DNA from: a virus
Lineage: Duplodnaviria; Heunggongvirae; Uroviricota; Caudoviricetes
IMG/VR virus record: IMGVR_UViG_2617270974_000008
Location: 1-47,725 of that record
DNA: 47,725 nt
Reading direction: 5' to 3' (one strand)
Program-made: the position numbers and the translations under genes
In this document: positions 1 through 47,725 of the stretch, in pieces
Numbering within the stretch: position 1 is the first letter of the stretch
Layout of the letters: each line of letters opens with the position of its first letter
The notes under the pieces: model-generated
Told to the model about the DNA's origin: nothing
Seen by the model: the letters and a program-made list of their open reading frames with translations, nothing else
Databases searched by the model: none

Positions 1-891
1 ATGTTTAGACACGTGAAAAAACTTCAATATACAGTACGTGTAAGTGAGCCAAACCCAGGCTTGGCTAATCTACTTTTAGAACAATTCGGCGGGCCACAGG
101 GTGAGCTTGCAGCAGCATGCCGATACTTCACTCAAGGCTTAAGTGATGAAGATGCAGGCCGAAGGGATATGCTGATGGACATAGCAACAGAAGAACTAAG
201 TCATCTCGAAATTATTGGTTCTCTTGTTGGTATGCTCAACAAAGGTGCAAAAGGAGCACTTGCTGAAGGAACTGAGAATGAAGCTGAGCTTTACCGCTCC
301 TTAACTCAAAATGGCAATGACAGCCATATAACTTCTCTCCTCTACGGAGGAGGCCCAGCATTAACTAATTCAGCTGGAGTACCCTGGACTGCAGCTTATG
401 TTGATACTATTGGCGAAGTCACGGCCGATCTTCGTTCAAATATTGCAGCTGAAGCTCGGGCAAAGATCATTTACGAACGTCTCATTAATGTTACTGATGA
501 TCCTGGAGTAAAAGACACTCTGGCATTTTTAATGACCAGGGAAGCAGCACACATGCTTTCATTTGAAAAAGCATTACATTCAATTCGTAACACCTTTCCA
601 CCAGGAAAATTACCACCAATTGAGAAATACAAAAACGTATATTACAACATGTCAGAAGGTGAAGACGTCAGAGGTAGTTGGAACAGTGATGAAAACTTTG
701 ACTATGTTTCCGATCCAGTTCCAGCGGTTGACGGTGGGGATGGGAAGGCCTCGATAAATCTATCGACCAAGCAAGAAGCTATGATAAAAGCTATGGCAAC
801 AAGGTTGAAATCCCATGAAGACATCAATCCTGTCACTGGCGCTGAGCTTGCTGAAGGAGAACCACAAACAAAGATAAATAGTAAAAACTAA
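1..891 (+). CDS. Manganese catalase (di-Mn, ferritin-like; KatN/CotJC type)
   Basis: 296-aa ORF starting at ATG at window position 1; two E-x-x-H metal-ligand motifs (EELSHLE, TREAAHM); followed by hairpin plus T-tract. Confidence 0.8.
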   Translation: MFRHVKKLQYTVRVSEPNPGLANLLLEQFGGPQGELAAACRYFTQGLSDEDAGRRDMLMDIATEELSHLEIIGSLVGMLNKGAKGALAEGTENEAELYRSLTQNGNDSHITSLLYGGGPALTNSAGVPWTAAYVDTIGEVTADLRSNIAAEARAKIIYERLINVTDDPGVKDTLAFLMTREAAHMLSFEKALHSIRNTFPPGKLPPIEKYKNVYYNMSEGEDVRGSWNSDENFDYVSDPVPAVDGGDGKASINLSTKQEAMIKAMATRLKSHEDINPVTGAELAEGEPQTKINSKN

Positions 892-980
892 TTATCTTCT
901 GGTATTTAGCTATCCCTCATAAGTTAATTGCCGCTGAGATATCCTAAGCTCTAGCCTCTGAAAATACATTTATATTTCGA

Positions 981-1012
981 AGCCCGCGATATTTTAAGCG
1001 GGCTTTTATTTT
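981..1012 (+). terminator. Rho-independent terminator after catalase gene
   Basis: agcccgc-N10-gcgggct stem followed by tttatttt; coordinates by eye. Confidence 0.5.
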
Positions 1013-1146
1013 AAACTTCTGGTATTACAGGCCACTCAATATGAGGTGCTGTTGATGTATCAACACGGTTCAGCAACACCCGATACTTCTTCCAGGCTTC
1101 CAGCAACGAGGTTTCTTCCTCCGTTGCATATACAGCTCACCTTTTT

Positions 1147-1440
1147 TCACCCACGATTAACCAACAGCCAGACCAGCAGACACGCCACCACCGGCACAGC
1201 AAAATCCATCAGGCTTGCCACATCCCACGCGCGCGGATCAAAACCACCCCACCACGGCATATTCATTCGCTTGCCATGCCCGAACATTTCAATCCAGCGA
1301 TATTCTGCCTGGGTGTGTTCACGCGCAATGAAGAACGTACAACCGGCTATCGCCCCGCAAGCCCAGTTCCCGGTAAAAAGACCAATCAGTAGCTGCGCAG
1401 CCACAGCACAAAGCGCATGAAGGAAAGGTGTTATATCCAT
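1147..1440 (-). CDS. Hypothetical small membrane protein (terminal moron or host flank)
   Basis: ORF 1147..1455 with hydrophobic segments; start placed at ATG 1440 preceded by GGTAGGA; no recognised family. Confidence 0.45.
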   Translation of the reverse strand: MDITPFLHALCAVAAQLLIGLFTGNWACGAIAGCTFFIAREHTQAEYRWIEMFGHGKRMNMPWWGGFDPRAWDVASLMDFAVPVVACLLVWLLVNRG

Positions 1441-1452
1441 TTTCATCCTACC

Positions 1453-1476
1453 CAATAAAACGGGGCGCTCGGCCCC
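1453..1476 (-). terminator. Putative intrinsic terminator downstream of tail-fibre gene
   Basis: ggggc-gctcg-gcccc hairpin with T-run on minus strand; by eye. Confidence 0.35.
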
Positions 1477-1482
1477 TTAATA

Positions 1483-2523
1483 TTATTTAGACGCAAGCGC
1501 CGCCTCAATTGCAGATAATCTTTGTCTTAATTCTGCGTTTTCTTCTTCCAGTGCTGTTATTCTGTCATCTGACTCTCTGGCTACCTGAACAAGCAAGCCA
1601 GTAACACCAGAATAATCTACTGTGTAATAACGTTCACCTTCTTCACCTTCCGATCCGCTCGCACCGTCCTGATATTTCATTGCGGAACCTACAACTTCTG
1701 GGATTGCTTCCAGAGCTTCCTGTGCAATGACACCAGCATAGGGCATACCGTTTTCTTTAAGCGTGTATGTATAGCCGTTCATTTTACGGATGCGGTCGGT
1801 TGCATTATCGATCACCTGAATGTTGTCTTTCAGATCCCGGTCGGAATGCTGGTTAAATGCGGTGGCATGACATGCACCATTAACGCTTAACATATAGGTG
1901 TTATCGGTATTTTTCTGCGCATAGAACATATAAGCGCCACCATCAACACCGACTTCATAAACAACAGGACGGCTGGAGTTGCCCCACAATTGAGCAGTAA
2001 CACCAGCATAAGCGGTTCCCTGTGTGTTTAATGTCATGGTTGACCCATGATTGGCATATTTGATCTGTAATGTGTCGGTGTAATCAAATTTAATAAGCGC
2101 GTTACTTCCACGCTTGCTGTATGACATAAGGCAGTCACCCATTTTGAGGTATCCGCTGTCACCGGGAAAAATCATCGTACCGCCATAAAGGTTGGTAAAG
2201 TCCCAGCAAATGTTTGTCCCGTTATCGTTCAGGTTAAGGCGCGCCATTGCGTTACCTGGACTGTCTATCCATTTTTTGAGGTATAGTTCGCAATACGCAT
2301 CCTCAACACCTGCCGTCCTGTGAGTTGAGCGGAGTTTTCTCCCAAATATAGCTCCGCTAGTTGGCAATACCTGCTGATACCATGAAGCAGACCAGTCACC
2401 AACGATTTCATCTTTGCTGTCTACATATAATTTTGTTGCGTAGCTTCCTTGATCGTTTTTTAATTTGCTAACGTCGGATTTTAGCGTTTTGATGTCATCA
2501 GGAATTACTGTCGATGTAGCCAT
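1483..2523 (-). CDS. Tail fibre / receptor-binding protein with C-terminal intramolecular chaperone (peptidase S74-like) domain
   Basis: 346-aa ORF; C-terminal HSDRDLKDNIQVID...GYTYTL motif typical of auto-cleaving chaperone domains of tailspikes/fibres, then coiled-coil tail. Confidence 0.7.
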   Translation of the reverse strand: MATSTVIPDDIKTLKSDVSKLKNDQGSYATKLYVDSKDEIVGDWSASWYQQVLPTSGAIFGRKLRSTHRTAGVEDAYCELYLKKWIDSPGNAMARLNLNDNGTNICWDFTNLYGGTMIFPGDSGYLKMGDCLMSYSKRGSNALIKFDYTDTLQIKYANHGSTMTLNTQGTAYAGVTAQLWGNSSRPVVYEVGVDGGAYMFYAQKNTDNTYMLSVNGACHATAFNQHSDRDLKDNIQVIDNATDRIRKMNGYTYTLKENGMPYAGVIAQEALEAIPEVVGSAMKYQDGASGSEGEEGERYYTVDYSGVTGLLVQVARESDDRITALEEENAELRQRLSAIEAALASK

Positions 2524-2532
2524 TTTTCTTCC

Positions 2533-2814
2533 TCACATCCAGCCACGAAGTTGATGCTCAACAGCAACCACGTATTCATCGAATAATGACGATATTTGCG
2601 AATCATTAATGATGCGCACGTTTACAAAATATCCGTCTTCCTTAACACATACCGGTTCGCCATCTTCAGTCAGTTCTCCGGTTTCTTTGTACACGTTACC
2701 TATCACGTCAATAAGAATATCATCCTGCATCGACTCGTCATCATAATAGCCAGTACTCTCCATAAAGGCCGAAAAGCCGGCCCTGTCGGCAAATTTGAGT
2801 GTTAAATCTTTCAT
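2533..2814 (-). CDS. Hypothetical small acidic protein between the two fibre genes
   Basis: 93-aa ORF whose start abuts stf stop; position suggests fibre accessory role; no motif recognised. Confidence 0.45.
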   Translation of the reverse strand: MKDLTLKFADRAGFSAFMESTGYYDDESMQDDILIDVIGNVYKETGELTEDGEPVCVKEDGYFVNVRIINDSQISSLFDEYVVAVEHQLRGWM

Positions 2815-5195
2815 TAGATTGACTCCCCCACCTGAGCATCAGTCAATGCCTTGTGCCATATTCTGAAATTCCTGACATGACCAAATAAATGACGTAACCC
2901 GGCTGTAGTCTGGCCTCCAATACGGATCATTGCGGTGTTCTGAATACAGGACCATGTGGTTTTTGTTTCGCTGGATATATGCCCGTTACTTACTGAGCAC
3001 GTAGACTGCTCTGACTTTACACGCATCCCCATAACCATTTTTTCAAGCGATGCGTTTTCGTTTACCCGTCTGTTAGCTCCTCCAATATCGCAATAAGGAA
3101 ATCCGTCGTAATCTGTTGAACGACCGAAGCCAAGAATAATAGCCGCTCCGGTTTGATGACCGCCGGTATCAAAAACACGTGGCGCTGCATTTGGCGTTTT
3201 ATACCAGTTCTTATGTACCTCACAAAGAACCGTAAAAGGAAGATTATAAAGATTATTCTTAATTGGAACTGTAACTATATCGCTTGCGCGGGTCGCCGCC
3301 GTCGCTCCTGATATAATAAAAGATGATACACAAGGCCCATCTTCTACTTGTGGGGTGGCCAGATAAATATAATCACCAGATACGGTTGCCCCGCTCTGCT
3401 TAGGAGAATACTGTATCTGAGAGCCTATTTTTAACTCCCCATCAATTGCCTGAATTGTTGCCTCTGCAAAAATCCATCCGGTAGCTTCGTCCTTTCTGAC
3501 TCTCGCTGTGATCCTTGAGGCAGCACCGCCTGTCATATTAATTTCAAGCGTTTGTGTATCAATATACGCATCACCAAGAAAAGTTGTTGCGCTACCGTCA
3601 TATTTATCAAACCGGATACGCAACCTTACCTGCAGTTCTGTTTTAAAACGACATGAGGTTGTCACGTGTTTATTATCGCCTGAGACATCAACTGACTTTG
3701 TTGCAGCAATTGATGCCATATTAATGGCTGAGGTTTGCCCAATCAGAGAATCGTTGCAGACAAACTTTCCATAGGTAAAACCAAAATTATCCGTCCCTGT
3801 TTCGGGCACATCCATATTTGACGATCGCCCCCAACTGGCAGGGCTTTCCGAATTGAGCATGTAGTTTGTTCTTTGCCCCTCAATAAGCAGGCCATCACGT
3901 TCAAATCGTGGCTCGTCAATGGCAGCCTCTGTCAGCACACCAGATTTGTTAATATAGGTTGCTTTCGATGCACGTTTAAACTTAACAATCTTGTCGCCAG
4001 GCATCGTTATTTCATCGTCACCAATAACAATTTTTTTATATGATGGCGAAAAGCCCGTAATCATATCCAGCGAATCGTTAAATGGTATCCACACATCAGG
4101 CAGCGGCTGTAAGACATATTTATACGGCTCCGCAGCCTGGCTTGCGTACTCTCTGGCTGCATCTTCGCTTGCTTTAGCTGCCGTCTGGCTTGCTGCCGAT
4201 GCTTTCGCTGAGTTCGCAGCCGCTGTTTCGCTCACCTTTGCGTTGGTTTCACTGGTTTTTGCTGCTTTTTGACTGTTAGCTGATGCAGTGGCAGAAGCAG
4301 CCGCCGCGCTTGCAGAACTGGCTGCGGCACTCTCGCTTTGGGCCGCTGCATCCTGACTGCTTTTCGCCGCAGTTTCACTGGCTTTGGCATTCGTTTCGCT
4401 GGTCTTCGCTGCCGTCTGGCTGGACTTTGCGTTAGTTTCACTCGTCTTCGCAGCTTTCTGGCTGTTAGCCGCAGCAGTTGCTGATCCAGCTGCTGAAGTC
4501 GCAGAACCGGCTGCCGCGCTCTCGCTTTGGGCTGCTGCAACCTGGCTGTTTTTTGCCGCAGTTTCACTGGCTTTAGCATTCGTTTCGCTGGTCTTCGCTG
4601 CCGTCTGGCTGGACTTTGTGTTGGTTTCGCTCGTCTTTGCGGCTGTCTCGCTATTTTTCGCGTTGGTTTCTGATTTTTTAGCTGCTGTTGCGGAGTTTGC
4701 CGATGCAGTCTGCGAGGCCGCTGCCGCCTGTGCGCTGTTAGCTGCATTTGTTTCTGAGGTTTTCGCCGCGTTCTTCGATGATGCCGCTGCAGTTTCGGAT
4801 TTCTTTGCCGCCGCTGCGCTCTGAGAGGCGGCTTCAGCGTTGCGTGCCGCTTCTTCCACCATTTCCTCAAAACGACGCAATGCCTCCGGCATGACATCAT
4901 CTTCCGTCATGGCACCGAGAAAATCATTCAGCGTACCTGGTCTGGAACCTTCATAGACGGTAATGATCCCGGCATGTGAAGGCGGAAAACCTTCAACCAG
5001 CAGGATAACGCTATACTGGCCATACTCAACGTCCATGCTGTAACGCCCGGCTTCATCCGGATTTTCAGAGGCCACCGTGTTCACCAGTACAGTGGTGCTG
5101 TTACGCTTTGCCTTCAGTTGAATAGTGCAGTTCTGTATTGGTTTTCCCGCACCATCTTTCAGCACACCTGAGATTTTTACTGCTGCCATATCCAC
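2814..5195 (-). CDS. stf: Side tail fibre protein (lambda Stf-like N-terminus, Ala/Ser/Thr repeat array, LamG-like C-terminus)
   Basis: 793 aa; N-terminal ~110 aa match recalled lambda Stf (AVKISGVLKDG...GRYSMDVEYGQYSV...); C-terminal ...HVRNFRIWHKALTDAQV resembles end of concanavalin-like/LamG jelly-roll domains. Confidence 0.85.
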   Translation of the reverse strand: MDMAAVKISGVLKDGAGKPIQNCTIQLKAKRNSTTVLVNTVASENPDEAGRYSMDVEYGQYSVILLVEGFPPSHAGIITVYEGSRPGTLNDFLGAMTEDDVMPEALRRFEEMVEEAARNAEAASQSAAAAKKSETAAASSKNAAKTSETNAANSAQAAAASQTASANSATAAKKSETNAKNSETAAKTSETNTKSSQTAAKTSETNAKASETAAKNSQVAAAQSESAAAGSATSAAGSATAAANSQKAAKTSETNAKSSQTAAKTSETNAKASETAAKSSQDAAAQSESAAASSASAAAASATASANSQKAAKTSETNAKVSETAAANSAKASAASQTAAKASEDAAREYASQAAEPYKYVLQPLPDVWIPFNDSLDMITGFSPSYKKIVIGDDEITMPGDKIVKFKRASKATYINKSGVLTEAAIDEPRFERDGLLIEGQRTNYMLNSESPASWGRSSNMDVPETGTDNFGFTYGKFVCNDSLIGQTSAINMASIAATKSVDVSGDNKHVTTSCRFKTELQVRLRIRFDKYDGSATTFLGDAYIDTQTLEINMTGGAASRITARVRKDEATGWIFAEATIQAIDGELKIGSQIQYSPKQSGATVSGDYIYLATPQVEDGPCVSSFIISGATAATRASDIVTVPIKNNLYNLPFTVLCEVHKNWYKTPNAAPRVFDTGGHQTGAAIILGFGRSTDYDGFPYCDIGGANRRVNENASLEKMVMGMRVKSEQSTCSVSNGHISSETKTTWSCIQNTAMIRIGGQTTAGLRHLFGHVRNFRIWHKALTDAQVGESI
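4240..4700 (-). repeat. Tandem coding repeat (about 192-bp period, roughly 2.3 copies) inside stf
   Basis: Near-identical DNA blocks (gcattcgtttcgctggtcttcgctgccgtctggctggacttt recurs about 192 bp apart); encodes repeated AAKTSETNAK... segments. Confidence 0.7.
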
Positions 5196-5253
5196 TCCAC
5201 AAAAAAGCCCCCCTGAACCGGCGGGCTGTCATAACACTGTGTTACCTGGCTAA

Positions 5254-5853
5254 TCAGAATTTATAACCGACACCCACGATGAAACCGTCAGTGCGCCAGT
5301 CGCCACTGCCGGAGCCTTCATAAGCAATATCAATGGCCACGGATTCGGTCGGGTTAAACTGCACGCCAGCTCCCCACGCCAGAGACGTGTTGCTGTGGCG
5401 ATCGTCATCACTTCCGGTCAGCACATCGTGCGTTTTCCCCTTGTTGTCAGTTACGCGGAGATAATCCCCGGAGAACGTCGAAACACGGCTGTAAGCCACA
5501 CCTGCCATCGCATAAGCACTGAACCATTCATTCACGCGTACAGATGGCCCCGCCATCATGCTGAACCAGCGGTTACGCACTGAATCTTCATGCCAGCGGG
5601 TATCGCTGTAATGCGTTTTTTGCTCATCTTTGGCATTGGCATAACTGAATGACGTCACCAGCCCCAGCGTGTCCGTAAATTCATAACGGTATTTCACGTT
5701 AATGCCCTTCAGGTCATCACTGCCTGGCATATCAGTATGGGTCTGAAGATACCCGACGCTTAGTGTGGACTGATGCTCTGCTGCGCTCGCTGGCGTACCA
5801 GCGGCAACCAGCCAGACTACTGCGGACAGAATAACAGCACATAATTTACGCAT
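5254..5853 (-). CDS. lom: Outer membrane protein Lom (Ail/Lom family)
   Basis: 199 aa; signal peptide; strong match to recalled lambda Lom incl. C-terminal ...FIVGVGYKF. Confidence 0.9.
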   Translation of the reverse strand: MRKLCAVILSAVVWLVAAGTPASAAEHQSTLSVGYLQTHTDMPGSDDLKGINVKYRYEFTDTLGLVTSFSYANAKDEQKTHYSDTRWHEDSVRNRWFSMMAGPSVRVNEWFSAYAMAGVAYSRVSTFSGDYLRVTDNKGKTHDVLTGSDDDRHSNTSLAWGAGVQFNPTESVAIDIAYEGSGSGDWRTDGFIVGVGYKF

Positions 5854-5920
5854 AATTACCTCTCGCTTTTCTGCAATAAAAAAGGCGCCATTTCTGGCGC
5901 CCGTATCTGGGTTATAAAAT

Positions 5921-8900
5921 TCAGCTAATCGTGATGCCTGCAGTGGCTTTCTTCATCACAACAACCAGCAAATCGCTGATACTTGCTGTGGGATACCAGC
6001 CATTTACCCACCATGCTGATACAGAAAACTCCAGTGTCATTACGCCACTGCCTGCAGGCATATCAATAACACCCGTGTAAATCAGAGTATTATCCAGAGC
6101 CGTTCGGTTATAAATTTCAGCCCCGTTTTTCTTCACTATCAGGCGGCATGACGAATAAGTATCGCTATTCTCCCGTTCATGTCTGGCACCGCTGAAAGCC
6201 ACCGCTGGAATAACAATTTGCCGGTCAAACGGCTGATCGTCATAAACCCTGACGGTAATGGTCCCTGATGGCCACCGCTCCGGTGCACGGGAGTCCCGGG
6301 GGAAAGCTTTGCCCACTGTTTTAACGAGATCGCCTTCAATCTGGTTCGCGGACAGTTTTCCCAGAACCCGACAGTTCTCGTTAATCGTGACGTTGTTGAG
6401 CGTCCCGGAGTTCGCATTCACGCTACCGCTGATATCGGCATTTTTCGCCGTCAGCCGCCCGTCCGGTGTCAGGGAAAATGCCGGAGGATTGCCGCCACTG
6501 GTAATGGTGGGAGCCGTCAGATACTTCAGGAACACTTCGTTCATGAATATCTGGTTGCCCTGCGCCACAAACATCGGCGTTTCATTCCCGTTTGCCGGGT
6601 CAATAAACGCGATACGGTTAGCAGCAACCAGGAACTGGCTCAGTTTGCCTTCCTCCGTATCCTCCATACTAAGGCCAAGCCCCGCGACATAATGCCTGCC
6701 GTCTTCGGTCTGCTCAATTTTGACGCCCCACATGGCATTCCATTTATCGTTGGCGTCCTTCCACTCTTTCGAAAACTCCTCCAGTTTGCTGGCGTTATCC
6801 TCCGTCAGCTCGACTTTTTCCAGCAGCTCCTTGCCGAGATGGGATTCAGTTATCTGGCCTTTGAAAAAATCCAGGTAACCTTCCGCATCATCGCTCGCCC
6901 GACCGACAGCCTCCACGAATGTCGATTTGCCGACGGTGTTCACACTGCGAACGTAAAAATAATAATCATGGCCCGGTTTGATATTGATACTGGCGGCTAT
7001 CCAGTACAGCGCCGTGCCAAGATAGCGGGCTGTGGTTTCAACCTGCCTGATATCCGCAATCCGCTTTTCCGAGAACCAGAACTCAAACTGTACAGTCGGA
7101 TCATAAACCGCAAGATGCGGCGTGGCGGTTATCTGAAAATAGCCCGGCGTCAGCTCAATCCGCGATGGCGCTGCCGGTGCGGCAATCCGGAACGATACCG
7201 ATGCCGGATCGCCCTGCTGCCCCCACGCATTTACCGCCCGGACTGTCAGACTGTAATTTCCCAGCGCCAGTTGCGTGAATCGGTATGTGGTTTCCGTCGT
7301 CCGGGCCGTGCTGACCAGCCGCTCACTGCCGTCATCCGCTGCCACGGTCAGGCGAAGCATAAAGCTCACGCCCTTCACCACCTTCGGCGTATCCCAGCGC
7401 GCCAGCACCTGGTATTCCCCGCTGTCTGCGGTGACTTCTGCGGTCAGGTGTTGCACTGCTGGCGGCGTGACACCATTCACCGTGCCGCTCTGGTCGCCGT
7501 CAAAGTACGCCCCGTTATCCACGATGGCCTCTTTTTCCGGTACATGCTGCACGGCGGTGATGGCATACGTGCCGTCGTCGTTCTCACGGATACTCACGCA
7601 GCGGAACAGGCGCTGGCGCAGCGTCGGCAGCTTCAGCCCCCACACGCTGTATTCAGCAACACCGTCAGGAACACGGCTCACTTTCACCTTCACGCCGTCG
7701 GTGACGGACTGGACCTCCACGCTGACCGGATTGCCACTTCCGTCAACTAGGCTTATCAGCGTGGTACCGGAGGATGGCAGCGTGATTTCACGGTCGAGCG
7801 TCAGCGTCCGGGTCTGGCTGTTCACCGCCAGCACACGACCACCGGTGCTGATACCGGCATAGTCATCATCGCAGATTTCAATAACATCACCCGGGACATG
7901 GCGAAGCCCTTCTGCGCCGACGCTGAAATCCACGGTCTGCGTTTCCAGCAGTTCTGTTTTAATCAGCCACAGCCCGGCGCGGTGTGCCTGCCCCCGGCTG
8001 GTACAGCCAAAAGCATCCATCTTCGTGACGTTACGACCGTAACGGGCAATGGCCTGCGTATCTTCAACAAGCTCTGTCGCCGTCTCCCAGCCGTTGTTCG
8101 GGTCAATCCAGTTCACCTCAACGGCATTATGGCGGTCCTTGAGGGCGCTGAAGCTGTAGCGGAACGGCGCGCCATCATCCGGCATCACCACATTACTGCG
8201 GTTATAGGTCCACACCTTATCCGACGGTCGGTCCTGCACGAACGTCAGCGTCTGCCCGTTCCATACCGGCATACAGCGCATCGCCGAGCAGAAATCACTG
8301 AGCACATCCCACGCCTTGCGCTGTGTGGTCAGGTAAGCGTTACAGGTGATGCGCGGCTCCGTGCCACCAAAACCGTCCGGCACCGACTGCTCGCAATGCT
8401 GGCCGATGACATACAGCGCCCATTTGTCCACATCCGCCGCACCAAGACGTTTCCCCATGCCGTAGCGCGGGTGGGTCAGCATATCCCACAGACACCAGGC
8501 CATGTTGTTGCTGTATGCTGGCTTAAACGTTCCGTCCCAGATACCGCTGTATTGCCGCGTCTGCGGGTTATAGTTCGACGGCACCTGCAGAATGCGCCCG
8601 CGAAGATGATAATTACGGCTCACCTGCTGGCTGCCGAACTGCTCCGAATCCACCTGCACGCCGACCAGTGCCGTGTTCGGGTAGCACTGTTTCACATCGA
8701 TGATTTCGGTGTATGACGACCAGAGCGTTTTGTTCTGCAGCTGGTCTGTGGTGCTGTCCGGTGTCATCCTGCGCATCCGGATATTGAACGGTCGCGGCGG
8801 CAGGTTATCCACCACCACCGAGACCAGATACTGCGACGTGGTTTTGCCCTTAATGGTGATGTCTTTTTCTGTCACCCAGCCACCGTTACGTTGTATCTGA

Positions 8901-9316
8901 ACCAGCAGGCGGACTTCCGACGGATTCCGGTCACCCTTTGAGGTGGTTTCCACCAGTGCCTGCACACCGAAGGTAAAGCGCAGACGGTCGATGTTTGCAG
9001 ACGTGATGGTCCGGGTAATCGGCGTGTCATATTTCACTTCCGTACCCAGCACCGTCTCGGAGCCGGAGGATTCAAACCCCTCCGGCGGTGTCTGCTCCTG
9101 TTCACCTGCCCGGAACACCACCGTGACACCGGCGATGTTGGTATTCCCCTCACTGTCCAGCACCGGTGTACTGTTCAGCAGCACGCTTTTTAATCCATCC
9201 ACCGGACCTTCAATCGGCCCTTCGCTGATGGCATCAATCACACTCAGTAACTGCGTGGATTTCAGGTTGTCCTTCGCTTCGCGCGGGGTATGCCCCTTAC
9301 TGCTGCCTTTACCCAT
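5921..9316 (-). CDS. J: Tail tip host-specificity protein J
   Basis: 1131 aa; N-terminus [24 protein letters not shown]... and most of length match recalled lambda J; C-terminal ~150 aa divergent. Confidence 0.95.
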
Positions 9317-9376
9317 TCGTCATGCTCCAGAAACGACAAAACCGCCCGCAGGCGGTTTCACATAAAATATTTTGCA

Positions 9377-10048
9377 TCATCGACCAATCACCACAACCTG
9401 ACCACCGTCCCCTTCATCTGCCGTGCTGATCTCCTGAGATACCACACGTGACCCCACGCGCATTTCACCATACAGAACAGGCAGAACATTGCCCTGGGCA
9501 ACCATGTTATCCAGTGAGGAGAAATAGGTGTTCTGCTTACCGTTATCCGTTGTCTGTGTGCGGGGAGTTCTGGCTTTCGGTGCCAGCATCTGAGCCACAC
9601 CGCCGAGCACCATACTGGCACCGAGAGAAAACAGAATGCCGGTCATACCACCGGCCCCAATGGCTGTCCCCCATGCTGCAAGGGTGGCTCCGGCGGTAAA
9701 GAATGATCCGGCAATGGCGGCTGCCCCCAGGACAATCTGGAATACGCCACCTGACTTGGCCCCGGCGACTCTGGGAACGATATGAATCACAGCGCCGTCA
9801 GGCAGATCCTCATGTAACTGCGCCGTTAATCCGGACGTGCTGACATCCTGCCCGGCAATACGTACCTGATACCAGCCGTCGCTCAGTTTCTGACGAAACG
9901 CAGGGAGCTGTGTGGCCAGCGCCCGGATGGCTTCGGCCCCCGTTTTCACACGAAGGTCGATGCGGCGGCCAAATCGTTGTAAATCCCCGTAAAGGCAGAT
10001 GCGCGCCATGCCCGGTGACGCCAGAGGGAGTGTGTGCGTCGCTGCCAT
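9377..10048 (-). CDS. I: Tail assembly protein I
   Basis: 223 aa; matches lambda I; overlaps K 3' end as in lambda. Confidence 0.9.
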   Translation of the reverse strand: MAATHTLPLASPGMARICLYGDLQRFGRRIDLRVKTGAEAIRALATQLPAFRQKLSDGWYQVRIAGQDVSTSGLTAQLHEDLPDGAVIHIVPRVAGAKSGGVFQIVLGAAAIAGSFFTAGATLAAWGTAIGAGGMTGILFSLGASMVLGGVAQMLAPKARTPRTQTTDNGKQNTYFSSLDNMVAQGNVLPVLYGEMRVGSRVVSQEISTADEGDGGQVVVIGR

Positions 10049-10689
10049 TTGTCGGTGTACCTCTCTCGTTTGCTCAGTTGTTCAGGAATATGGTGCAGCA
10101 GCTCGCCGTCACCACAGTAAATGGCGGCGTGATTCGGCACCGATGAACCAAAACAGCACAGCAGCACATCGCCCGGCTGTGCCGCTGACAACGGCACCTG
10201 ATACAGCCCCGTCGCCTCCAGATTATCCAGATAGAGATTCTGGCCGTTACGCCACCAGTCATCCTCACGATGAAAGTCCGGCATCCCAATCCCCGCCAGA
10301 TGATAAGCATCCCGGAACAGTGTGTAACAGTCCGTCACACCGTGCCCAAAGCGCCGCCCGGTGAGATGCGGCACACAGCGGAACTTATGAATCGTCCCCC
10401 GGCAGACCAGCCACCACGGCAAATCACTCTGCACCTGCAGCCGCCGGTCGGCCTCACTCAGCCAGGGCAGACCACCGGGGTGGCTGTGGACCAGCGCCAC
10501 AATCTCACCCTGCATTTCTGCCCGCAGCCAGTCCTCCGGCGACATCCGGAAATACGCCTCCGGCTCACCGGAGATATTTACGCAGGGAAGATATCTGTCT
10601 CCCTCCGGCGTTCTCACCACAAAGCCGCACGACTCCGCTGGCGCACATCGCCGGGCGTGCGCCAGAATCGCTGATTCTGTCTCTGTCAT
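9946..10689 (-). CDS. K: Tail assembly protein K (JAMM/MPN plus NlpC/P60 motifs)
   Basis: 247-aa ORF; HSHPGG...SEAD JAMM-like motif and Cys/His NlpC/P60-like region; ATG 6 nt after L stop; lambda annotation is 199 aa so start uncertain. Confidence 0.8.
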   Translation of the reverse strand: MTETESAILAHARRCAPAESCGFVVRTPEGDRYLPCVNISGEPEAYFRMSPEDWLRAEMQGEIVALVHSHPGGLPWLSEADRRLQVQSDLPWWLVCRGTIHKFRCVPHLTGRRFGHGVTDCYTLFRDAYHLAGIGMPDFHREDDWWRNGQNLYLDNLEATGLYQVPLSAAQPGDVLLCCFGSSVPNHAAIYCGDGELLHHIPEQLSKRERYTDKWQRRTHSLWRHRAWRASAFTGIYNDLAAASTFV

Positions 10690-10694
10690 GGGAT

Positions 10695-11393
10695 TTACTG
10701 CGAAAGTTTGTTAATGGAAAGGAAGCCGCCAAAGTTGCCGACGTTATTGCGAAACTTACAGCCACTCAGGCATTTGCTGCATTTATCCTTCGTGATATCG
10801 GTTGTCGGCTGGTCATATTCATCCGCGACAGCCGGACCGTGATAACCGCACTCATCACCGCGATAGGTCCAGGTGCAGGTGTTGGCCAGCATGATACGTC
10901 CCGGAAAAACAGCGCCATCCGTTTCCGTCGGCGTGGACAGTACAAAGGAGGCACTGACCGCGCTCAGTTCGCTGCACTGCTCGATGCGCCAGCGGCTGAT
11001 CACCTCCTGCTCCGGATCGGCGTCGCTGTTTCCGTTGACGAAGTTCACCGCATCCAGAAAACGGGCATAAACCTTACGCCTGACCACCGTTCCGCCGACC
11101 AGACTCTGCAGGTCTTCCGCCATCCCGGTGACCATACCGTACAGGTTAGAAACCGTCAGCGTGGGGCGCGTACTGGTACCTTTGCCATTCAGTTCGAAAC
11201 CACTCCCCTGAATGGGATACGCCTGATACTGTCGCCCCTGCCAGGTGACCGGCTCACCTTTTTCGTTCTGCTCATTACAGAAAAAATAACGTTCTCCACC
11301 AACCTCTGTCAGATCGATTTCCCAGAGCACCACGCAGGCAGACTGCTCCGCACGGGTGCATTCATTCAGTGTTTCCTGTCGGATATCCTGCAT
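10695..11393 (-). CDS. L: Tail tip protein L
   Basis: 232 aa; lambda L-like; C-terminal Cys cluster. Confidence 0.9.
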   Translation of the reverse strand: MQDIRQETLNECTRAEQSACVVLWEIDLTEVGGERYFFCNEQNEKGEPVTWQGRQYQAYPIQGSGFELNGKGTSTRPTLTVSNLYGMVTGMAEDLQSLVGGTVVRRKVYARFLDAVNFVNGNSDADPEQEVISRWRIEQCSELSAVSASFVLSTPTETDGAVFPGRIMLANTCTWTYRGDECGYHGPAVADEYDQPTTDITKDKCSKCLSGCKFRNNVGNFGGFLSINKLSQ

Positions 11394-11722
11394 CAGTTCA
11401 CCACCTGTTCAAACTCTGCGCTGAACTCAACACGCAACATACTGACCCGCGACGACCATTTTGCGCAGGTCACCTTTATCTGCCGCCAGTCATAAGGCGG
11501 CGTCCACAGAAAGGCTTTCCAGCCTCCGTGCTCTGCCAGAAACGATTCCAGCGCCGTGGCCTCCCAACGGGGGACAGAAATCGTCACGCTGTACGTTTTC
11601 AGGTTGGCATTCAGCCCGGCAGGCGCGCGCTGGGAATAGCCATCACCAAAGCGCACCTTCCTGACGGAAGGAGCCGAAGCCACATCCATACCGGGTTTCA
11701 CTTTCCAGCGGAAGGTTTTCAT
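11393..11722 (-). CDS. M: Tail tip protein M
   Basis: 109 aa; lambda M-like; coupled to H and L. Confidence 0.9.
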   Translation of the reverse strand: MKTFRWKVKPGMDVASAPSVRKVRFGDGYSQRAPAGLNANLKTYSVTISVPRWEATALESFLAEHGGWKAFLWTPPYDWRQIKVTCAKWSSRVSMLRVEFSAEFEQVVN

Positions 11723-14280
11723 CGTCCACCTCCGGAGAACAGACCACCATCACGCATCTGCCCGGTCACAACATCCATTGCCGCCTTACGGGCCATGTCA
11801 TACACCGCCTTCAGAGCAGCCGGACCTATCTGCCCGTTCGTGCCGTCGTTATTAATCACCACATGGTTATTCTGCTCAAACTTCCCGGACGCCTGCGACC
11901 GGCTGTCCGCCAGGCTGCCCGGTGTACCGACATAACCACCGGTGGCATAGCCGCGCATCAGCCGGTAGAGATTCCCCACGCCAATCCGGCTGGTTGCCTC
12001 CTTCGTGAAGACAAATTCACCACGGTGAACAATCCCCGCTGGCTCATATTTGCCGCCGGTTCCCGTAAATCCCCCTGTCGCAAAATGGAATTTCGCCGCA
12101 GCTGCCTGAATGGCTGTACCGCCTGACGCGGATGCGCCGCCACCAACAGCACCGCCAATGGCGCTGCCGATACTCCCGACAATCCCCACCATTGCCTGCT
12201 TAAGCAGAATTTCTGTCATCATGGACAGCACGGATCGGGTGAAGCTGCGCCAGTTTTGTTCACTGCCGGTCAGCATCGCCGCCATATTCTGTGCAATACC
12301 ATCAAAGGTCTGCGTGGCTGCACTTTTAACCTGCGACATACTGTCCGTGGCGCTCTCTTCCCACTCACTCCAGCCTGACTTGAGGCCTGCCATCCAGCTC
12401 CCGCGAAGCTGGTCTTCAGCTGCCCAGGTCTTTTTCTGCTCTGACATGACGTTATTCAGCGCCAGCGGATTATCGCCATACTGTTCCTTCAGACGCTGTT
12501 CCGTGGCGTCCCGCGCTGCCTGCCGGTCAGTCAGCCCCCGGTTTTTCGCATCAATGGCTGCCCGTTTTGCCCGTTGTTGCTGTGCGAATTTATCCGCCTG
12601 CTGCGCCAGCGCATTCAGGTGCTCCTGATACGTGACCTTATCGCCAAGTGCAGCCAGCTGGCGTTTGTACTCCAGCGTCTCGTCTTTATGCGCCAGCAGG
12701 GATTTCTCCTGTGCGGACAGCTGGCGACGTTGTGCCGCCTCCTCCAGTACCGCGAACTGACTTTCTGCCTTCCACAAATCCCGGCGCTGCTGGCTGATTT
12801 TCTCATTCGCTCCGGCATGCTTCTCCAGTGTCCGGAGTTCTGCCTGAAGCGTCAGCAGGGCAGCATGAGCACTGTCTTCCTGACGATCGCCCGCAGACAC
12901 CTTCACGCCGGACTGTTTCGGCTTTTTCAGCGTCGCTTCATAATCCTTTTTCGCCGCCGCCATCAGCGTGTTGTAATCTGCCTGCAGGATTTTCCCGTCT
13001 TTCAGTGCCTTGTTCAGTTCTTCCTGACGGGCGGTATATTTCTCCAGCGGCGTCTGCAGCCGTTCGTAAGCCTTCTGCGCCTCTTCGGTATATTTCAGCC
13101 GTGACGCTTCGGTATCGCTCTGCTGCTGCGCATTTTTGTCCTGTTGACTCTGCTGTTCAGCCTTCTTTCGGGCGGCTTCAAGCGCAAGACGGGCCTTTTC
13201 ACGATCATCCCAGTAACGCGCCCGCGCTTCATCGTTAACAAAATAATCATCCTTGCGCAGATTCCAGATGTCGTCCGCTTTCTTAAACGCAGCCTCTGCC
13301 TTAATCAGCATCTCCTGAGCGGTATCAGGACGACCAATATCCAGCACCGCATCCCACATGGATTTGAATGCCCGTGCTGTCCTGTCTGCCCAGGTTTCCA
13401 GCGTGCCCATGTTCTCTTTCAGGCGTCGGGTCTGGTCATCAAACCCTTTCGTTGCGGCCTCGTTCGCCGCCTGCAATGCCCCGGCTTCATCGCCGGAACG
13501 CTGCAACTGAGCAACATACGCAATCTGCTCCGCCGTCACGTTATGGAACTGGCGCGCCATCGCCGTCAGCCCCGACGTCGGGTCAGTGGTCAGCTTCCCG
13601 AAGGCTTCAGCGACCTTGTCCACCTCCACACCGGATGCAGAGGAGAAACGCGCCACACTCTGGCTGATGGACGCAATCTGAGCCTCACCGCTTACCCCCG
13701 CCTTAACCAGTGCACTGAGTGACTCGCTGGTCTGGTTAAACGTCAGCCCTGCAGCCTGCCCGGCTCTGGACAGGACCAGCATACGATCTGCCGTCAGTCC
13801 CGCCTGATTACCGGAAAGGACCAGCGTTTTGTTGAAATCGGACAGGGTTGAGTTACCCTGATACCAGGCATACGCCAGCGCACCGGTCGCCACCGCCAGC
13901 GAGGTGGCCCCGACCATCGGCAGGGGGATCGCACCGGCAAGCCCCCGGAACATGGGGATCATCCCGCCGAAGGAGTCCTTAACCTGACCACCCTGTTGCA
14001 GCAGGATCAGCCACGGGCTTTGCCCGCCTGCAAGCTGCGTGGCCACGTCGGTGAACTGTGCAGGCAGCATACGCATGGCGGCTTTATACTGCCCGACGGA
14101 AATCCCCGCTTTCTGTGCAGCCAGCGCCTGTCGGCTCAGCGACTGTTCAACGACTGCCGCTGTTTTTTTCGCATCACTTTCCGTACCGGAAAAATGACGC
14201 CTGACTCTGGCCATCTGCTCGTCAAATCTGGCCGCATCCAGACTTAAATCAACGACCAGATCGCCTACCGGTTCAGCCAT
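11719..14280 (-). CDS. H: Tail tape measure protein H
   Basis: 853 aa; lambda H-like, coiled-coil rich, Gly-rich C-terminal region. Confidence 0.95.
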   Translation of the reverse strand: MAEPVGDLVVDLSLDAARFDEQMARVRRHFSGTESDAKKTAAVVEQSLSRQALAAQKAGISVGQYKAAMRMLPAQFTDVATQLAGGQSPWLILLQQGGQVKDSFGGMIPMFRGLAGAIPLPMVGATSLAVATGALAYAWYQGNSTLSDFNKTLVLSGNQAGLTADRMLVLSRAGQAAGLTFNQTSESLSALVKAGVSGEAQIASISQSVARFSSASGVEVDKVAEAFGKLTTDPTSGLTAMARQFHNVTAEQIAYVAQLQRSGDEAGALQAANEAATKGFDDQTRRLKENMGTLETWADRTARAFKSMWDAVLDIGRPDTAQEMLIKAEAAFKKADDIWNLRKDDYFVNDEARARYWDDREKARLALEAARKKAEQQSQQDKNAQQQSDTEASRLKYTEEAQKAYERLQTPLEKYTARQEELNKALKDGKILQADYNTLMAAAKKDYEATLKKPKQSGVKVSAGDRQEDSAHAALLTLQAELRTLEKHAGANEKISQQRRDLWKAESQFAVLEEAAQRRQLSAQEKSLLAHKDETLEYKRQLAALGDKVTYQEHLNALAQQADKFAQQQRAKRAAIDAKNRGLTDRQAARDATEQRLKEQYGDNPLALNNVMSEQKKTWAAEDQLRGSWMAGLKSGWSEWEESATDSMSQVKSAATQTFDGIAQNMAAMLTGSEQNWRSFTRSVLSMMTEILLKQAMVGIVGSIGSAIGGAVGGGASASGGTAIQAAAAKFHFATGGFTGTGGKYEPAGIVHRGEFVFTKEATSRIGVGNLYRLMRGYATGGYVGTPGSLADSRSQASGKFEQNNHVVINNDGTNGQIGPAALKAVYDMARKAAMDVVTGQMRDGGLFSGGGR

Positions 14281-14707
14281 ACCGGACTCCTCCTGCGATC
14301 CCTTCTGATACTGTCATCAGCATTACGTCATCCTCCGTCATGCCCGCCATATCCGGGGAAGCGGGGATAACTTCATTTCCGTCCGGGTCAAAGCGGACGC
14401 CTCCGGTAAGCCCTGCCGCTTTCTGCATCAGCACATCATCTTCAGGCTCTTCGTCATCCTCACGCCGGTTCAGCAAACTGAAATCCAGCGGATGCATATC
14501 CGGATCGCTGAAAAACAGGCTGAGCACAGTGTACGTCAGCCCGGAAAAGTGCATATCCAGCAGAACATCATGAAAATAATGGGTACTGTAAAAGCGGTGC
14601 CAGTCGGCATACTCCGTGGATGACATCCCGGCAAGCATGGCGCGCCAGTCAGGTCGCCCCATCTCTCGCGCCAGTTTCAGGGCAAAACTCAGCTCACCGT
14701 CGAACAC
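14273..14707 (-). CDS. T: Tail assembly chaperone T segment (made as G-T fusion by -1 frameshift)
   Basis: ORF overlapping 3' end of G in -1 frame with no independent ATG/RBS; lambda G/T arrangement. Confidence 0.8.
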   Translation of the reverse strand: MFDGELSFALKLAREMGRPDWRAMLAGMSSTEYADWHRFYSTHYFHDVLLDMHFSGLTYTVLSLFFSDPDMHPLDFSLLNRREDDEEPEDDVLMQKAAGLTGGVRFDPDGNEVIPASPDMAGMTEDDVMLMTVSEGIAGGVRYG

Positions 14708-15111
14708 TTTCCCGCAGAAACAGGCTCTGCAGGCCCGGCGTCCTCTGTCTGGTCAGGGGCATCATTCACCACAAACTCATACATTCCGGACAGCCGGTAC
14801 ACCACGTTTTCAGCATGAGAAATTGCCTCTGTAGGCCAGGTGGTAAGCACTTCCTGCTCAATCTGTTTAACGGCTTCATTCATGGACGGCATCTGCGTCT
14901 TCTTCGGATGGTTATGCCACAGGGACATCGCCACCACAAAAGCGCCGGTTCTGATGGCGTCTTCCACAGTAAACTTCCGGTTGCTGTCTGACTCCGCCTG
15001 TTCTGCCTGCCGTTTCATCAGGGCGAGATGCTCAATACGCTGTAGGGCTGACAGTTCAGAAAGCGTGACGGTCACACCGTTATGTTCAAATGATTCGGTT
15101 TTCAGGAACAT
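14689..15111 (-). CDS. G: Tail assembly chaperone G
   Basis: 140 aa; lambda G-like; ends ...AGKCSTVS shortly after slippery site. Confidence 0.9.
   Translation of the reverse strand: MFLKTESFEHNGVTVTLSELSALQRIEHLALMKRQAEQAESDSNRKFTVEDAIRTGAFVVAMSLWHNHPKKTQMPSMNEAVKQIEQEVLTTWPTEAISHAENVVYRLSGMYEFVVNDAPDQTEDAGPAEPVSAGKCSTVS
14706..14713 (-). other. Programmed -1 ribosomal frameshift slippery heptamer G GGA AAG (G to T)
   Basis: Plus strand reads CTTTCCC (revcomp GGGAAAG) at G/T overlap; G frame gives GCG GGA AAG (A G K); coordinates +/-1-2 nt. Confidence 0.7.
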
Positions 15112-15126
15112 CGCTGACTCTCCGGA

Positions 15127-15867
15127 TTAACTGGCGGTGACGGTAATTTCTGCAACCGCAGCAAACTCACCATTACCGGATACAACCGGAATGTTGACCT
15201 TGCCTGCAGCAACGCCGTTCACGGTGATGGTCATACCACTGACCGACACGGTGGCTTTTGTTTTATCCGCTGACACCGCACGGAAGCTCTTGTCAGTTGC
15301 GCCCTCCGGCTGGAATGCCACGGTCAGCGTGGTGCTCTGCCCTTTCACCACCGAGGAGCTGGCAGGCGTCACAGTCATACCGGTTGCCGCCGTCACCGTA
15401 CTGCGATCTTCTGCCATTGACGGACGGCCCACATTGGTGACCTTCACCGTACGGGTGATCACGTCCTTCGCCGTCACCGCCTTACCGATACTGCTCACCC
15501 AGCCACGGAACACATCGACCGTGCCGTTCGGGAAGCGGATTTTATAGGCACGGGTATCACCTTCATTAAACCACGCCAGCAGCGCCTGCTGCCCCTGCTC
15601 TCCAGGCATCCACGCCAGCGTGAAGCTGGTATCTCCGGCGGATTTCTGTCCCTGCCCGGTCGCGGTCCAGTCCGCATCTTCATCATCGAGATAACTGTCG
15701 TCATAGGACTCAGCGGTCAGTTCGCCGGGCGTCAGGTCTTTAACTTTAGCCAGGCGCGACCAGTCAACGTCTGAAAGCGGGTTCGCATAAGGGTCGCCGC
15801 TCCCGTTATAAACCCACAGGGTGGTTCCGGCACCTTTCACCGGTATTGCTGGATTTGGTACAGGCAT
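15127..15867 (-). CDS. V: Major tail protein V (with C-terminal Ig-like domain)
   Basis: ORF 15127..15897; start placed at MPVPNP (ATG 15867, GAGGA 5 nt upstream) giving 246 aa as in lambda V. Confidence 0.9.
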
Positions 15868-15874
15868 ATCGTCC

Positions 15875-16270
15875 TCACATTTCATAGGTAATGACATACG
15901 TCAGATCGGCTGAACTCCACAGGCCCGCATCATCGTCGCGCCGGTAGTCATAGCCACTGGCCACCATACTGGTGATCAAATCTGACAGTGCCGGGATATC
16001 GCTCATCACCGGATAAATCCGGGACTCCATCCACGCATCCAGCTCTGAATCCGGCACCTGAGCAGGCAGGAAAACTTCGATATGCAGCTCCGCCTGCCAG
16101 GTATCGCTGTCCAGCTCTTCGCCCGTGTATTCAGCGCCGGTGAGATAAACGGCAACTGCCGGAAAATCCGCCTCATCAAAAACAGCGGGGCGACCATCAA
16201 AAAACGTCGCCCCGGTGTCATGCTTCTCCAGTGCATCCAGTACGGCTGCACGGAGTTCAGTATGTTTCAT
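15875..16270 (-). CDS. U: Tail terminator protein U
   Basis: 131 aa; lambda U-like. Confidence 0.9.
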
Positions 16271-16845
16271 CGCTTTATTACCATCCTCAGTTGATGCTGC
16301 AGCGCATAGCCCAGCTCTTTCGGAAGACGCTCACGCCGTATCCGCTCAATATTCTGTTTAAACGCCGTGGTCAGCGGCACCGCCATCGGGATTTTCACCA
16401 CATCAATGGGGTAACGGTTTTTCCCGGCCACACGCTGCATGACATGCCACCGGCCATTTTTCAGTTGCTGAATAAACGCGCCGGGAATACGACGGTTTCC
16501 CACCACAAGCACGCTGCCGCCACCTTTCAGGGATGAACGCTGCCCCTTTTTACGACGCCTGCGGCGGGACAGGACAACCCGCGCGTTACCCAGCCTGATT
16601 ACGGGCAAATCCCCCCGGTTAACTTTGATTCTGGCCTGCGGATTTTTGACCGTGGCCCTTTTCAGCCTGGCCCTTTCCTTTACCAGTTTCCGGCGTATCT
16701 TTGTCTCACGGGCAACCTGTGACGCAGACTGCGATATCGCGGATGACGCAACGCGGTTAATGGCCATTGCGGCGGCACCAGGCACCGCCGTTTTGCTGAT
16801 ACGGCTGAGGTTTTCAATGGCCTGCTCAAGACCTTTTATGGCCAT
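16267..16845 (-). CDS. Z: Tail completion protein Z
   Basis: 192 aa; lambda Z-like; overlaps U start. Confidence 0.9.
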   Translation of the reverse strand: MAIKGLEQAIENLSRISKTAVPGAAAMAINRVASSAISQSASQVARETKIRRKLVKERARLKRATVKNPQARIKVNRGDLPVIRLGNARVVLSRRRRRKKGQRSSLKGGGSVLVVGNRRIPGAFIQQLKNGRWHVMQRVAGKNRYPIDVVKIPMAVPLTTAFKQNIERIRRERLPKELGYALQHQLRMVIKR

Positions 16846-16857
16846 ACATCCCCCCTT

Positions 16858-17211
16858 TCAGCGGCGACGGTTAACGGCAGGCGGTACGCCCCGCCCAAGC
16901 CAGAGATGACAGCTTCCACCATCATCCGGCGAAACCCGGTCTATCCAGAAGTTTTCCTCACCGATGGTCAGCGTGTCTCCACGCCGCAGCTGCCGCACAT
17001 CATCAGTCCGGACAAACAGGGACGGGCTGGAGCCTTCAACGCGCACGCCCTGTCCGGCATAGCTGATATTTTCAGGGTCATCAAAAACACCACGTATTAC
17101 TGCGCCGGACTGCTCACCGGATGTCATGGTGGCTGACGTTCCCATGTACCCGCGTATCGTTTCATCGGCGCGGACAATGGCAGCATCGAACAGGTTATCG
17201 AAATCAGCCAC
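16858..17211 (-). CDS. FII: Head-tail joining protein FII
   Basis: 117 aa; lambda FII-like. Confidence 0.9.
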   Translation of the reverse strand: MADFDNLFDAAIVRADETIRGYMGTSATMTSGEQSGAVIRGVFDDPENISYAGQGVRVEGSSPSLFVRTDDVRQLRRGDTLTIGEENFWIDRVSPDDGGSCHLWLGRGVPPAVNRRR

Positions 17212-17222
17212 AGCGCCTCCCG

Positions 17223-17618
17223 TTATTGCATTCTGGCCAGGCCGCGCTCTGTCATTTCGGCTGCCACACCGGCAGAGACACGAAACGCCGTTCCCGGCAG
17301 CACAAATGCCACAGGTTCATCCCGCGTGGCGTGAAGTGCATCGGTATGCAGCGTCACCAGTGCCACAACCGTGACCAGAGCAGCCGTATCAGTCACGGTA
17401 TCCGTCTGTGCTGATACCACCTCATTTTCATGTCCGGTCAGCGCATTTTCCGGGCTGACAGACGAGTCCTGACCGGCTCCGTCATCCGTGTCATCAAGCT
17501 CCTCTTCCAGCTCTGCCACACGGAGCGCCAGTTCTTCTTTCGTCCCCGTCAGGCTGACATCACGGTTCAGTTGCTCACCCAGCGACCGGAGACGGGCAAT
17601 CAGTTCATCTTTCGTCAT
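17223..17618 (-). CDS. FI: DNA packaging protein FI
   Basis: ORF 17223..17657; start placed at MTKDELIARLRSLGEQL (lambda FI N-terminus). Confidence 0.85.
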   Translation of the reverse strand: MTKDELIARLRSLGEQLNRDVSLTGTKEELALRVAELEEELDDTDDGAGQDSSVSPENALTGHENEVVSAQTDTVTDTAALVTVVALVTLHTDALHATRDEPVAFVLPGTAFRVSAGVAAEMTERGLARMQ

Positions 17619-17659
17619 GGACTCCTCCACAGAGAGAAAATGGCCCCTAAGGGCCATGA

Positions 17660-18685
17660 TTACGCCAGTTGAACGGACACGAACTCATCAGGATCAGCCA
17701 GCAGCATCAGCGGTGCTGACTGAATCATGGTGAACTCTCGCGCCGGATCGCCGGATGTCTTCCAGTTTTTCGGATAACGGGGAGACGCATTAATACCCTC
17801 ACTCAATGCATCCGCATCCTGAATACAGCCATAGGTGCGCAGACCGCGTGCATGAGTGTTACCCAGCACCATCGTGTTGTCCGGCAGGAAGTTCTTTTTG
17901 ACGCCGTTTTCCACGTACTGTCCGGAATACACGACGATGGCCACATCGCCATACATCCCCTTATAGGACACCGCTTTGCCCAGGTCTTTTACCGCTGTCT
18001 CCAGTTCGGAATGAGAGCCGCGACGGGTATCCAGCTTCTCCCTGACGGCTTTGAAGGAACGGAACAGCGCCCAGCCTTTCGGGTCAAACACGATGATATT
18101 CACCACGCCGCTGGCGTTCAGCGCGTAGGCTTCGATATCGTCGGTCGGGTCATACGTGGACTTGTCACGCTTGCTCCACTCCGTGCCGCCGGACTGCGTG
18201 ATGTTGTTCGCCGCACTGCGGCCCATATCCACCTCAACCGGATCGAAGGCTTCACCGATCATGGTGTATTTGCCCTTGAGCACGGCAGAAACTGCCTGCA
18301 TCTCTTCGACCTGAGCAATGGCCAGCTCTTCGTCACGCATGTTCTGCATGATGATGCGACGGCGGCGGTAAGCCGGGTCCGCCAGATTCTGCGGATCTTC
18401 ATCCGGCAGGCGACGCAGGGTCATCTGCGGATTCACTTCATGCTTGGGTTTGACATATCCCGGCGTAAATTCAGAGGTGGAGCCGCCACGGGAACGGATA
18501 ACCTCACCGGAAACAATCGGCGAAACGTACAGCGCCATGTTTACCAGTCCCGGAATTTGTGAGAGATAGACTTTCTCCGTAGTGAAGGGATAGCTCTCAC
18601 GGAAAAAGAGACGCAGAAACAGCGGATCAAACTTAAATTTCTGCTCATTTGCCGCCAGCAGTTGGGCGGTTGTGTACATCGACAT
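17660..18685 (-). CDS. E: Major capsid protein E
   Basis: ORF 17660..18712; start at MSMYTTAQLLAANEQ (lambda E N-terminus), 341 aa. Confidence 0.92.
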   Translation of the reverse strand: MSMYTTAQLLAANEQKFKFDPLFLRLFFRESYPFTTEKVYLSQIPGLVNMALYVSPIVSGEVIRSRGGSTSEFTPGYVKPKHEVNPQMTLRRLPDEDPQNLADPAYRRRRIIMQNMRDEELAIAQVEEMQAVSAVLKGKYTMIGEAFDPVEVDMGRSAANNITQSGGTEWSKRDKSTYDPTDDIEAYALNASGVVNIIVFDPKGWALFRSFKAVREKLDTRRGSHSELETAVKDLGKAVSYKGMYGDVAIVVYSGQYVENGVKKNFLPDNTMVLGNTHARGLRTYGCIQDADALSEGINASPRYPKNWKTSGDPAREFTMIQSAPLMLLADPDEFVSVQLA

Positions 18686-18740
18686 AAAAAAATCCCGTAA
18701 AAAAAGCCGCACAGGCGGCCTTTAGTGATGAAGGGTAAAG

Positions 18741-19073
18741 TTAAACGATGCTGATTGCCGTTCCGGCAAACGCGGTCCGTTTTTTCGTCTCGTCGCTGGC
18801 AGCCTCCGGCCAGAGCACATCCTCATAACGGAACGTGCCGGACTTGTAGAACGTCAGCGTGGTGCTGGTCTGGTCAGCAGCAACCGCAAGAATGCCAACG
18901 GCAGCACCGTCGGTGGTGCCATCCCACGCAACCAGCTTACGGCTGGAGGTGTCCAGCATCAGCGGGGTCATTGCAGGCGCTTTCGCACTCAATCCGCCGG
19001 GCGCGGTTGCGGTATGAGCCGGGTCACTGTTGCCCAGCGGCTGGTAATGGGTAAAGGTTTCTTTGCTCGTCAT
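18741..19073 (-). CDS. D: Capsid decoration protein D
   Basis: Start at [12 protein letters not shown]; 110 aa, near-identical to recalled lambda D. Confidence 0.92.
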
Positions 19074-19082
19074 AAACATCCC

Positions 19083-19688
19083 TTACACTGGTGTGTTCAG
19101 CAAATCGTTAACGGCATCAGATGCCGGGTTACCTGCAGCCAGCGGTGCCGGTGCCCCCTGCATCAGACGATCCAGCGCAGTGTCACTGCGCGCCTGTGCA
19201 CTCTGTGGTGCTGCGGCCAGAATGCGGCGGGCCGTTTCCACGGTCATACCGGGGGGTTCTGCCAGCACGCGTGCCTGTTCTTCGCGTCCGTGAGCCTCCT
19301 CACAGTTGAGGATCCCAATAATGCGGCTGTTTTCTGCCGCAACCGCTGCGGTGATCTGCGCGTTCACGTCCGGCTGCGCAGCGCTGGCGTTCTCGCCCTC
19401 CGTCGCTTGCACCACGCCAGTAACGTCAGCCTGCGAAGCAGTGGCTGAAACAGTTGTTGATTGAGTCTCTTTGGTCATTCGCCCTCCTGAGAGACGGGAT
19501 TTACGTGCATCCAGTGCATCACGCATGACGGTGATCGCATCGGTACTGTTCACAAGTTCATCAGCCAGTCCGGCATCAATGGCCTCCTGACCGCTGTACA
19601 CTGCAGCCTCGGTATCCAGCACAGCCTGCACGGACAGGCCGGTATATGCCGACACCTTCTGTGCAAACATCCGGCGGGTTGCATCCAT
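19083..19688 (-). CDS. Nu3: Scaffold protein Nu3 (in-frame internal start within C)
   Basis: In-frame ATG at 19686-19688 (MDATRRMF...) gives C-terminal 201 aa of C frame, as for lambda Nu3. Confidence 0.55.
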   Translation of the reverse strand: MDATRRMFAQKVSAYTGLSVQAVLDTEAAVYSGQEAIDAGLADELVNSTDAITVMRDALDARKSRLSGGRMTKETQSTTVSATASQADVTGVVQATEGENASAAQPDVNAQITAAVAAENSRIIGILNCEEAHGREEQARVLAEPPGMTVETARRILAAAPQSAQARSDTALDRLMQGAPAPLAAGNPASDAVNDLLNTPV

Positions 19689-20382
19689 CCGGGACTGCAG
19701 TGTTTCCCGGACATCATCCGGTAGATGGCTGTAGGGGTTGCCATCCACCTTATGGCTGCCGCTGTAAATCAGCGTGATTTCCACGCCCTGTTTCTCCAGC
19801 GCAGCACCGTAATTACTGTGAGCCATCATGACGCCGATGGAGCCTGTCCGGGCGGTCTGCGTGACCAGACGCCGGGAGGCGGCGCTGGCAAGCAGCTGAC
19901 CTGCACTGCAGTTCATGTCGTTGGCAAGCGCCCATACCGGTTTTATGTCACGCACACGGGCGATGATGTCAGCGCAGTCAAATGCCCCCGCCACCATCCC
20001 GCCGGGCGTGTCCATATCGAGCAGAATGCCGTCCACCATCGGATCGCTGGCAGCCTGTTGCAGACGGGCGATAATGCCGTTGTAACCGGTCATCCCCGAG
20101 TACGGCTGCAGCGCCCGCGTCCGGCTGACCAGCGTGCCGGACACCGGCAGCACGGCGATGCCGTTCATGACCTGATAACTGCGGGCCTGTCGTGGTCCGT
20201 CATCATCACCGGATAATGCCAGCGTCGCGAGTGCCTCCTGGGCAGTCAGGCTGTCGCCGGACACCGCATCCGTCAGGCGGCTGATCCCAAGCTGGCCTGC
20301 AAGCGCACAAAAGAAAACCCGCGCATAGGCGGGTTCAAGCATCAGCGGCTCATTAAAGGCCATACTGGCAATATGCGGGAGA

Positions 20383-20402
<20 letters not shown>
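19083..20402 (-). CDS. C: Capsid assembly protease C (S49/ClpP-like)
   Basis: ORF 19083..20516; GTG start at 20402 gives 439 aa as in lambda C, overlapping B end by 20 nt. Confidence 0.88.
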
Positions 20403-24083
<3,681 letters not shown>

Positions 24084-24109
<26 letters not shown>

Positions 24110-24629
24110 TCAGCAACCCCGGTATCAGTTCATCCAGCGCGGCTGCTTTGTTCATGGCTTTGATGATATCCCGTTTCAGGAAATCAACATGTCGGTTTTC
24201 CAGTTCCGGAAAACGCCGCTGCACCGACAGGGGGATCCCGTCGAGAATACTGGCAATTTCACCTGCGATCCGCGACAGCACGAAAGTACAGAATGCGGTT
24301 TCCACCACTTCAGCGGAGTCTCTGGCATTTTTCAGCTCCTGTGCGTCGGCCTGCGCACGCGTAAGTCGATGGCGTTCGTACTCAATAGTCCCTGGCTGGA
24401 GATCTGTCTCGCTGGCCTGCCGCAGTTCTTCAACTTCCCGGCGCAGCTTTTCGTTCTCAATTTCAGCATCCCTTTCGGCATACCATTTTATGACGGCGGC
24501 AGAGTCATAAAGCACCTCATTACCCTTGCCACCGCCTCGCAGAACGGGCATTCCCTGTTCCTGCCAGTTCTGAATGGTACGGATACTCGCACCGAAAATG
24601 TCAGCCAGCTGCTTTTTGTTGACTTCCAT
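24084..24629 (-). CDS. Nu1: Terminase small subunit Nu1
   Basis: 181 aa; MEVNKKQLADIFGASIRTIQNWQEQGMP winged-HTH N-terminus as lambda Nu1. Confidence 0.92.
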
Positions 24630-24806
24630 TGTTCATTCCACGGACAAAAACAGAGAAAGGAAACGACAGAGGCCAAAAAGCTCGCTTTCAGCACCTGTCG
24701 TTTCCTTTCTTTTCAGAGGGTATTTTAAATAAAAACATTAAGTTATGACGAAGAAGAACAGAAACGCCTTAAACCGGAAAATTTTCATAAATAGCGAAAA
24801 CCCGCG
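24630..24806 (-). promoter_or_regulatory. cosB-like terminase-binding region between cosN and Nu1
   Basis: 177-bp spacer matching recalled lambda left-end sequence (cosN to Nu1 start is about 178 bp). Confidence 0.6.
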
Positions 24807-24818
24807 AGGTCGCCGCCC
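24807..24818 (-). other. cosN cohesive-end site (12-nt GGGCGGCGACCT on minus strand)
   Basis: Plus strand AGGTCGCCGCCC, revcomp of lambda left cohesive end; flanks reproduce lambda left-end sequence. Confidence 0.85.
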
Positions 24819-25017
24819 CGTAACCTGTCGGATCGCCGGAAAGGACCCGCAAAATGATAATAATTATCATCTATATGTCACAACGTGCATCTACGCCATC
24901 AAACCACGTCAAATAATCAATTATGACGCAGGTATCGTATTAATTGATCTGCATCAACTTAACGTAAAAACAACTTCAGACAATACAAATCAGCGACACT
25001 GAATACGGGGCAACCTC

Positions 25018-25251
25018 ATGTCAACGAAGAACAAAACCCGCAGAACAACAACCCGCAACATCCGCTTTCCTAACCAAATGATTGAACAAATTAACATCGC
25101 TCTTGATCAAAAAGGGTCCGGGAATTTCTCAGCCTGGGTCATTGAAGCCTGCCGCCGGAGACTGTGCTCAGAAAAAAGAGTTTCTCCTGAAGCAAACAAA
25201 GAAAAGAGTGACATTACTGAATTGCTCAGAAAACAGGTCAGACCAGATTGA
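25018..25251 (+). CDS. Small basic protein, YnfO/YlcI-like moron
   Basis: 77-aa ORF opposite to late operon; same length/position as small genes between lysis module and cos in DLP12/Qin-type prophages (recalled). Confidence 0.45.
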   Translation: MSTKNKTRRTTTRNIRFPNQMIEQINIALDQKGSGNFSAWVIEACRRRLCSEKRVSPEANKEKSDITELLRKQVRPD

Positions 25252-25308
25252 AGCAATTTAGATAATCGTGCAGACTACGCCCCCTCATATCACATGGAAG
25301 GTTTATCT

Positions 25309-25719
25309 ATGGATCAGGTAGTCATTTTTAAACAAATATTTGATAAAGTTCGAAACGATTTAAACTATCAATGGTTTTATTCTGAGCTAAAACGTCACAA
25401 TGTCTCACATTACATTTACTATTTAGCCACAGAGAATGTTCATATTGTATTAAAAAATGATAATACAGTGTTATTAAAGGGCCTAAAAAACATTGTGTCT
25501 GTCAAATTTTCAAAGGATAGGCATCTTATAGAAACGACCTCTAATAAGCTGAAATCCAGAGAGATCACATTTCAGGAATACAGAAGAAACCTTGCTAAAG
25601 CAGGAGTTTTTCGGTGGGTTACAAATATCCACGAACAAAAAAGATATTACTATACCTTTGATAATTCATTACTCTTTACTGAAAACATACAGAGCACATC
25701 ACAAATGTTTCCACACTAA
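25309..25719 (+). CDS. DUF1398-like protein (YbcV/YdfO-like moron)
   Basis: ORF 25294..25719; start at ATG 25309 with GGAAGG SD gives 136 aa; family assignment from memory. Confidence 0.5.
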
Positions 25720-26021
25720 ACCATAACGTCCGGTTTCTTCTACCCCTGCACCGGACTGGCTGACATGAAGAGCAACCCCGCGTTCAGTTGACGCGTTAAT
25801 AACCCGGTGTGCATCGTTTTTGATTATTCCCGCACACTCACGCAGAAGGAATTCCCCGTCGGGCTACGGTCATGGTTAATGCGGGAATACGGCGACGATA
25901 CAGCGCATGATGTGTCAGGCTTGAATACCTTTATCCGTTAAAAGGGATATCAGTTAAGTTATCCCGTGCAGGGTATAAGCCATTATCAAGCCCCCCGTAG
26001 ATAGGCTTTGTAATGACATCT

Positions 26022-26546
26022 TCAATTAATCAGCAGTTCAGGCTGTGTCACCTGCAAGATGTATTCATGCTCGACAGCCAGGACACGCTTCTCTTTCTTC
26101 CGTTCGTTCATTAACCGACTGCCGATCGTACCTTTCAGCTTTGAGCGTGTTTCTTTGGTGGCGTAGCGGTGCTGCATTTCTTCGCCAATTGCCATGCGGC
26201 GGCTCAGTTGCTCTGCCATCCAGTTGAATGCTGCGATATAGCTCTCCTTGATTGCCGCAGCAGCTTTCCCGGTGAACCCCATCACAACCATGATCCAGCC
26301 ATCTTTCGTCAGGCTGTACATCGGGCGAACCTTGCCCTGCTCATCGATATAATCAGCCGACGCAAAATTGCGTTGGCTAAACTCACGCGAGCAATCAGCC
26401 TTAACCTGCTCGATTTTCCTGAGAACATCACCGTGTCGCTTGCCGAAGTACTTGGCAATTTTTCTGGATGTGGTAACGACCTCTCCGTTTTTGGCTTGCA
26501 CCATTTCTCGGAAGTCGAAGGCTGGAATAACTGAATGATTATTCAT
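26022..26546 (-). CDS. Rha-family phage regulatory protein (antirepressor-like)
   Basis: ORF 26022..26789; start at MNNHSVIPAFDF (ATG 26546); motif ...VVTTSRKIAKYFGKRHGDVLRKIE typical of Rha domain. Confidence 0.65.
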   Translation of the reverse strand: MNNHSVIPAFDFREMVQAKNGEVVTTSRKIAKYFGKRHGDVLRKIEQVKADCSREFSQRNFASADYIDEQGKVRPMYSLTKDGWIMVVMGFTGKAAAAIKESYIAAFNWMAEQLSRRMAIGEEMQHRYATKETRSKLKGTIGSRLMNERKKEKRVLAVEHEYILQVTQPELLIN

Positions 26547-26888
26547 AGCGTCTTTACCTTTTAGAAAGTGAGCCTGTCTCACAGAAAAGCCGCCCGAGAG
26601 AGGTCGCCACCTATAACGGCATTTCTCAGGCTCGCTTACTGAAAGGCTCTCGTTAATATGCGCGTGAGATGCGCTGTGAAATTCAGATATAAAAAGCCCC
26701 GCGAATGCGAGGCTAAATCCTGGTATTTGTAATGAACTGGCTCTTATCTCAACGCAGCCCCTTACTGCGCGCCAGATGCTCAATATCAAGCATCAGCAAT
26801 GAGATGTTTAATCTGGATTTACTCCAGAAGTGATCACCACCCTGTCTACAGAGCCAGATGTGAAGGATGATGAGTAAAATTATTGCTA

Positions 26889-27371
26889 TCATCGAAGGCA
26901 TTGCGTCCTAATGTATTCCTGAAGCGTTCTCAGTGCTGTTTGGTCGCGGATAATTCCGTCCCGGATATCGAGAACGTTTCGTCCAGCAACTGGAGAGAGT
27001 TCGACGGTGGCATCATTGCCCATGCCGGAGGCGCTGGAGGTTTCGGCTGAGGATGGCACAGGGCATTTTCCTTTGACGAGCACCCTGCCACCATTATCAA
27101 GCTTCCGCAGAAGAGCATCATTTTCAGCTTTCGCATCAGCTAACTCCTTCGTGTATTTTGCATCGAGCGCAGCAACATCACGCTGACGCATCTGCATGTC
27201 AGTAATTGCCGCGTTCGCCAGCTTCAGTTCTCTGACATTTTTGTCGCGCTGGGCTTTGTAGGTAATGGCGTTATCGCGGTAATGATTAACAGCCCATGAC
27301 AGGCAGACGATGGTGCAGATAACCAGAGTATAAATAATCGCTGCGACTCTGCTCACTGATCTATCCCCCAA
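26889..27371 (-). CDS. Rz: Rz i-spanin
   Basis: 160 aa; N-terminal TM segment then coiled coil; overlaps endolysin 3' end. Confidence 0.85.
26930..27136 (-). CDS. Rz1: Rz1 o-spanin lipoprotein embedded in Rz (+1 frame)
   Basis: 68-aa ORF inside Rz; lipobox LIMVAGC; Pro-rich mature part. Confidence 0.75.
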
Positions 27372-27886
27372 CAGGCTAATGCGCTTTCCTGGTCACGACG
27401 AATAACCTGTCCATAGCAGTTATTTGAACGTATGCGGCAATCGCGCCCACCATCTTTTATCCACCAGCGAATCGCCTCGCATGCGCCCTTACGATCACCG
27501 GCATTCAGCCGCTTATAAAACGTCGACGGGAAACACTTACCGGGGCCAATGTTATAGGGACAGAATGACGCTATACCCGCTTTCTGTGGTTCGGTCAGTG
27601 GTACTTTAATATTGCGCTCCACCCATGCCAGCGCCTTATCACGTTCAATAGCGTTAACCTGGTCGCATTTTTCCTTCGACAGCCTCATTCCCGGTATGAC
27701 GGGCTTACCATCCACCATTGTGGCACCACGACAGATGGTCCATATACCGGAACCATCGCGGTATGCCGTTGTGTGGTTACCTTCTTTTTCATCCAGAAAC
27801 TGGTCGAGAATATCAGGCGCAGGCGCACCGACGGCAATCAGTGCCAGAACGGCAGCCGACAGGCCGTATCTGATTTTTGCGTTCAT
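27353..27886 (-). CDS. R: SAR endolysin (phage 21 R-type lysozyme)
   Basis: 177 aa; N-terminal signal-anchor-release segment; lysozyme E...D...T catalytic motif ([16 protein letters not shown]). Confidence 0.9.
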
Positions 27887-27991
27887 GGATATTTATCAGG
27901 ATTTATCGGTTTCTGAACCCTGGATATGTTTATCTGTCCCGGCCTGTTGAATCAGGCAAGGAATAGTTAAATACAATAGAGAGGATTGTTT

Positions 27992-28264
27992 ATGGACAAT
28001 AGCACCATTTCTCTACAGGAGTTGCTCGACTGCATTTCCAAGCTTCGGGATGATGTAAATGCCCTTACTGTCGCATTTTCATATCTGGCATTCTCAATTC
28101 CCAAGGAACAAATGCAACCAACACTGGCATCGCTCCAGCTTGAATCACTCAACCCCAAATGGTCCCAGCAACAACAAAATTCTTTCAAGTGGCTGGCGGT
28201 ATTACTGGAAGAAAAATATGCTGGTGAAATTACCATTTCGGCGGAGTCTTCAGTGAACCAGTAA
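27992..28264 (+). CDS. Hypothetical protein encoded opposite to the lysis operon
   Basis: 90 aa; ATG 27992 with GAGAGGA 6 nt upstream; competing minus ORF looks non-protein-like. Confidence 0.4.
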   Translation: MDNSTISLQELLDCISKLRDDVNALTVAFSYLAFSIPKEQMQPTLASLQLESLNPKWSQQQQNSFKWLAVLLEEKYAGEITISAESSVNQ

Positions 28265-28574
28265 TTCTTCCCGGCAGTTTTCCTTTGTAGGTTATCCACA
28301 CACCCTGCGCCTCTAAAATTATGGGGCGCTTTTCCGGTGACTGCTCATCCCCTTCACATAACCCGGCAGCAACATCCAGGAAGACCTGTCTGATGCTCCT
28401 TCTGGCTGCTGCCTCATAAAACTCCAGCGCGGCACCTTCAACACGGTCCAGCGAGATGTCCAGGTCTAAAATTTCACCGTCAAAGCGTTTTTTGTCCCGT
28501 AACGCTAAAGTTACCGTAACTTTATTCTCAAAATTGCGGATCCCTTTCACAATCAGTTCATAGTTTTGAGTCAT
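28230..28574 (-). CDS. DUF1327-like protein between holin and endolysin (YdfR-like)
   Basis: 114 aa; ATG 4 nt after holin stop with GGGGAGAG SD; family from memory. Confidence 0.55.
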   Translation of the reverse strand: MTQNYELIVKGIRNFENKVTVTLALRDKKRFDGEILDLDISLDRVEGAALEFYEAAARRSIRQVFLDVAAGLCEGDEQSPEKRPIILEAQGVWITYKGKLPGRITGSLKTPPKW

Positions 28575-28578
28575 TGAA

Positions 28579-28794
28579 TTACTCTCCCCGTGCCGCCTTA
28601 CGACGGTCCTCTCTGATTTTGAAATACAGGTTAGTCAGATATGTCAGCAGCCCAAACAGCAGACTTCCCAGCACGCCTATTGCCGCCCACTGAGACGGGG
28701 AAACCCTGTCCAGCAACTGCAGGAACCAGTAGCCCGTTCCCACCGCTGACGTGGTGTATGACACACCTGTTGTGATTTTTTCCATCTGGTCCAT
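28579..28794 (-). CDS. S: Class II pinholin (S21-like) with dual-start motif
   Basis: ORF 28579..28899; start at [10 protein letters not shown]... gives 71 aa with two TM segments and basic C-terminus; Met1/Met4 dual start. Confidence 0.8.
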
Positions 28795-29101
28795 ACCCCG
28801 TCTCCCGTTATCCGGAAGCTGACAACAATAAAAAAGCCACCAGTTAACTACTGATGGCTCTGATAACTCATGCAAGCGTCTCAGACGACCCACTGACACT
28901 ACCGGTGAGTTTAACGATACCTTCCATTTGACTGGCTCACTTTTTATGATGATGCCGGTGCATTTATCTCCAGCGCCAGACTTTCTATCTCAACGCCATA
29001 CGTTGCATTTTTGGTAATATCCGTCAGCGTCAGTGCATTTAGTCCCACTGCCAGACTGTCTTTTATGGCCTGGAATGCCGGGCCAGTACGATGACGTAGT
29101 A

Positions 29102-29290
29102 TCACTCCGGCTCAGTTGCACCACTGACCACCACATCACCTTCTGCTGCAATCGCCTGCATCAGGGTATAAGGGGTTATGGCCACCGGACTACCAAACGG
29201 CTGCCAGCCCTCTTTCAGTTTATGTGTTAGCTTTTCCGCAAGATCTGACGGCGGCGCCGCCCTGACAACATCATAGTGTTTAAATGCCAT
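29102..29290 (-). CDS. Small hypothetical protein (DUF1737-like) upstream of holin
   Basis: ORF 29102..29302; ATG at 29290 (MAFKHYDVV...); family from memory. Confidence 0.45.
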   Translation of the reverse strand: MAFKHYDVVRAAPPSDLAEKLTHKLKEGWQPFGSPVAITPYTLMQAIAAEGDVVVSGATEPE

Positions 29291-29550
29291 GGTTCTTTCC
29301 ACTATCTGAAAAATAATTCTTTAAAATACCTGACATGTAATACAGAAAAAACACAAAACTATACCTTAAATAAAAACCTGATTATCAAGCAGATATGCAT
29401 GGATAAACTACAAGACGAGATATAAACCACCCTGCATTTAAATAAACAATAAACAACATCAGAAAAATAATTCTGCTCTATGGTTTACATTCAAAAATAT
29501 CATTTATACTTTTCAGGACATCACCAGCAAGGCATAAACAAGGAAACCAA

Positions 29551-29886
29551 ATGAAGTGGATTGTGATTGATACAGTTATCCAGCCATCATGCGGAATATC
29601 TTTTTCAGTCATATGGAGTAAAATAAAATTAATAATCTGGTATCAATCGGATGCTTTCTTACCTCCTGAAAGTATATTTACACTGACTCACACAGGCATC
29701 ATGCTCAATAACAAAGTGCTACCTGTAACCATTTACAACGTAGTACCATTCAATAAAACATTCTGGAATTTAATCAAAAACAGCCAGGAATGCCCTACAA
29801 ATACAGATAACGTATTGAATGAATGCTTTAATAACCGTTGCACTCTGCAAATATGTCCTTATGGACTAAAACAACAAAGTCCATAA
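29551..29886 (+). CDS. Hypothetical protein in AT-rich moron patch
   Basis: 111 aa; AGGA SD before ATG; Cys-containing; no family recognised. Confidence 0.4.
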
Positions 29887-29905
29887 GGAGTTTACTCACA
29901 TCTGA

Positions 29906-29940
29906 CAAAATCAATATAAACAGCCCCTCCGGAGAGGGGC
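29906..29940 (-). terminator. Hairpin terminator (GC stem plus T-run on minus strand)
   Basis: gcccctc-cgga-gaggggc stem; minus strand followed by tttatattgatttt. Confidence 0.45.
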
Positions 29941-30333
29941 TGGAGAGTGGCGCTATGTGCCATTGCATGGTGCCGGGTGCCTCCCGGTGAATTCAGTACC
30001 AGCACCTGAATCCGCGATTATCCCATATACCTACTCGCTGATTGCCCCTCCGCACAGGGGGATTCACCATGCCAGTTTCTTTTAACAAACTCCCCGCAAA
30101 CCAGACAACAGTCAACCGCCTGAATTGTGAAGTATTTAAAAATTTCTCCCGCTAACTGATACCCGGCGAACAGTCTGGCGTTTTCTTTTTCAGCAACGGA
30201 AAAGCAACAACCACCACACCTGCCACCAGCACACCGTCAGCCAGCACTGACATTATCCGGCTGCTGCAATGCCATTCACAAAAACAGTAAGCAATCACTT
30301 TTTACCGTAACAGGTGATAATCCAGATATGTAT

Positions 30334-30687
30334 CTACCCCAGATGAGTAATCCGAAGTTCATCCATACCACAGGTCCTGGCTATTCTGTTGTACTCCTGA
30401 ACAAGAGCAAATAATTCTGAATTAGCAACCATGAACTCATCGCTAACCCTCTGTATAGCATCACTATTCAGAATAATAACGTCTCTTCCCGAAAGACGAT
30501 CAGGAGTACAAAACAAAACTGTCAAACGGCTGAAGGCCTTTGCTCGTGCTGCATTGACTATATCAATACGCTGCCTAAGGATGAAACACCCCGACGCCTC
30601 ATCAATATTCACTCTACCCACACCATATGAATGATAAATATTTAATGCTGAAAAAACCATTAGACCGTATAACAAACACTCAATCAA
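30334..30687 (-). CDS. Hypothetical protein in AT-rich moron patch (uncertain)
   Basis: 117-aa ORF; non-ATG start at ORF top, internal ATG lacks clear SD. Confidence 0.3.
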   Translation of the reverse strand: MIECLLYGLMVFSALNIYHSYGVGRVNIDEASGCFILRQRIDIVNAARAKAFSRLTVLFCTPDRLSGRDVIILNSDAIQRVSDEFMVANSELFALVQEYNRIARTCGMDELRITHLG

Positions 30688-30797
30688 TACTTAACAGAAC
30701 TTTTATTTTTGACAAACATATAATATTTTCAACAATATCCTGAGCCAGGTATATTCCAGTATAAGGCTCTGCCGGAAGGAATCTGGAAGAATGAATA

Positions 30798-30874
30798 TGG
30801 CGCGTTGTACTGGATTCGAACCACTGACCGATTGCTTAGAAGGCAATTGCTCTGTCCTGCTGAGCTAACAACGC
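30798..30874 (-). tRNA. tRNA-Arg (anticodon UCU)
   Basis: 77-nt cloverleaf folded by eye: 7-bp acceptor, anticodon stem ATTGC/GCAAT with loop CTTCTAA, T-loop TTCGAAT, 3' CCA. Confidence 0.85.
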
Positions 30875-30887
30875 AGAATACCGATAA

Positions 30888-30964
30888 TGGACCACCATCG
30901 GGGACCCGAACTCCGCGCAACCAGCTTCGAAAGCTGGCGCTCTTTCCTGATGAGCTAATGGCGG
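30888..30964 (-). tRNA. tRNA-Arg (anticodon UCG as read)
   Basis: 77-nt cloverleaf: anticodon stem CCAGC/GCTGG, loop TTTCGAA, acceptor with one G-U pair, CCA end. Confidence 0.75.
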
Positions 30965-30971
30965 TATGTGA

Positions 30972-31047
30972 TGGTGGCCCTTGCTGGATTTGAACCAGCG
31001 ACCTGGCGATTATGAGTCGCTCGCTCTCACCACTGAGCTAAAGGGCC
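30972..31047 (-). tRNA. tRNA with CAU anticodon (Met or lysidine-type Ile2)
   Basis: 76-nt cloverleaf: acceptor GGCCCTT/AAGGGCC, anticodon loop CTCATAA, T-loop TTCAAAT, CCA end. Confidence 0.85.
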
Positions 31048-31085
31048 GGGAGCAGAATAATAACGGTCCGTAATTAATTCCGCAA

Positions 31086-31108
31086 TAAAAAACCCGCTCG
31101 GCGGCGGG
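31086..31108 (-). terminator. Intrinsic terminator downstream of late promoter (tR'-like)
   Basis: Minus strand cccgc-cgccga-gcggg hairpin followed by ttttttatt. Confidence 0.55.
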
Positions 31109-31157
31109 TTGTAGAAACTCTTCTAACGTCAGGCATAAAAAGCCCATCGTTATGACG

Positions 31158-31185
31158 AATTTACCACAGATTCCGGAAAAATCAA
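31158..31185 (-). promoter_or_regulatory. Candidate late promoter PR' just downstream of Q
   Basis: Minus strand TTGATT-16 nt-TAAATT starting about 6 nt after Q stop. Confidence 0.45.
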
Positions 31186-31190
31186 CCTTG

Positions 31191-32012
31191 TTACCTAGTT
31201 ACCTTTTTTAACTGCCGCTCAGCCCATGCTTCTTCAATATCAAACCGGGTCACCAGCGCATCATAGAATTTCTTAACTGTTTTTTCCCATGACGCGCGTG
31301 TTATCTGGTTTGTCACCTCGCATATAGCATTAAATACCTCCGTTGATGGTAGTCTTTCATAGCCACGACCACCACAACGCTGGCAGTCTCTGATAACAGG
31401 CATACCACGTTTTACCGACTCTTCACGGTGAATGGCGACACCACGCCCACGGCAATCCTTACAGGCGGTGGAAACCTCACCCTTTCCGCCACACTCCGGA
31501 CAGGCAACTTTTACCACCTCCCTGACTTTTTTCCATTCTTCCCAGTAAGACGGATACACACCTTTCGTACACTTTGCCCATACCGGCGGCTTACCATCCG
31601 GATACTGGACCTTGTTTGTAAAAACTACGCTTTCAATAAATTTTTCCCCATAGCAACAAGGGCACTGCTTTTTACTCGCTGCGCTGCGGGCATAATCCTC
31701 AAAAGCGTACGAAGCCATAATGCGCATCACTACCGGTTTTATTTCTGCCGGAAGTTTTCTCAACGCCGCCACACGATCGCACCGACTGAGTGCATAATCT
31801 GCCAGTAATTCTGTTGCCCGCGCCCTGTCATTCATACTGATGCCCATTTTCCCCAGGAACGCAGAAAAACCCATCTCAGCCCGATTCTGTGTCATGCCCT
31901 GCGCGGCCATCACATCAGTGATACTCAGCGCATCTTTTGACGTTGAGGCCGATGCATCGGTCAGGCCAGGGGATTTTGGGGAGTAGTATTTCGGTAAATC
32001 TTCCAGTTTCAT
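31191..32012 (-). CDS. Q: Late-gene antitermination protein Q (non-lambda Q family with zinc-binding CxxC motifs)
   Basis: 273 aa; several CxxC pairs (CPCCYGEK, CPECGGKGE, CQRCGGRG); immediately upstream of promoter/terminator and tRNAs. Confidence 0.8.
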   Translation of the reverse strand: MKLEDLPKYYSPKSPGLTDASASTSKDALSITDVMAAQGMTQNRAEMGFSAFLGKMGISMNDRARATELLADYALSRCDRVAALRKLPAEIKPVVMRIMASYAFEDYARSAASKKQCPCCYGEKFIESVVFTNKVQYPDGKPPVWAKCTKGVYPSYWEEWKKVREVVKVACPECGGKGEVSTACKDCRGRGVAIHREESVKRGMPVIRDCQRCGGRGYERLPSTEVFNAICEVTNQITRASWEKTVKKFYDALVTRFDIEEAWAERQLKKVTR

Positions 32013-32026
32013 TTTTTGACCTGCTC

Positions 32027-32383
32027 TTAATGCATTATGGGGTAAATCTTCACCCCCAGACGTCCACCAGATACTGGCTGACCACGAACGATATTGATTT
32101 CATCAAACTGCTCATCGTCCATTAACACTCCCGCATGCGTCAGCGCATCCAGCGGTGCTTTCAGGATATTGTCCAGGTCGCGACGACGCTTATCCGGTGG
32201 CTCTGCAATCACCTTTATCGCCAGCCTTCCGGACAGGCTTAATTTCAGCTGCTGCTGGCGAACAATAAGCGCCACAGCCCGGCGATAACGCTTTCCCTCC
32301 TCCGAGATAAAATATGTGCTGCCACGGCGTCGCCAGTAAGTGTTCACCGTCGGCGGGTAAGGTAAAACCAAATCTATGAGCAT
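32027..32383 (-). CDS. rusA: Holliday junction resolvase RusA
   Basis: 118 aa; ...PDKRRRDLDNILKAPLDAL... matches RusA catalytic core. Confidence 0.9.
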   Translation of the reverse strand: MLIDLVLPYPPTVNTYWRRRGSTYFISEEGKRYRRAVALIVRQQQLKLSLSGRLAIKVIAEPPDKRRRDLDNILKAPLDALTHAGVLMDDEQFDEINIVRGQPVSGGRLGVKIYPIMH

Positions 32384-32395
32384 CAGTCACCTCTT

Positions 32396-33517
32396 TTACC
32401 CAAGCACGCCAGTTGCAAAGGCGTGATCAAGAAAACGAAAAATTAAATCAACCTGAGAACCATGCTTTTCTTCGAACGCCAGCGGATCCGCATGAAGCTC
32501 GTTGTGATGCTCCCGACACAGCGGTAGCGTGAAAATATCGTGAGATTTTGTCCCCATTCCGCCCTGACCATGACCAATCAGGTGATGGGGATCGTCGGCT
32601 GGCTTACCACAACACGCACACGGCTGTGTCTTCACCCAGCGTGTGTATTTCTCGTTAACCCAGCGGCGACGTTTAGGTCGTTTCATGAAAGATTCCGGAG
32701 ACTCAGGATCAACGGCAATGCTGACCACCGTCTTTTCCTGTGGTGGGTTCTGTTGCTGGTGGGCGTGAAGCAGCGGCGCAAGATTTTTTGTGCGCTGCTT
32801 CAGTATGCTGGTGGCGGTCTGCTCTCCCGGTACGATGTCGCTTTCACGGTACATTGAGCGGATTTTTTCCGCACGCAACCCCAGCGAACGACGTAATACC
32901 GCTTCCGGTAGCGCGTCCGCCACCTGATTGCGGACCGCCCACCAGGATAATTCAGCCAGCGATAATTCCCGTTCCTGCGAGCCATTCATTGCATGGCGTA
33001 TGACGTCAATCATCCATGCAGACAGGTTTTGGTGAGCAAGTTGCCCGAGTGATTCGGAGGTCTGGTCGCGCAGCTGGTTGTCGCAGTGCCAGCACAACAC
33101 CATTGCGCCGGTACCATAACGGTGAATGACGGTTTCACTGTGGTGATAATCGCCGTGTGGCCACTGGCAGGATTTAACATGGCGCAGTAACCAGTCAGAC
33201 AATGCGCCAGCACCACCAGCAGCACGAATCACTCGTTCGTCGCTGAAAAATGGCAGTAATGATTTATCCTCCGCCAGCGGCTGGCGAACGGCAGGAACGA
33301 CCCCGGACGGCAGATTACGCATGCTTTTCGGTTCCGGCTCCACCAGTACCCGGGTATTGTGGAATACCGGCATGGATTCACGGCCCGGCTTAACGATCAC
33401 CAGCCCGAGTTCCGGTACCAGAACAGGTCGAAGTAATACCCGCACGTTACCTCCAGATGCGTTGCTGGAATGTGCGGGACGGACGCGGTGGGCGTTCGGA
33501 ATAAGGGAGCCTGACAT
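32396..33517 (-). CDS. DUF968-family protein with C-terminal HNH-like zinc finger
   Basis: 373-aa ORF (start may be internal); C-terminal CACCGK...HHLIGHGQGG...CREHHNELH motif. Confidence 0.65.
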   Translation of the reverse strand: MSGSLIPNAHRVRPAHSSNASGGNVRVLLRPVLVPELGLVIVKPGRESMPVFHNTRVLVEPEPKSMRNLPSGVVPAVRQPLAEDKSLLPFFSDERVIRAAGGAGALSDWLLRHVKSCQWPHGDYHHSETVIHRYGTGAMVLCWHCDNQLRDQTSESLGQLAHQNLSAWMIDVIRHAMNGSQERELSLAELSWWAVRNQVADALPEAVLRRSLGLRAEKIRSMYRESDIVPGEQTATSILKQRTKNLAPLLHAHQQQNPPQEKTVVSIAVDPESPESFMKRPKRRRWVNEKYTRWVKTQPCACCGKPADDPHHLIGHGQGGMGTKSHDIFTLPLCREHHNELHADPLAFEEKHGSQVDLIFRFLDHAFATGVLG

Positions 33518-33806
33518 AGATTATCCAGTGACGATAATCGAGGCTGAGGGCTTTCTTAACCTCGTATCCGCGCCTGCGGTAACACTGAATTATCCATTCC
33601 GCCTGCTCTTCAGTGCATGGAGGATGCTGGAACCAGTCTGATTTGAATACGTGAAAACGCCGTCCGCGCCTGCTGGCAAAGACGGCAGAATCATTAGAAT
33701 TGTGTAATTTGGTATCGTGCGCCATCGGTTGTCTCTGCTGGCGCAGCAGGTGCCAGTTGTTCAGGCTGGCGTGCGTATTGTAAACCAGAATGCCAGGAAA
33801 AAACAA
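33447..33806 (-). CDS. Hypothetical protein (start uncertain)
   Basis: 119-aa ORF between MTase and DUF968 gene; overlaps next ORF; internal ATG at about 33725. Confidence 0.35.
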   Translation of the reverse strand: MFFPGILVYNTHASLNNWHLLRQQRQPMAHDTKLHNSNDSAVFASRRGRRFHVFKSDWFQHPPCTEEQAEWIIQCYRRRGYEVKKALSLDYRHWIIYVRLPYSERPPRPSRTFQQRIWR

Positions 33807-33840
33807 AACCCGCCGAAGCGGGTTTTTTGTACATATAGAA

Positions 33841-34938
33841 TTATGGTATTAATCCAGCTGTTCTTGCTTTATTAATATAATTTTTACAGTGGTTAGCCAA
33901 ATACTCTGCAAACTTGCATGGAAGTGCATTTCCTATTATGACGCATACTTTATCCATCAAAGCTGTATCAAACACATAGTTATCAGGAAAAGTCTGTAGT
34001 CTAGCAGCTTCTCGAACAGAAATAGTACGCGTATCCTCAGGATGTCCATATCGCCCACGGCTTAAAGTTGTGCACCCACCTGTAATCGTAGGCGATACGT
34101 CATCCCAAAGCATACGACCATAAACATTACTAAATCCTTTATAGTCGCCTTTATGGCAATCTGGACGGAGTTCTTCGGGAATACACTCCCAAGACATCCC
34201 TGGAACAGCCGCTTGTAACCGCTTTATATTGATCTCAGACAAATCCCTAACAATATGCCAACTCGACAATGGAAACTTCCCTTGCTTCTTAGCCTGTGAA
34301 AGAGTTAAGGGTTTTGGCATATCTCCAATAGCTTCTTTAACAGTTACCCATTTGGGTTTCTCTCTTCCATCCTTAGAGTGTGATCCATCAGGCAATGGGA
34401 TGGCAAATCCTTTTCCTGCCAACAGAACAAGCCTTTTTCTGAACTGTGGTACACCAAAGTCAGCTACTTGCAAAACTCCATAATTAACTATGTAACCAAG
34501 TTTTTTCAATCTCTCAATTACTGGCGAAAGAAGATGATTTCCCCGGGAAGCTAATCCAGGAACATTTTCCATCATGATTGCTGATGGATTGGTTTCTTCA
34601 ACCAACCGTAACATCTCGTTAATCAATAAATTACGAGGGTCCTCCCTTTTATACTTGGCAGTGAGACTAGTAAATCCTTGACATGGCGGGCACGCAGATA
34701 AAAGATCTAAATGTTGCTCAGGGATAAGATTTAGGATATCACTCCCCTTTACAAACCGAATATCTTGAACAAAGAGTTTTGTCTCACGATGATTTGCTTG
34801 GAAAGTAGCGGCGGCATGTGCGTCCAGTTCAACGGCAGCTTTGACATCAAACCCGGCCATTTTTAGTCCCATGGTTAGTCCCCCACCACCGCTAAATAGG
34901 TCAACTGCATTCAAACTGGTCACTGTTTTCTCACTCAT
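33841..34938 (-). CDS. DNA (cytosine-5)-methyltransferase
   Basis: 365 aa; motif I DLFSGGGG, motif IV PPCQGFT, motif VI ENVPGL, motif VIII QFRKRLV, motif X IGNALP; start overlaps upstream gene stop by 8 nt. Confidence 0.9.
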   Translation of the reverse strand: MSEKTVTSLNAVDLFSGGGGLTMGLKMAGFDVKAAVELDAHAAATFQANHRETKLFVQDIRFVKGSDILNLIPEQHLDLLSACPPCQGFTSLTAKYKREDPRNLLINEMLRLVEETNPSAIMMENVPGLASRGNHLLSPVIERLKKLGYIVNYGVLQVADFGVPQFRKRLVLLAGKGFAIPLPDGSHSKDGREKPKWVTVKEAIGDMPKPLTLSQAKKQGKFPLSSWHIVRDLSEINIKRLQAAVPGMSWECIPEELRPDCHKGDYKGFSNVYGRMLWDDVSPTITGGCTTLSRGRYGHPEDTRTISVREAARLQTFPDNYVFDTALMDKVCVIIGNALPCKFAEYLANHCKNYINKARTAGLIP

Positions 34939-37042
34939 TATTTCCCAACTTCAACTGTTCTGCCTCATCCAAGAATTCTTGGTGAGTTTGAGTTGTCCTC
35001 AGCAAGAACCCTGCCCAATCAACGGGTGTTAGGCGTTTTTCTTCGATGTATGCAGTATAAGCTTTACGACGTGCCCCACTCAAGCGCTCCCCATCACTTA
35101 CCAGCGTAACGTGAAAATCAGATGCTATTGATTTAAAATCATTATGTCTCTCATCGTTCAAAAACTCCTCGAATGTTTCGAAGTAATTAATAATACGATC
35201 CATTTCATCATTGGAAATATAATGATGTGGCTTTTTTATTTCAATTATTTGTAATTTTCCATCCTGACTAAACAATACAAAGTCTGGTCTTTTATTTTTT
35301 TTATCAAAATCTATAAGAAATATCTCCTCACCAGTTTTCTTTTTATAAAATTTTTGAAATTCCCTTTTAAGCGTGGACAACGTTTTATTTGCTGTAACTG
35401 GGACCCATTGAGGGTTAACTAGCCACGGAGCGGATGCAATTAGATCTTGTAACTCATCTTCTGCTGTATCCTTTGCGTCTTTTAAAGACTCGAGACGCTC
35501 AATAATCTGAAGACGCTTTTTGACCTTTTGACCAAAACTAACGGTTTCAGCTAGTTGAGCCGTTGCTAAAATATCGTTGAGAACATTGAGCGGTGTATCC
35601 GCTTTACTGGAAGCTTCTATTAACTTCTCATCTAAGGATTGTAATGGTGCTAACATAATACTTAACTGCACTAAATTCTCGAGTGCATCAGGATCATGTA
35701 ATTCATCACCTCGTAAAGATTTACCCAACAACTTGGCTATTTTTTTAGCCTGTGCTCGCATATCCTTTTGACCGGCTCCAGGGTATGCTTGCTCGACCTT
35801 ATCCTCCACTTGCGCTAATTCGAAGAATTGATTCATCATATTATTTCTAAGGGGGTCGCGAGTTATTTTACCCACAAGTAAAATAACTTCTTGCCCCCAA
35901 TTCTGAAATTGCGTTCCTAAATCATCAGACCATAGAATATCCCTTCTATCAGTTTGGATAAGATCTTCTTTTTCGTCTAACCAGTCAGCATGCAACTCAC
36001 CTACCAAATATGAACGTATAGAGTGCTCTCCAGTAAAACCAGCTTTTCTATTAAAAACTGCTGTTTGCGCAGCAAACTTACCTCGGCAATAAATTCTAAC
36101 ACCTGCCATTAACTCGTCCTTATAAGGCTCTTTCGCGTATGCAATCCAACCTAATATCGGGTAAGCTTTCCCTTCATGTTCAAAACCGGCCTTAACAATT
36201 GATGAACGCGTGCCGTCAGGATTAAAAGCCGTATAATCACTTAAATCCGTACAAGAATCTGTCGCAATACTTCCACTCATGGAACGAAATTCAATTTTAG
36301 AGTTAGGCATAACAGGAACAGTAAACTCTCCGACCTCAACTTCATAGTCAGGATTAGACTTTGTTTTCGAAGTATCAATCAGTTTAATATTCCAGTTTTT
36401 ACTCTTCACTCCAAAACGTTGTGAAAGCTGCCGAGATAAATCTTTTATTTCGCTAATTTTTCTATATTCAAAATCACTTAATATTATTTTAGTATAGGTC
36501 CTGTCACTTAGTGTGCCGTCTAAATCCCCAGTTTCCGGTTTATAAGACACTGCAGTATCATCCATTATTTTTTCTTTATCTAGCTGAATATGAGCAACCT
36601 CATACCCTTCCTTTCCATCACGACTGATTTTTTCCCCACCGGCACTTATAATCTCGACCCTTTTACAAACACCAAAAGGTGCTAATTTCCCAACGCCTTT
36701 CCGTCCCATGACTTTGCGGTGAAACACCTTCGAGGTTTCACCTCTTTTTGGATCCTTACGTCTTTCTTTGCCAACAACCAAATAAAAGTTCTGTAGTTCA
36801 TCAGGCGCCATTCCGACGCCATTATCTTCTACTTCTATTGTGACATTTTTTGACCTGACAACACCATCCTGTCTAACAGCCAAGTATTGGCCCATAGGTG
36901 CTTTTATAGTGACATTAGTCGCATCTGCATCGTAACTGTTAGATACTAATTCGGCTATAACAGCATAAGCCCTGTCATATAATTTCACACCTAATTTATC
37001 TACTGTCATCCTTGATATCTGCATTTCATATTGACGCGCCAT
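34931..37042 (-). CDS. GHKL (Bergerat-fold) ATPase fused to C-terminal PD-(D/E)xK-like nuclease motif
   Basis: 703 aa; N-box ELVSNSYDADAT, G1 DNGVGM, G2 GRKGVGKL; C-terminal ...RPDFVLFSQDGKLQIIEIKK (PD...E-x-K); AT-rich codon usage; SD AGGA before ATG. Confidence 0.8.
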   Translation of the reverse strand: MARQYEMQISRMTVDKLGVKLYDRAYAVIAELVSNSYDADATNVTIKAPMGQYLAVRQDGVVRSKNVTIEVEDNGVGMAPDELQNFYLVVGKERRKDPKRGETSKVFHRKVMGRKGVGKLAPFGVCKRVEIISAGGEKISRDGKEGYEVAHIQLDKEKIMDDTAVSYKPETGDLDGTLSDRTYTKIILSDFEYRKISEIKDLSRQLSQRFGVKSKNWNIKLIDTSKTKSNPDYEVEVGEFTVPVMPNSKIEFRSMSGSIATDSCTDLSDYTAFNPDGTRSSIVKAGFEHEGKAYPILGWIAYAKEPYKDELMAGVRIYCRGKFAAQTAVFNRKAGFTGEHSIRSYLVGELHADWLDEKEDLIQTDRRDILWSDDLGTQFQNWGQEVILLVGKITRDPLRNNMMNQFFELAQVEDKVEQAYPGAGQKDMRAQAKKIAKLLGKSLRGDELHDPDALENLVQLSIMLAPLQSLDEKLIEASSKADTPLNVLNDILATAQLAETVSFGQKVKKRLQIIERLESLKDAKDTAEDELQDLIASAPWLVNPQWVPVTANKTLSTLKREFQKFYKKKTGEEIFLIDFDKKNKRPDFVLFSQDGKLQIIEIKKPHHYISNDEMDRIINYFETFEEFLNDERHNDFKSIASDFHVTLVSDGERLSGARRKAYTAYIEEKRLTPVDWAGFLLRTTQTHQEFLDEAEQLKLGNNE

Positions 37043-37618
37043 TTAAATATCCTTCTAAAAGAGTATTTTTTGCTCAAAAAGGGGAAGTTTATGTTTGACT
37101 AACATAGCAAAAAAACTTTCATCTTCAAGAGGTTCACACCAAAAGAATTTACCTGGTTCACATAACCAGCTGGATTAGTGTTGAGTTTTGGGTAAACCTG
37201 AGGATTGAGAAACCAGTACTGATAAATGGGTATCCGCTGTTTTCGTCCCTCTCCTGAGCTACCGTGTATTGAAATGGCATCGACACTATTACATGGTAGG
37301 AGGTTGTATGTATGGTTTAGATATTTTGCATCTTTCACAGACACTTTTTACCTTTGCCATATCCTTCCACATTGTTTCTCCGGAAATCACTAACGGTTTG
37401 GCATTTGCAGAACCATTATCAGCCATAGCTTCTTGCCGTTAACTTCGGTTGCACCTGATTGTTGCTCACCTTCAGGCAATGATGGGTTATATACACGGAC
37501 TGAGCTCACTGCAGTAACAACCTTCCCAGTCAACTTACCTATGCTTTCAACCATCATCGTAGCGGCATACTTCCGAATTGCTATTATTTCAATTCTGCAC
37601 CGTTTGCTCAATGTAACG

Positions 37619-38044
37619 CTACCTAAAACGTCGCCGATAGAACGCCAGCACGCGCTGCATAACTTCGCTCTTCCGGCACTCGCTACAGATTATGTTCTGA
37701 CGCCTGTCATAACGACGTATTTCTCCATCAGGTAATGACCAGATAAGGTCCGGATCAACCGCAGATGGTTTCTTCAGCTTTGCCCTTGAGAGTTTTTTGC
37801 GAGCATTTTGCCAGTCCTTACGCGCCTGTTCAGACGGGAATAACCCGTAACCAGAGTTGTATACATCGCCACTGGCAACCAGCTCTCTGGCGAGAACACT
37901 CATCAGATATCTTGTCGCACCTGTCCTGGCTTCCAGTTGCCGCAACGTCTCGCGACCGCTCAGACGTACAAGTTCAACAACCTGCCCTTTAATTTTTTCC
38001 CGCTCTTCTTGTGTAAATACTTTTGCCATAAGCGCCTCCGGCAA
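37619..38044 (-). CDS. Hypothetical protein
   Basis: 141-aa ORF abutting upstream gene stop; basic C-terminus with CxxC. Confidence 0.5.
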   Translation of the reverse strand: MPEALMAKVFTQEEREKIKGQVVELVRLSGRETLRQLEARTGATRYLMSVLARELVASGDVYNSGYGLFPSEQARKDWQNARKKLSRAKLKKPSAVDPDLIWSLPDGEIRRYDRRQNIICSECRKSEVMQRVLAFYRRRFR

Positions 38045-38815
38045 TCACTTTTCCGATACAACACGGCGGGAAGAATCAGTAATCTGTCGAACAATATCCC
38101 GGTGCTTGTTCAGCTCCCGCAGCGCGGCGCAGACTCGCTCCCACTTCTGAACATCACTTTTCGCCCTGCGCAGCGCCAGGTTTGCCCTGCGAAGGGACGG
38201 AAAAATCAGCTCATCTGCTTGCGTTTCGGTAAACGATGGCAACGGCTGCACAATGTCCGCCACAGTTTCTGTTTTAATTTCTTCCTGTGTTGCGGCTTCC
38301 CGGACTGGTAACGCAGCACCTGCTGGCTGAGGAAAGGCCTTACCATCACTTTCCGTTACCAGCGCGGCTTTCGGCTCTGCTGGTAAATTATCGCCCGGCA
38401 TGCAGTAACGAAATTTACCGTTCTGATTAACGCGTGCCAGCCGCCCCGTTGCGGTTACCACCGCCAGCGTGGAAGCAACCTTGCGAGTACTGACACTGAA
38501 CTTCCCCGCCAGTTCCTCACACGTTTTAGCCCCATCCTGACCGATAAACTCAATCATCATGTCTGCGGTAACTTTTTGTTCGACCTCCCCGGTCAGCATA
38601 TCCTGTGCTTCAGATTTTACTGGCCGCTCTTCGGTTACCCGGGATTCACCTTCGCCAGCCAGAAACCAGGTGTGACCAGTTTTATCAACGACGCCTTTTC
38701 TTTTGAGTTCCCACAGCTCGTTGACAGCCTCTTCACGACTGATTCCAAGGCGAGCTGCCACCACATGTGAAGAGGCTTTTTTCAGTGCTTTCAGTGCGTC
38801 AGATACGGTTTCCAT
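38045..38815 (-). CDS. Hypothetical protein with predicted winged-helix segments
   Basis: 256-aa ORF downstream of DnaC-like gene; wHTH-like segments by eye. Confidence 0.5.
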   Translation of the reverse strand: METVSDALKALKKASSHVVAARLGISREEAVNELWELKRKGVVDKTGHTWFLAGEGESRVTEERPVKSEAQDMLTGEVEQKVTADMMIEFIGQDGAKTCEELAGKFSVSTRKVASTLAVVTATGRLARVNQNGKFRYCMPGDNLPAEPKAALVTESDGKAFPQPAGAALPVREAATQEEIKTETVADIVQPLPSFTETQADELIFPSLRRANLALRRAKSDVQKWERVCAALRELNKHRDIVRQITDSSRRVVSEK

Positions 38816-38836
38816 TAAAATTTCCTCCGGACAAAA

Positions 38837-39583
38837 TTACTTCACAACCCTCATATTGCTGACATTTGGACGCCAGCTATCCCAGTTAAACGTCACCCAT
38901 CGACCACCGTTCATGGTCATGCGGTCCATAATCCTCTCACCAAGAAGCGTACTCATTGCGGCATGATTCAGGTTTGTTAACATCCCGACACTGCACAGTG
39001 ATGCTGTCCGGCGATCAATTATCTGGTGCAATACCACCTGCTCGTTTTTCGTCTCCCGCTGAACGCCTATTTCATCCAGGACCAGCAAATCAACCCCGCA
39101 AAGCTCCTGTAAAAATTTTTCCCCGGATTTGCCGTTGTCGTAGCTGTCATGCAACACGCTCATGACGTCAGACACGGTGACGATAATCACGCTGCGCCCC
39201 TTCACCATCAGCCGGTTGCCCATCGCCGCTGCAAGGTGATTTTTCCCGGTGCCGGTTTTACCGCTGAACACAAAATTCGTGCACCCGGTCATCAGTTCGT
39301 CAGCTATGGATTTGGCCTGGCTCAGCGCGTATTTTTGCCCGTCGTTCTGCACCTGATAATTTGCAAACGAGCATTTGCTGTGCAGAGGCTGGATGCCCGA
39401 ACGATTCAGGATTTTTTCCACCCGCAACTGGCGATTCTGGCGGTTAATCTCCTCGCTGCGTTTTCGTCCTTCAGCAAGTTGCCATTCCCGCCACTCCTCC
39501 ACCGTCCGGTACGGTGGAACCGACCCCTGTGGTGCAAGTCTGCGAATACGTTCAAGAACCCCAACTGCCGCAATGTTTTTCAT
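38837..39583 (-). CDS. DnaC-like helicase loader (IstB/DnaC AAA+ ATPase)
   Basis: 248 aa; Walker A GKTGTGKNHLAAA, Walker B DLLVLDEIG. Confidence 0.9.
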   Translation of the reverse strand: MKNIAAVGVLERIRRLAPQGSVPPYRTVEEWREWQLAEGRKRSEEINRQNRQLRVEKILNRSGIQPLHSKCSFANYQVQNDGQKYALSQAKSIADELMTGCTNFVFSGKTGTGKNHLAAAMGNRLMVKGRSVIIVTVSDVMSVLHDSYDNGKSGEKFLQELCGVDLLVLDEIGVQRETKNEQVVLHQIIDRRTASLCSVGMLTNLNHAAMSTLLGERIMDRMTMNGGRWVTFNWDSWRPNVSNMRVVK

Positions 39584-39589
39584 GACACG

Positions 39590-40552
39590 TCACCCCCTGA
39601 ATCCCGGCGGTATTTCAGTGTCCGGTTCAGAAATGTGATTCACGCAACGCTGCGCAGGCGAACGCCCCAGGCGGATAACCAGTTCATCCCATTTTTCCCG
39701 GAGTTTTGCCGGACTCATGATGTTTTTTACCCAGAACGAATCCCGCTGGAGACGCCCAAACATTTCACAAATTTGTCTGTGAGTTCTGCCATCCAGCATC
39801 CGCATTGTGCGAACGTCATTGGCCCATGCTGTCCAGTTGGGTTCTTTCGGTCTAGTGATCTCGCCATCATAGCTGGCCGCCTGCTCGTAAAGACTCACGA
39901 TTCGTCCCCAGATCCACTGTGCGCACACCAAATCTTCCTGACTTCCCCACTGGCGTTTTTTCGCACTGAACACAACCGCGTCAGGGTGTCGGGTTAAAAA
40001 ATCCTGTTCAGCCGTCTGCGGGTCCGGTTGCGAAGCGTCCGGACAAGAAGATCTTTTATCTGACGGATCAGGTTTTAATACTGACGGATCGGGGTCAATC
40101 ATCGCCCCCCTAATCGGCAGTTTTTTATCAACAGTTGATCCATCAAAATTTGACGGGTCAACCGTTGAGGGGGCAATATTTGACGGGTCAACTGTTAACG
40201 GGTCATTTTTTGCCGGGCTAATTTTTCTTTTCGGTTTATATGACTCACGCGCCGCCGCCGCAGCTGCTTCGAGTTTTTCCACATTAAGCCGATAGATATT
40301 GCTTACATTACGCCCACCGACCTTACGCTCTTCCTTCGTCAGCCAGCCCTCTTTCGCCAGTTCTGCAATAGCCGATTTCACTGTGGATTCACTTCTTGCA
40401 CCGATCTGACGCCGGATAGTTTCAATGGCAGGCCATGACACGCCCTCGTCATTGCTGTAGTCTGCAAGACGGGCCATAACCGCCACCCTGGATAAGATCA
40501 TGCCGGTGAAGGCGCACCCTTCCCAGACAAGACCATGAAGCTTGCTGCTCAT
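39590..40552 (-). CDS. Replication initiator / replisome organiser (O-like; N-terminal HTH, repeat linker, DnaT-like C-terminus)
   Basis: ORF 39590..40567; start at ATG 40552 with GGGGG SD; internal DPSN/VD peptide repeats encoded by iteron DNA. Confidence 0.75.
   Translation of the reverse strand: MSSKLHGLVWEGCAFTGMILSRVAVMARLADYSNDEGVSWPAIETIRRQIGARSESTVKSAIAELAKEGWLTKEERKVGGRNVSNIYRLNVEKLEAAAAAARESYKPKRKISPAKNDPLTVDPSNIAPSTVDPSNFDGSTVDKKLPIRGAMIDPDPSVLKPDPSDKRSSCPDASQPDPQTAEQDFLTRHPDAVVFSAKKRQWGSQEDLVCAQWIWGRIVSLYEQAASYDGEITRPKEPNWTAWANDVRTMRMLDGRTHRQICEMFGRLQRDSFWVKNIMSPAKLREKWDELVIRLGRSPAQRCVNHISEPDTEIPPGFRG
40061..40220. repeat. Iteron-like direct repeats (TGACGGRTCA and variants) plus adjacent AT-rich tract: candidate origin
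   Basis: Six copies at about 40061, 40082, 40151, 40181, 40196, 40211, then AT-rich ttttttgccgggctaatttttcttttcgg. Confidence 0.55.
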
Positions 40553-40574
40553 AAAACCCCCGAACACCGTGCTT

Positions 40575-41000
40575 TTAGTGCATCACCACAGCATTCCCTG
40601 CCGGGCCGCCGCGATTCATCTGGTCATACAAAACAACCGCTGACGCAACAAAATCATCGACATCCTTCACCAGCCGATCCCTCCGTTCGACGATCTCACG
40701 GTAATATTCAGAACTGTGGCTGCGCATACGGGCCACCAGCAAAGGCGGCATCGCCTTTTCGATCGCCGGTAACAGAGCCTGCATTTTTTCAACAGCATCA
40801 GGGGTGTCTTTATCCAGCCAACGGAAAATTTTCTGGGTATTACGGGCCAGGGCTTCCGGATGGCTGTCGTCGTACAGTTCAGGGAACGTCATCCCCAGTT
40901 CGAAATAAGTCCGGGCTATTTCAGCTGCAGGAACTTTCTCACCATCAGGGTATGCCCAGGCATTCATCGCCATGCGGATGTGCTCATGTTTGATTTTCAT
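40575..41000 (-). CDS. YdaT-like protein (occupies cII-like position)
   Basis: 141-aa ORF directly downstream of Cro-like gene and upstream of replication genes; Rac YdaT resemblance from memory. Confidence 0.6.
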   Translation of the reverse strand: MKIKHEHIRMAMNAWAYPDGEKVPAAEIARTYFELGMTFPELYDDSHPEALARNTQKIFRWLDKDTPDAVEKMQALLPAIEKAMPPLLVARMRSHSSEYYREIVERRDRLVKDVDDFVASAVVLYDQMNRGGPAGNAVVMH

Positions 41001-41307
41001 GAATCATTTGCCTCTTGATGCTTCGGGTATGATCGTTTTCGTCATTTGGTTGCTTCATCGACATATTCTGCGAATAACATGACGAGCGTCGTAAGTATGT
41101 CCAATCAACATCAGGACGAAGTTCTTCACACAGGACACCACCTTTTGTTGCTCGTTCAATCGCAGGACATCTCTCAGCAGGTAACTGACGTACACCTTTG
41201 ATCCATTGATTTACGCTTGGAGGAGATACACCTAAAAGCCTAGCCATTGCTGATTGCCCACCGACAACAGCACAAGCTCGTTTGAATGAATAGTTATCTT
41301 TTTTCAT
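40984..41307 (-). CDS. Cro-like HTH protein (YdaS-like)
   Basis: ORF 40984..41328; start at MKKDNYSFKRACAVVGGQSAMARLLGVSPPSVNQWIKG (ATG 41307, GGAG SD); resembles Rac YdaS as recalled. Confidence 0.75.
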   Translation of the reverse strand: MKKDNYSFKRACAVVGGQSAMARLLGVSPPSVNQWIKGVRQLPAERCPAIERATKGGVLCEELRPDVDWTYLRRSSCYSQNMSMKQPNDENDHTRSIKRQMIHENQT

Positions 41308-41334
41308 CGAATGAACTCCAAAAAACACGCAACA

Positions 41335-41380
41335 ATATTAGGCTTAGCCTAATGAAATTGTCAATAGGCTATGCCTAATA
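41335..41380. promoter_or_regulatory. Right operator/promoter region: palindromic operators overlapping strong leftward promoter
   Basis: TTAGGC-TTA-GCCTAA (about 41338-41352) and aTAGGC-TAT-GCCTAA (about 41365-41379); minus-strand TTGACA-18-TAATAT overlaps first site. Confidence 0.6.
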
Positions 41381-41431
41381 CATCGAGAGTAGGGATTGCC
41401 TAACGCGATGCGCATAGGAGACTATTAAGCA

Positions 41432-41908
41432 ATGCTTAGTGGTAAAGACTTAGGCCGAGCGATAGAGCAGGCCATTAACAAAAAAATTGCATCAGGAGCC
41501 GTCAAATCAAAGGCGGAAATCGCACGTCATTTCAAAGTCCAACCACCATCAATCCATGACTGGATTAAGAAAGGTTCGATAAGTAAAGACAAACTTCCAG
41601 AACTATGGCGTTTCTTTTCTGATGTGGTTGGTCCAGAGCATTGGGGGCTTAACGAATACCCCATACCAACCCCATCCACTTCAGATACAAAAAGTGAACT
41701 TTTAGACATAAACAGCCTTTATCAAGCCGCCTCTGATGAAAAAAGAGCAATTGTGGCTTTCATCTTATCTGGAAATGCTACGGAGCCTAGTTGGGTTGAT
41801 CATGACGTTCGCGCCTACATTGCCGCAATGGAAATGAAGGTAGCTAACTATCTGAAAAATCAAGAATCAAAACGGAAAAGCCAGAACATCACCAAGACAG
41901 GAACTTAA
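41432..41908 (+). CDS. Prophage repressor (RacR-like; HTH, no S24 peptidase domain)
   Basis: 158 aa; HTH near KAEIARHFKVQPPSIHDWIKKG; divergent from Cro-like gene; no Ala-Gly / Ser...Lys autocleavage motifs seen. Confidence 0.75.
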   Translation: MLSGKDLGRAIEQAINKKIASGAVKSKAEIARHFKVQPPSIHDWIKKGSISKDKLPELWRFFSDVVGPEHWGLNEYPIPTPSTSDTKSELLDINSLYQAASDEKRAIVAFILSGNATEPSWVDHDVRAYIAAMEMKVANYLKNQESKRKSQNITKTGT

Positions 41909-42002
41909 ACTTATATGGTCCGACGGGAAATTCCTAGTTCCCGTTAGTTAACTCCTACTACCTCTCCCACAAACCATCACCTATTAGGTTGCGCCCAAAT
42001 TA

Positions 42003-42045
42003 TTAGGCATAGCCTATTGACAAGTAATTAGGCATTTCCTATAGT
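42003..42045 (+). promoter_or_regulatory. Left operator/promoter region: operator palindromes overlapping rightward TTGACA-17-TATAGT promoter
   Basis: TTAGGC-ATA-GCCTAt (about 42003-42017) and TTAGGC-ATT-tCCTAt (about 42028-42042) overlap -35 at about 42017-42022 and -10 at about 42040-42045. Confidence 0.55.
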
Positions 42046-42226
42046 TTTCCCATACCAACCCATCCCGTCCCACACAATACAGGGCAATACCTCGAGTTAC
42101 CAGGCAGTGGTCAGGGGTTAAGTAGCCAGCCCGAGGCGTAAGAACATGACGGCAGGGTTCAACTTTAATAACTATGCAGCAGGTTTTTGTTCCGCTACCC
42201 CGGCGTTAAGGGGAAATGAGGTCAGC

Positions 42227-42379
42227 ATGGATACTATCGAGCTTGGCAACAACGAATCTCTGGTATGCGGCGTGTTTCCCAACCAGGACGGCACGTTTAC
42301 CGCGATGACATATACCAGAAGCAAAACGTTTAAAACTGAAGCTGGCGCGCGTCGCTGGTTAACCAGAAACACTGACTGA
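42227..42379 (+). CDS. Small early protein (YdaF-like)
   Basis: ORF 42146..42379; start at MDTIELGNNESLV (ATG 42227, GAGGT SD); stop overlaps next start. Confidence 0.45.
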   Translation: MDTIELGNNESLVCGVFPNQDGTFTAMTYTRSKTFKTEAGARRWLTRNTD

Positions 42380-42390
42380 TGAGGTTGACG

Positions 42391-42711
42391 ATGGAATTTA
42401 AAGATTTACCAGTACCATTCCAGGAAATGGCATCGAATGTGGTTCGCTCTCAACTGGCGACTCTTGACCTGAGTACCGTAGAAAAAGAAACCATCGACAA
42501 TATATCCGGTAACGTACGCCGAGCCTTTATCGGGCTGTACGAAGAGAAGCAGCTCTCTGATAACCAGGATTTACATGAAAAATACTTCCTGGATCTAATG
42601 GACATCATTGATAAGGGGTTTGGCTTGTTAATGAAAAAGAAAGGGATTCGAATAGAACCCCTTGAAAATTACTTTGCAACAAAAAGCATTAATTCTTTTG
42701 ATTCAAAATAA
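42391..42711 (+). CDS. Hypothetical early protein
   Basis: ORF 42379..42711; start at MEFKDLPVPF with GAGG SD; AT-rich. Confidence 0.45.
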   Translation: MEFKDLPVPFQEMASNVVRSQLATLDLSTVEKETIDNISGNVRRAFIGLYEEKQLSDNQDLHEKYFLDLMDIIDKGFGLLMKKKGIRIEPLENYFATKSINSFDSK

Positions 42712-42964
42712 GAGAATTAATTACAGACTTAACATGCTCTTTCTCATGATTGAAGCTCTCATGATTGAAAGTGCCGGGTTGAAGCGAGTCGATATAATCA
42801 ACAAGACTCTGTCGTACGACTTCATTTTTATCCATAACAGATGCAAGAAATGAAATTGCTAAAAGAGTTATATCACTACGCGCCGCAGCATGTTGCAATG
42901 CTTTATCAAAATTATTAATCTGGCGTATCAGGGAGTTAATGATTTCATCATTTTCAGTCGACAT
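42689..42964 (-). CDS. Hypothetical protein, convergent to early-left genes
   Basis: ORF 42689..43177; ATG 42964 (MSTENDEIINSL...) with AGGAGG SD; AT-rich; 3' end overlaps plus-strand gene. Confidence 0.45.
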   Translation of the reverse strand: MSTENDEIINSLIRQINNFDKALQHAAARSDITLLAISFLASVMDKNEVVRQSLVDYIDSLQPGTFNHESFNHEKEHVKSVINSLILNQKN

Positions 42965-43526
42965 TTCACCCTCCTGAGGGTTGGTGATTAAGGAGTTCTC
43001 CACGGGTGAGGTGGAGTGCGTGCGCCGGACACGGGTGAGCATCCGGCACTGACAGTTTACTGAAAGGATATTTCCCTGAAAAGTCAGACCATAACGCGAA
43101 AGCGCACGGCGAGGTAGCTGGTTCATAGATAGCCTGTCGTTAAATTTTCGTCGACCGTGCGCTTCCGGTTGTGGCAATCCGCGAAATGGCGCGGCGGTAA
43201 GTATGGCGGGGTTATTCCTTCCCCCGTTGAGGACACCGGGTTGTCAGGTTGACCATACGCTTAAGTGACAACCCCGCTGCAACGCCCTCTGTTATCAATT
43301 TTCTGGTGACGTTTGGCGGTATCAGTTTTACTCCGTGACTGCTCTGCCGCCCTTTTTAAAGTGAATTTTGTGATGTGGTGAATGCGGCTGAGCGCACACG
43401 GAACAGTTAAAACCAAAAACAGTGTTATGGGTGGATTCTCTGTATCCGGCGTTAATTGTTAACTGGTTAACGTCACCTGGAGGCACCAGGCACCGCATCA
43501 CAAAACTCATTGTTGAGGGCGCGATA

Positions 43527-43715
43527 ATGAAAACGTTATTACCAAACGTTAATACGTCTGAAGGTTGTTTTGAAATTGGTGTCACTATCAGTAATCCTGT
43601 ATTTACTGAAGAGGCCATTAACAAAAGAAAACACGAACGGGAGTTATTAAATAAAGTATGCATTGTTTCAATGCTGGCCCGTTTACGTCTGATGCCAAAA
43701 GGATGTGCACAATGA
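43527..43715 (+). CDS. Small hypothetical early protein
   Basis: ORF 43422..43715; start at MKTLLPNVNTSEG (ATG 43527, GAGGG SD); stop overlaps next ATG. Confidence 0.4.
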   Translation: MKTLLPNVNTSEGCFEIGVTISNPVFTEEAINKRKHERELLNKVCIVSMLARLRLMPKGCAQ

Positions 43716-43903
43716 ATCCAGTATTTGCACTTATTCTGACGGTTTTTCTTGTTTCCGGAGAGCCAGTTGATATTGCAGTCAGTGTTCACAGAACAATGCA
43801 GGAATGTATGGCAGCAGCAACCGAACAGAAAATTCCAGGCAACTGTTATCCGGTCGATAAAGTTATTCACCAGGATAATAACGAAATCCCGGCAGGATTT
43901 TAA
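43712..43903 (+). CDS. Small hypothetical protein with N-terminal hydrophobic/signal-like segment
   Basis: ORF 43658..43903; start at MNPVFALILTVFLVSGEP (ATG 43712, AGGA SD). Confidence 0.45.
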   Translation: MNPVFALILTVFLVSGEPVDIAVSVHRTMQECMAAATEQKIPGNCYPVDKVIHQDNNEIPAGF

Positions 43904-43996
43904 AACAGCACCGTAATAAATATCCAGTTTCATTCTTATATGTCAGCAATGGCAGAGATTTGTTCACCCTTAAATCTGTGATGAGGTTTATCAATA

Positions 43997-46438
43997 ATGA
44001 GCACTGATAAAGAAGAATTTGCACTATATTGCGAAGCAAAAAATGACAAAGTAAGAAAACGCCTAGGAATTAAAGGTGGTTTTTACTGGACTACAGCAAA
44101 AAAATTATCTGTTGCAATCTCCCGCTGCATTACCGCAATGGATGACAACGATTATGATGAAGACGACTTTAAAAAACCCGTCCGCGTCAATTTGCCCGTT
44201 GTTGACGACCTTCCGCCAGAAGGCGTGTTTGATACTGAATTCTGCAACCGCTATGAAAAAGGCGGGAAAGATGGCATCACAATGACATTTATCGGCCCTT
44301 CCCCCTCTGTTCAGGACAAATCAGCCAGCACTGATAATACCAACATCAACGGCGAAGACATGACTGAGATTGAGGAGAGCATGCTTCTACCTGTCTCCGG
44401 TCAGGAACTGCCCATTCGTTGGCTTGCTCAACACGGCAGCGAAAAACCAGTAACGCACGTTTCACGCGACGAACTCCAGGCATTACACATTGCACGGGCT
44501 GAAGAACTACCGGCTGTTACTGCCCTGGCTATTTCGCATAAAACCAGTCTGCTCGACTCGCTGGAGATTCGCGACCTCCACAAACTGGTTCGTGACACTG
44601 ACAAAGTTTTCCCTAATCCTGGTAATTCAGACCTGGGACTAATAACTGCTTTTTTCGAAGCATACCTGGACGCTGACTACACTGATCGGGGTCTGCTGAC
44701 AAAAGAGTGGATGAAAGGAAATCGTGTTTCACGCATCACCCGCACGGCTTCCGGTGCTAATGCTGGCGGTGGGAACAAAACCGATCGCAATCCGAATTTA
44801 GTACACACCCTCGACACACTGGATGTGGAGATTGCAGCAGCCACACTTCCGATGGATTTTAATATTTATGAAATTCCGGGCAGCGTTTATCGTCGCGCAA
44901 AAGAAGTAGTCCTGAAAAAAGAAAGTCCGTTCAAAGAATGGTCCGCAGCACTTCGTGCAACCCCGGGTATTCTGGACTATTCCCGCGCCGCTATTTTTGC
45001 ACTTATCCGAAGCGCACACCCTGAATTTTATCACTACCCGGGACGCCTTCAGGGGTATATCAACGCCTATTTGACGGAAACTGATCACGAGAACCCCAGC
45101 AAGGAAACTCTCACAGCTGCCCGGCATACGCCGGAAAAAGATATCCTGGAAGAAATTAACCGCGAGGTGGTTACTGAGCGTGAAACAGAAGAAGAAAAAC
45201 CACAACCATCTGACGCAATGGCAGGTGAACAGGCAACAACTGAAACAATGGAACCGGATACAACTGAACATTGCCAGAACGCGCAGTCGCTGGATGCTCA
45301 GTCGCAGGTGAGTTCCGCTAACCAAGTAAAAGTCACCGCTGACGAAGTAAACAAAATTATGCAGGCAGCCAATATCAGCCAGCCTGACGCCGATAAGTTA
45401 CTTGCTGTATCGCGTGGTGAATTTGTTGAGGGGATTAGCGACCCTAATGATCCGAAATGGGTCAAGGGGATCCAGACTCGCGATTCTGTGAACCAGAACC
45501 AGCATGAATCGGAACGGAACGACCAAAAAGCGGAACAAAACAGCCCAAATGCGTTACAAAACGAGCCAGAAACGAAACAATCCGAACCAGTAGCGCAACA
45601 GGAACCGGAAAAAGTCTGCACCGCCTGCGGTCAGAGCGGTGGCGGCAACTGCCCTGATTGTGGCGCGGTGATGGGCGACGCAACATACCAGAAAACATTC
45701 GATGAAGAGAATCAGGTTGAAGTTCAGGAAAATGATCCGGAGGAAATGGAAGGCGCTGAACATCCACACAAGGAGAATGCTGGCAGCGCTCAGGACCACG
45801 CCAGCGATAGTAAAACTGGCGAGACGGCAGATCCCTTAATTACGGTGAATGGTCATCACGAAATCACATCCACCAGCAGGACGTGTGACCATCTAATGAT
45901 CGACCTTGAAACCATGGGAAAAAATCCTGATGCCCCGATCATCTCAATAGGTGCAATATTTTTCGATCCGCAAACCGGAGATATGGGACCGGAATTTAGT
46001 AAGACTATCGATCTGGAAACTGCTGGCGGAGTCATTGATCGGGACACCATTAAATGGTGGCTTAAGCAATCACGCGAAGCGCAATCTGCCATTATGACCG
46101 ATGAAATCCCGTTAGATGATGCACTGTTACAATTGCGGGAATTTATCGACGAAAACTCCGGTGAATTTTTTGTTCAGGTCTGGGGAAATGGAGCCAACTT
46201 CGACAACACGATTTTGCGCCGTTCATACGAACGGCAGGGGATCCCCTGCCCGTGGCGTTACTACAACGATCGCGATGTACGCACAATCGTTGAGCTGGGG
46301 AAAGCCATAGACTTCGATGCCAGAACGGCTATTCCATTCGAAGGTGAGCGCCATAATGTACTTGATGACGCTCGTTACCAGGCAAAATACGTTTCAGCTA
46401 TCTGGCAAAAACTGATCCCGAGTCAGGCTGATTTTTAA
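43997..46438 (+). CDS. RecE-like large early protein with C-terminal DnaQ-like DEDDh 3'-5' exonuclease domain
   Basis: 813 aa; C-terminal Exo [10 protein letters not shown], Exo [11 protein letters not shown], Exo [12 protein letters not shown]; CTACG...CPDCG zinc ribbon; acidic linkers; lies between immunity region and xis-int. Confidence 0.8.
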
Positions 46439-46496
46439 TGTTCAACCCTAATTGCCGCTAACCGTATATAGTTAGCGGCGGTTATGAGATATAGCT

Positions 46497-46700
46497 ATGA
46501 GCAGCTTATTTTTAACCGAAGATGAATTGCTAATATTAACGGGCTGCAAATATGCAAGCCACCAGCGAAAATGGTTAATGGAAAACGGGCTTCCGTTCTA
46601 TACCAATCGTAGTGGCAAACCGATTGTCAGCCGGGATCTATTTACCTGCAATAAAACTTTACCACCACGCGAGGTAGAGCCGAATTTTGGTGCGATCTGA
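46497..46700 (+). CDS. xis: Excisionase-like protein (DUF4224-type)
   Basis: 67 aa; stop overlaps int ATG (TGATG); family from memory. Confidence 0.55.
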   Translation: MSSLFLTEDELLILTGCKYASHQRKWLMENGLPFYTNRSGKPIVSRDLFTCNKTLPPREVEPNFGAI

Positions 46701-47725
46701 TGGGAAGACGAAGGAAAAATCCTGAACACGAAAAATTACCTCCAAATGTATACCCAAATAAATATAGTTATGTATGGAAACCAACATCCAGAGAATCTGT
46801 AACACTAACCGCCATCAAGGATGGTTTAGCTGCTTTATGGAAAAAGTATGAGGAAACTGTAAATAATCGCGATCGTGCAATGACATTCGGTCGCTTGTGG
46901 GAAAAATTCCTCGCCAGCGCCTATTACAGTGACCTCAGTCCAAGAACACAAAAAGATTATCTGCAACATCAAAAAAAGTTGCTTGCCGTATTCGGTAAGG
47001 TGCCGGCAGATTCCATAAAACCAGAACACATCCGTCGATACATGGACAAGAGAGGGGAACAGAGTAAAACGCAAGCCAACCATGAAAAAAGCAGTATGTC
47101 CCGCGTTTACAGTTGGGGGTATGAGCGAGGGTACGTGAAGGCTAACCCATGTGCAGGTGTAAGTAAATTCAAGGCCAAAAACCGCGAACGATATGTAACC
47201 GACAAAGAATACCAGGCAGTATTAAGCGTTGCACCTCTTCCTGTTTTTATCGCAATGGAAATTGCCTATCTGTGTGCAGCGAGGGTTTCCGATGTGTTAT
47301 CGCTGAAATGGGAGCAGATTGGAAACGACGGGATCTTTATCCAGCAAGGGAAAACAGGAAAAAAACAGATAAAAGCATGGAGTCCACGATTACAGGCGGC
47401 GATCGAAAAAGCAAAACAGTTACCAACATCCGCCTATGTAATCAGCAATCAATACGGCAACCGATATATGTACAAAGGCTTTAACGAAATGTGGGTAGAA
47501 GCAAGAAATCGCGCAGGCAAAATTTCAGGTATTTTAACCGACTTCACCTTTCATGATCTGAAGGCGAAAGGAATTTCAGACTATGAAGGAAGCAGTCGGG
47601 ATAAGCAACTTTTCTCTGGTCACAAAACCGAGGGGCAAGTGCTAATCTATGACAGGAAGGTTAAAGTTTCACCGACACTTGATGTCCCGTTACCTGAAAA
47701 TATTCCAAGAAAATATTCCAAGTAA
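46700..47725 (+). CDS. int: Tyrosine integrase (lambda Int family)
   Basis: 341 aa; MGRRR N-terminus as lambda Int; C-terminal H-x-L-K ... GHK ... Y catalytic residues; stop at window end. Confidence 0.9.
   Translation: MGRRRKNPEHEKLPPNVYPNKYSYVWKPTSRESVTLTAIKDGLAALWKKYEETVNNRDRAMTFGRLWEKFLASAYYSDLSPRTQKDYLQHQKKLLAVFGKVPADSIKPEHIRRYMDKRGEQSKTQANHEKSSMSRVYSWGYERGYVKANPCAGVSKFKAKNRERYVTDKEYQAVLSVAPLPVFIAMEIAYLCAARVSDVLSLKWEQIGNDGIFIQQGKTGKKQIKAWSPRLQAAIEKAKQLPTSAYVISNQYGNRYMYKGFNEMWVEARNRAGKISGILTDFTFHDLKAKGISDYEGSSRDKQLFSGHKTEGQVLIYDRKVKVSPTLDVPLPENIPRKYSK

Follow-up and report, generated by a model that had tools for sequence, protein, structure and literature searches.

A side-tail-fibre cassette with a lectin-fold tip and a probable distal segment in a lambda-like prophage of E. 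coli

The cassette and its genes

The window analysed here is a viral DNA stretch of 47,725 nucleotides (IMGVR_UViG_2617270974_000008), and its positions 1483 to 5195 hold the host-recognition side-tail-fibre cassette of an E. coli lambda-like prophage. The prophage is apparently intact and lambda-like, and the cassette apparently serves primary adsorption. A sequence-only reading had delimited the same region, and its boundaries agree exactly with those of the ORFs. The cassette was present at a coverage of at least 80% in 375 of 5,426 complete E. coli genomes and was also found in isolated phages, among them 2G7b, Tritos and HannyBb, whose cassettes are 98-99% identical to this one. It is real and was correctly read, yet it is common and largely known already from other coliphages. 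The features of the cassette and of its downstream flank are listed below in the direction of reading, together with the evidence for each.

4794-5189, minus strand: start of Stf (ATG at 5189) and N-terminal virion-attachment domain, aa 1-132 (PF08400; 9e7m_Ta; GGAG)
4125-4838, minus strand: Stf shaft of 34 uninterrupted heptads, aa 118-355, consensus ETNAKxS / QTAAKTS (heptad register; orf-401 homology)
4219-4652, no strand assigned: tandem duplication of 189 bp (63 aa, nine heptads), two full copies and a partial third (Tandem Repeats Finder, repeat-family search)
2817-4106, minus strand: C-terminal module of Stf, aa 362-791, with ConA-like lectin domains behind a conserved neck (PLPDVWIPFNDSL...)
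3285-3995, minus strand: lectin domain 1, homologue of the RcGTA head spike fibre (Rcc01080), with conserved edges and a variable centre (NF048003; 6tb9_F3)
2829-3272, minus strand: lectin domain 2, LamG/pentraxin-like, ending ...RHLFGHVRNFRIWHKALTDAQ (Laminin_G_3; weak profile matches)
2533-2814, minus strand: 93-aa partner protein of the lectin module, its start overlapping the stf stop (TAATG)
2458-2523, minus strand: "plug" at the N-terminus of the distal fibre (MATSTVIPDDIKTLKSDVSKLK), putative docking peptide (shared motif)
1846-2457, minus strand: body of the distal fibre, presumed receptor-binding part, aa 23-226 of 346 (PHROG 4563)
1483-1845, minus strand: Peptidase_S74 intramolecular chaperone, aa 227-346, Ser227/Lys232, stop codon included (PF13884; 6f45)
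1147-1441, minus strand: 97-aa predicted membrane protein, encoded as a conserved neighbour downstream of the cassette in lambdoid prophages (PHROG 1443)
1011-1127, minus strand: remnant of tfa, the lambda-type tail fibre assembly gene, encoding the last 38 aa of Tfa (PF02413)

The 93-aa gene, which the sequence-only reading overlooked, lies between stf and the S74 fibre gene. The gene of the 97-aa membrane protein directly follows the small-protein gene in about 70 of 80 loci, those without a distal fibre, and comes after the distal fibre gene here and in one further locus (L057). The tfa remnant matched positions 95-131 of the 131 positions of PF02413 (Caudo_TAP; E 3.3e-16) and is a pseudogene according to PGAP. 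This 38-aa stub is the scar left by the replacement of the module.

The Stf ORF comprises 793 aa, the length reported earlier, when counted from the GTG at 5195. The likely start is the ATG at 5189, which gives 791 aa; a GGAG (SD) lies 5 nt upstream of this codon, and PGAP places the start at the same position. The N-terminus matched PF08400, the prophage tail fibre domain responsible for docking to the tail tip (E 1.5e-66), as well as chain Ta of PDB 9e7m (E 9e-49, about 88% identity across 93 aa), a 94-aa "Tail fiber protein" that we take to be the lambda Stf N-terminus. Residues 3-329 were 58% identical to lambda orf-401, and the lambda-type N-terminus attributed to Stf was thus borne out. 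No similarity to orf-401 was found past about aa 330, and the lambda/T4 gp37-like C-terminal tip, which depends on Tfa (Caudo_TAP), was absent from Stf. The Ala/Ser/Thr/Lys-rich repeat region had been read as the break from lambda, but this heptad shaft is also present in orf-401, which places the mosaic junction behind the shaft.

A frameshift in the repeat array was considered and rejected, as the comparison of CP055048 with the window revealed an intact ORF with 19 substitutions and no indels. In RefSeq genomes such as CP055048, Stf is annotated as a 416-aa "head spike fiber domain" protein with an N-terminal pseudogene. Because the ORF is intact and free of indels, this split is an annotation artefact.

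The lectin-fold module and its partner protein

The C-terminal 430 aa of Stf, modelled as a monomer, were predicted with high confidence to fold into concanavalin-A/LamG-type lectin domains, that is, a beta-sandwich jelly-roll of the ConA/LamG/pentraxin/CBM40 type. This is the lectin-like fold that the sequence-only reading had anticipated from a LamG/concanavalin-like motif. Lectin domain 1 matched NCBIfam NF048003 (E 3.3e-13; 50.5 bits against a cut-off of 36; aa 437-637 in the 793-aa numbering), and the profile of the module family matched Rcc01080 (PDB sequence 6tb9_F3) with an E value of 1.9e-36. The match of Stf itself to Laminin_G_3 (PF13385) lay below the cut-off of 27.6 bits (17.8 bits, E 0.0038), and matches to this family were obtained in 34 of 38 module homologues (best 6.6e-12). 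Positions 293-433 of the module profile gave weak matches to pentraxins and to BoNT binding-domain chains. The tip is indeed not that of lambda, since the lectin-domain module stands where lambda has its Gly/His-rich, Tfa-dependent tip. Published work on the Gifsy-1 Stf and on the lambda-P2 chimera contained nothing on this double-lectin tip type.

The N- and C-terminal edges of the module were strongly conserved and the domain centres hypervariable. Since the RcGTA head spike fibre, a homologue, binds capsule (PMC7296036, PMC10218006), the module may plausibly bind glycans as well. The lectin domains would reversibly bind a surface glycan, either O-antigen or capsule, with the conserved edges acting as a scaffold and the variable centres conferring specificity.

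Eight aligned homologues of the 93-aa protein shared the invariant residues G39, Y42, G61, V64, N65, R67 and W92. Homologues were found behind the module in lambda-like, P2-like, T5-like, Dhillonvirus, Drexlerviridae, Nonagvirus, rV5-like and other contexts, and they accompany it even at loci without a second fibre. Judged from these sequences, the lectin module appears always to be paired with a partner gene of about 92 aa. Comparison of the 93-aa protein with the known Tfa (Caudo_TAP) families gave no similarity in sequence or fold. The protein, being translationally coupled to stf, would serve as a dedicated assembly or accessory factor of the module, and we lean towards a chaperone that replaces Tfa. 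That it is instead a virion-resident structural adaptor, which caps Stf or bridges to the distal fibre and is no folding chaperone, is a possibility well short of even chances. Its homologue in the Tequintavirus IrisVonRoten is annotated as "tail fiber protein", the BASEL text gives Gp22 and Gp23 together as the proximal fibre, and the best structural match of the 93-aa protein, a weak one, is the adaptor domain MecA. However, the family is also found where there is nothing to bridge, and in P2-like loci the small-protein gene stands in the place of the Tfa/gpG chaperone gene. A role solely as a bridge to the distal fibre was rejected, as the small protein is present at many loci that have no distal fibre.

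The module itself could be a structural knee or connector like T4 gp35, holding the distal fibre and leaving receptor recognition to the latter alone. One BFVD Foldseek match, to a T4-like "hinge connector of long tail fiber" (E 1.8e-7, TMq 0.36), and the strong conservation of the module edges point in this direction. We nevertheless regard such a role as unlikely, given that in one sample about 70 of 80 lambdoid loci carry the module and the small protein without a distal fibre, as do a P2-like phage and Lambda_2E9. As the distal fibre is absent from those loci, the module is the tip of the fibre there. The domain centres are, moreover, hypervariable in the way that receptor-binding surfaces would be, and the homologous RcGTA protein is a capsule binder (PMC10218006).

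The distal fibre and the shaft

The 346-aa protein resembled the tips of long IMC-type fibres over aa 92-342 (PHROG 6578, 5668) and gave a weak match to the T4 gp34 repeat. Residues 227-278 matched PF13884 (E 4.8e-14; 52.8 bits against a cut-off of 22), beginning at S227 of SDRDLKDNI, and the chaperone also matched the S16 gp37 IMC (6f45, E 0.0013). In the dyad S227-D-R-D-L-K232, the lysine lies five residues past the serine, a spacing identical to that of T5 pb1 (Ser1264/Lys1269; PMC4690869). The family match and the dyad confirmed the S74-type chaperone domain that had been placed at the end of this fibre, and self-cleavage is predicted between His226 and Ser227.

The plug motif, M-x-T-x-T-x-IP-x-DI-x-x-LK, is common to distal fibres that stand behind the module and the small protein and are otherwise unrelated. 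It was found in lambda-, T1-, T5-, 9g-, Dhillon- and P2-like phages, on fibres with unrelated bodies and lengths of 346, 234, 224, 351, 98, 574, 580 and 303 aa, always immediately behind the small protein. In 13 phage records listed by both the module and the plug searches, the plug begins about 285-290 nt past the end of the module. Because the plug-bearing phages differ in their tail tips or baseplates, the docking partner should lie inside the cassette; we infer that the distal fibre docks on Stf via the plug. DT57C LtfB was rejected as a plug homologue, as the plug search matched DT57C in ltfA only, at query residues 27-42, which is a different segment.

In the proposed assembly, the 346-aa protein would trimerise with the aid of its own S74 chaperone, which would then cut itself off at the predicted site and leave a mature fibre of 226 aa. 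This fibre would plug onto the end of Stf through the conserved N-terminal peptide and thereby add a second receptor-binding tip, as an optional and exchangeable segment. The sequence-only reading had instead treated the protein as a second fibre in its own right, and it could in principle be fixed directly to the tail tip, e.g. to J or other tip proteins, rather than to Stf. The gene is separate and encodes a folding chaperone of its own, and the physical link to Stf is a proposed one, but we consider independent attachment quite improbable. The protein has no recognisable tail-attachment domain, its motif is kept across differing tail tips and baseplates in five groups of siphoviruses as well as in a P2-like myovirus, and the plug always follows the module and the small protein. 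Lambdoid relatives with the same tail genes, furthermore, lack the 346-aa protein entirely. We prefer to read it as a distal part of the Stf fibre that may be present or absent.

The shaft is Ala/Ser-rich and homologous to that of lambda orf-401, and its periodicity, together with homologous fibres, suggests that it forms an alpha-helical coiled coil, trimeric and about 35 nm long. Tandem Repeats Finder confirmed the presence of the array and corrected its period, given earlier as 192 bp, to 189 bp (2.2 copies, 4236-4652, 84% matches, score 596), with 42- and 21-bp periods nested within it. The full copies, at 4219-4407 and 4408-4596, were 81% identical (repeat-family search, family D2). The repeat number was not invariant across related prophages: relatives with more than 95% identity in the C-terminal module had shafts shorter by 63, 49, 105 or 126 aa. 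The differences are in-frame deletions at repeat-homologous junctions, and some relatives lack exactly one or two 189-bp units. The main length classes are mostly congruent modulo 7, and a few relatives differ by non-heptad lengths (34 and 16 aa). Among the 74 scorable Stfs from 80 IMG/VR loci, about 70 measured 781-801 aa and three were clearly shorter (687, 728 and 729 aa).

Length variants thus exist, as the idea of repeat copy number as a mechanism of length variation required, but because the two copies are only 81% identical, occasional unequal recombination is indicated rather than a fast switch. The shaft length would shift through such recombination between heptad repeats, and the register and the fibre would survive because most length changes are whole heptads. 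A programmed high-frequency length switch (contingency locus) is very improbable. Variants do occur in near-identical relatives, but the length distribution of the Stfs and the identity of just 81% between the 189-bp copies are consistent with rare, tolerated unequal recombination and not with frequent slippage.

As a whole, the cassette is probably, with moderate confidence, best explained as a two-segment side tail fibre that comprises a lectin tip, a 93-aa partner and an optional distal segment docked by its plug.

Significance and relation to known fibre systems

Side tail fibres determine the first step in host recognition, and lambda-derived particles are currently re-targeted via swaps of the Stf tip. 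The cassette presents natural cut-and-paste sites for this purpose, one after the heptad shaft and the other after the 15-residue plug of the distal fibre. As the lectin-type tip never travels without its partner, grafting it would require taking the gene of about 92 aa along, and the shaft length could be changed in heptad steps without breakage of the fibre. A broader reading, which falls only somewhat short of even chances, is that the ~92-aa family is an undescribed class of fibre accessory proteins obligately paired with the double-lectin tip, and that the 15-residue motif is a universal, portable plug. If this were true, unrelated distal fibres would be exchangeable among siphoviruses and myoviruses that share only the socket, and a phage could gain a second receptor specificity through a portable, pre-existing docking system. 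The results do not overturn current understanding; their value lies in a practical map of a common fibre type of E. coli prophages.

A close counterpart is lambda (Ur-lambda), whose Stf and Tfa genes occupy the same position after J and lom. Lambda Stf shares the N-terminal attachment domain and the Ala/Ser-rich heptad shaft, whereas the lectin-fold module that begins here at about aa 360 is unrelated to the lambda tip. In addition, Tfa is cut to its 38-aa remnant, and the 93-aa and 346-aa genes are extra relative to lambda.

The RcGTA head spike fibre Rcc01080 (GhsB), which binds capsular polysaccharide (PMC7296036, PMC10218006), has a ConA-like domain homologous to lectin domain 1. It differs in being a single subunit whose N-terminal Leu-Gly repeat anchors it to the capsid pentons, with residues 2-10 alone resolved, whereas here the domain, with a LamG-like domain behind it, forms the tip of a presumably trimeric tail fibre. 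The N-terminal (I/L)-G repeat, the capsid penton anchor of GTA spike fibres, is absent from Stf. As Stf is a tail fibre with the PF08400 tail domain at its N-terminus, only the lectin domain is shared with the GTA fibre.

The L-shaped tail fibre pb1 of T5, which binds O-antigen (PMC4690869) and has an endosialidase-type intramolecular chaperone, likewise ends in an S74 domain with Ser-x4-Lys. In contrast to pb1, the mature part of the distal fibre here would be just 226 aa long and lacks its own tail-attachment domain. The branched lateral fibres LtfA/LtfB of DT57C are alike in concept, in that a first fibre carries a second (PMC4728585, PMC10713586). Their docking system is different, the plug (residues 1-16) has no match in DT57C, and the C-terminus of LtfA is an S74 domain of its own, with no lectin-type module (PMC4728585).

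Another close counterpart is the lateral tail fibre locus of IrisVonRoten (Bas32 of the BASEL collection; bas32_0022/0023/0024), which has the same gene order. Its proximal fibre ends in the same module (62.5% identity), its second gene encodes a 92-aa protein with 37% identity to the 93-aa protein, and its distal fibre shares the plug at its N-terminus and has an S74 chaperone. AlphaFold-Multimer models of this phage presented a proximal fibre whose C-terminal domain is "galectin-like" and to which a chaperone-bearing distal fibre is attached (10.1101/2024.09.12.612763). IrisVonRoten differs in its T5 pb1/LtfA-type N-terminus, which docks via LtfC, and in its T-shaped distal fibre of 574 aa with two receptor-binding domains, whereas a short fibre of 346 aa is carried here on a lambda backbone. 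The layout is the same as that modelled for IrisVonRoten, and the cassette is a further case of a known fibre type.

Layout of the fibre region

The window comes from an E. coli lambda-like prophage whose fibre region (window 1000-6000, 5 kb) was 99.9% identical to strain CH10508, in which the element extends from an integrase adjoining tRNA-Ser to a manganese catalase gene. The fibre elements that the sequence-only reading had placed here were each located, at the coordinates it gave. Both fibres are present, and between them lies a 93-aa gene which that reading did not mention.

Genes of the fibre region (window positions)
5921-9316, minus strand: J, upstream of stf
5254-5853, minus strand: lom, between J and stf
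2814-5195, minus strand: stf, encoding the side tail fibre (Stf)
2533-2814, minus strand: 93-aa ORF
1483-2523, minus strand: 346-aa ORF, the second and probably distal fibre
1147-1441, minus strand: ORF for a 97-aa membrane protein, predicted multi-pass (PHROG 1443)
1011-1127, minus strand: 38-aa stub of a tail fibre assembly gene (Caudo_TAP positions 95-131 of 131, E 3.3e-16)

The three cassette genes (stf, the 93-aa gene and the distal fibre gene) are closely spaced. The stf ATG at 5189 is preceded by GGAG at 5 nt, the stf stop overlaps the start of the 93-aa gene (TAATG), and 9 nt separate the stop codon of the latter from the start of the 346-aa gene, which has GAGGAAG ahead of it. The lambda-type assembly gene remnant, at the prophage edge adjoining the manganese catalase gene, is the scar where a lambda-type stf-tfa tip and its chaperone were replaced. 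The 97-aa membrane protein is the constant final late-operon gene in lambdoid prophages, with or without a distal fibre; it had no Pfam match and is possibly a lysogenic-conversion or exclusion gene. An overlapping gene pair in the early region (33841-34938 and 34931-37042, minus strand) encodes a C5 cytosine DNA methyltransferase (PF00145, E 6e-58) and a 703-aa GHKL-ATPase protein that PADLOC models for type II restriction enzymes recognise (E 6.7e-34), and is likely a prophage-borne restriction-modification or defence module.

Shaft and lectin-fold tip of the side tail fibre

The lambda origin proposed for the Stf N-terminus was borne out by matches to PF08400 (E 1.5e-66) and to a 94-aa "Tail fiber protein" chain, PDB 9e7m_Ta (E 9e-49), which we take to be the N-terminus of lambda's Stf. 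The shaft (aa 118-355) consists of 34 heptads without interruption, in which Ser and Ala keep constant places (ETNAKxS / QTAAKTS). Lambda Stf (orf-401) aligns across this region with 58% identity over aa 3-329; the shaft is therefore of lambda origin too, with the mosaic junction at its end. Models or structures of homologous fibres show three-helix coiled coils (10.1101/2024.09.12.612763; T5-like LtfA, PMC10713586), and the Stf shaft is probably a coiled coil as well. Two spurious long ORFs over the heptad-repeat DNA, of 222 aa (4232-4900, minus strand, other frame) and 146 aa (4384-4824, plus strand), are by-products of biased, repetitive sequence; the equivalent place in lambda carries the annotated antisense orf206b.

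Tandem Repeats Finder recovered the array described as a 192-bp repeat, with a period of 189 bp instead (2.2 copies, 84% matches, score 596, 4236-4652; nested 42- and 21-bp periods). The unit encodes 63 aa, or nine heptads, and the two full copies (4219-4407 and 4408-4596) are 81% identical. Repeat number does vary among relatives, as had been expected, and it probably changes by occasional unequal recombination. Among proteins sharing >95% identity in the C-terminal module, shafts measured 142, 163, 205, 219, 254 and 268 aa, all congruent modulo 7, along with a few odd singletons, and the alignment showed that 63, 49, 105 or 126 aa had been lost cleanly and in frame at junctions of repeat homology. 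Such events would be tolerated because the heptad register is preserved. Of 74 Stfs that could be scored in 80 IMG/VR prophage loci, about 70 measured 781-801 aa, and three were clearly shorter (687, 728 and 729 aa). Given the 81% copy identity, the repeat is not a rapid switch.

The last 430 aa of Stf form a very large family (2059 clusters at 50% identity) that ended within a few residues of the C-terminus in all 119 whole-query hits, behind varied N-termini. A profile built from 38 diverse members matched the sequence of the RcGTA head spike fibre Rcc01080 (E 1.9e-36). Its positions 52-287 matched phage structure entries for baseplate or fibre proteins, from Pseudomonas phage Pa193 and elsewhere (gp45 "Triplex", gp17), and positions 293-433 gave weak matches to pentraxins and botulinum-toxin binding-domain chains. 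NCBIfam NF048003 (GTA_spike_fiber) matched the window Stf above its cut-off; Pfam Laminin_G_3 matched 34 of the 38 members and the window Stf only below threshold. AlphaFold2, run with the 38-member alignment, returned a confident all-beta model (pLDDT 90.3, pTM 0.86). These results agree with the suggested LamG/concanavalin-like tip and indicate two such domains. The neck and the domain edges are the most conserved parts (PLPDVWxPLNDSL..., ...RHLFGHIRNxRIWHKALTD), while the centres are variable. Since the RcGTA fibre, a single flexible subunit, binds capsular polysaccharide (PMC7296036, PMC10218006), glycan binding is the best guess for the module.

The same gene occurs at 3286-5661 of L003 (NZ_CP055048.1), a comparison locus. 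In many genomes RefSeq/PGAP splits this intact ORF into a 416-aa "phage head spike fiber domain-containing protein" (a cluster of 364 member sequences) and an N-terminal pseudogene. A genuine frameshift in L003 was ruled out, as the sequence has neither frameshift nor stop; the split is an artefact that arises when the low-complexity shaft is annotated. A phage on a metagenome contig (L089, 4001-8251) carries consecutive fibre genes of 759 and 554 aa, both ending in the same lectin module and separated by a 76-aa small-protein homologue.

Chaperone of the second fibre

The S74 chaperone end reported for the second fibre was recovered as Peptidase_S74 at aa 227-278 (52.8 bits against a cut-off of 22), and the protein also matched the chaperone of phage S16 gp37. 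Over residues 92-342 it is similar to the terminal parts of long S74-chaperone fibres (PHROGs 6578, 5668); no tail-attachment domain was found in the 346-aa fibre. Ser227 and Lys232 have the same catalytic spacing as in T5 pb1, which is cleaved between Thr1263 and Ser1264, with Lys1269 activating the serine (PMC4690869). By this analogy, the mature second fibre should be 226 aa long.

The cassette in other phages

The whole cassette was 98-99% identical in phages 2G7b, Tritos, HannyBb and PhiR63_1 and was present at >=80% coverage in 375 of 5,426 complete E. coli genomes. The module was found in 218 phage records, and PHROG families cover all three proteins. It is one ordinary and widespread example among the modular lateral-fibre cassettes that enterobacterial phages carry; modest interest attaches to what the ~92-aa partner does and to a putative plug-socket interaction.

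The 93-aa protein has no family in Pfam or NCBIfam and is "hypothetical" in every source. Its homologues sit behind the lectin module in every context examined, and G39, Y42, G61, V64, N65, R67 and W92 were invariant in all eight aligned.

Contexts of 93-aa homologues behind the module
P2-like myoviruses
T5-like phages, including IrisVonRoten and APCEc03
Dhillonvirus KarlBarth
Drexlerviridae tinuso
Nonagvirus JenP1
rV5-like CarlMeissner (weaker match)
Lambda_2E9
Two further contigs

The first ~16 residues of the 346-aa fibre, MATSTVIPDDIKTLKS, recur as a putative plug at the start of otherwise different proteins, directly behind the module and small protein.

Plug-bearing proteins
234-aa allele of sister prophages
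tinuso, 224 aa
JenP1, 351 aa
KarlBarth gp30, 98 aa
IrisVonRoten gp24, 574 aa
APCEc03, 580 aa
P2-like 303-aa fibre, with Tfa in place of the S74 domain

The 234-aa allele (5292-5996 of L057, an IMG/VR prophage locus) is mainly coiled coil, with a divergent chaperone-like C-terminus bearing an SSIRYK motif; if the motif is a working cleavage site, hardly any fibre would be left once it had been cut.

In a second sample of 80 loci, the plug motif was present in six of six intact fibre-like downstream ORFs, and ~70 lambdoid loci had no distal fibre, the small protein being followed there by the 97-aa membrane protein. In the 13 phage records common to the module and plug searches, the plug started ~285-290 nt past the module end. 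As the tail tips of the host phages are unrelated, the likeliest docking partner of the plug is a component of the cassette itself. Such docking would agree with the published AlphaFold-Multimer picture of IrisVonRoten, which shows a proximal fibre whose C-terminal domain is "galectin-like" and a distal fibre attached to it (10.1101/2024.09.12.612763).

Follow-up and report, generated by a model that had tools for sequence, protein, structure and literature searches.

Accessory cargo at the Shiga-toxin position of a lambda-like Escherichia coli prophage: iraL, an STnc100-family small RNA and a conserved 92-aa gene

Introduction

Morons are accessory cassettes inserted in the late operon of lambdoid phages (Juhala et al. 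2000 as cited in PMC4104026), and the region downstream of the late promoter pR' is one such moron site (Tree et al. 2014). In Stx2 toxin loci, including those of Stx2_EH2246 and Sakai Sp5, this site follows the order Q, a tRNA trio, the cargo, STnc100, an ira gene in some cases, nanS-p and holin. In the Stx2a phage Stx2_EH2246, the corresponding genes are tRNA-Met/Arg/Arg, stx2A and stx2B, followed by STnc100, an oppositely oriented ira gene, nanS-p and holin. The STnc100 family overlaps in part with EcOnc27/sRNA103, an Hfq-binding sRNA encoded downstream of stx2B (PMC12711010, PMC7873438, PMC4104026) and detected as a discrete Hfq-associated RNA in uninduced EHEC lysogens (PMC7873438, PMC4104026).

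[quoted passage not shown] 2014, PMC4045071). The IraL-RssB interaction was shown, both the level and the half-life of RpoS were lower in an iraL deletion mutant, the transcription start was determined in lysogens growing in log phase, and the gene was found in many UPEC and Shigella isolates (PMC4045071). Expression of iraL rises at 37 °C and when fur is mutated. Here we describe a prophage that carries iraL together with an STnc100-family sRNA at this site.

Results and discussion

Layout and composition of the patch

We analysed a stretch of 47,725 bp (the window) corresponding to positions 1 to 47,725 of the IMG/VR virus record IMGVR_UViG_2617270974_000008. The late operon of this phage lies on the minus strand and, along the direction of late transcription, we found the Q gene, a promoter-terminator unit, three tRNAs, a gene of ~92 aa, a DUF3927 gene, STnc100, a 111-aa ORF on the plus strand, two nanS-p remnants and the holin. 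According to an earlier note, an accessory patch separates the phage tRNAs from the holin and occupies the position where Stx phages carry their toxin genes. Both statements hold, Stx2_EH2246 having the same gene order: the patch is accessory (moron) cargo of a lambda-like E. coli prophage, located where Shiga-toxin phages keep their toxin genes. The three ORFs that had been named (29551-29886 on the plus strand with its AGGA, 30334-30687 on the minus strand, and the DUF1737 ORF at 29102-29302 on the minus strand) do exist, and neither matches to phage housekeeping genes nor a uniform GC content, either of which would have spoken against accessory cargo, were found. The features are the following:

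31191-32012: Q antiterminator gene (PF03589, E 8.5e-55)
31091-31185, minus: putative late promoter pR' and tR' terminator, immediately downstream of the Q gene
31185-31158, minus: putative pR', TTGATT (31185-31180), 16-nt spacer and TGgTAAATT (hexamer 31163-31158), read from the sequence and placed by position only
31110-31091, minus: tR' terminator (terminator scan)
30798-31047, minus: three phage tRNAs (ARAGORN, Rfam tRNA matches, PGAP)
30613-30797, minus: AT-rich spacer from the last tRNA to the 92-aa gene (GC 0.319)
30334-30687, minus: 117-aa mechanical ORF with TTG start (ORF list)
30334-30612, minus: conserved gene of ~92 aa, phrog_2873 (GTG at 30612; PHROG E 3.8e-69; GC 0.437)
30152-30298, minus: small DUF3927 gene encoding 48 aa from a GTG start (PF13064, 95 bits, cutoff 25; GC 0.503)
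29912-30101, minus: STnc100-family sRNA, RF02076 (Rfam 132.4 bits, gathering score 47; GC 0.553)
29551-29886, plus: iraL, 111 aa (GC 0.345), convergent with STnc100 and reading against the late operon
29484-29550, plus: iraL promoter and leader (5'-RACE match; hexamers read from the sequence)
29484-29489, plus: iraL -35, TTTACA
29505-29512, plus: iraL -10-like, TATACT/TACTTT
29518, plus: iraL transcription start, A (published 5'-RACE)
29541-29544, plus: iraL Shine-Dalgarno AGGA, 6 nt before the ATG
29303-29483, no strand: very AT-rich spacer from the nanS-p start codon to the iraL promoter, part of the ira cassette
28944-29302, minus: remnants of nanS-p, a 9-O-acetyl-sialic-acid esterase gene (phrog_143 positions 1-58 and 582-632 of 634)
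29102-29302, minus: DUF1737 ORF, 66 aa (Pfam DUF1737, E 4e-17)
29105-28944, minus: 53-aa ORF, matching the C-terminal ~30-50 residues of nanS-p
28579-28794, minus: holin (ORF list and annotation)

To evaluate the AT-richness that had been attributed to the whole patch, we measured GC content per segment and in 300-bp windows (whole window 0.506; s.d. of the 300-bp windows 0.072). The bias is real over 29100-30700 (GC 0.413 versus 0.506) but patchy, since it resides in two sub-blocks only, namely the iraL cassette (29303-29911, GC 0.322), where all the DNA ahead of the iraL ATG (29303-29550) drops to 0.286, and the spacer after the tRNAs. A GC content of 0.36 or less is reached by just 3.2% of the 300-bp windows. 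Comparable AT-rich islands occur at four other places in the window.

Several observations fit the usual description of a moron. The composition of the iraL cassette is unlike that of the phage backbone (0.322 versus 0.506 for the window), and the genes present at this same site vary among phi296, Stx2_EH2246, mEp460 and 640R1: phi296 is devoid of both cassettes, going directly from the tRNAs to STnc100 and nanS-p, Stx2_EH2246 carries stx2AB in place of the minus-strand cassette, and mEp460 and 640R1 each have only one half in common with our patch. In a three-way alignment, the ira cassette stands out as inserted sequence with respect to phi296. We consider these blocks to be cassettes because phi296 lacks both, because composition changes sharply between blocks, and because mosaic breakpoints with other phages coincide with STnc100; at the edges of the iraL cassette, a search for insertion scars or flanking repeats retrieved only short repeats at chance level. 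As for flanking signals, iraL has a mapped promoter and no recognisable terminator, and the minus-strand cassette has a terminator and no promoter above chance. Overall, the terminator scan yielded 7 terminator-like sites in 28800-31300 versus 2.0 ± 1.4 in shuffled sequences, and the promoter scan 6 promoter-like sites versus 5.3 expected from shuffles. Among 5,426 E. coli genomes that are complete, 863 contain 80% or more of the patch.

The Q gene, the putative pR'-tR' unit and the tRNAs

The assignment of pR' is based on position and the candidate sequence scores below the threshold of our promoter scan, so that we refer to it as putative throughout. The short RNA that would be produced between pR' and tR' was considered as a candidate StxS-like RNA, in which case it would be a second RpoS activator; it showed only weak Rfam matches, to isrK and the Trp leader. 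The comparable StxS unit of Stx phages is 258 nt long and belongs to a different Q system. Q is a 273-aa PF03589 protein here and a 126-aa protein in the Stx2a phage L007. A further sRNA, HnrS, is essentially limited to EHEC/EPEC (PMC13502914).

The tRNA trio consists of a tRNA with CAT anticodon, Arg-TCG and Arg-TCT, the first one being called Met by ARAGORN and, for an identical gene, tRNA-Ile by PGAP. In Stx phages the same trio occupies this position, lying upstream of stx2A in L007. Codons 1-25 of the mechanical 117-aa ORF fall within the spacer that follows, and their dN/dS of 0.86 indicates neutral evolution. The spacer also contains a candidate promoter (TTGAAA-16-AAAAAT, 30732-30705) that may serve the downstream cassette.

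A conserved 92-aa gene at the stx position

The remaining part of the 117-aa ORF corresponds to a gene of ~92 aa located at the position of stx. Its distant homologues, 91-95 aa in length, begin at profile position 26, and homologues are always found downstream of Q-type antiterminators; an alternative start at ATG 30660 would give 108 aa. Compared with a 55%-identical homologue, the gene exhibits a dN/dS of 0.29, versus ~1 in the other frames, which indicates that it is under purifying selection. PGAP shows no feature at this place in the RefSeq genomes of CFT073 and SCU-105.

The protein is predicted to fold as an antiparallel two-helix hairpin (AlphaFold2 pLDDT 85.5). A HMMER search against 1.84 billion representatives retrieved just 21 clusters, none named beyond 'hypothetical protein', and searches in Pfam, NCBIfam and PADLOC gave no match, nor was any informative homologue or fold match obtained. 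We also considered the nucleoid protein family GapR/UPF0335, but its weak match (E 0.023) was judged to reflect coiled-coil noise and did not support membership.

A DUF3927 gene and an STnc100-family sRNA

The earlier note had seen about 400 bp without a confident ORF at 29940-30330, adding that a small RNA might be encoded there. The second part turned out to be correct, Rfam detecting STnc100 in this interval, and the first did not, as the interval holds STnc100 and the small DUF3927 ORF. The DUF3927 peptide, which contains a hydrophobic helix, also matches phrog_1470 (E 1.1e-12; PHROG label 'TciB-like'). Its start and length vary between annotations, PGAP giving 33-43 aa, and a literature search for DUF3927/TciB retrieved nothing relevant.

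The STnc100 match covers the full-length model (positions 1-206 of 206). The GC hairpin recognised by the earlier note is the 3' end of this RNA: located at 29942-29921 on the minus strand, it has 9 pairs, 7 of them G-C, followed by the T-rich TTTATATTGATTTT, as expected for a terminator. Compensatory changes on both sides affect 8 of the 34 predicted pairs (10 copies from 6 loci), the fold of the single sequence has a z-score of -2.26, and a variable segment separates conserved stems. The strand opposite to STnc100 is sometimes mis-annotated as encoding a protein fragment. The anti-sRNAs AsxR and AgvB (RF02703/RF02702) were considered as candidates for the slot convergent with STnc100 and rejected, with no Rfam match at E ≤ 1 or at the gathering score. 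Likewise, a slot motif conserved in phi296 and L006, which is presumed to be an anti-sRNA, is absent from the window at up to 3 mismatches.

The plus-strand gene is iraL

The 111-aa ORF had been considered of unknown function. It is, in fact, identical over its whole length (111/111 residues) to the IraL protein of CFT073 (WP_000871291.1), the characterised RssB anti-adaptor (PMC4045071). It also matches NCBIfam NF007393 with 162 bits (cutoff 121) over residues 1-110 of 111 and shows 62% identity with the K-12 protein IraM. The published 32-nt 5'-RACE sequence (PMC4045071) occurs once in the window, without any mismatch, at 29518-29549. Judging from this exact match of the start sequence, iraL appears to possess its own sigma-70-type promoter, active in lysogens, and would thus be lysogen-expressed cargo that does not depend on induction. 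We regard its RpoS-stabilising role here as established through its sequence identity to the CFT073 gene. The biology of IraL was already known; what our analysis does is to set iraL on the phage map, in the moron site.

A deleted nanS-p gene

The small DUF1737-like gene mentioned in the earlier note is no gene of its own. It aligns with residues 1-62 of the 631-aa NanS-p of L007 with 90% identity, and the 53-aa ORF with residues 596-626 of the same protein with 52% identity (BLASTP). Compared with intact NanS-p, ~530 residues including the esterase domain are absent, and the two end pieces are correctly placed and oriented. The combination of DUF1737 and a SASA-type esterase domain in a protein of ~630 aa, which characterises NanS-p, was therefore not found, and PGAP classes the DUF1737 piece as a C-terminally truncated pseudogene. 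On this comparison, it is the N-terminal stump of a deleted nanS-p.

Expression and possible functions of the cargo

Taken together, the patch very likely represents a late-operon moron site in a lambdoid prophage, with a Stx2-like layout and different cargo, in which two cassettes converge on one terminator. The first cassette, on the minus strand and in the direction of late transcription, comprises the 92-aa helical-hairpin gene, the DUF3927 membrane peptide gene and STnc100, whose terminator closes it. In the lysogen, transcripts starting within or upstream of this cassette probably end at the STnc100 terminator; upon induction, Q-modified polymerase coming from pR' probably passes it, as for stx2. 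The second cassette, on the plus strand, consists of iraL with its own sigma-70-type promoter. By binding RssB, IraL would prevent RpoS from being handed to ClpXP, and the RpoS level would be higher in growing lysogens. The STnc100 terminator might shield iraL from convergent transcription during lysogeny, and antiterminated late transcription might run antisense through iraL after induction.

A bolder and doubtful extension of this scheme is that the prophage ties the stability of host RpoS to its own state via the convergent geometry and, separately, that the 92-aa protein is a so far undescribed factor that is made late and targets a host protein. Under that extension, protection of iraL by the terminator would allow IraL to hold RpoS high in the lysogen, and collision together with antisense RNA would switch IraL off upon induction as the lysis genes start. 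Mutual control might also exist, as the iraL mRNA could run antisense into STnc100 because the terminator scan detected no plus-strand intrinsic terminator 3' of iraL.

An alternative to two separately controlled cassettes is that all the cargo, including iraL, is transcribed only upon Q antitermination of pR', like stx2. The 92-aa gene, the DUF3927 gene and STnc100 do share the late-operon direction just downstream of pR'/tR' and the tRNAs, the promoter scan found no promoter above chance for this cassette or for STnc100 itself, and the rare codons that the neighbouring tRNAs decode are frequent in the 92-aa gene (9.8 per 100 versus a background of 2.8). However, this is unlikely for the patch as a whole. 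STnc100-type sRNAs are bound by Hfq in uninduced EHEC lysogens, and iraL is off-limits to pR' because it lies on the opposite strand. The earlier note had stated that cargo here is expressed on induction, which is wrong for iraL: this gene is antisense to the late operon, has its own promoter, and its start was mapped in uninduced log-phase lysogens, the corresponding sequence being present at 29518. Induction-only expression may apply to the 92-aa and DUF3927 genes alone.

Regarding the functional state of the patch, the reduction of nanS-p to two stumps, the two pseudogenes flagged here by PGAP together with its lack of a call for the 117-aa ORF, and the inconsistent start and length of DUF3927 between annotations could evoke a decaying remnant of a toxin/esterase locus with mostly non-functional ORFs. 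We consider this extremely improbable given that IraL is experimentally active (as the identical CFT073 protein), that purifying selection acts on the 92-aa gene, that the STnc100 structure is kept via compensatory changes, and that many of the 863 genomes match the patch at 95-99.9% identity. The 111-aa protein might also act as K-12 IraM does, namely in a PhoPQ-dependent manner induced by magnesium starvation; RefSeq in fact names the product 'IraM', in agreement with its match to the NCBIfam IraM subfamily model and its similarity to the K-12 protein. Nonetheless, in CFT073 the identical protein is made from a different promoter region and works in log phase without stress, the iraL and iraM coding regions are 67% identical (PMC4045071), and CFT073 IraL is reported to contact RssB differently from IraM, making an IraM-like role very improbable.

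Comparison with known systems

The two-cassette moron site that we favour does not overturn current understanding; its practical use is for annotation and for a small number of regulatory ideas that can be tested. It brings to attention a conserved, selected 92-aa gene that RefSeq leaves uncalled. It also locates iraL, known to regulate the RpoS stress response and to be associated with pathotype, in a slot that adjoins the toxin position of Stx2 phages. This placement in a moron site explains the spread of iraL and links it to the ira-like genes, mostly unannotated, found beside stx2 in Stx2a and Stx2c phages.

With the CFT073 iraL locus, our prophage shares an identical protein, promoter/leader and mapped start as well as the same flanking genes. 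The differences are an IS200C between Q and the tRNAs in CFT073, absent from the window, and the chromosomal location: in the closest genome, SCU-105, the prophage lies beside tRNA-Ser/mtfA, and the CFT073 copy is on the potB island (PMC4045071). K-12 IraM (YcgW) belongs to the same family, NF007393, and both are AT-rich genes, acquired horizontally and located in prophage-derived DNA; however, the K-12 locus has no STnc100, and IraM is induced by stress, IraL being active in log phase.

The sRNA has the stems and terminator of the STnc100 family, which overlaps EcOnc27/sRNA103, and likewise sits at the 3' end of the cargo, and published STEC qPCR primers match the window sequence. The segment between stems 1 and 2 is unlike that of the Stx-phage copies and, therefore, any targets may differ. 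In contrast with the AsxR/AgvB arrangement (Tree et al. 2014), the slot convergent with STnc100 is occupied here by a protein gene, iraL, read towards the same terminator.

Finally, in comparison with Stx2 toxin loci, the order of genes is the same and the cargo is not: neither stxA nor stxB was found, the ORFs between the tRNAs and STnc100 being phrog_2873 and DUF3927, with only their position in common with the toxin genes. In L007, stx2AB occupies the place taken here by the 92-aa and DUF3927 genes, and nanS-p, deleted here, is intact in the Stx2 phage.

Organization and base composition of the late region

All late genes of the prophage are on the minus strand of the window. The stretch between its tRNAs and holin, which the earlier note had described as an AT-rich moron patch at the position where Stx phages carry toxin genes, is correctly described as such. 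In the Stx2a phage Stx2_EH2246 the same order is found, namely tRNA Met/Arg/Arg, stx2A, stx2B, STnc100, an ira gene on the opposite strand, nanS-p and holin. The elements named from the sequence (111-aa, 117-aa and DUF1737 ORFs and the hairpin) were all recovered.

Main features of the late region
32012-31191, minus: Q antiterminator (PF03589, E 8.5e-55)
31047-30798, minus: three tRNAs
30687-30334, minus: 117-aa ORF
29942-29921, minus: G+C-rich hairpin with T-rich tail
29551-29886, plus: 111-aa ORF (iraL), AGGA at 29541-29544
29302-29102, minus: DUF1737 ORF, 66 aa
28794-28579, minus: holin
27886-27353, minus: lysozyme

Calculated GC content confirmed that the AT-richness is genuine but restricted it to two blocks, 29303-29911 (GC 0.322) and 30613-30797 (0.319), against a window mean of 0.506 (sd 0.072 among 300-bp windows); the ~700 bp separating them have ordinary composition. 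Further AT-rich islands of similar depth occur at 25151-25750, 35001-35550, 36151-37350 and 42451-43000, with the minimum (0.287) at ~35100. The first overlaps ydfO (DUF1398)/ynfO genes, and another DUF1398 gene, ycgX, also adjoins iraM in K-12. The early region encodes the DicF sRNA (RF00039, 76.7 bits; 43301-43352, plus), adjoined in a matching annotated genome by dicB/ydfABC-type genes. Q is separated from the tRNAs by a short unit (31087-31190, minus; putative late promoter pR' to its terminator tR') that gave weak, sub-threshold Rfam matches to isrK, an Hfq-binding RNA, and to a Trp leader.

The plus-strand ORF encodes IraL

The 111-aa ORF, previously considered of unknown function, matched the NCBIfam model NF007393 'anti-adapter protein IraM' (162 bits, cutoff 121). 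It is 62% identical to K-12 IraM and identical at 111 of 111 residues to CFT073 WP_000871291.1, whose gene was named iraL by Hryckowian et al. 2014 (PMC4045071). In that study, iraL deletion in log-phase CFT073 lowered the RpoS level and halved RpoS half-life, IraL bound RssB in a different manner from IraM, iraL was over-represented in UPEC, prostatitis and Shigella isolates, and its transcription start was mapped by 5' RACE. The published 32-nt start sequence has a single exact match in the window, at 29518-29549, and ahead of it we read a -35 TTTACA (29484-29489) and a -10-like TATACT/TACTTT (29505-29512). Later work reported increased iraL both in a fur mutant and on shifting cells to 37 C. 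Given the identity with the CFT073 protein, the published work and the mapped start, the ORF is, at the sequence level, IraL, a known, functional and lysogen-expressed gene. Since iraL is antisense to the late operon, pR' cannot express it, and the proposal that cargo here is expressed on induction does not hold for this gene. A terminator scan found no plus-strand terminator after iraL.

A degraded nanS-p gene

The small DUF1737-like gene proposed earlier is not a gene of its own but the 5' end of nanS-p: the 66-aa ORF corresponds to positions 1-58 of phrog_143, a profile of 634 positions, and PGAP flags it as a truncated pseudogene. The following 53-aa ORF (29105-28944) matches positions 582-632 of that profile. 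Compared with the intact 631-aa NanS-p of the Stx2a phage, they align with residues 1-62 (90% identity) and 596-626 (52%), respectively. By these alignments the two ORFs are both ends of a nanS-p esterase gene whose middle has been lost.

An unannotated gene downstream of the tRNAs

The 117-aa ORF lacks RefSeq annotation in CFT073 and SCU-105; it matches phrog_2873 (E 3.8e-69) and has a 55%-identical homologue in STEC prophages. Against this homologue, dN/dS (Nei-Gojobori) was 0.29 over codons 26-117 and 0.86 over the first 25 codons, with 0.93 and 1.15 in two control frames. We take the region to be a real gene despite the missing RefSeq call. An exhaustive HMMER search retrieved 21 clusters, the distant full-length members of which have 91-95 aa and start at profile position 26; the sequence at the codon-26 start region, GTGAATATTGATGAG, is the same in both lineages. 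The dN/dS split, the length of these relatives and the shared start region make a 92-aa product from GTG 30612 likely, although a start at ATG 30660, yielding 108 aa, might be used instead. For the favoured 92-aa protein, AlphaFold2 predicted a hairpin of two antiparallel helices whose TPDR loop is conserved (pLDDT 85.5), and fold and profile searches returned only generic coiled-coil matches. A Q-type antiterminator is always found upstream of its homologues. Our best guess, tentative at most, is that the late transcript gives rise to a small oligomeric protein-binding factor.

ATA, AGA, AGG and CGA codons amount to 9.8 per 100 in the 92-aa gene versus 2.8 in the long ORFs of the window. The same set reaches 5.4 per 100 in iraL, all ATA, against the same background. 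The tRNAs at 30798-31047, which both genes adjoin, read exactly these four codons. In the STEC1585 prophage (locus L006), the homologue (5977-6257), likewise missed by PGAP, follows a regulator gene of the AraC family (HTH_18; 5164-5889), at a distance of ~20 nt if the mechanical 116-aa ORF is taken and up to ~90 nt if it starts at the conserved GTG.

STnc100 as a small RNA and possible cassette boundary

The ~400 bp thought to lack a confident ORF, which the earlier note had suggested checking for a small RNA at 29940-30330, contain a full-length STnc100 (RF02076; 30101-29912, minus; 132.4 bits, Rfam gathering score 47), whose 3' stem-loop is the hairpin listed among the features. They also hold a small DUF3927 ORF upstream of it (30298-30152, minus; 95 bits; PHROG label 'TciB-like'). 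Across an alignment of ten STnc100 copies from six loci, the closing helix, three internal hairpins and terminator are kept, with both-sided changes at 8 of 34 pairs, and the variable part is the stretch joining the first hairpin to the second. According to the literature, an STnc100-type sRNA is located directly 3' of stx2B, and there is overlap between STnc100 and EcOnc27/sRNA103, an sRNA that binds Hfq. 'Hypothetical protein' CDS or pseudogene features annotated opposite STnc100 (window 29957-30085, plus; 2961-3173 in the phage 640R1 region; e.g., CFT073 C_RS30115) appear to be annotation errors at the sRNA locus.

Homology with phage mEp460_ev081 covers the tRNA-to-STnc100 half and stops at 29964, within STnc100; that with the 640R1 group covers the STnc100-to-nanS half and begins at 30130, just upstream of it. 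Judging from these breakpoints, STnc100 behaves as a shared linker where cassettes are exchanged, and it may act as a recombination linker. Phage phi296 has the tRNAs, STnc100 and nanS-p, in that order, and neither cassette. Late regions can carry multiple copies punctuating their cargo: in the STEC1585 prophage, four copies (4575-4787, 6547-6742, 6806-7005 and 7067-7256; three in tandem) punctuate tolA-like, AraC-like and phrog_2873 cargo, and the 640R1 region has two (2561-2754 and 3030-3218).

A model for expression

Published work shows, directly or through protein identity, that growing lysogens produce IraL from a promoter of its own and that IraL, through its block on RssB, stabilises RpoS. 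The minus-strand cassette (92-aa gene, DUF3927 ORF and STnc100) would, like stx2, be transcribed from pR' once Q antiterminates. Polymerase arriving from upstream in the lysogen would halt at the STnc100 terminator, shielding iraL, and after induction read-through would produce antisense transcription over it. In a promoter scan for STnc100 and the 92-aa gene, promoter-like sites were no commoner than in shuffled sequences.

Distribution and comparison with known systems

Among 5,426 complete E. coli genomes, 863 contain at least 80% of 29100-30800, and many of the top matches, CFT073 included, reach 99.9% identity. In the closest genome the patch belongs to an intact-looking lambdoid prophage adjoining tRNA-Ser/mtfA. 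In CFT073, Q is parted from the tRNAs by an inserted IS200C transposase with an STnc490 RNA element (3150-3608 of its locus); the window has no such insertion, and hence does not derive from CFT073 itself.

The main content, IraL and STnc100, has already been described. Modestly new are the precise location of iraL, which fills the convergent-sRNA slot; the 92-aa gene, unannotated yet under selection; the nanS-p deletion; and, next to stx2 in Stx2a and Stx2c phages, an apparent third ira lineage. The Stx2_EH2246 protein shares 73% identity with IraL and 65% with K-12 IraM, so this gene appears to represent a third lineage among genes of the RssB anti-adaptor type. It lies at 5253-5576 (minus) of the Stx2_EH2246 locus; such genes occur in 41 phage records, including Stx2a- and Stx2c-converting phages such as 2851 and 1717, where they occupy this same slot, and are unannotated in most.

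Rfam and conserved-motif searches detected no AsxR/AgvB-like sequence in the window. Convergent sRNA pairs occupy the moron site in eight Sakai prophages (Tree et al. 2014); in Sp5 the anti-sRNA AsxR fills the slot that converges on STnc100, and in the window this slot is taken by iraL.

Follow-up and report, generated by a model that had tools for sequence, protein, structure and literature searches.

The initiator gene and its surroundings

In the window (the whole 47,725-nt stretch of DNA analysed), the minus-strand gene at 39590-40552, taken from the open reading frame list and with a start that agrees with RefSeq, encodes a 320-aa protein currently annotated just as 'helix-turn-helix domain-containing protein'. 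The identical gene (100%) was found in many E. coli chromosomes, within a complete-looking lambdoid prophage beside ompW, and at least 99% identity to it was found in 1287 records, which amount to about one quarter of the complete E. coli genomes. The PHROG 391 profile, 'replication initiation O-like', matched the protein over its full length (E 2e-115, aa 1-320 on profile positions 1-298 of 298), and Pfam returned HTH_36 alone, at the N-terminus and with 27.9 bits, DnaD_N remaining under the cutoff. AlphaFold models delimited three parts: an N-terminal winged helix (aa 1-105), a linker predicted to be disordered (aa 108-174, pLDDT below 50) and a helical, lambda-O-like C-domain starting, by BLASTP and AlphaFold, at about aa 153 or 178 and reaching aa 297, after which comes the tail ...IPPGFRG. 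In BLASTP searches, aa 153-300 aligned with residues 145-277 of lambda O (35% identity, E 9e-26), and the C-domain matched phi80 gp15 with an E-value of 9e-26. Residues 1-150 showed no BLAST similarity to lambda O or phi80 gp15 and no Pfam match to the lambda O N-domain; with tblastn, the N-domain matched, though weakly (38% over 74 aa, E ~1e-5), O genes carried by some Stx phages. A Foldseek search with the whole model returned weak matches (E ~4e-3), all of them winged-helix regulators, a result that serves to name the fold of the N-domain and nothing more. On these models, the N-domain appears to be a winged helix whose structural neighbours, at weak E-values, are dimeric winged-helix regulators. 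The sole match of the initiator in a sequence search of the PDB was its DnaT-like C-terminal tail.

Directly downstream, also on the minus strand, lies a gene for a DnaC-like helicase loader (38837-39583), which matched NCBIfam NF009043 (1e-152), DnaC (2e-89) and Pfam IstB_IS21 and is 80% identical to YdaV of the K-12 Rac prophage. Upstream of the initiator are YdaT-like and YdaS/Cro-like genes and, divergently oriented, a RacR repressor gene whose product is 91% identical to K-12 RacR. A candidate pR-like sigma-70 promoter, recognised by consensus match alone (TTGACA-18-TAATAT, 41335-41364, minus strand), would transcribe the ydaS-like, ydaT-like, initiator and loader genes, and hence would cross the repeats described below. 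The early region as a whole (38837-41908) is a mosaic of K-12 Rac in which the initiator has been swapped for an unrelated N-domain plus C-domain.

In a small sample of about 11 genes, the C-terminal tail of the initiator (39590-39650, the last ~19 codons) was seen to track the downstream partner gene. Tails of the type ...(I/V)P(P/A)GFRG occur with a DnaC-like gene or no loader (the window, K-12 YdaU, mEp460, SfII and Citrobacter), and those of the type ...NTDW.../WNTPEGW..DVL with a lambda P-like gene (lambda, phi80, Salmonella, Serratia and Morganella). The GFRG tail also matched, weakly, the C-terminus of the host DnaT protein.

A 15-bp tandem array within the initiator gene

The initial annotation had pointed to six TGACGG(A/G)TCA-like 10-mers in the middle of an O-like gene, spaced 15-70 bp apart. 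Allowing up to one mismatch, TGACGGRTCA matched 11 times in the 47.7 kb (5.4 expected by chance), and six of these matches fell in 40061-40205, at 40061, 40082, 40136 (minus strand), 40151, 40181 and 40196, far above the ~0.016 matches per 145 bp that chance density predicts. A search free of any motif, the kind of repeat finding that the annotation had proposed as a check, recovered five copies at exactly 15-bp spacing (40128-40217), and at 40128-40205 TRF called a 15-bp period with 5.2 copies as well as a 30-bp period with 2.3 copies and 79% matches. The matches to the 10-mer are irregularly spaced, as had been noted, but the underlying arrangement is not: a degenerate copy, TTGAGGGGGCAA at 40165-40176, fills what looked like a 30-bp gap, so that the repeats amount to an unbroken array of 15-bp period and two copies distal to it, 21 bp from each other.

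The array comprises five full 15-bp units (40133-40207, minus strand), which we propose as initiator-binding sites (iterons). Their 12-bp cores are TTAACGGGTCAT (40195-40206), TTGACGGGTCAA (40180-40191), the degenerate unit 3 already mentioned, TTGACGGGTCAA again (40150-40161) and TTGATCCATCAA (40135-40146). A decayed sixth unit, of which the left half-site alone is left, follows at 40120-40131 (minus strand; TTGATAAAAAAC on the coding strand), and with it the array spans 40120-40207. The cores are dyad-symmetric, of the form TTGA-N4-TCAA, and are separated by 3 bp. Read in frame on the coding strand, the units are AAT GAC CCG TTA ACA, GTT GAC CCG TCA AAT, ATT GCC CCC TCA ACG, GTT GAC CCG TCA AAT, TTT GAT GGA TCA ACT and GTT GAT AAA AAA CTG, and the peptide encoded by the repeats of this minus-strand gene (39590-40552) is NDPLT-VDPSN-IAPST-VDPSN-FDGST ... 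DPS ... DPS. The array corresponds to aa 116-140 of 320 and the distal copies to aa 155-164, between the winged helix and the C-domain and inside the predicted disordered linker. The repeats are in frame in the middle of a gene whose C-domain is homologous to lambda O, and encode a DPSN/VD linker, just as the annotation had it.

Only two sites of the array in the window are perfect, and they lie 30 bp apart. Position 40173 is G in the window, which makes unit 3 TTGAGGGGGCAA, with an Ala codon (GCC) and one arm mismatch, whereas in about 68 of 80 near-identical relatives from IMG/VR the base there is T, so that unit 3 reads TTGAGGGGTCAA, with an Asp codon and perfect arms; the third site of the window is thus a minority, weakened allele among those 80 loci, all of them 97-99% identical to the window. 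Among close alleles the length changes in steps of one 5-aa (15-bp) unit, with proteins of 320, 315, 310 and 305 aa, and some have lost one distal copy (-7 aa, 21 bp); overall they range from 303 to 320 aa and go down to two tandem units. Among natural alleles more broadly, the array has from about 2 to 7 units in proteins of 305-333 aa. This variation in unit number could equally be read as slippage tolerated in a linker.

Conservation of the sites at the DNA level

We then compared 14 homologous genes (13 non-redundant), from phages SfII, 689R6, phiNP, YeP1, Kp4866-6 and Kp1-LV and from prophages of seven genera (Mixta, Edwardsiella, Erwinia, Citrobacter, Salmonella, Serratia and Morganella). 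A 15-bp tandem array was present at the same place in every gene of the set, and 63 tandem units were taken from the 13 non-redundant genes, those of SfII, phiNP, YeP1, Kp4866-6, Kp1-LV and the seven genera. The two most informative of the 15 unit positions were third-codon positions; as the units of the PFM were chosen by a 6-of-8 motif match, the information at arm positions is partly circular and hence inflated. One of those two positions was T in 62 of the 63 units, although the codon concerned encodes nine different residues, and the other was A in 61 of 63. The Ser codon of the unit was TCA in 47 of 49 cases, compared with 13% TCA among the Ser codons elsewhere in the same genes; this contrast and the motif-free 15-bp period are free of the circularity. 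The mid regions contained 48 windows with perfect TTGA-N4-TCAA arms; among 19,478 windows elsewhere in the genes there was not one.

The peptide, in turn, was poorly conserved, with nine residues at unit position 1 and P, G, A or T at position 3. The G/C-rich centre of the unit reads CCCC or CCCG in some units and GGGG in others, and since TTGACCCCTCAA and TTGAGGGGTCAA are mutually reverse-complementary, these represent one site used both ways round, which yields DPS or EGS/DGS peptides. Near-invariant synonymous positions together with the use of both orientations indicate that the constraint acts on the DNA and not on the peptide. What the annotation had named as an outcome that would speak against it, repeats due solely to protein constraint, is accordingly not borne out by the synonymous sites or by the two orientations. 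The peptide itself appears to be a loosely constrained linker, the conservation belonging to the DNA.

A separate class of GATC boxes

The two distal copies, which the initial annotation had counted with the rest as a single class of six iterons, turned out to be of another kind. Box 1 (40082-40090, minus strand), iteron-like, and box 2 (40061-40069, minus strand), 21 bp away, both read GATCCGTCA on the coding strand and contain the Dam site GATC (40087-40090 and 40066-40069, respectively). Across the homologous genes, the D-P-S boxes distal to the array, two or three per gene, encode Asp as GAT and so create GATC in 14 of 14 genes, whereas GAC is the Asp codon in the D-P-S units of the array, likewise in 14 of 14. 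The distal boxes are thus a separate conserved class, always GATCCRTCA and hence always a Dam site, and in the window they sit inside the stretch equivalent to the lambda unwinding region (40045-40092, see below). Their spacing varies from 12 to 24 bp among genes, and many genes have AGATCT 16 nt further on, like the window, where a third GATC lies within AGATCT (40050-40053). Three GATC sites are in this way gathered within 41 bp (40050-40090).

The synonymous choice of GAT at the distal boxes suggests either that a Dam site is conserved or that a distinct protein has its site there. In oriC, a GATC-rich 13-mer region gates firing after each round. By a more speculative reading, which we regard as rather unlikely, the GATCCRTCA boxes might form a Dam-methylation- and SeqA-sensitive switch on the unwinding side, acting with the close-packed 15-bp initiator array; if true, such a switch would gate origin firing after each round.

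A+T content and other candidate origin elements

The A+T-rich tract placed by the initial annotation next to the repeats does exist: 40205-40245, which encodes YKPKRKISPAKN, has 32% G+C compared with 51% in the whole window. It is a modest tract, equalled or bettered by two other 40-nt stretches of the initiator gene, 40112-40151 (30% G+C, the highest A+T content that the gene reaches over 40 nt, and the place of the decayed sixth unit) and 40045-40084 (33%). We considered 40205-40245 as a lambda-like unwinding element and rejected it, as it lies promoter-proximal to the array and is not A+T-rich in the SfII-type homologues. By alignment and composition, the stretch that matches the position of the A+T-rich unwinding region of lambda and phi80 is 40045-40092, between the array and the conserved C-domain, with 40% G+C over its 48 nt and 33% in the best 40 nt. 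At the equivalent place, G+C is 20% in lambda, 33% in phi80, 30% in SfII and 28% in mEp460. A+T-richness is weak throughout the initiator gene, where three stretches tie and the best 40 nt have 30% G+C compared with 20% in lambda.

DnaA boxes were not enriched in the window (87 matches, 85 expected), and no IHF consensus was found near the repeats; the DnaA and IHF elements of a plasmid-type iteron origin (a Rep protein with iterons outside the gene, DnaA boxes and an IHF site) do not characterise this locus. One of the two perfect copies of the DnaA-box consensus in the window, TTTTCCACA, is located at 40275-40283, ~70 bp promoter-proximal of the array.

Comparison with known phage origins

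In lambdoid phages, the origin is made up of iterons and an A+T-rich tract located midway along gene O (PMC7466680), and the lambda ori arrangement was what the initial annotation had invoked. In placement and in C-domain homology the likeness stood. The annotated lambda iterons correspond to aa 117-145 of 300, the same relative place as the array of the window, and in both genes repeated dyad sites lie mid initiator gene, where the DNA-binding N-domain borders on the C-domain that recruits the loader, and encode a flexible linker; in both, a loader gene follows and transcription from a rightward early promoter crosses the sites. The A+T-rich tract singled out in the annotation, however, is upstream of the repeats in gene orientation, and that of lambda and phi80 downstream. 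Nor did the comparison of spacing with lambda ori reveal the same geometry: the four sites of lambda are 18 bp long, with their starts 20, 24 and 23 bp from one to the next, whereas the window has 12-bp cores with a 15-bp period, in five or six tandem sites plus the two distal ones. Further differences concern the N-domain (O-type in lambda, Pfam HTH_36 in the window), the A+T tract (20% G+C in lambda, 30-33% in the window), the loader (lambda P, as opposed to a DnaC-like protein) and the tail of the initiator (...NTDWIYGVDL in lambda O, ...IPPGFRG in the window). As 15 bp is about 1.4 helical turns, neighbouring sites would face nearly opposite sides of the DNA, unlike the lambda sites with their spacing of about two turns, so the complex cannot be a plain copy of the lambda O-some, or else alternate sites alone are used. 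The features of the ori-lambda class found here are the in-gene array, the lambda-O-like C-domain, repeats that are DNA-constrained and specific to the N-domain, and the loader gene downstream; the lambda O family proper, defined by Pfam Phage_rep_O and 18-19 bp iterons about two turns apart, differs from the window in both N-domain and iterons.

The origin in gene 15 of phi80 has four annotated gp15 sites with a 21-bp period (aa 122-147 of 303), again at the place of the window array. Right after these sites, phi80 has CAGTATTAAAAGATCTTCGTCCGA, which resembles the coding strand of the window at 40045-40080 (...CAGTATTAAAACC...GATAAAAGATCTTCTTGTCCGGA), GATC included. phi80 differs in having another N-domain, the iteron TTCCCGAAAACGGGAA, a two-turn spacing and a P-like loader (gp14).

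Full-length relatives of the initiator, annotated as O-like or 'primosomal protein' and belonging to PHROG 391, are found in the Shigella phages SfII and SfIV, the Escherichia phage Kati and Klebsiella and Yersinia prophage-like phages, with N-domains 62-72% identical to that of the window (66% for the SfII type). These relatives share the tandem array with its 15-bp period, in the corresponding position, and the pair of GATCCRTCA boxes; their unit is TCTGAC-N3-TCAAAA, compared with (A/G/T)TTGA-SSSS-TCAA in the window, and these phages mostly have no adjacent DnaC-like gene. In phage mEp460, a C-domain 86% identical in DNA to that of the window is combined with an unrelated N-domain; where the window has its array, mEp460 has five or six dyad repeats with a 23-bp period, CATCRGGYCATTTTGACCYGATG, unrelated to those of the window. 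In the O-like gene of mEp460 (locus positions 2258-2429), the 23-bp repeats are followed by three 12-bp TATTCTCTGTAG repeats. DNA similarity between such mosaics starts or stops at the border between repeats and C-domain, at window positions ~40057 and ~40090. On the same C-domain, then, the repeats change when the N-domain changes, as is also seen in lambda and phi80; as far as these sequences go, this is the classical pattern in which an initiator N-domain and its sites move as one.

The origins of P22 and phage L were likewise inferred from repeats within gene 18; in phage L these are six imprecise 11-bp repeats, considered to be the likely origin (PMC8022706). The likeness to P22 and L lies in this kind of evidence; the repeat sequences differ, and the partner there is a DnaB-type helicase (gp12), not a loader. 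The K-12 Rac prophage (ydaU-ydaV, oriJ) shares with the window the backbone of the early region, and the two initiators share their last 19 aa, at locus positions 3420-3477 on the K-12 side. YdaU has a DUF1376 N-terminus and otherwise no similarity to the window initiator, so that oriJ was dropped as a direct precedent. Since YdaU is unrelated save for the tail and has repeats of its own, the oriJ literature is uninformative on the site studied here. The repeats of K-12 ydaU are four copies of AAGCAGATGTTCAA mid gene (locus positions 2972-3063), spaced 33, 33 and 12 bp, which are candidate oriJ iterons. In the literature, no paper was found that describes the repeat family of the window or the origins of SfII and SfIV.

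A proposed origin of replication

Taken together, the periodic array, its placement as in lambda and phi80, the constraint at the DNA level, the covariation with the N-domain, the disordered linker, the loader gene and the precedents in the literature lead us to conclude that the segment, inside the initiator gene, is very probably the vegetative origin of a lambdoid prophage of E. coli whose early region is of the Rac type. The candidate origin that the initial annotation had placed in the O-like gene is, in this sense, supported by comparative evidence. From sequence, we infer initiator binding, unwinding, loader recruitment and origin activity.

Sites bound by the initiator need not be where replication starts. 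They might serve autoregulation or copy control, for instance by blocking transcription into the C-terminal half and the loader gene or by handcuffing, with the start elsewhere, for instance in the intergenic region at 41280-41340 (28-33% G+C). Plasmid iterons are known to have control roles besides initiation, the A+T-richness beside the repeats is weak, and the most A+T-rich DNA nearby is precisely this region between cro and the repressor gene. The region is, however, an operator/promoter by its promoter match and what it varies with is the type of immunity rather than that of the initiator. Moreover, lambda, phi80 and the Stx phages, the characterised relatives whose C-domains are homologous, all have in-gene iterons as their origin, and the mosaic junctions at the border between repeats and C-domain are as expected if N-domain and sites form a replicon-specificity unit. 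We therefore hold a purely regulatory role of the sites to be improbable.

It is more improbable still that the motif is read by a factor other than the initiator, be it a host protein, Dam/SeqA (which would concern the GATC boxes only) or the YdaS/YdaT regulators. The strict retention of GATC in the distal boxes and the presence of genes for YdaS/YdaT-type regulators just upstream would agree with such a factor, but most tandem units have no GATC, and the motif type goes with the type of initiator N-domain across the mosaics, whereas the upstream regulators vary (YdaS/YdaT in the window, CII/YmfL-type in SfII, Phage_CP76 in Citrobacter). A 12-bp dyad would, besides, suit a dimeric winged helix. 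Least credible of all, and with hardly any chance of being right, is that the repeats are just a flexible protein linker of DPSN/STV pentapeptides growing and shrinking by slippage, in DNA without a cis role: they do encode in frame a predicted disordered linker, and alleles do differ in 5-aa steps, but the poor conservation of the peptide, the near-invariant synonymous positions, the use of one DNA site both ways round for different peptides and the choice of GAC or GAT for Asp according to position all stand against it.

For the origin that we favour, a mechanism can be proposed. Initiator dimers would bind, through their N-terminal winged helices, the 12-bp TTGA-N4-TCAA dyads at 15-bp intervals (40120-40207) and probably also the two GATCCGTCA boxes (40061-40090), the whole making up an O-some-like nucleoprotein complex. 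Opening would take place in the moderately A+T-rich DNA at or just past the promoter-distal end of the array (~40045-40150). The lambda-O-like C-domain and the GFRG tail would then recruit the host DnaB through the neighbouring phage DnaC-like loader, and the pR-like promoter (41364 to 41335) would transcribe through the origin.

An O-type in-gene origin is a known arrangement, and the one proposed here leaves current understanding in place; the iteron family is what had not been previously described. Recognition of the initiator as an O-type protein with an internal origin provides a landmark for prophage annotation, aids the reading of read-depth peaks after induction and the building of replicons, and pinpoints the replicon-specificity unit exchanged among lambdoid mosaics. 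The family, whose sites occur in two orientations, in varying copy number and as related variants, offers a natural series for the co-evolution of a winged-helix initiator with sites that overlap its own coding sequence.

Follow-up and report, generated by a model that had tools for sequence, protein, structure and literature searches.

A RacR repressor gene between two mirror-image promoter-operator cassettes: the predicted immunity switch of a full-length Rac-like prophage

The 47,725-nucleotide stretch of viral DNA analysed here (the window) is, as read from its sequence, a full-length Rac-like lambdoid prophage, the predicted immunity switch of which consists of the RacR repressor gene between two mirror-image promoter-operator cassettes. 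The model as a whole, in which RacR acts as a CI analogue and represses PR and PL through two outward cassettes within an exchangeable immunity module, is judged very probable. Its core was anticipated by the initial annotation of this DNA, of which the Rac-type switch, the lack of an S24 domain and the OR/OL-type operator clusters were borne out, while the proposed link to a Rha-family gene was not. The finding is correct but mostly known, the repressor, the binding motif and one cassette having already been published. For K-12, both the two-domain architecture of RacR and the upstream operators, with their consensus and the PydaS promoter, were published in 2022. The inverted downstream cassette, its outward conservation from E. 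coli to Burkholderiales and the half-site co-variation in Hydrogenophaga appear to go beyond the accessible papers. The motif statistics, the architecture and conservation of the cassettes and the absence of S24 are established in the present analysis; that RacR binds the OR sites, that PydaS is a promoter and that both operons can be derepressed is known from experiments of others in K-12 (PMC5700373, PMC9638921, PMC6765115, PMC11014345).

The repressor is identified by the NCBIfam equivalog model NF049929, which it matches over model positions 1-149 of 150 with 246.3 bits (E = 1.2e-73), above the curated whole-protein cutoff of 200 bits. It is 91% identical to K-12 RacR, and the underlying DNA is identical to a region annotated racR in RefSeq. 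The divergent neighbours ydaS and ydaT are present in the same gene order as in K-12, and the operators and promoters described below lie where a Rac-type switch would have them. YdaS is 85% identical to its K-12 counterpart. YdaT, which also matches Pfam YdaT_toxin (3e-10), shares only 31% identity with the YdaT of K-12 Rac. The YdaT-box, read on the opposite strand, is identical to the K-12 YdaT-box ATGATTCATGAAAATCAA that has been footprinted (PMC11879457).

In the AlphaFold model, RacR is all-helical with 0 beta-strands. A lambda-CI-like N-terminal domain (lambda-repressor-like HTH, residues 1-73) is followed by a flexible linker (residues ~74-92) and a three-helix C-terminal module (residues 93-152). 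A C-terminal Peptidase_S24 domain with its Ser/Lys dyad is not found: Pfam gives no PF00717 match in the protein at E-values up to 0.1, and the GDSM...K motifs seen in relatives with S24 have no aligned counterpart in the C-terminal module. The linker, NEYPIPTPSTSDTKSELLDINS, contains neither AG nor CG, that is, no Ala-Gly or Cys-Gly cleavage site; the S24-bearing relatives have WVQAGE-type cleavage sites in theirs. Those relatives, with Peptidase_S24 at Pfam E-values of 1e-14 to 1e-24, match RacR over residues 1-73 only; proteins of Herbaspirillum and Pectobacterium are examples of S24-bearing relatives. A hidden S24 domain is ruled out by Pfam, the all-helical model and the structure comparison together, and the description of the repressor as an HTH protein lacking a LexA/S24-like domain stands. 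Because RacR has neither an S24 domain nor an Ala-Gly site, it would not be inactivated by RecA-stimulated self-cleavage. A RacR profile found no match among PDB sequences and Foldseek no significant match of the model to the PDB, leaving the C-terminal module unmatched; residues Y97, L112, P119, W121 and D125 are conserved within it.

Table 1. Coordinates of the genes, operators and promoters discussed in the text (positions in the window)
Feature	Position	Strand	Basis or remark
racR, 158-aa CI-like prophage repressor	41432..41908	+	ORF, NCBIfam, Pfam, model
ydaS, Cro-like HTH regulator, 107 aa	40984-41307	-	Pfam YdaS_toxin 4e-30, P22_Cro 1e-8
ydaT, CII-like regulator, CP-933P type	40575-41000	-	PDB 8bt1 3e-89; phrog_163 CII-like activator 2e-47
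YdaT-box, TTGATTTTCATGAATCAT	40990..41007		spans ydaT start codon
PR-type promoter (PydaS)	41335..41364	-	TTGACA 41364..41359, 18-nt spacer, TAATAT 41340..41335 (10/12 matches)
O1, perfect palindrome ATTAGGCT-T-AGCCTAAT	41337..41353		motif scan (match at 41338, 0 mismatches); inside PR spacer, overlapping PR -10 hexamer
O2, ATAGGCTATGCCTAA, 1 mismatch	41364..41378		motif scan; one-base overlap with PR -35 hexamer
O3, GTAGGGATTGCCTAA, 2 mismatches	41389..41403		motif scan; racR promoter region
O4, TTAAGCAATGCTTAG, 3 mismatches	41425..41439		read from sequence; racR ATG within 3-nt spacer
Candidate weak third left-side site, TTAGGTTGCGCCCAA, 2 mismatches	41984..41998		motif scan
OL2, TTAGGCATAGCCTAT, 1 mismatch	42003..42017		final T = first base of PL -35 hexamer
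OL1, TTAGGCATTTCCTAT, 2 mismatches	42028..42042		inside PL spacer; last 3 nt in -10 hexamer
PL-type promoter	42017..42045	+	TTGACA 42017-42022, 17-nt spacer, TATAGT 42040-42045 (11/12 matches)
Rha-family gene, ~174 aa from ATG at 26546	26022-26546/26789	-	Pfam Phage_pRha 4e-28; TIGR02681 114 bits

The near-perfect 15-bp palindromes claimed on both sides of the repressor gene were recovered by a motif scan. With up to two mismatches allowed, TTAGGCNNNGCCTAA occurs seven times in the 47.7-kb window against 1.42 occurrences expected, a count reached by 0 of 100 shuffled sequences. Six of the seven TTAGGC-N3-GCCTAA matches form two triplets on either side of racR, with 0, 1 and 2 mismatches upstream and 2, 1 and 2 downstream. 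The upstream sites follow the K-12 consensus (T/A)TAGGC-n3-GCCTA(T/A) (PMC9638921), lie in the racR-ydaS intergenic region and overlap PydaS. The K-12 equivalent of O1 is the first site protected in the DNase I footprint, and the K-12 racR promoters have been mapped in the O3 region (PMC9638921). K-12 RacR has been studied on the same palindromes and promoter by EMSA, ChIP-qPCR, DNase I footprinting and promoter-reporter fusions, so that RacR binding and ydaS-ydaT repression are known from the K-12 protein, which is 91% identical to the window allele (PMC5700373, PMC9638921). Several checks that the initial annotation still called for, by EMSA, footprinting and reporter fusions, had already been carried out in K-12. 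O4 is probably the autorepression site of racR. It occurs as TTAGGC-AAT-GCTTA(A/G) at position -7 in 24 of 28 related loci, and in a weaker form, TTAAGC...GCTTAG, in all five Escherichia-type loci, the window included; an operator overlapping the racR ATG has also been described in K-12 (PMC9638921).

Both promoters that had been proposed to overlap these palindromes, TTGACA-18-TAATAT upstream and TTGACA-17-TATAGT downstream, are present (Table 1). It should be mentioned that the region holds two promoter-like matches where 2.1 are expected, a count that is not by itself above chance. The significance of PR and PL comes instead from their fixed place inside an operator cassette conserved across loci and from promoter mapping in K-12 (PMC9638921, PMC11879457), where a PydaS with identical hexamers and spacing has been validated by experiment (PMC9638921, PMC11879457). 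On the gene map, PR reads into ydaS, ydaT, the replication genes and onward, and PL into the DUF1391 gene, the phrog_6937 gene, DicF, dicB and the exonuclease, xis and int genes.

The downstream cluster is the upstream promoter-operator cassette, inverted. The cassette consensus is ATTAGGC-N3-GCCTAT·TGACA-N5/6-TTAGGC-N3-GCC·TAATAT. Across loci, all 15 upstream cassettes found lie on the minus strand, and all nine downstream cassettes found lie on the plus strand, 71-1,930 bp beyond the stop codon; the operator starts within the cassettes are exactly 25 bp apart. Across 7-9 aligned loci, drawn from E. coli, Mixta, Proteus, Achromobacter, Burkholderia, Pigmentiphaga and Herbaspirillum, the half-sites are invariant and the 3-nt spacers vary freely. 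The outward-facing downstream cassette is kept from E. coli to Burkholderiales. In Hydrogenophaga, a variant half-site, TAAGGC...GCCTTA, is found both upstream and 1.6 kb downstream, in the same cassette. The candidate third left-side site at 41984 departs from this pattern, its spacing being 19 bp and not 25 bp; it is present in K-12 and E. ruysiae and absent from the loci outside Escherichia among the aligned downstream cassettes.

In lambdoid immunity regions, the repressor gene has on each side an operator cluster overlapping an early promoter that faces outward, and this is the arrangement found here; with the cassette conserved across loci, the suggested OR/OL-type layout appears sound. 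Occupancy of OL by RacR is inferred from site conservation, half-site co-variation and derepression of the K-12 left operon. The K-12 genes homologous to the PL operon are derepressed 40- to 70-fold on RacR silencing (PMC6765115, PMC11014345), and a rise of early-left genes by 40- to 70-fold or more is reported on RacR depletion (PMC6765115, PMC11014345, bioRxiv 10.64898/2026.09.06.749655). A left operator would account for the derepression that has been published for kilR, recET, xis and int. No RacR site at the ydaG or left promoter was found in papers naming both or in a binding compendium, although an earlier description is possible. As far as the accessible literature shows, the left operator of Rac seems not to have been mapped, and a test of it would be easy. 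The PL leader showed no sign of a put/nut-like RNA: its fold z-score is +1.19, and Rfam gives no match at E-values up to 1.

We propose that RacR is functionally analogous to lambda CI and, most likely as a dimer, binds the 15-bp inverted repeats TTAGGC-N3-GCCTAA. In each cassette, the -35 hexamer would take its first base from one operator, and the second operator would fill the spacer and end within the -10 hexamer, the two cassettes flanking racR and pointing outward. Since the operators are built into both outward promoters, bound RacR would occlude RNA polymerase at PR and PL. RacR would thereby control ydaS, ydaT, the replication genes and Q from PR, and the DUF1391 gene, DicF, DicB, exonuclease, xis and int from PL. 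The weaker O3, in the promoter region, and O4, at the start codon, would serve autoregulation of racR. YdaS would be the Cro analogue, and YdaT a CII analogue acting at the YdaT-box on its own start codon. The exchangeable immunity module would comprise approximately positions 41007-42052, sequence matches placing one mosaic joint at the YdaT-box and the other directly after the PL -10 hexamer.

How RacR is inactivated is a separate question. That induction needs an antirepressor, as the initial annotation had it, is a reasonable hypothesis, already published for RacR by Lemire et al. 2011 (PMC3121763). The Rha-family gene named as its source does lie in the late region, after the lysis genes. 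No other gene of this kind exists in the prophage, and the matches of the pRha domain include PHROG families labelled anti-repressor. However, an intrinsic terminator (26714-26695) lies upstream of this late-operon gene and the coding strand has no consensus promoter, which would delay Rha synthesis until the switch had already flipped. Phage_pRha is its only domain; the ANT/KilAC or AntA domain and the early or independent expression of P22 Ant-type antirepressors were not found. Rha-like genes 73-99% identical to it occur in phi80, HK639, 2B8 and phiv205-1, in which RacR has no match, tying Rha to the late module and not to the RacR immunity type, and in K-12 the RacR switch works in a Rac prophage that has no Rha-bearing late region. 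We therefore consider the gene no part of the switch and a poor inducer candidate, and its action as an antirepressor that inactivates RacR is very improbable.

A second possibility concerns induction only: a small, LexA-controlled antirepressor of the Gifsy kind, encoded outside the window in another prophage or elsewhere in the host, could strip RacR from OR and OL. RacR is small and lacks S24. In the study of Lemire et al. 2011, RacR and DicA are placed in the group of small repressors that antirepressors might control, and antirepressors of this kind proved able to act in trans from one prophage on another (PMC3121763). Against this, the 47.7-kb window holds no LexA box above chance: the best 20-mer scores 10.7 bits against a shuffle mean best of 11.9 and at least 13.1 bits for known boxes, on a PWM trained on a set of known boxes that could miss a divergent one. 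A CTGT-N8-ACAG scan of the window likewise gave nothing above chance, so a LexA-controlled antirepressor in cis is not visible. The accessory ORFs, screened against PHROGs, include no antirepressor-like ORF apart from Rha, and PaaR2 of CP-933P, a related short repressor, is reported to be unresponsive to mitomycin C (PMC8630535). An outside antirepressor is accordingly considered unlikely.

Alternatively, there may be no dedicated inducer. A bistable circuit, by now mainly a domesticated host module, would flip on loss of RacR by dilution, proteolysis or transcriptional silencing, or on stress inputs at promoters and terminators, such as OxyR acting at ydaT or OxyS, NusG and Rho acting in the left operon. 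Neither a LexA box nor a convincing antirepressor was found in the window. Absence of the repressor alone suffices for zygotic induction of Rac, according to a passage of the Jobling letter that cites Low 1973 (PMC5917428), and CP-933P shows stochastic bistability (PMC8630535). In K-12, YdaT is blocked by OxyR and kilR is controlled by OxyS, Rho and NusG (PMC11879457, PMC12482147). However, the prophage is apparently full-length, and a functional temperate phage is expected to have an induction route; moreover, the conserved P119, W121 and D125 of the C-terminal module suggest a specific interaction surface. Induction without a dedicated inducer is a real possibility that we nevertheless hold to be short of probable.

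A non-SOS trigger might best be sought at the C-terminal module itself. Outside Enterobacterales, relatives retain the DNA-binding domain and the operators but carry S24, which would mean that a RacR-type module was put in place of S24; this direction of the swap is inferred from sequence comparison. It is conceivable, if rather doubtful, that module 93-152, having replaced an ancestral S24 with DNA-binding domain and operators unchanged, is the receiver for an SOS-independent inducer, either a protein or a small molecule. If so, the trigger of RacR could be looked for in the full-length prophage of the window, which would lend itself to this as the K-12 remnant does not. With one DNA-binding domain and cassette kept from Enterobacterales to Burkholderiales and the C-terminal module swapped between S24 and a RacR-type tail, the exchange would amount to a natural experiment of modest wider interest, in which the induction input of a phage switch changes and its DNA specificity does not.

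The ORF map of the window, with head, tail, lysis, Q, replication and int/xis genes, is the basis for calling the prophage full-length. E. coli EC21Z-078 is 100% identical to it over 40575-42150. Collinearity of the whole window with that genome, where a degraded prophage is annotated beside trp, was considered and, together with that annotation, rejected on a 1,516-bp tRNA coordinate offset. No complete E. coli genome covers at least 80% of 22800-47725. Among isolated phages there are only two full-length RacR matches; the E. coli one, vB_EcoS-683R6, is a record of Rac plus flanking chromosomal genes and thus no proof of a viable phage with RacR immunity. The practical value of the analysis is in annotation. 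It sets the exact limits of the immunity module in a full-length Rac-like prophage and names the regulon that RacR probably controls there, which would include the division inhibitors DicF and DicB.

We have compared the switch with four known systems. Unlike lambda CI, the window RacR lacks an S24 C-terminal domain and, by prediction, RecA-mediated cleavage. The window operators are 15 bp and not 17 bp long, one spans the repressor start codon, and the two clusters are ~0.65 kb apart as against 2.3 kb in lambda; K-12 YdaS, moreover, reportedly does not repress racR (PMC9638921). The Gifsy repressors GfoR and GtgR are likewise small, CI-like and without a cleavage domain, a group in which RacR has been explicitly placed (PMC3121763), but neither a LexA box nor a LexA-controlled small antirepressor gene was detected in the window prophage. 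The PaaR2-YdaS-YdaT switch of CP-933P (E. coli O157:H7) shares a short repressor without an autocleavage motif, the promoters PR, PRM and PL, repeats on both sides of the repressor gene and the same YdaT (PMC8630535). It differs in repressor and operators, which are 18-bp palindromes of consensus GTTTAGTAA, and in a paaA2-parE2 toxin-antitoxin pair downstream of the repressor that has no counterpart in the window. K-12 Rac differs in being a 23-kb remnant, in its YdaT, that of the window being of CP-933P type, in its racR -10 hexamers and in having kilR in the left operon where the window has DicF and DicB. It is otherwise alike in gene order and orientation, in RacR and YdaS, in operator consensus, PydaS and YdaT-box, and in the layout of three sites on either side of racR.

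The switch is of the Rac type, with OR- and OL-like operators and a repressor incapable of autocleavage. The 158-aa protein passes the NCBI curated RacR equivalog model (246 bits against a cutoff of 200) and has 91% identity to K-12 RacR, in agreement with the Rac-type assignment of the initial annotation. E. coli EC21Z-078 has a locus matching the 1.6-kb switch region at 100% identity, with the RefSeq labels racR, YdaT-family gene and HTH gene; the identity of the region to K-12 Rac is about 87%. The YdaS protein has 85% identity to its K-12 counterpart. The identity between the window YdaT and that of Rac is only 31%, and the window protein is essentially the crystallised YdaT of CP-933P (PDB 8bt1, 3e-89). 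Since YdaT is of the CP-933P type while racR and ydaS are of the Rac type, the switch is a mosaic. It is noted that the YdaT-box ATGATTCATGAAAATCAA, footprinted in K-12 (PMC11879457), is identical to the K-12 Rac box even though the ydaT gene is of the CP-933P type.

Coordinates of the switch, left-operon and accessory features in the window
Feature	Position (strand)	Details
STnc100 sRNA / tRNA stretches	29912-30101 (-); 30801-31047 (-)	
Methyltransferase and HATPase_c_3 genes	33841-37042 (-)	nin region
YdaT-family gene	40575-41000 (-)	141 aa
Cro-like gene (ydaS)	40984-41307 (-)	107 aa; Pfam YdaS_toxin 4e-30, P22_Cro 1e-8
YdaT-box	40990-41007	across ydaT start codon
Promoter PR	41364..41335 (-)	promoter scan
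Upstream operator triplet	41338, 41364, 41389	TTAGGCNNNGCCTAA scan
Fourth upstream site	41425-41439	TTAAGCAATGCTTAG; racR start codon within its spacer
racR	41432-41908 (+)	158 aa; divergent from YdaT-family and Cro-like genes
Downstream operator triplet	41984, 42003, 42028	TTAGGCNNNGCCTAA scan
Promoter PL	42017-42045 (+)	promoter scan
162-aa ORF	42689-43177 (-)	antisense inside left operon
DicF sRNA	43301-43352 (+)	Rfam RF00039, 76.7 bits; left operon
dicB	43527-43715 (+)	left operon

Scanning the 47.7-kb window for TTAGGCNNNGCCTAA with up to 2 mismatches returned 7 matches against 1.42 expected, a count reached in none of 100 shuffles. Six of the seven are grouped as two triplets on either side of racR, as proposed for the palindrome clusters, and the promoter scan returned exactly the two promoters that had been claimed, TTGACA-18-TAATAT at PR and TTGACA-17-TATAGT at PL. 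The -10 hexamers mapped for the racR promoters of K-12 are altered here (window 41380-41431 compared with 3415-3466 of the K-12 locus, L001): the -10 hexamer AGTAAG is replaced by non-matching TCGAGA/CGAGAG, and the -10 hexamer GAGAAT reads GAGACT, its end lying about 11 nt before the ATG. Such a position would make the racR mRNA near-leaderless, like lambda PRM-cI.

An S24 peptidase domain hidden in the repressor, which the initial annotation had named as the observation that would contradict it, was looked for and not found. No Peptidase_S24 match is present in RacR by Pfam at E-values up to 0.1, and the linker carries neither an Ala-Gly nor a Cys-Gly site. The AlphaFold2 model (37 homologues, mean pLDDT 81) is all helical: residues 1-73 form an N-terminal domain, residues from about 74 to 92 a linker modelled with low confidence, and residues 93-152 three helices. 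The homologue search revealed relatives whose first ~73 residues are nearly identical to those of RacR (44 invariant columns in 10 sequences) but whose C-terminal portions are true S24 peptidases bearing GDSM…K motifs, detected by Pfam at 1e-14 to 1e-24 in seven of the ten relatives tested. S24 is thus not hidden in RacR, and from these relatives we infer that the RacR-type C-terminal module took its place. Betaproteobacteria and other groups commonly have the DNA-binding domain of RacR together with its operators, the domain being fused there to S24 peptidase domains (loci L013, L015, L016, L018, L021-L028 and L030; proteins P0101, P0102 and P0114). Some of these fused relatives are 300-366 aa long, with an additional middle segment. 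Further relatives (L014, L017, L020) have unrelated short tails.

When the left cluster was aligned with seven further loci and with the right cluster in reverse complement, one composite unit proved common to all, ATTAGGC-N3-GCCTAT|TGACA-N5/6-TTAGGC-N3-GCC|TAATAT, in which the T that opens the -35 hexamer comes from one operator while the other operator occupies the spacer and terminates within the -10 hexamer. Judged from this alignment, the two clusters flanking racR are one cassette used twice. Half-sites are invariant among the aligned loci, and the 3-nt spacers are free to vary. Across 28 loci from the species collection, the operator motif tracks the DNA-binding domain in Escherichia, Mixta, Morganella, Proteus and Erwinia, as well as in Achromobacter, Burkholderia, Pigmentiphaga, Herbaspirillum and Hydrogenophaga. 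By the strict cassette pattern, all 15 upstream copies lie on the minus strand and all nine downstream copies on the plus strand, with no copy in the wrong orientation among the related loci; the distance of the downstream copies from the stop codon ranges from 71 to 1,930 bp, and their two operator starts are exactly 25 bp apart. In Hydrogenophaga, where the repressor is of the S24 type, the outer half-site base is altered to give TAAGGC…GCCTTA upstream and again 1.6 kb downstream, within the same cassette; the chance expectation for the exact 8-nt core is only about 0.08 per locus. E. coli prophages with different repressors have ydaT and the PL leader from 42053 onward in common with the window, but not 41007-42052 (nucleotide matches H8-H25), and therefore the left operator is inherited with racR in the immunity module. 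The flanks on both sides of this module are common to the window and to prophages with LexA-family or other repressors, and its mosaic joints fall at the YdaT-box/ydaT start and directly after the PL -10 hexamer.

The Rha-family gene proposed as a possible antirepressor is real (Pfam 4e-28; TIGR02681, 114 bits), but its link to the switch is not supported. The gene comes after the lysis genes and is preceded by an intrinsic terminator, no consensus promoter was found on its own strand, and the protein has no ANT or KilAC domain. Near-identical Rha genes are present in phi80, HK639, 2B8 and phiv205-1, records without any RacR match. Rha is thus a poor candidate for the inducer of the RacR switch. 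No other antirepressor-like ORF was found among the accessory ORFs screened, and no LexA box scored above chance in the window by position weight matrix (window best 10.7 bits; known boxes at least 13.1; mean best of shuffles 11.9). The remaining options for the trigger are a trans-acting antirepressor, a ligand or partner of the RacR C-terminal module, and, in a bistable circuit, loss of the repressor by itself.

By ORF map, Pfam and PHROG scans, the window carries an apparently full-length lambdoid prophage with tail, head, terminase, Rha and lysis genes, tRNAs, a Q-like gene, the nin region, DnaC-like and O-like replication genes, the immunity region and the left operon. In this operon, a DUF1391 gene is followed by DicF and dicB, and these by an exonuclease gene, xis and int. 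In K-12, the division inhibitors dicB and DicF are Qin genes under DicA/DicC control, and Rac has kilR instead; with DicF and dicB in a RacR-controlled left operon, RacR would repress dicBF in this strain. Collinearity of the whole window with EC21Z-078 was rejected, since a 1,516-bp offset of the tRNA positions shows that it is lost left of about 39.6 kb, and no complete E. coli genome covers at least 80% of the prophage.

Several further features were observed. In the nin region, a C5 cytosine methyltransferase gene (Pfam 6e-58) adjoins that of a 703-aa HATPase_c_3 protein with matches to type II restriction enzyme models of PADLOC (7e-34); the pair is probably a prophage-borne type II restriction-modification system. 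The 162-aa ORF, in the place of sieB in K-12 Rac, has no match in Pfam, PHROG, NCBIfam or PADLOC and could be an uncharacterised exclusion or defence gene. The interval from the Q-like gene to the lysis cassette contains three tRNA genes and an STnc100 sRNA scoring 132 bits. No PHROG family corresponds to RacR; of 50,697 deposited phage genomes only 2 have a full-length copy, although E. coli chromosomes with RacR number in the thousands. The E. coli 'phage' record with RacR, ON470595, also contains genes of the chromosome, among them ttcA and dbpA.

For the most part, the switch corresponds to one previously described in E. coli K-12. Binding of RacR to the racR-ydaS intergenic region was demonstrated by EMSA and ChIP-qPCR (Krishnamurthi et al. 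2017, PMC5700373). The region was footprinted with RacR, giving the consensus (T/A)TAGGC-n3-GCCTA(T/A), operators O1-O3 were named, and PydaS (TTGACA/18/TAATAT) and the racR promoters were mapped (Wisniewska et al. 2022, PMC9638921). That paper also described the two-domain structure of K-12 RacR and the confinement of its C-terminal module to some Enterobacteriaceae, and S24 is not discussed in it. YdaT and its box have been characterised (Wons et al. 2025, PMC11879457), YdaS and YdaT have been identified as Cro and CII analogues (Casjens and Jobling, PMC5917428), and RacR has been placed among small repressors likely controlled by antirepressors (Lemire et al. 2011, PMC3121763). Upon RacR silencing, ydaG, ydaF, kilR, racC, recET, xis and int rise 40- to >100-fold by RNA-seq (PMC6765115, PMC11014345, bioRxiv 10.64898/2026.09.06.749655). 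The present analysis adds incrementally to this system the exchange of S24 and RacR-type C-terminal modules on a constant DNA-binding domain, a deeply conserved left operator/promoter cassette that co-varies with the right-hand one, and the presence of the switch in a prophage that appears complete and has DicF and DicB in its left operon.

Follow-up and report, generated by a model that had tools for sequence, protein, structure and literature searches.

A predicted DEDDh exonuclease domain carried on a RecE-type scaffold in a tailed phage genome

RecE of the Rac prophage (b1350) joins about 600 N-terminal residues to a PD-(D/E)XK nuclease domain (DUF3799, RecE residues 615–850), and in a 2023 review its N-terminal region was still called a domain of unknown function (PMC11611040). 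One substrate of RecE is retron msDNA, which it degrades; the authors of that work call RecE an anti-restriction function (bioRxiv 10.1101/2020.06.22.160242). DNA exonuclease activity is reported both for exonuclease A of phage T4 (DexA; PDB 8KEL and 8KEN), which takes part in the repair of double-strand breaks in T4, and for its stand-alone Escherichia coli homologue EcD (‘HREX’), which is reported to cut 5hmC-modified T4 DNA, but not unmodified DNA, and to protect E. coli from T4 (PMC12153337). Two residues of DexA, W152 and D169, are assigned to 5hmC recognition (PMC12153337). Rv2179c of Mycobacterium tuberculosis (RNase AS; PDB 4HEC and 6S0M), the namesake of Pfam family PF16473, is an RNA exonuclease with no phage context. 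We found no literature on PF16473, on Rv2179c in phages or on DexA in prophages or defence; an ISG20/TONDO preprint was set aside, as it concerns another DEDDh clade.

Here we describe a gene that relates to both groups of enzymes. It lies in a window of 47,725 nucleotides, the whole stretch of DNA that was analysed (Caudoviricetes; IMG/VR record IMGVR_UViG_2617270974_000008). The form that it represents is an uncharacterized variant of a known, already catalogued family, and its value lies in the constraint that it places on the role of the RecE N terminus.

A RecE-family N terminus and a DEDDh C terminus

The gene (43997..46438, + strand) starts with ATG and encodes 813 amino acids, as an earlier note made from the sequence alone had described it. 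Its predicted product is a mosaic of a RecE-family N-terminal scaffold and a DEDDh domain of the DexA/Rv2179c family. A Pfam scan of the 813-aa protein returned two domains: PF06630 (‘Enterobacterial exodeoxyribonuclease VIII’) at aa 57–189 (E = 6.6e-36) and PF16473 (Rv2179c-like 3'-5' exoribonuclease) at aa 632–803 (E = 2e-66; 223.5 bits against a cutoff of 27; profile positions 2–177 of 177). BLASTP aligned aa 58–616 with residues 50–592 of Rac RecE at 59% identity and found no similarity to K-12 Rac RecE beyond aa 616. The NCBIfam exoVIII equivalog behaves in the same way, with aa 1–616 matching only model positions 1–603 of 877 and a score (945) below the cutoff (1269). DUF3799, the Pfam PD-(D/E)XK domain that RecE itself has, gave no match in the 813-aa protein. 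With RecE identity up to about aa 616 and no DUF3799, we regard the protein as genuinely homologous to RecE but equipped with another catalytic domain. The earlier note had assigned the gene to the RecE position. The position does correspond, close to the end of the early-left operon nearest int, but the claim understated the relationship, which is one of homology across the N-terminal ~600 residues, including the PF06630 region, the acidic linkers and a CxxC...CxxC zinc ribbon.

The scaffold begins with a folded domain common to RecE (aa 1–395; 43997..45181, + strand), which contains the PF06630 match and which AlphaFold2, run with 80–90 homologues, models confidently (mean pLDDT 91.7). Foldseek with the full-length model matched no known structure to this domain. 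An acidic, mostly disordered linker region follows (45182..45616, + strand; AlphaFold2 and charge counts), with one short helical element at aa 448–472 and pLDDT values below 50 at aa 400–463 and 490–537. The zinc ribbon (aa 541–564; 45617..45688, + strand), formed around C541, C544, C552 and C555, is conserved in Rac RecE, and the same ribbon also occurs at the C terminus of Dam methyltransferases of P2-like phages. Another acidic linker (45689..45889, + strand), which contains a recombination junction, leads to the catalytic domain. The linkers that flank the ribbon are predicted by AlphaFold2 to be disordered and have net charges of −9, −6 and −13, in agreement with the earlier description of a zinc ribbon and acidic linkers ahead of the nuclease.

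The C-terminal domain (aa 632–813; 45890..46435, + strand) is assigned as a DEDDh 3'-5' exonuclease by PF16473, by a profile match to DexA and by its conserved catalytic residues. All three DEDDh motifs are present (D636-L-E638-T-M-G, N-G-A-N-F-D736 and H786-x4-D791), and the five residues D636, E638, D736, H786 and D791 line up with the catalytic residues of T4 DexA. The three DnaQ-family motifs that the earlier note had read from the sequence are thereby confirmed, and the C terminus falls in PF16473, not in a PD-(D/E)XK RecE/lambda-exo family. Of 14 proteins that represent 50%-identity clusters, 13–14 retain the catalytic residues, as do almost all close relatives, and the active site is judged intact from these alignments.

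Against PDB chains, a profile of the RecE-linked subfamily matched T4 DexA (8KEL) at E = 1.8e-16 and, at E ≤ 0.01, no other chain, Rv2179c included, which points to DexA as the nearest solved relative. Foldseek matches of the full-length model were confined to the DEDDh domain, which AlphaFold2 modelled with only moderate confidence; they comprised Orn, RNase AS/Rv2179c and REXO2, with weak E-values. DexA differs in being free-standing (227 aa, with extra loops) and shares only 24% identity with the window domain, as against 39% for an EcD-like protein that we recovered from viral contigs with the published EcD primer (PMC12153337). This EcD-like protein is 189 aa in length, begins MIDTETLGNG, has the reported A78 and ends ...TTPFLNI, one base off the published reverse primer. 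EcD is of the same family as the window domain but stands alone, without a RecE scaffold. The window protein does not conserve the two residues proposed to recognize 5hmC: W152 of DexA aligns to Y756 and D169 falls at a lysine or gap, in a loop for which the alignment is uncertain.

Stand-alone E. coli database entries of 180–183 aa were considered as a free form of the domain or as products of an internal start, and this was rejected: in the one cluster checked (P0095) they are pieces of the long gene at that locus, broken off by a frameshift or by the end of a contig. A search for a Shine–Dalgarno sequence or other ribosome-binding site before M634 found none. Genuine stand-alone DEDDh forms do occur in other genera.

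Exchange of nuclease cassettes and the missing annealase

Comparison of the window by blastn with viral loci of the RecE+RecT type (L065, L076 and L072) gave homology across 43970–45840, at 92–95% identity, and then none. The junction at nucleotide 45840 corresponds to aa 615, one residue from the end of the BLASTP alignment with RecE (aa 616), and lies at the motif ...GETADP(L/V)I, in the linker that precedes the catalytic domain. We surveyed 80 IMG/VR viral loci with an N terminus at least 94% identical to that of the window. The C terminus is of the DEDDh type in 63 of them, and RecT is absent from these. A PD-(D/E)XK-type nuclease is found in 12 loci: in seven it is of the Rac type, with RecT directly downstream in every case, and in five it is a second DUF3799 type, accompanied by a 350-aa RecT-family gene in the one examined (L072). 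The other five loci are contig-truncated or hold the N terminus only, and fall outside the annealase comparison.

Downstream of the DEDDh form, the next open reading frame is excisionase-sized in 57 of 58 loci and begins 56–79 nt away; these genes are of at least five sequence types and are followed by different integrases. In the window, the stop codon of the exonuclease gene is separated by 58 nt from an excisionase gene (DUF4224; 46497..46700, + strand) and this in turn is followed by a tyrosine integrase gene that runs past the end of the window (46700..47725, + strand; both from Pfam/PHROG scans). The 58-nt gap holds a stable hairpin (46449..46486, + strand; −21 kcal/mol, z = −4.1). Where a locus carries another xis module, a hairpin that differs in sequence occupies the equivalent position, after a common TAATGTTCAAC. 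As judged from these comparisons, the PD-(D/E)XK domain and adjacent recT are replaced by a single DEDDh domain, with xis and int directly following. Whereas the Rac locus encodes recT, ralR, rcbA and racC, all four are missing from the window, and the catalytic domain is of opposite expected polarity to that of RecE. The suggestion in the earlier note of a domain-swapped nuclease is thus strongly supported: the scaffold is kept, homology stops at nucleotide 45840, and the PD-(D/E)XK domain and RecT are missing together.

The comparison was carried to more distant relatives. A homology search with the N terminus gave only identical partial E. coli entries, and 50%-identity representatives were used instead. 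The RecE-N family is small, with 265 clusters at 50% identity among 1.84 billion proteins. Its 79 long members comprise 15 with a DEDDh tail, 22 with a PD-(D/E)XK tail and 42 with no recognizable catalytic tail; Pfam found no further type of catalytic domain in the 36 longest of these 42. The nearest N-terminal neighbour carries the same type of cassette in 22 of 36 cases, where chance alone would give 49%. N-terminal lineages thus seem to bear either cassette almost at random, which implies that the cassettes have been exchanged repeatedly. Because the scaffold bears both cassettes, its role must be one that is not tied to 5' resection or to the loading of RecT. This limit narrows the hypotheses for the N-terminal ~600 residues of RecE, and the two forms offer a natural allele pair for experiments.

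The earlier note had reported no RecT-, Bet- or Erf-like gene before xis, and this is borne out for the whole window. Six-frame phmmer searches of the window with two types of RecT, Bet, Erf, lambda Exo, the RecE nuclease domain, Abc2 and RacC returned nothing at E ≤ 10, and Gam gave only a noise-level antisense match. The replication, nin and early-left genes were assigned by Pfam and PHROG to O-like and DnaC-like replication proteins, a Ren-like protein, HNH/DUF968, RusA and Q, with no annealase among them, and none appears in the annotation of an annotated prophage that is 98.8% identical. These searches used Pfam, PHROG and single-sequence phmmer, which a novel annealase among the hypothetical proteins would escape. 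Further afield, RecT, Bet, Erf and Gam were absent within 6 kb of all 30 fused homologues examined from other Enterobacterales species, and Erf was nearby in 5 of 50 stand-alone homologues. A recognizable annealase is, on this sequence evidence, systematically absent with the DEDDh form. A two-component recombinase pairs a 5'-3' exonuclease with a Redβ, RecT or Erf annealase; this locus has an exonuclease of an opposite-polarity family and no annealase.

The ydfE-type exonuclease of Tritos, mEp460 and Qin resembles the window protein in its middle region, zinc ribbon and DEDDh domain (about 70% identity over aa 245–822, with near-identical C-terminal halves) and in the order dicB–ydfD–exonuclease–xis–int, but over its first ~245 residues it shows no relation to the RecE head. 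In K-12, the pseudogene ydfE corresponds to the first 256 aa of the Tritos-type exonuclease (99% identical), cut by IS2. A reading of ydfE as a RecE-like N-terminal remnant was rejected, as it has no similarity to the window protein and is instead the head of the Tritos-type enzyme.

Operon context and prevalence

The gene order in this part of the window is racR-like repressor gene, promoter-like site, DUF1391/ydfA-like gene, DicF, dicB, ydfD-like gene, exonuclease, xis and int. The repressor gene is annotated at 41432–41908, and the promoter-like site downstream of it, TTGACA-17-TATAGT (42017..42045, + strand), matches 11 of 12 consensus positions, a consensus match only, and lies upstream of the DUF1391...dicB...exonuclease operon. 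Within the operon are the DicF small RNA (43301–43352, + strand; Rfam), dicB (ORF 43422–43715, + strand; Pfam match from aa 36) and a DUF1482/ydfD homologue (ORF 43658–43903, + strand; Pfam). The K-12 Qin prophage has the same dicB operon layout, and the deposited phage genomes Tritos and vB_EcoS-640R1 have the same arrangement. A consensus promoter scan found no promoter-like site directly upstream of the exonuclease gene. Given its operon position and the lack of a promoter-like site of its own, expression after induction, from the repressor-controlled dicF–dicB early-left operon, is likelier than expression in the lysogen.

Prevalence was counted in 5426 complete E. coli genomes. A 543-nt segment that encodes the DEDDh domain occurs in 4052 of them, about three quarters (~75%), with up to seven copies per genome, and the whole gene is present at 80% coverage or more in 1245 genomes. 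A segment of the Rac recE nuclease plus recT occurs in about 1750 genomes (32%). Counted as places, 8111 DEDDh segments compare with 1841 of the recE-C/recT kind, so that the scaffold is more often joined to an exonuclease of opposite polarity, without an annealase, than to the RecE nuclease. The DEDDh form is thus the majority form in E. coli prophages. It is already annotated as a 3'-5' exonuclease: among the best matches listed, RefSeq E. coli copies are labelled ‘exonuclease’ or ‘3'-5' exonuclease’. The rarity that the earlier note implied does not hold: the form is widespread, has been catalogued before and so does not represent a new kind of system. In phage records the gene is often labelled ‘exodeoxyribonuclease VIII’, which is misleading because the catalytic domain of ExoVIII is absent from the protein.

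Possible functions of the mosaic exonuclease

We put at slightly better than even the chance that the protein is a stand-alone exonuclease of DNA 3' ends, delivered by the RecE scaffold after induction, and not half of a two-component recombinase. By its likeness to T4 DexA and E. coli EcD, the DEDDh domain would act as a metal-dependent 3'-5' exonuclease on DNA 3' ends. As the last gene of the dicF–dicB early-left operon, it would be produced only after prophage induction or on infection. The scaffold would take the DEDDh domain to the same place or partner as the RecE nuclease, and, as it would bring either nuclease to one target, its role would be independent of nuclease polarity and of RecT. 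Once there, the enzyme would trim or degrade DNA ends alone, without an annealase as partner. Candidate purposes are the processing of phage replication or recombination intermediates, the breakdown of host or competitor DNA, and counter-defence.

The reported activity of EcD suggests a different use, in which the protein would serve superinfection exclusion or defence, degrading the incoming 5hmC DNA of T-even phages and so shielding the lysogen. Other products of the dicB operon are reported to block phage entry, and the EcD-like protein is closer to the window domain than DexA is. However, the 5hmC-recognition residues are not kept at the aligned positions (that of D169 in the uncertain loop), the data for EcD stem from plasmid over-expression, and no family in the PADLOC-DB v2 defence models matched at E ≤ 0.01. 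The gene also closes a lytic operon under repressor control and lacks its own promoter-like site, and is therefore probably silent in lysogens. We consider exclusion unlikely. Doubtful to a like degree is a role in recombination or repair with host RecA/RecFOR or an unrecognized phage annealase, for instance by trimming blunt ends or 3' flaps, as happens with DexA during intron homing in T4. Occupation of the exo/recE slot, retention of the entire RecE scaffold, the RusA resolvase that the phage also encodes and the part of DexA in double-strand-break repair are all consistent with such a role. Set against them, annealases and RecA depend on 3' tails, and these are what a 3'-5' exonuclease destroys. 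Moreover, RecT-family genes accompany both PD-(D/E)XK cassettes (the second type in the one locus examined), whereas none of the 63 close DEDDh loci and none of the 30 fused forms from other species has an annealase; this systematic absence makes a recombination nuclease less likely.

We think a counter-defence role distinctly improbable, in which the protein, while the phage grows lytically, would clear away some DNA or nucleotide part of the host's immunity (retron msDNA, for example, or ends generated by restriction). The activity of RecE on retron msDNA and its description as anti-restriction lend this some support, early lytic expression, as inferred above, would fit, and the zinc ribbon is common to phage Dam methylases, another anti-restriction class. 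Known anti-defence families lack this domain, however, and racC, the retron-blocking partner of recE, is missing from the window. The anti-defence or host-takeover role raised in the earlier note is speculative. Action on the 3' ends of host or phage RNA, in the manner of Rv2179c/RNase AS, is the kind of function that the Pfam family name implies, and RNase AS, Orn and REXO2 were among the Foldseek matches. Yet the subfamily profile finds DexA, a DNA enzyme, in the PDB and does not find Rv2179c, the nearest tested E. coli relative (EcD) works on DNA, and the scaffold is common to a dsDNA exonuclease, so we regard an RNA exonuclease as highly improbable.

A broader proposal, which we advance tentatively and as improbable, is that the RecE N-terminal domain and zinc ribbon form a portable targeting module. 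Such a module would dock a 5'-3' exonuclease, a 3'-5' exonuclease and, by the zinc ribbon alone, the Dam methylases of P2-like phages onto one target, which could be DNA ends, the replisome or a host nuclease or defence complex. The DEDDh form would then be a phage warfare nuclease, for exclusion or counter-defence, and not a recombination enzyme. If so, the textbook RecET pair would be a minority use of the scaffold.

In the one locus of the EcD-like gene that we examined (L110), the gene adjoins a Dam-like methylase gene, with an integrase gene and a cI-like repressor gene adjacent. We read this element as probably P2/186-like, so that EcD, lately reported as a ‘bacterial defence’ exonuclease, belongs in at least one case to a prophage-like element.

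Alternative heads and nucleases around the RecE scaffold

Relatives of the exonuclease encoded at 43997–46438 (+) in the window differ from it at either end. The 823-aa exonuclease of the type found in phage Tritos (L085, 3141–5609) is 99% identical over its first 256 aa to ydfE, a pseudogene of Qin in Escherichia coli K-12 (L200, 3579–4499) that is interrupted there by IS2. The head shared by ydfE and the Tritos-type protein is unrelated to that of RecE, so at least two kinds of N-terminal head are found joined to the same DEDDh tail. The RecE scaffold also carries a third cassette, a second PDDEXK-like (DUF3799) nuclease, at L072 (5830–10036; also L075, L077 and L080); the L072 copy is frameshifted and is followed directly by a gene for a 350-aa RecT-family protein.

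The RecE-type zinc ribbon of the exonuclease gene (window 45617–45688; motif C..CG..GG..CPDCG.V.GDATY) also occurs in other proteins. In a tblastn search of phage genomes, the motif matched RecE-family proteins, hypothetical proteins of Aeromonas phages and Dam methylases of Enterobacter phiT5282H, Salmonella SW3, SW5 and SI7, and Klebsiella phages; we take the phages with motif-bearing methylases to be P2-like. The zinc ribbon looks like a portable module, joined to three kinds of DNA enzyme.

Downstream of the exonuclease stop codon, a stable hairpin (window 46449–46486; −21 kcal/mol, z = −4.1) precedes xis. Where the xis module is unrelated, a hairpin is again present in this position but its sequence differs; in each case it comes after TAATGTTCAAC, which these loci have in common. 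Hairpins that differ in sequence and keep their position suggest that a structural signal is conserved here or that recombination has its boundary here.

Stand-alone, split and probably misplaced exonucleases

The published primer for EcD, the stand-alone E. coli exonuclease reported as a defence against T4 (PMC12153337), led to a matching protein that is a stand-alone DEDDh exonuclease of 189 aa, encoded at six loci (L089, L094, L104, L105, L107 and L110; for example, L110 6401–6991, −). A Dam-like methyltransferase adjoins it and ends in the RecE-type zinc-ribbon motif (L110 5187–6167, −; also L105 and L107). At L110, the one locus examined for its surroundings, genes for an integrase and a cI-like repressor lie next to the EcD-like gene, and we read the element that holds them as P2/186-like. 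The gene reported as one of ‘bacterial defence’ thus appears to be carried by a prophage, at least in L110.

Database entries for ‘stand-alone’ 183-aa E. coli 3′–5′ exoribonucleases derive from frameshift fragments or contig ends, as seen in the one cluster checked (P0095). Frameshifts in some E. coli genomes break the exonuclease gene into three ORFs, which encode 456, 157 and 183 aa (for example, L113 737–3127). Enterobacterial-type copies of the exonuclease domain (53–99% identity to the query) also occur on contigs labelled as Veillonella parvula, Geobacteraceae and Actinomycetes metagenome-assembled genomes and a Chryseobacterium sp. isolate assembly (L118, L137, L158 and L191), likely through binning or contamination errors.

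Other features of the window

Flanked by the replication-side genes and by those of the Q side (nin-type), a C5 cytosine methyltransferase gene (33841–34938, −) overlaps the gene for a 703-aa protein (34931–37042, −), the N terminus of which matches type II restriction enzyme models and the C terminus of which is a weak SduA/DUF4263-like match. The two are likely a restriction–modification or defence cargo pair. STnc100 sRNA (29912–30101, −) and three tRNA genes (Arg-tct, Arg-tcg and Met-cat; 30798–31047, −) lie between the lysis region and Q. A 162-aa ORF on the opposite strand (42689–43177, −) corresponds in position to sieB in Rac and had no matches in Pfam, PHROG or PADLOC. DicF sRNA (43301–43352, +) is upstream of dicB, and a Ren-like exclusion protein (DUF977, phrog_142; 37619–38044, −) adjoins the replication genes.
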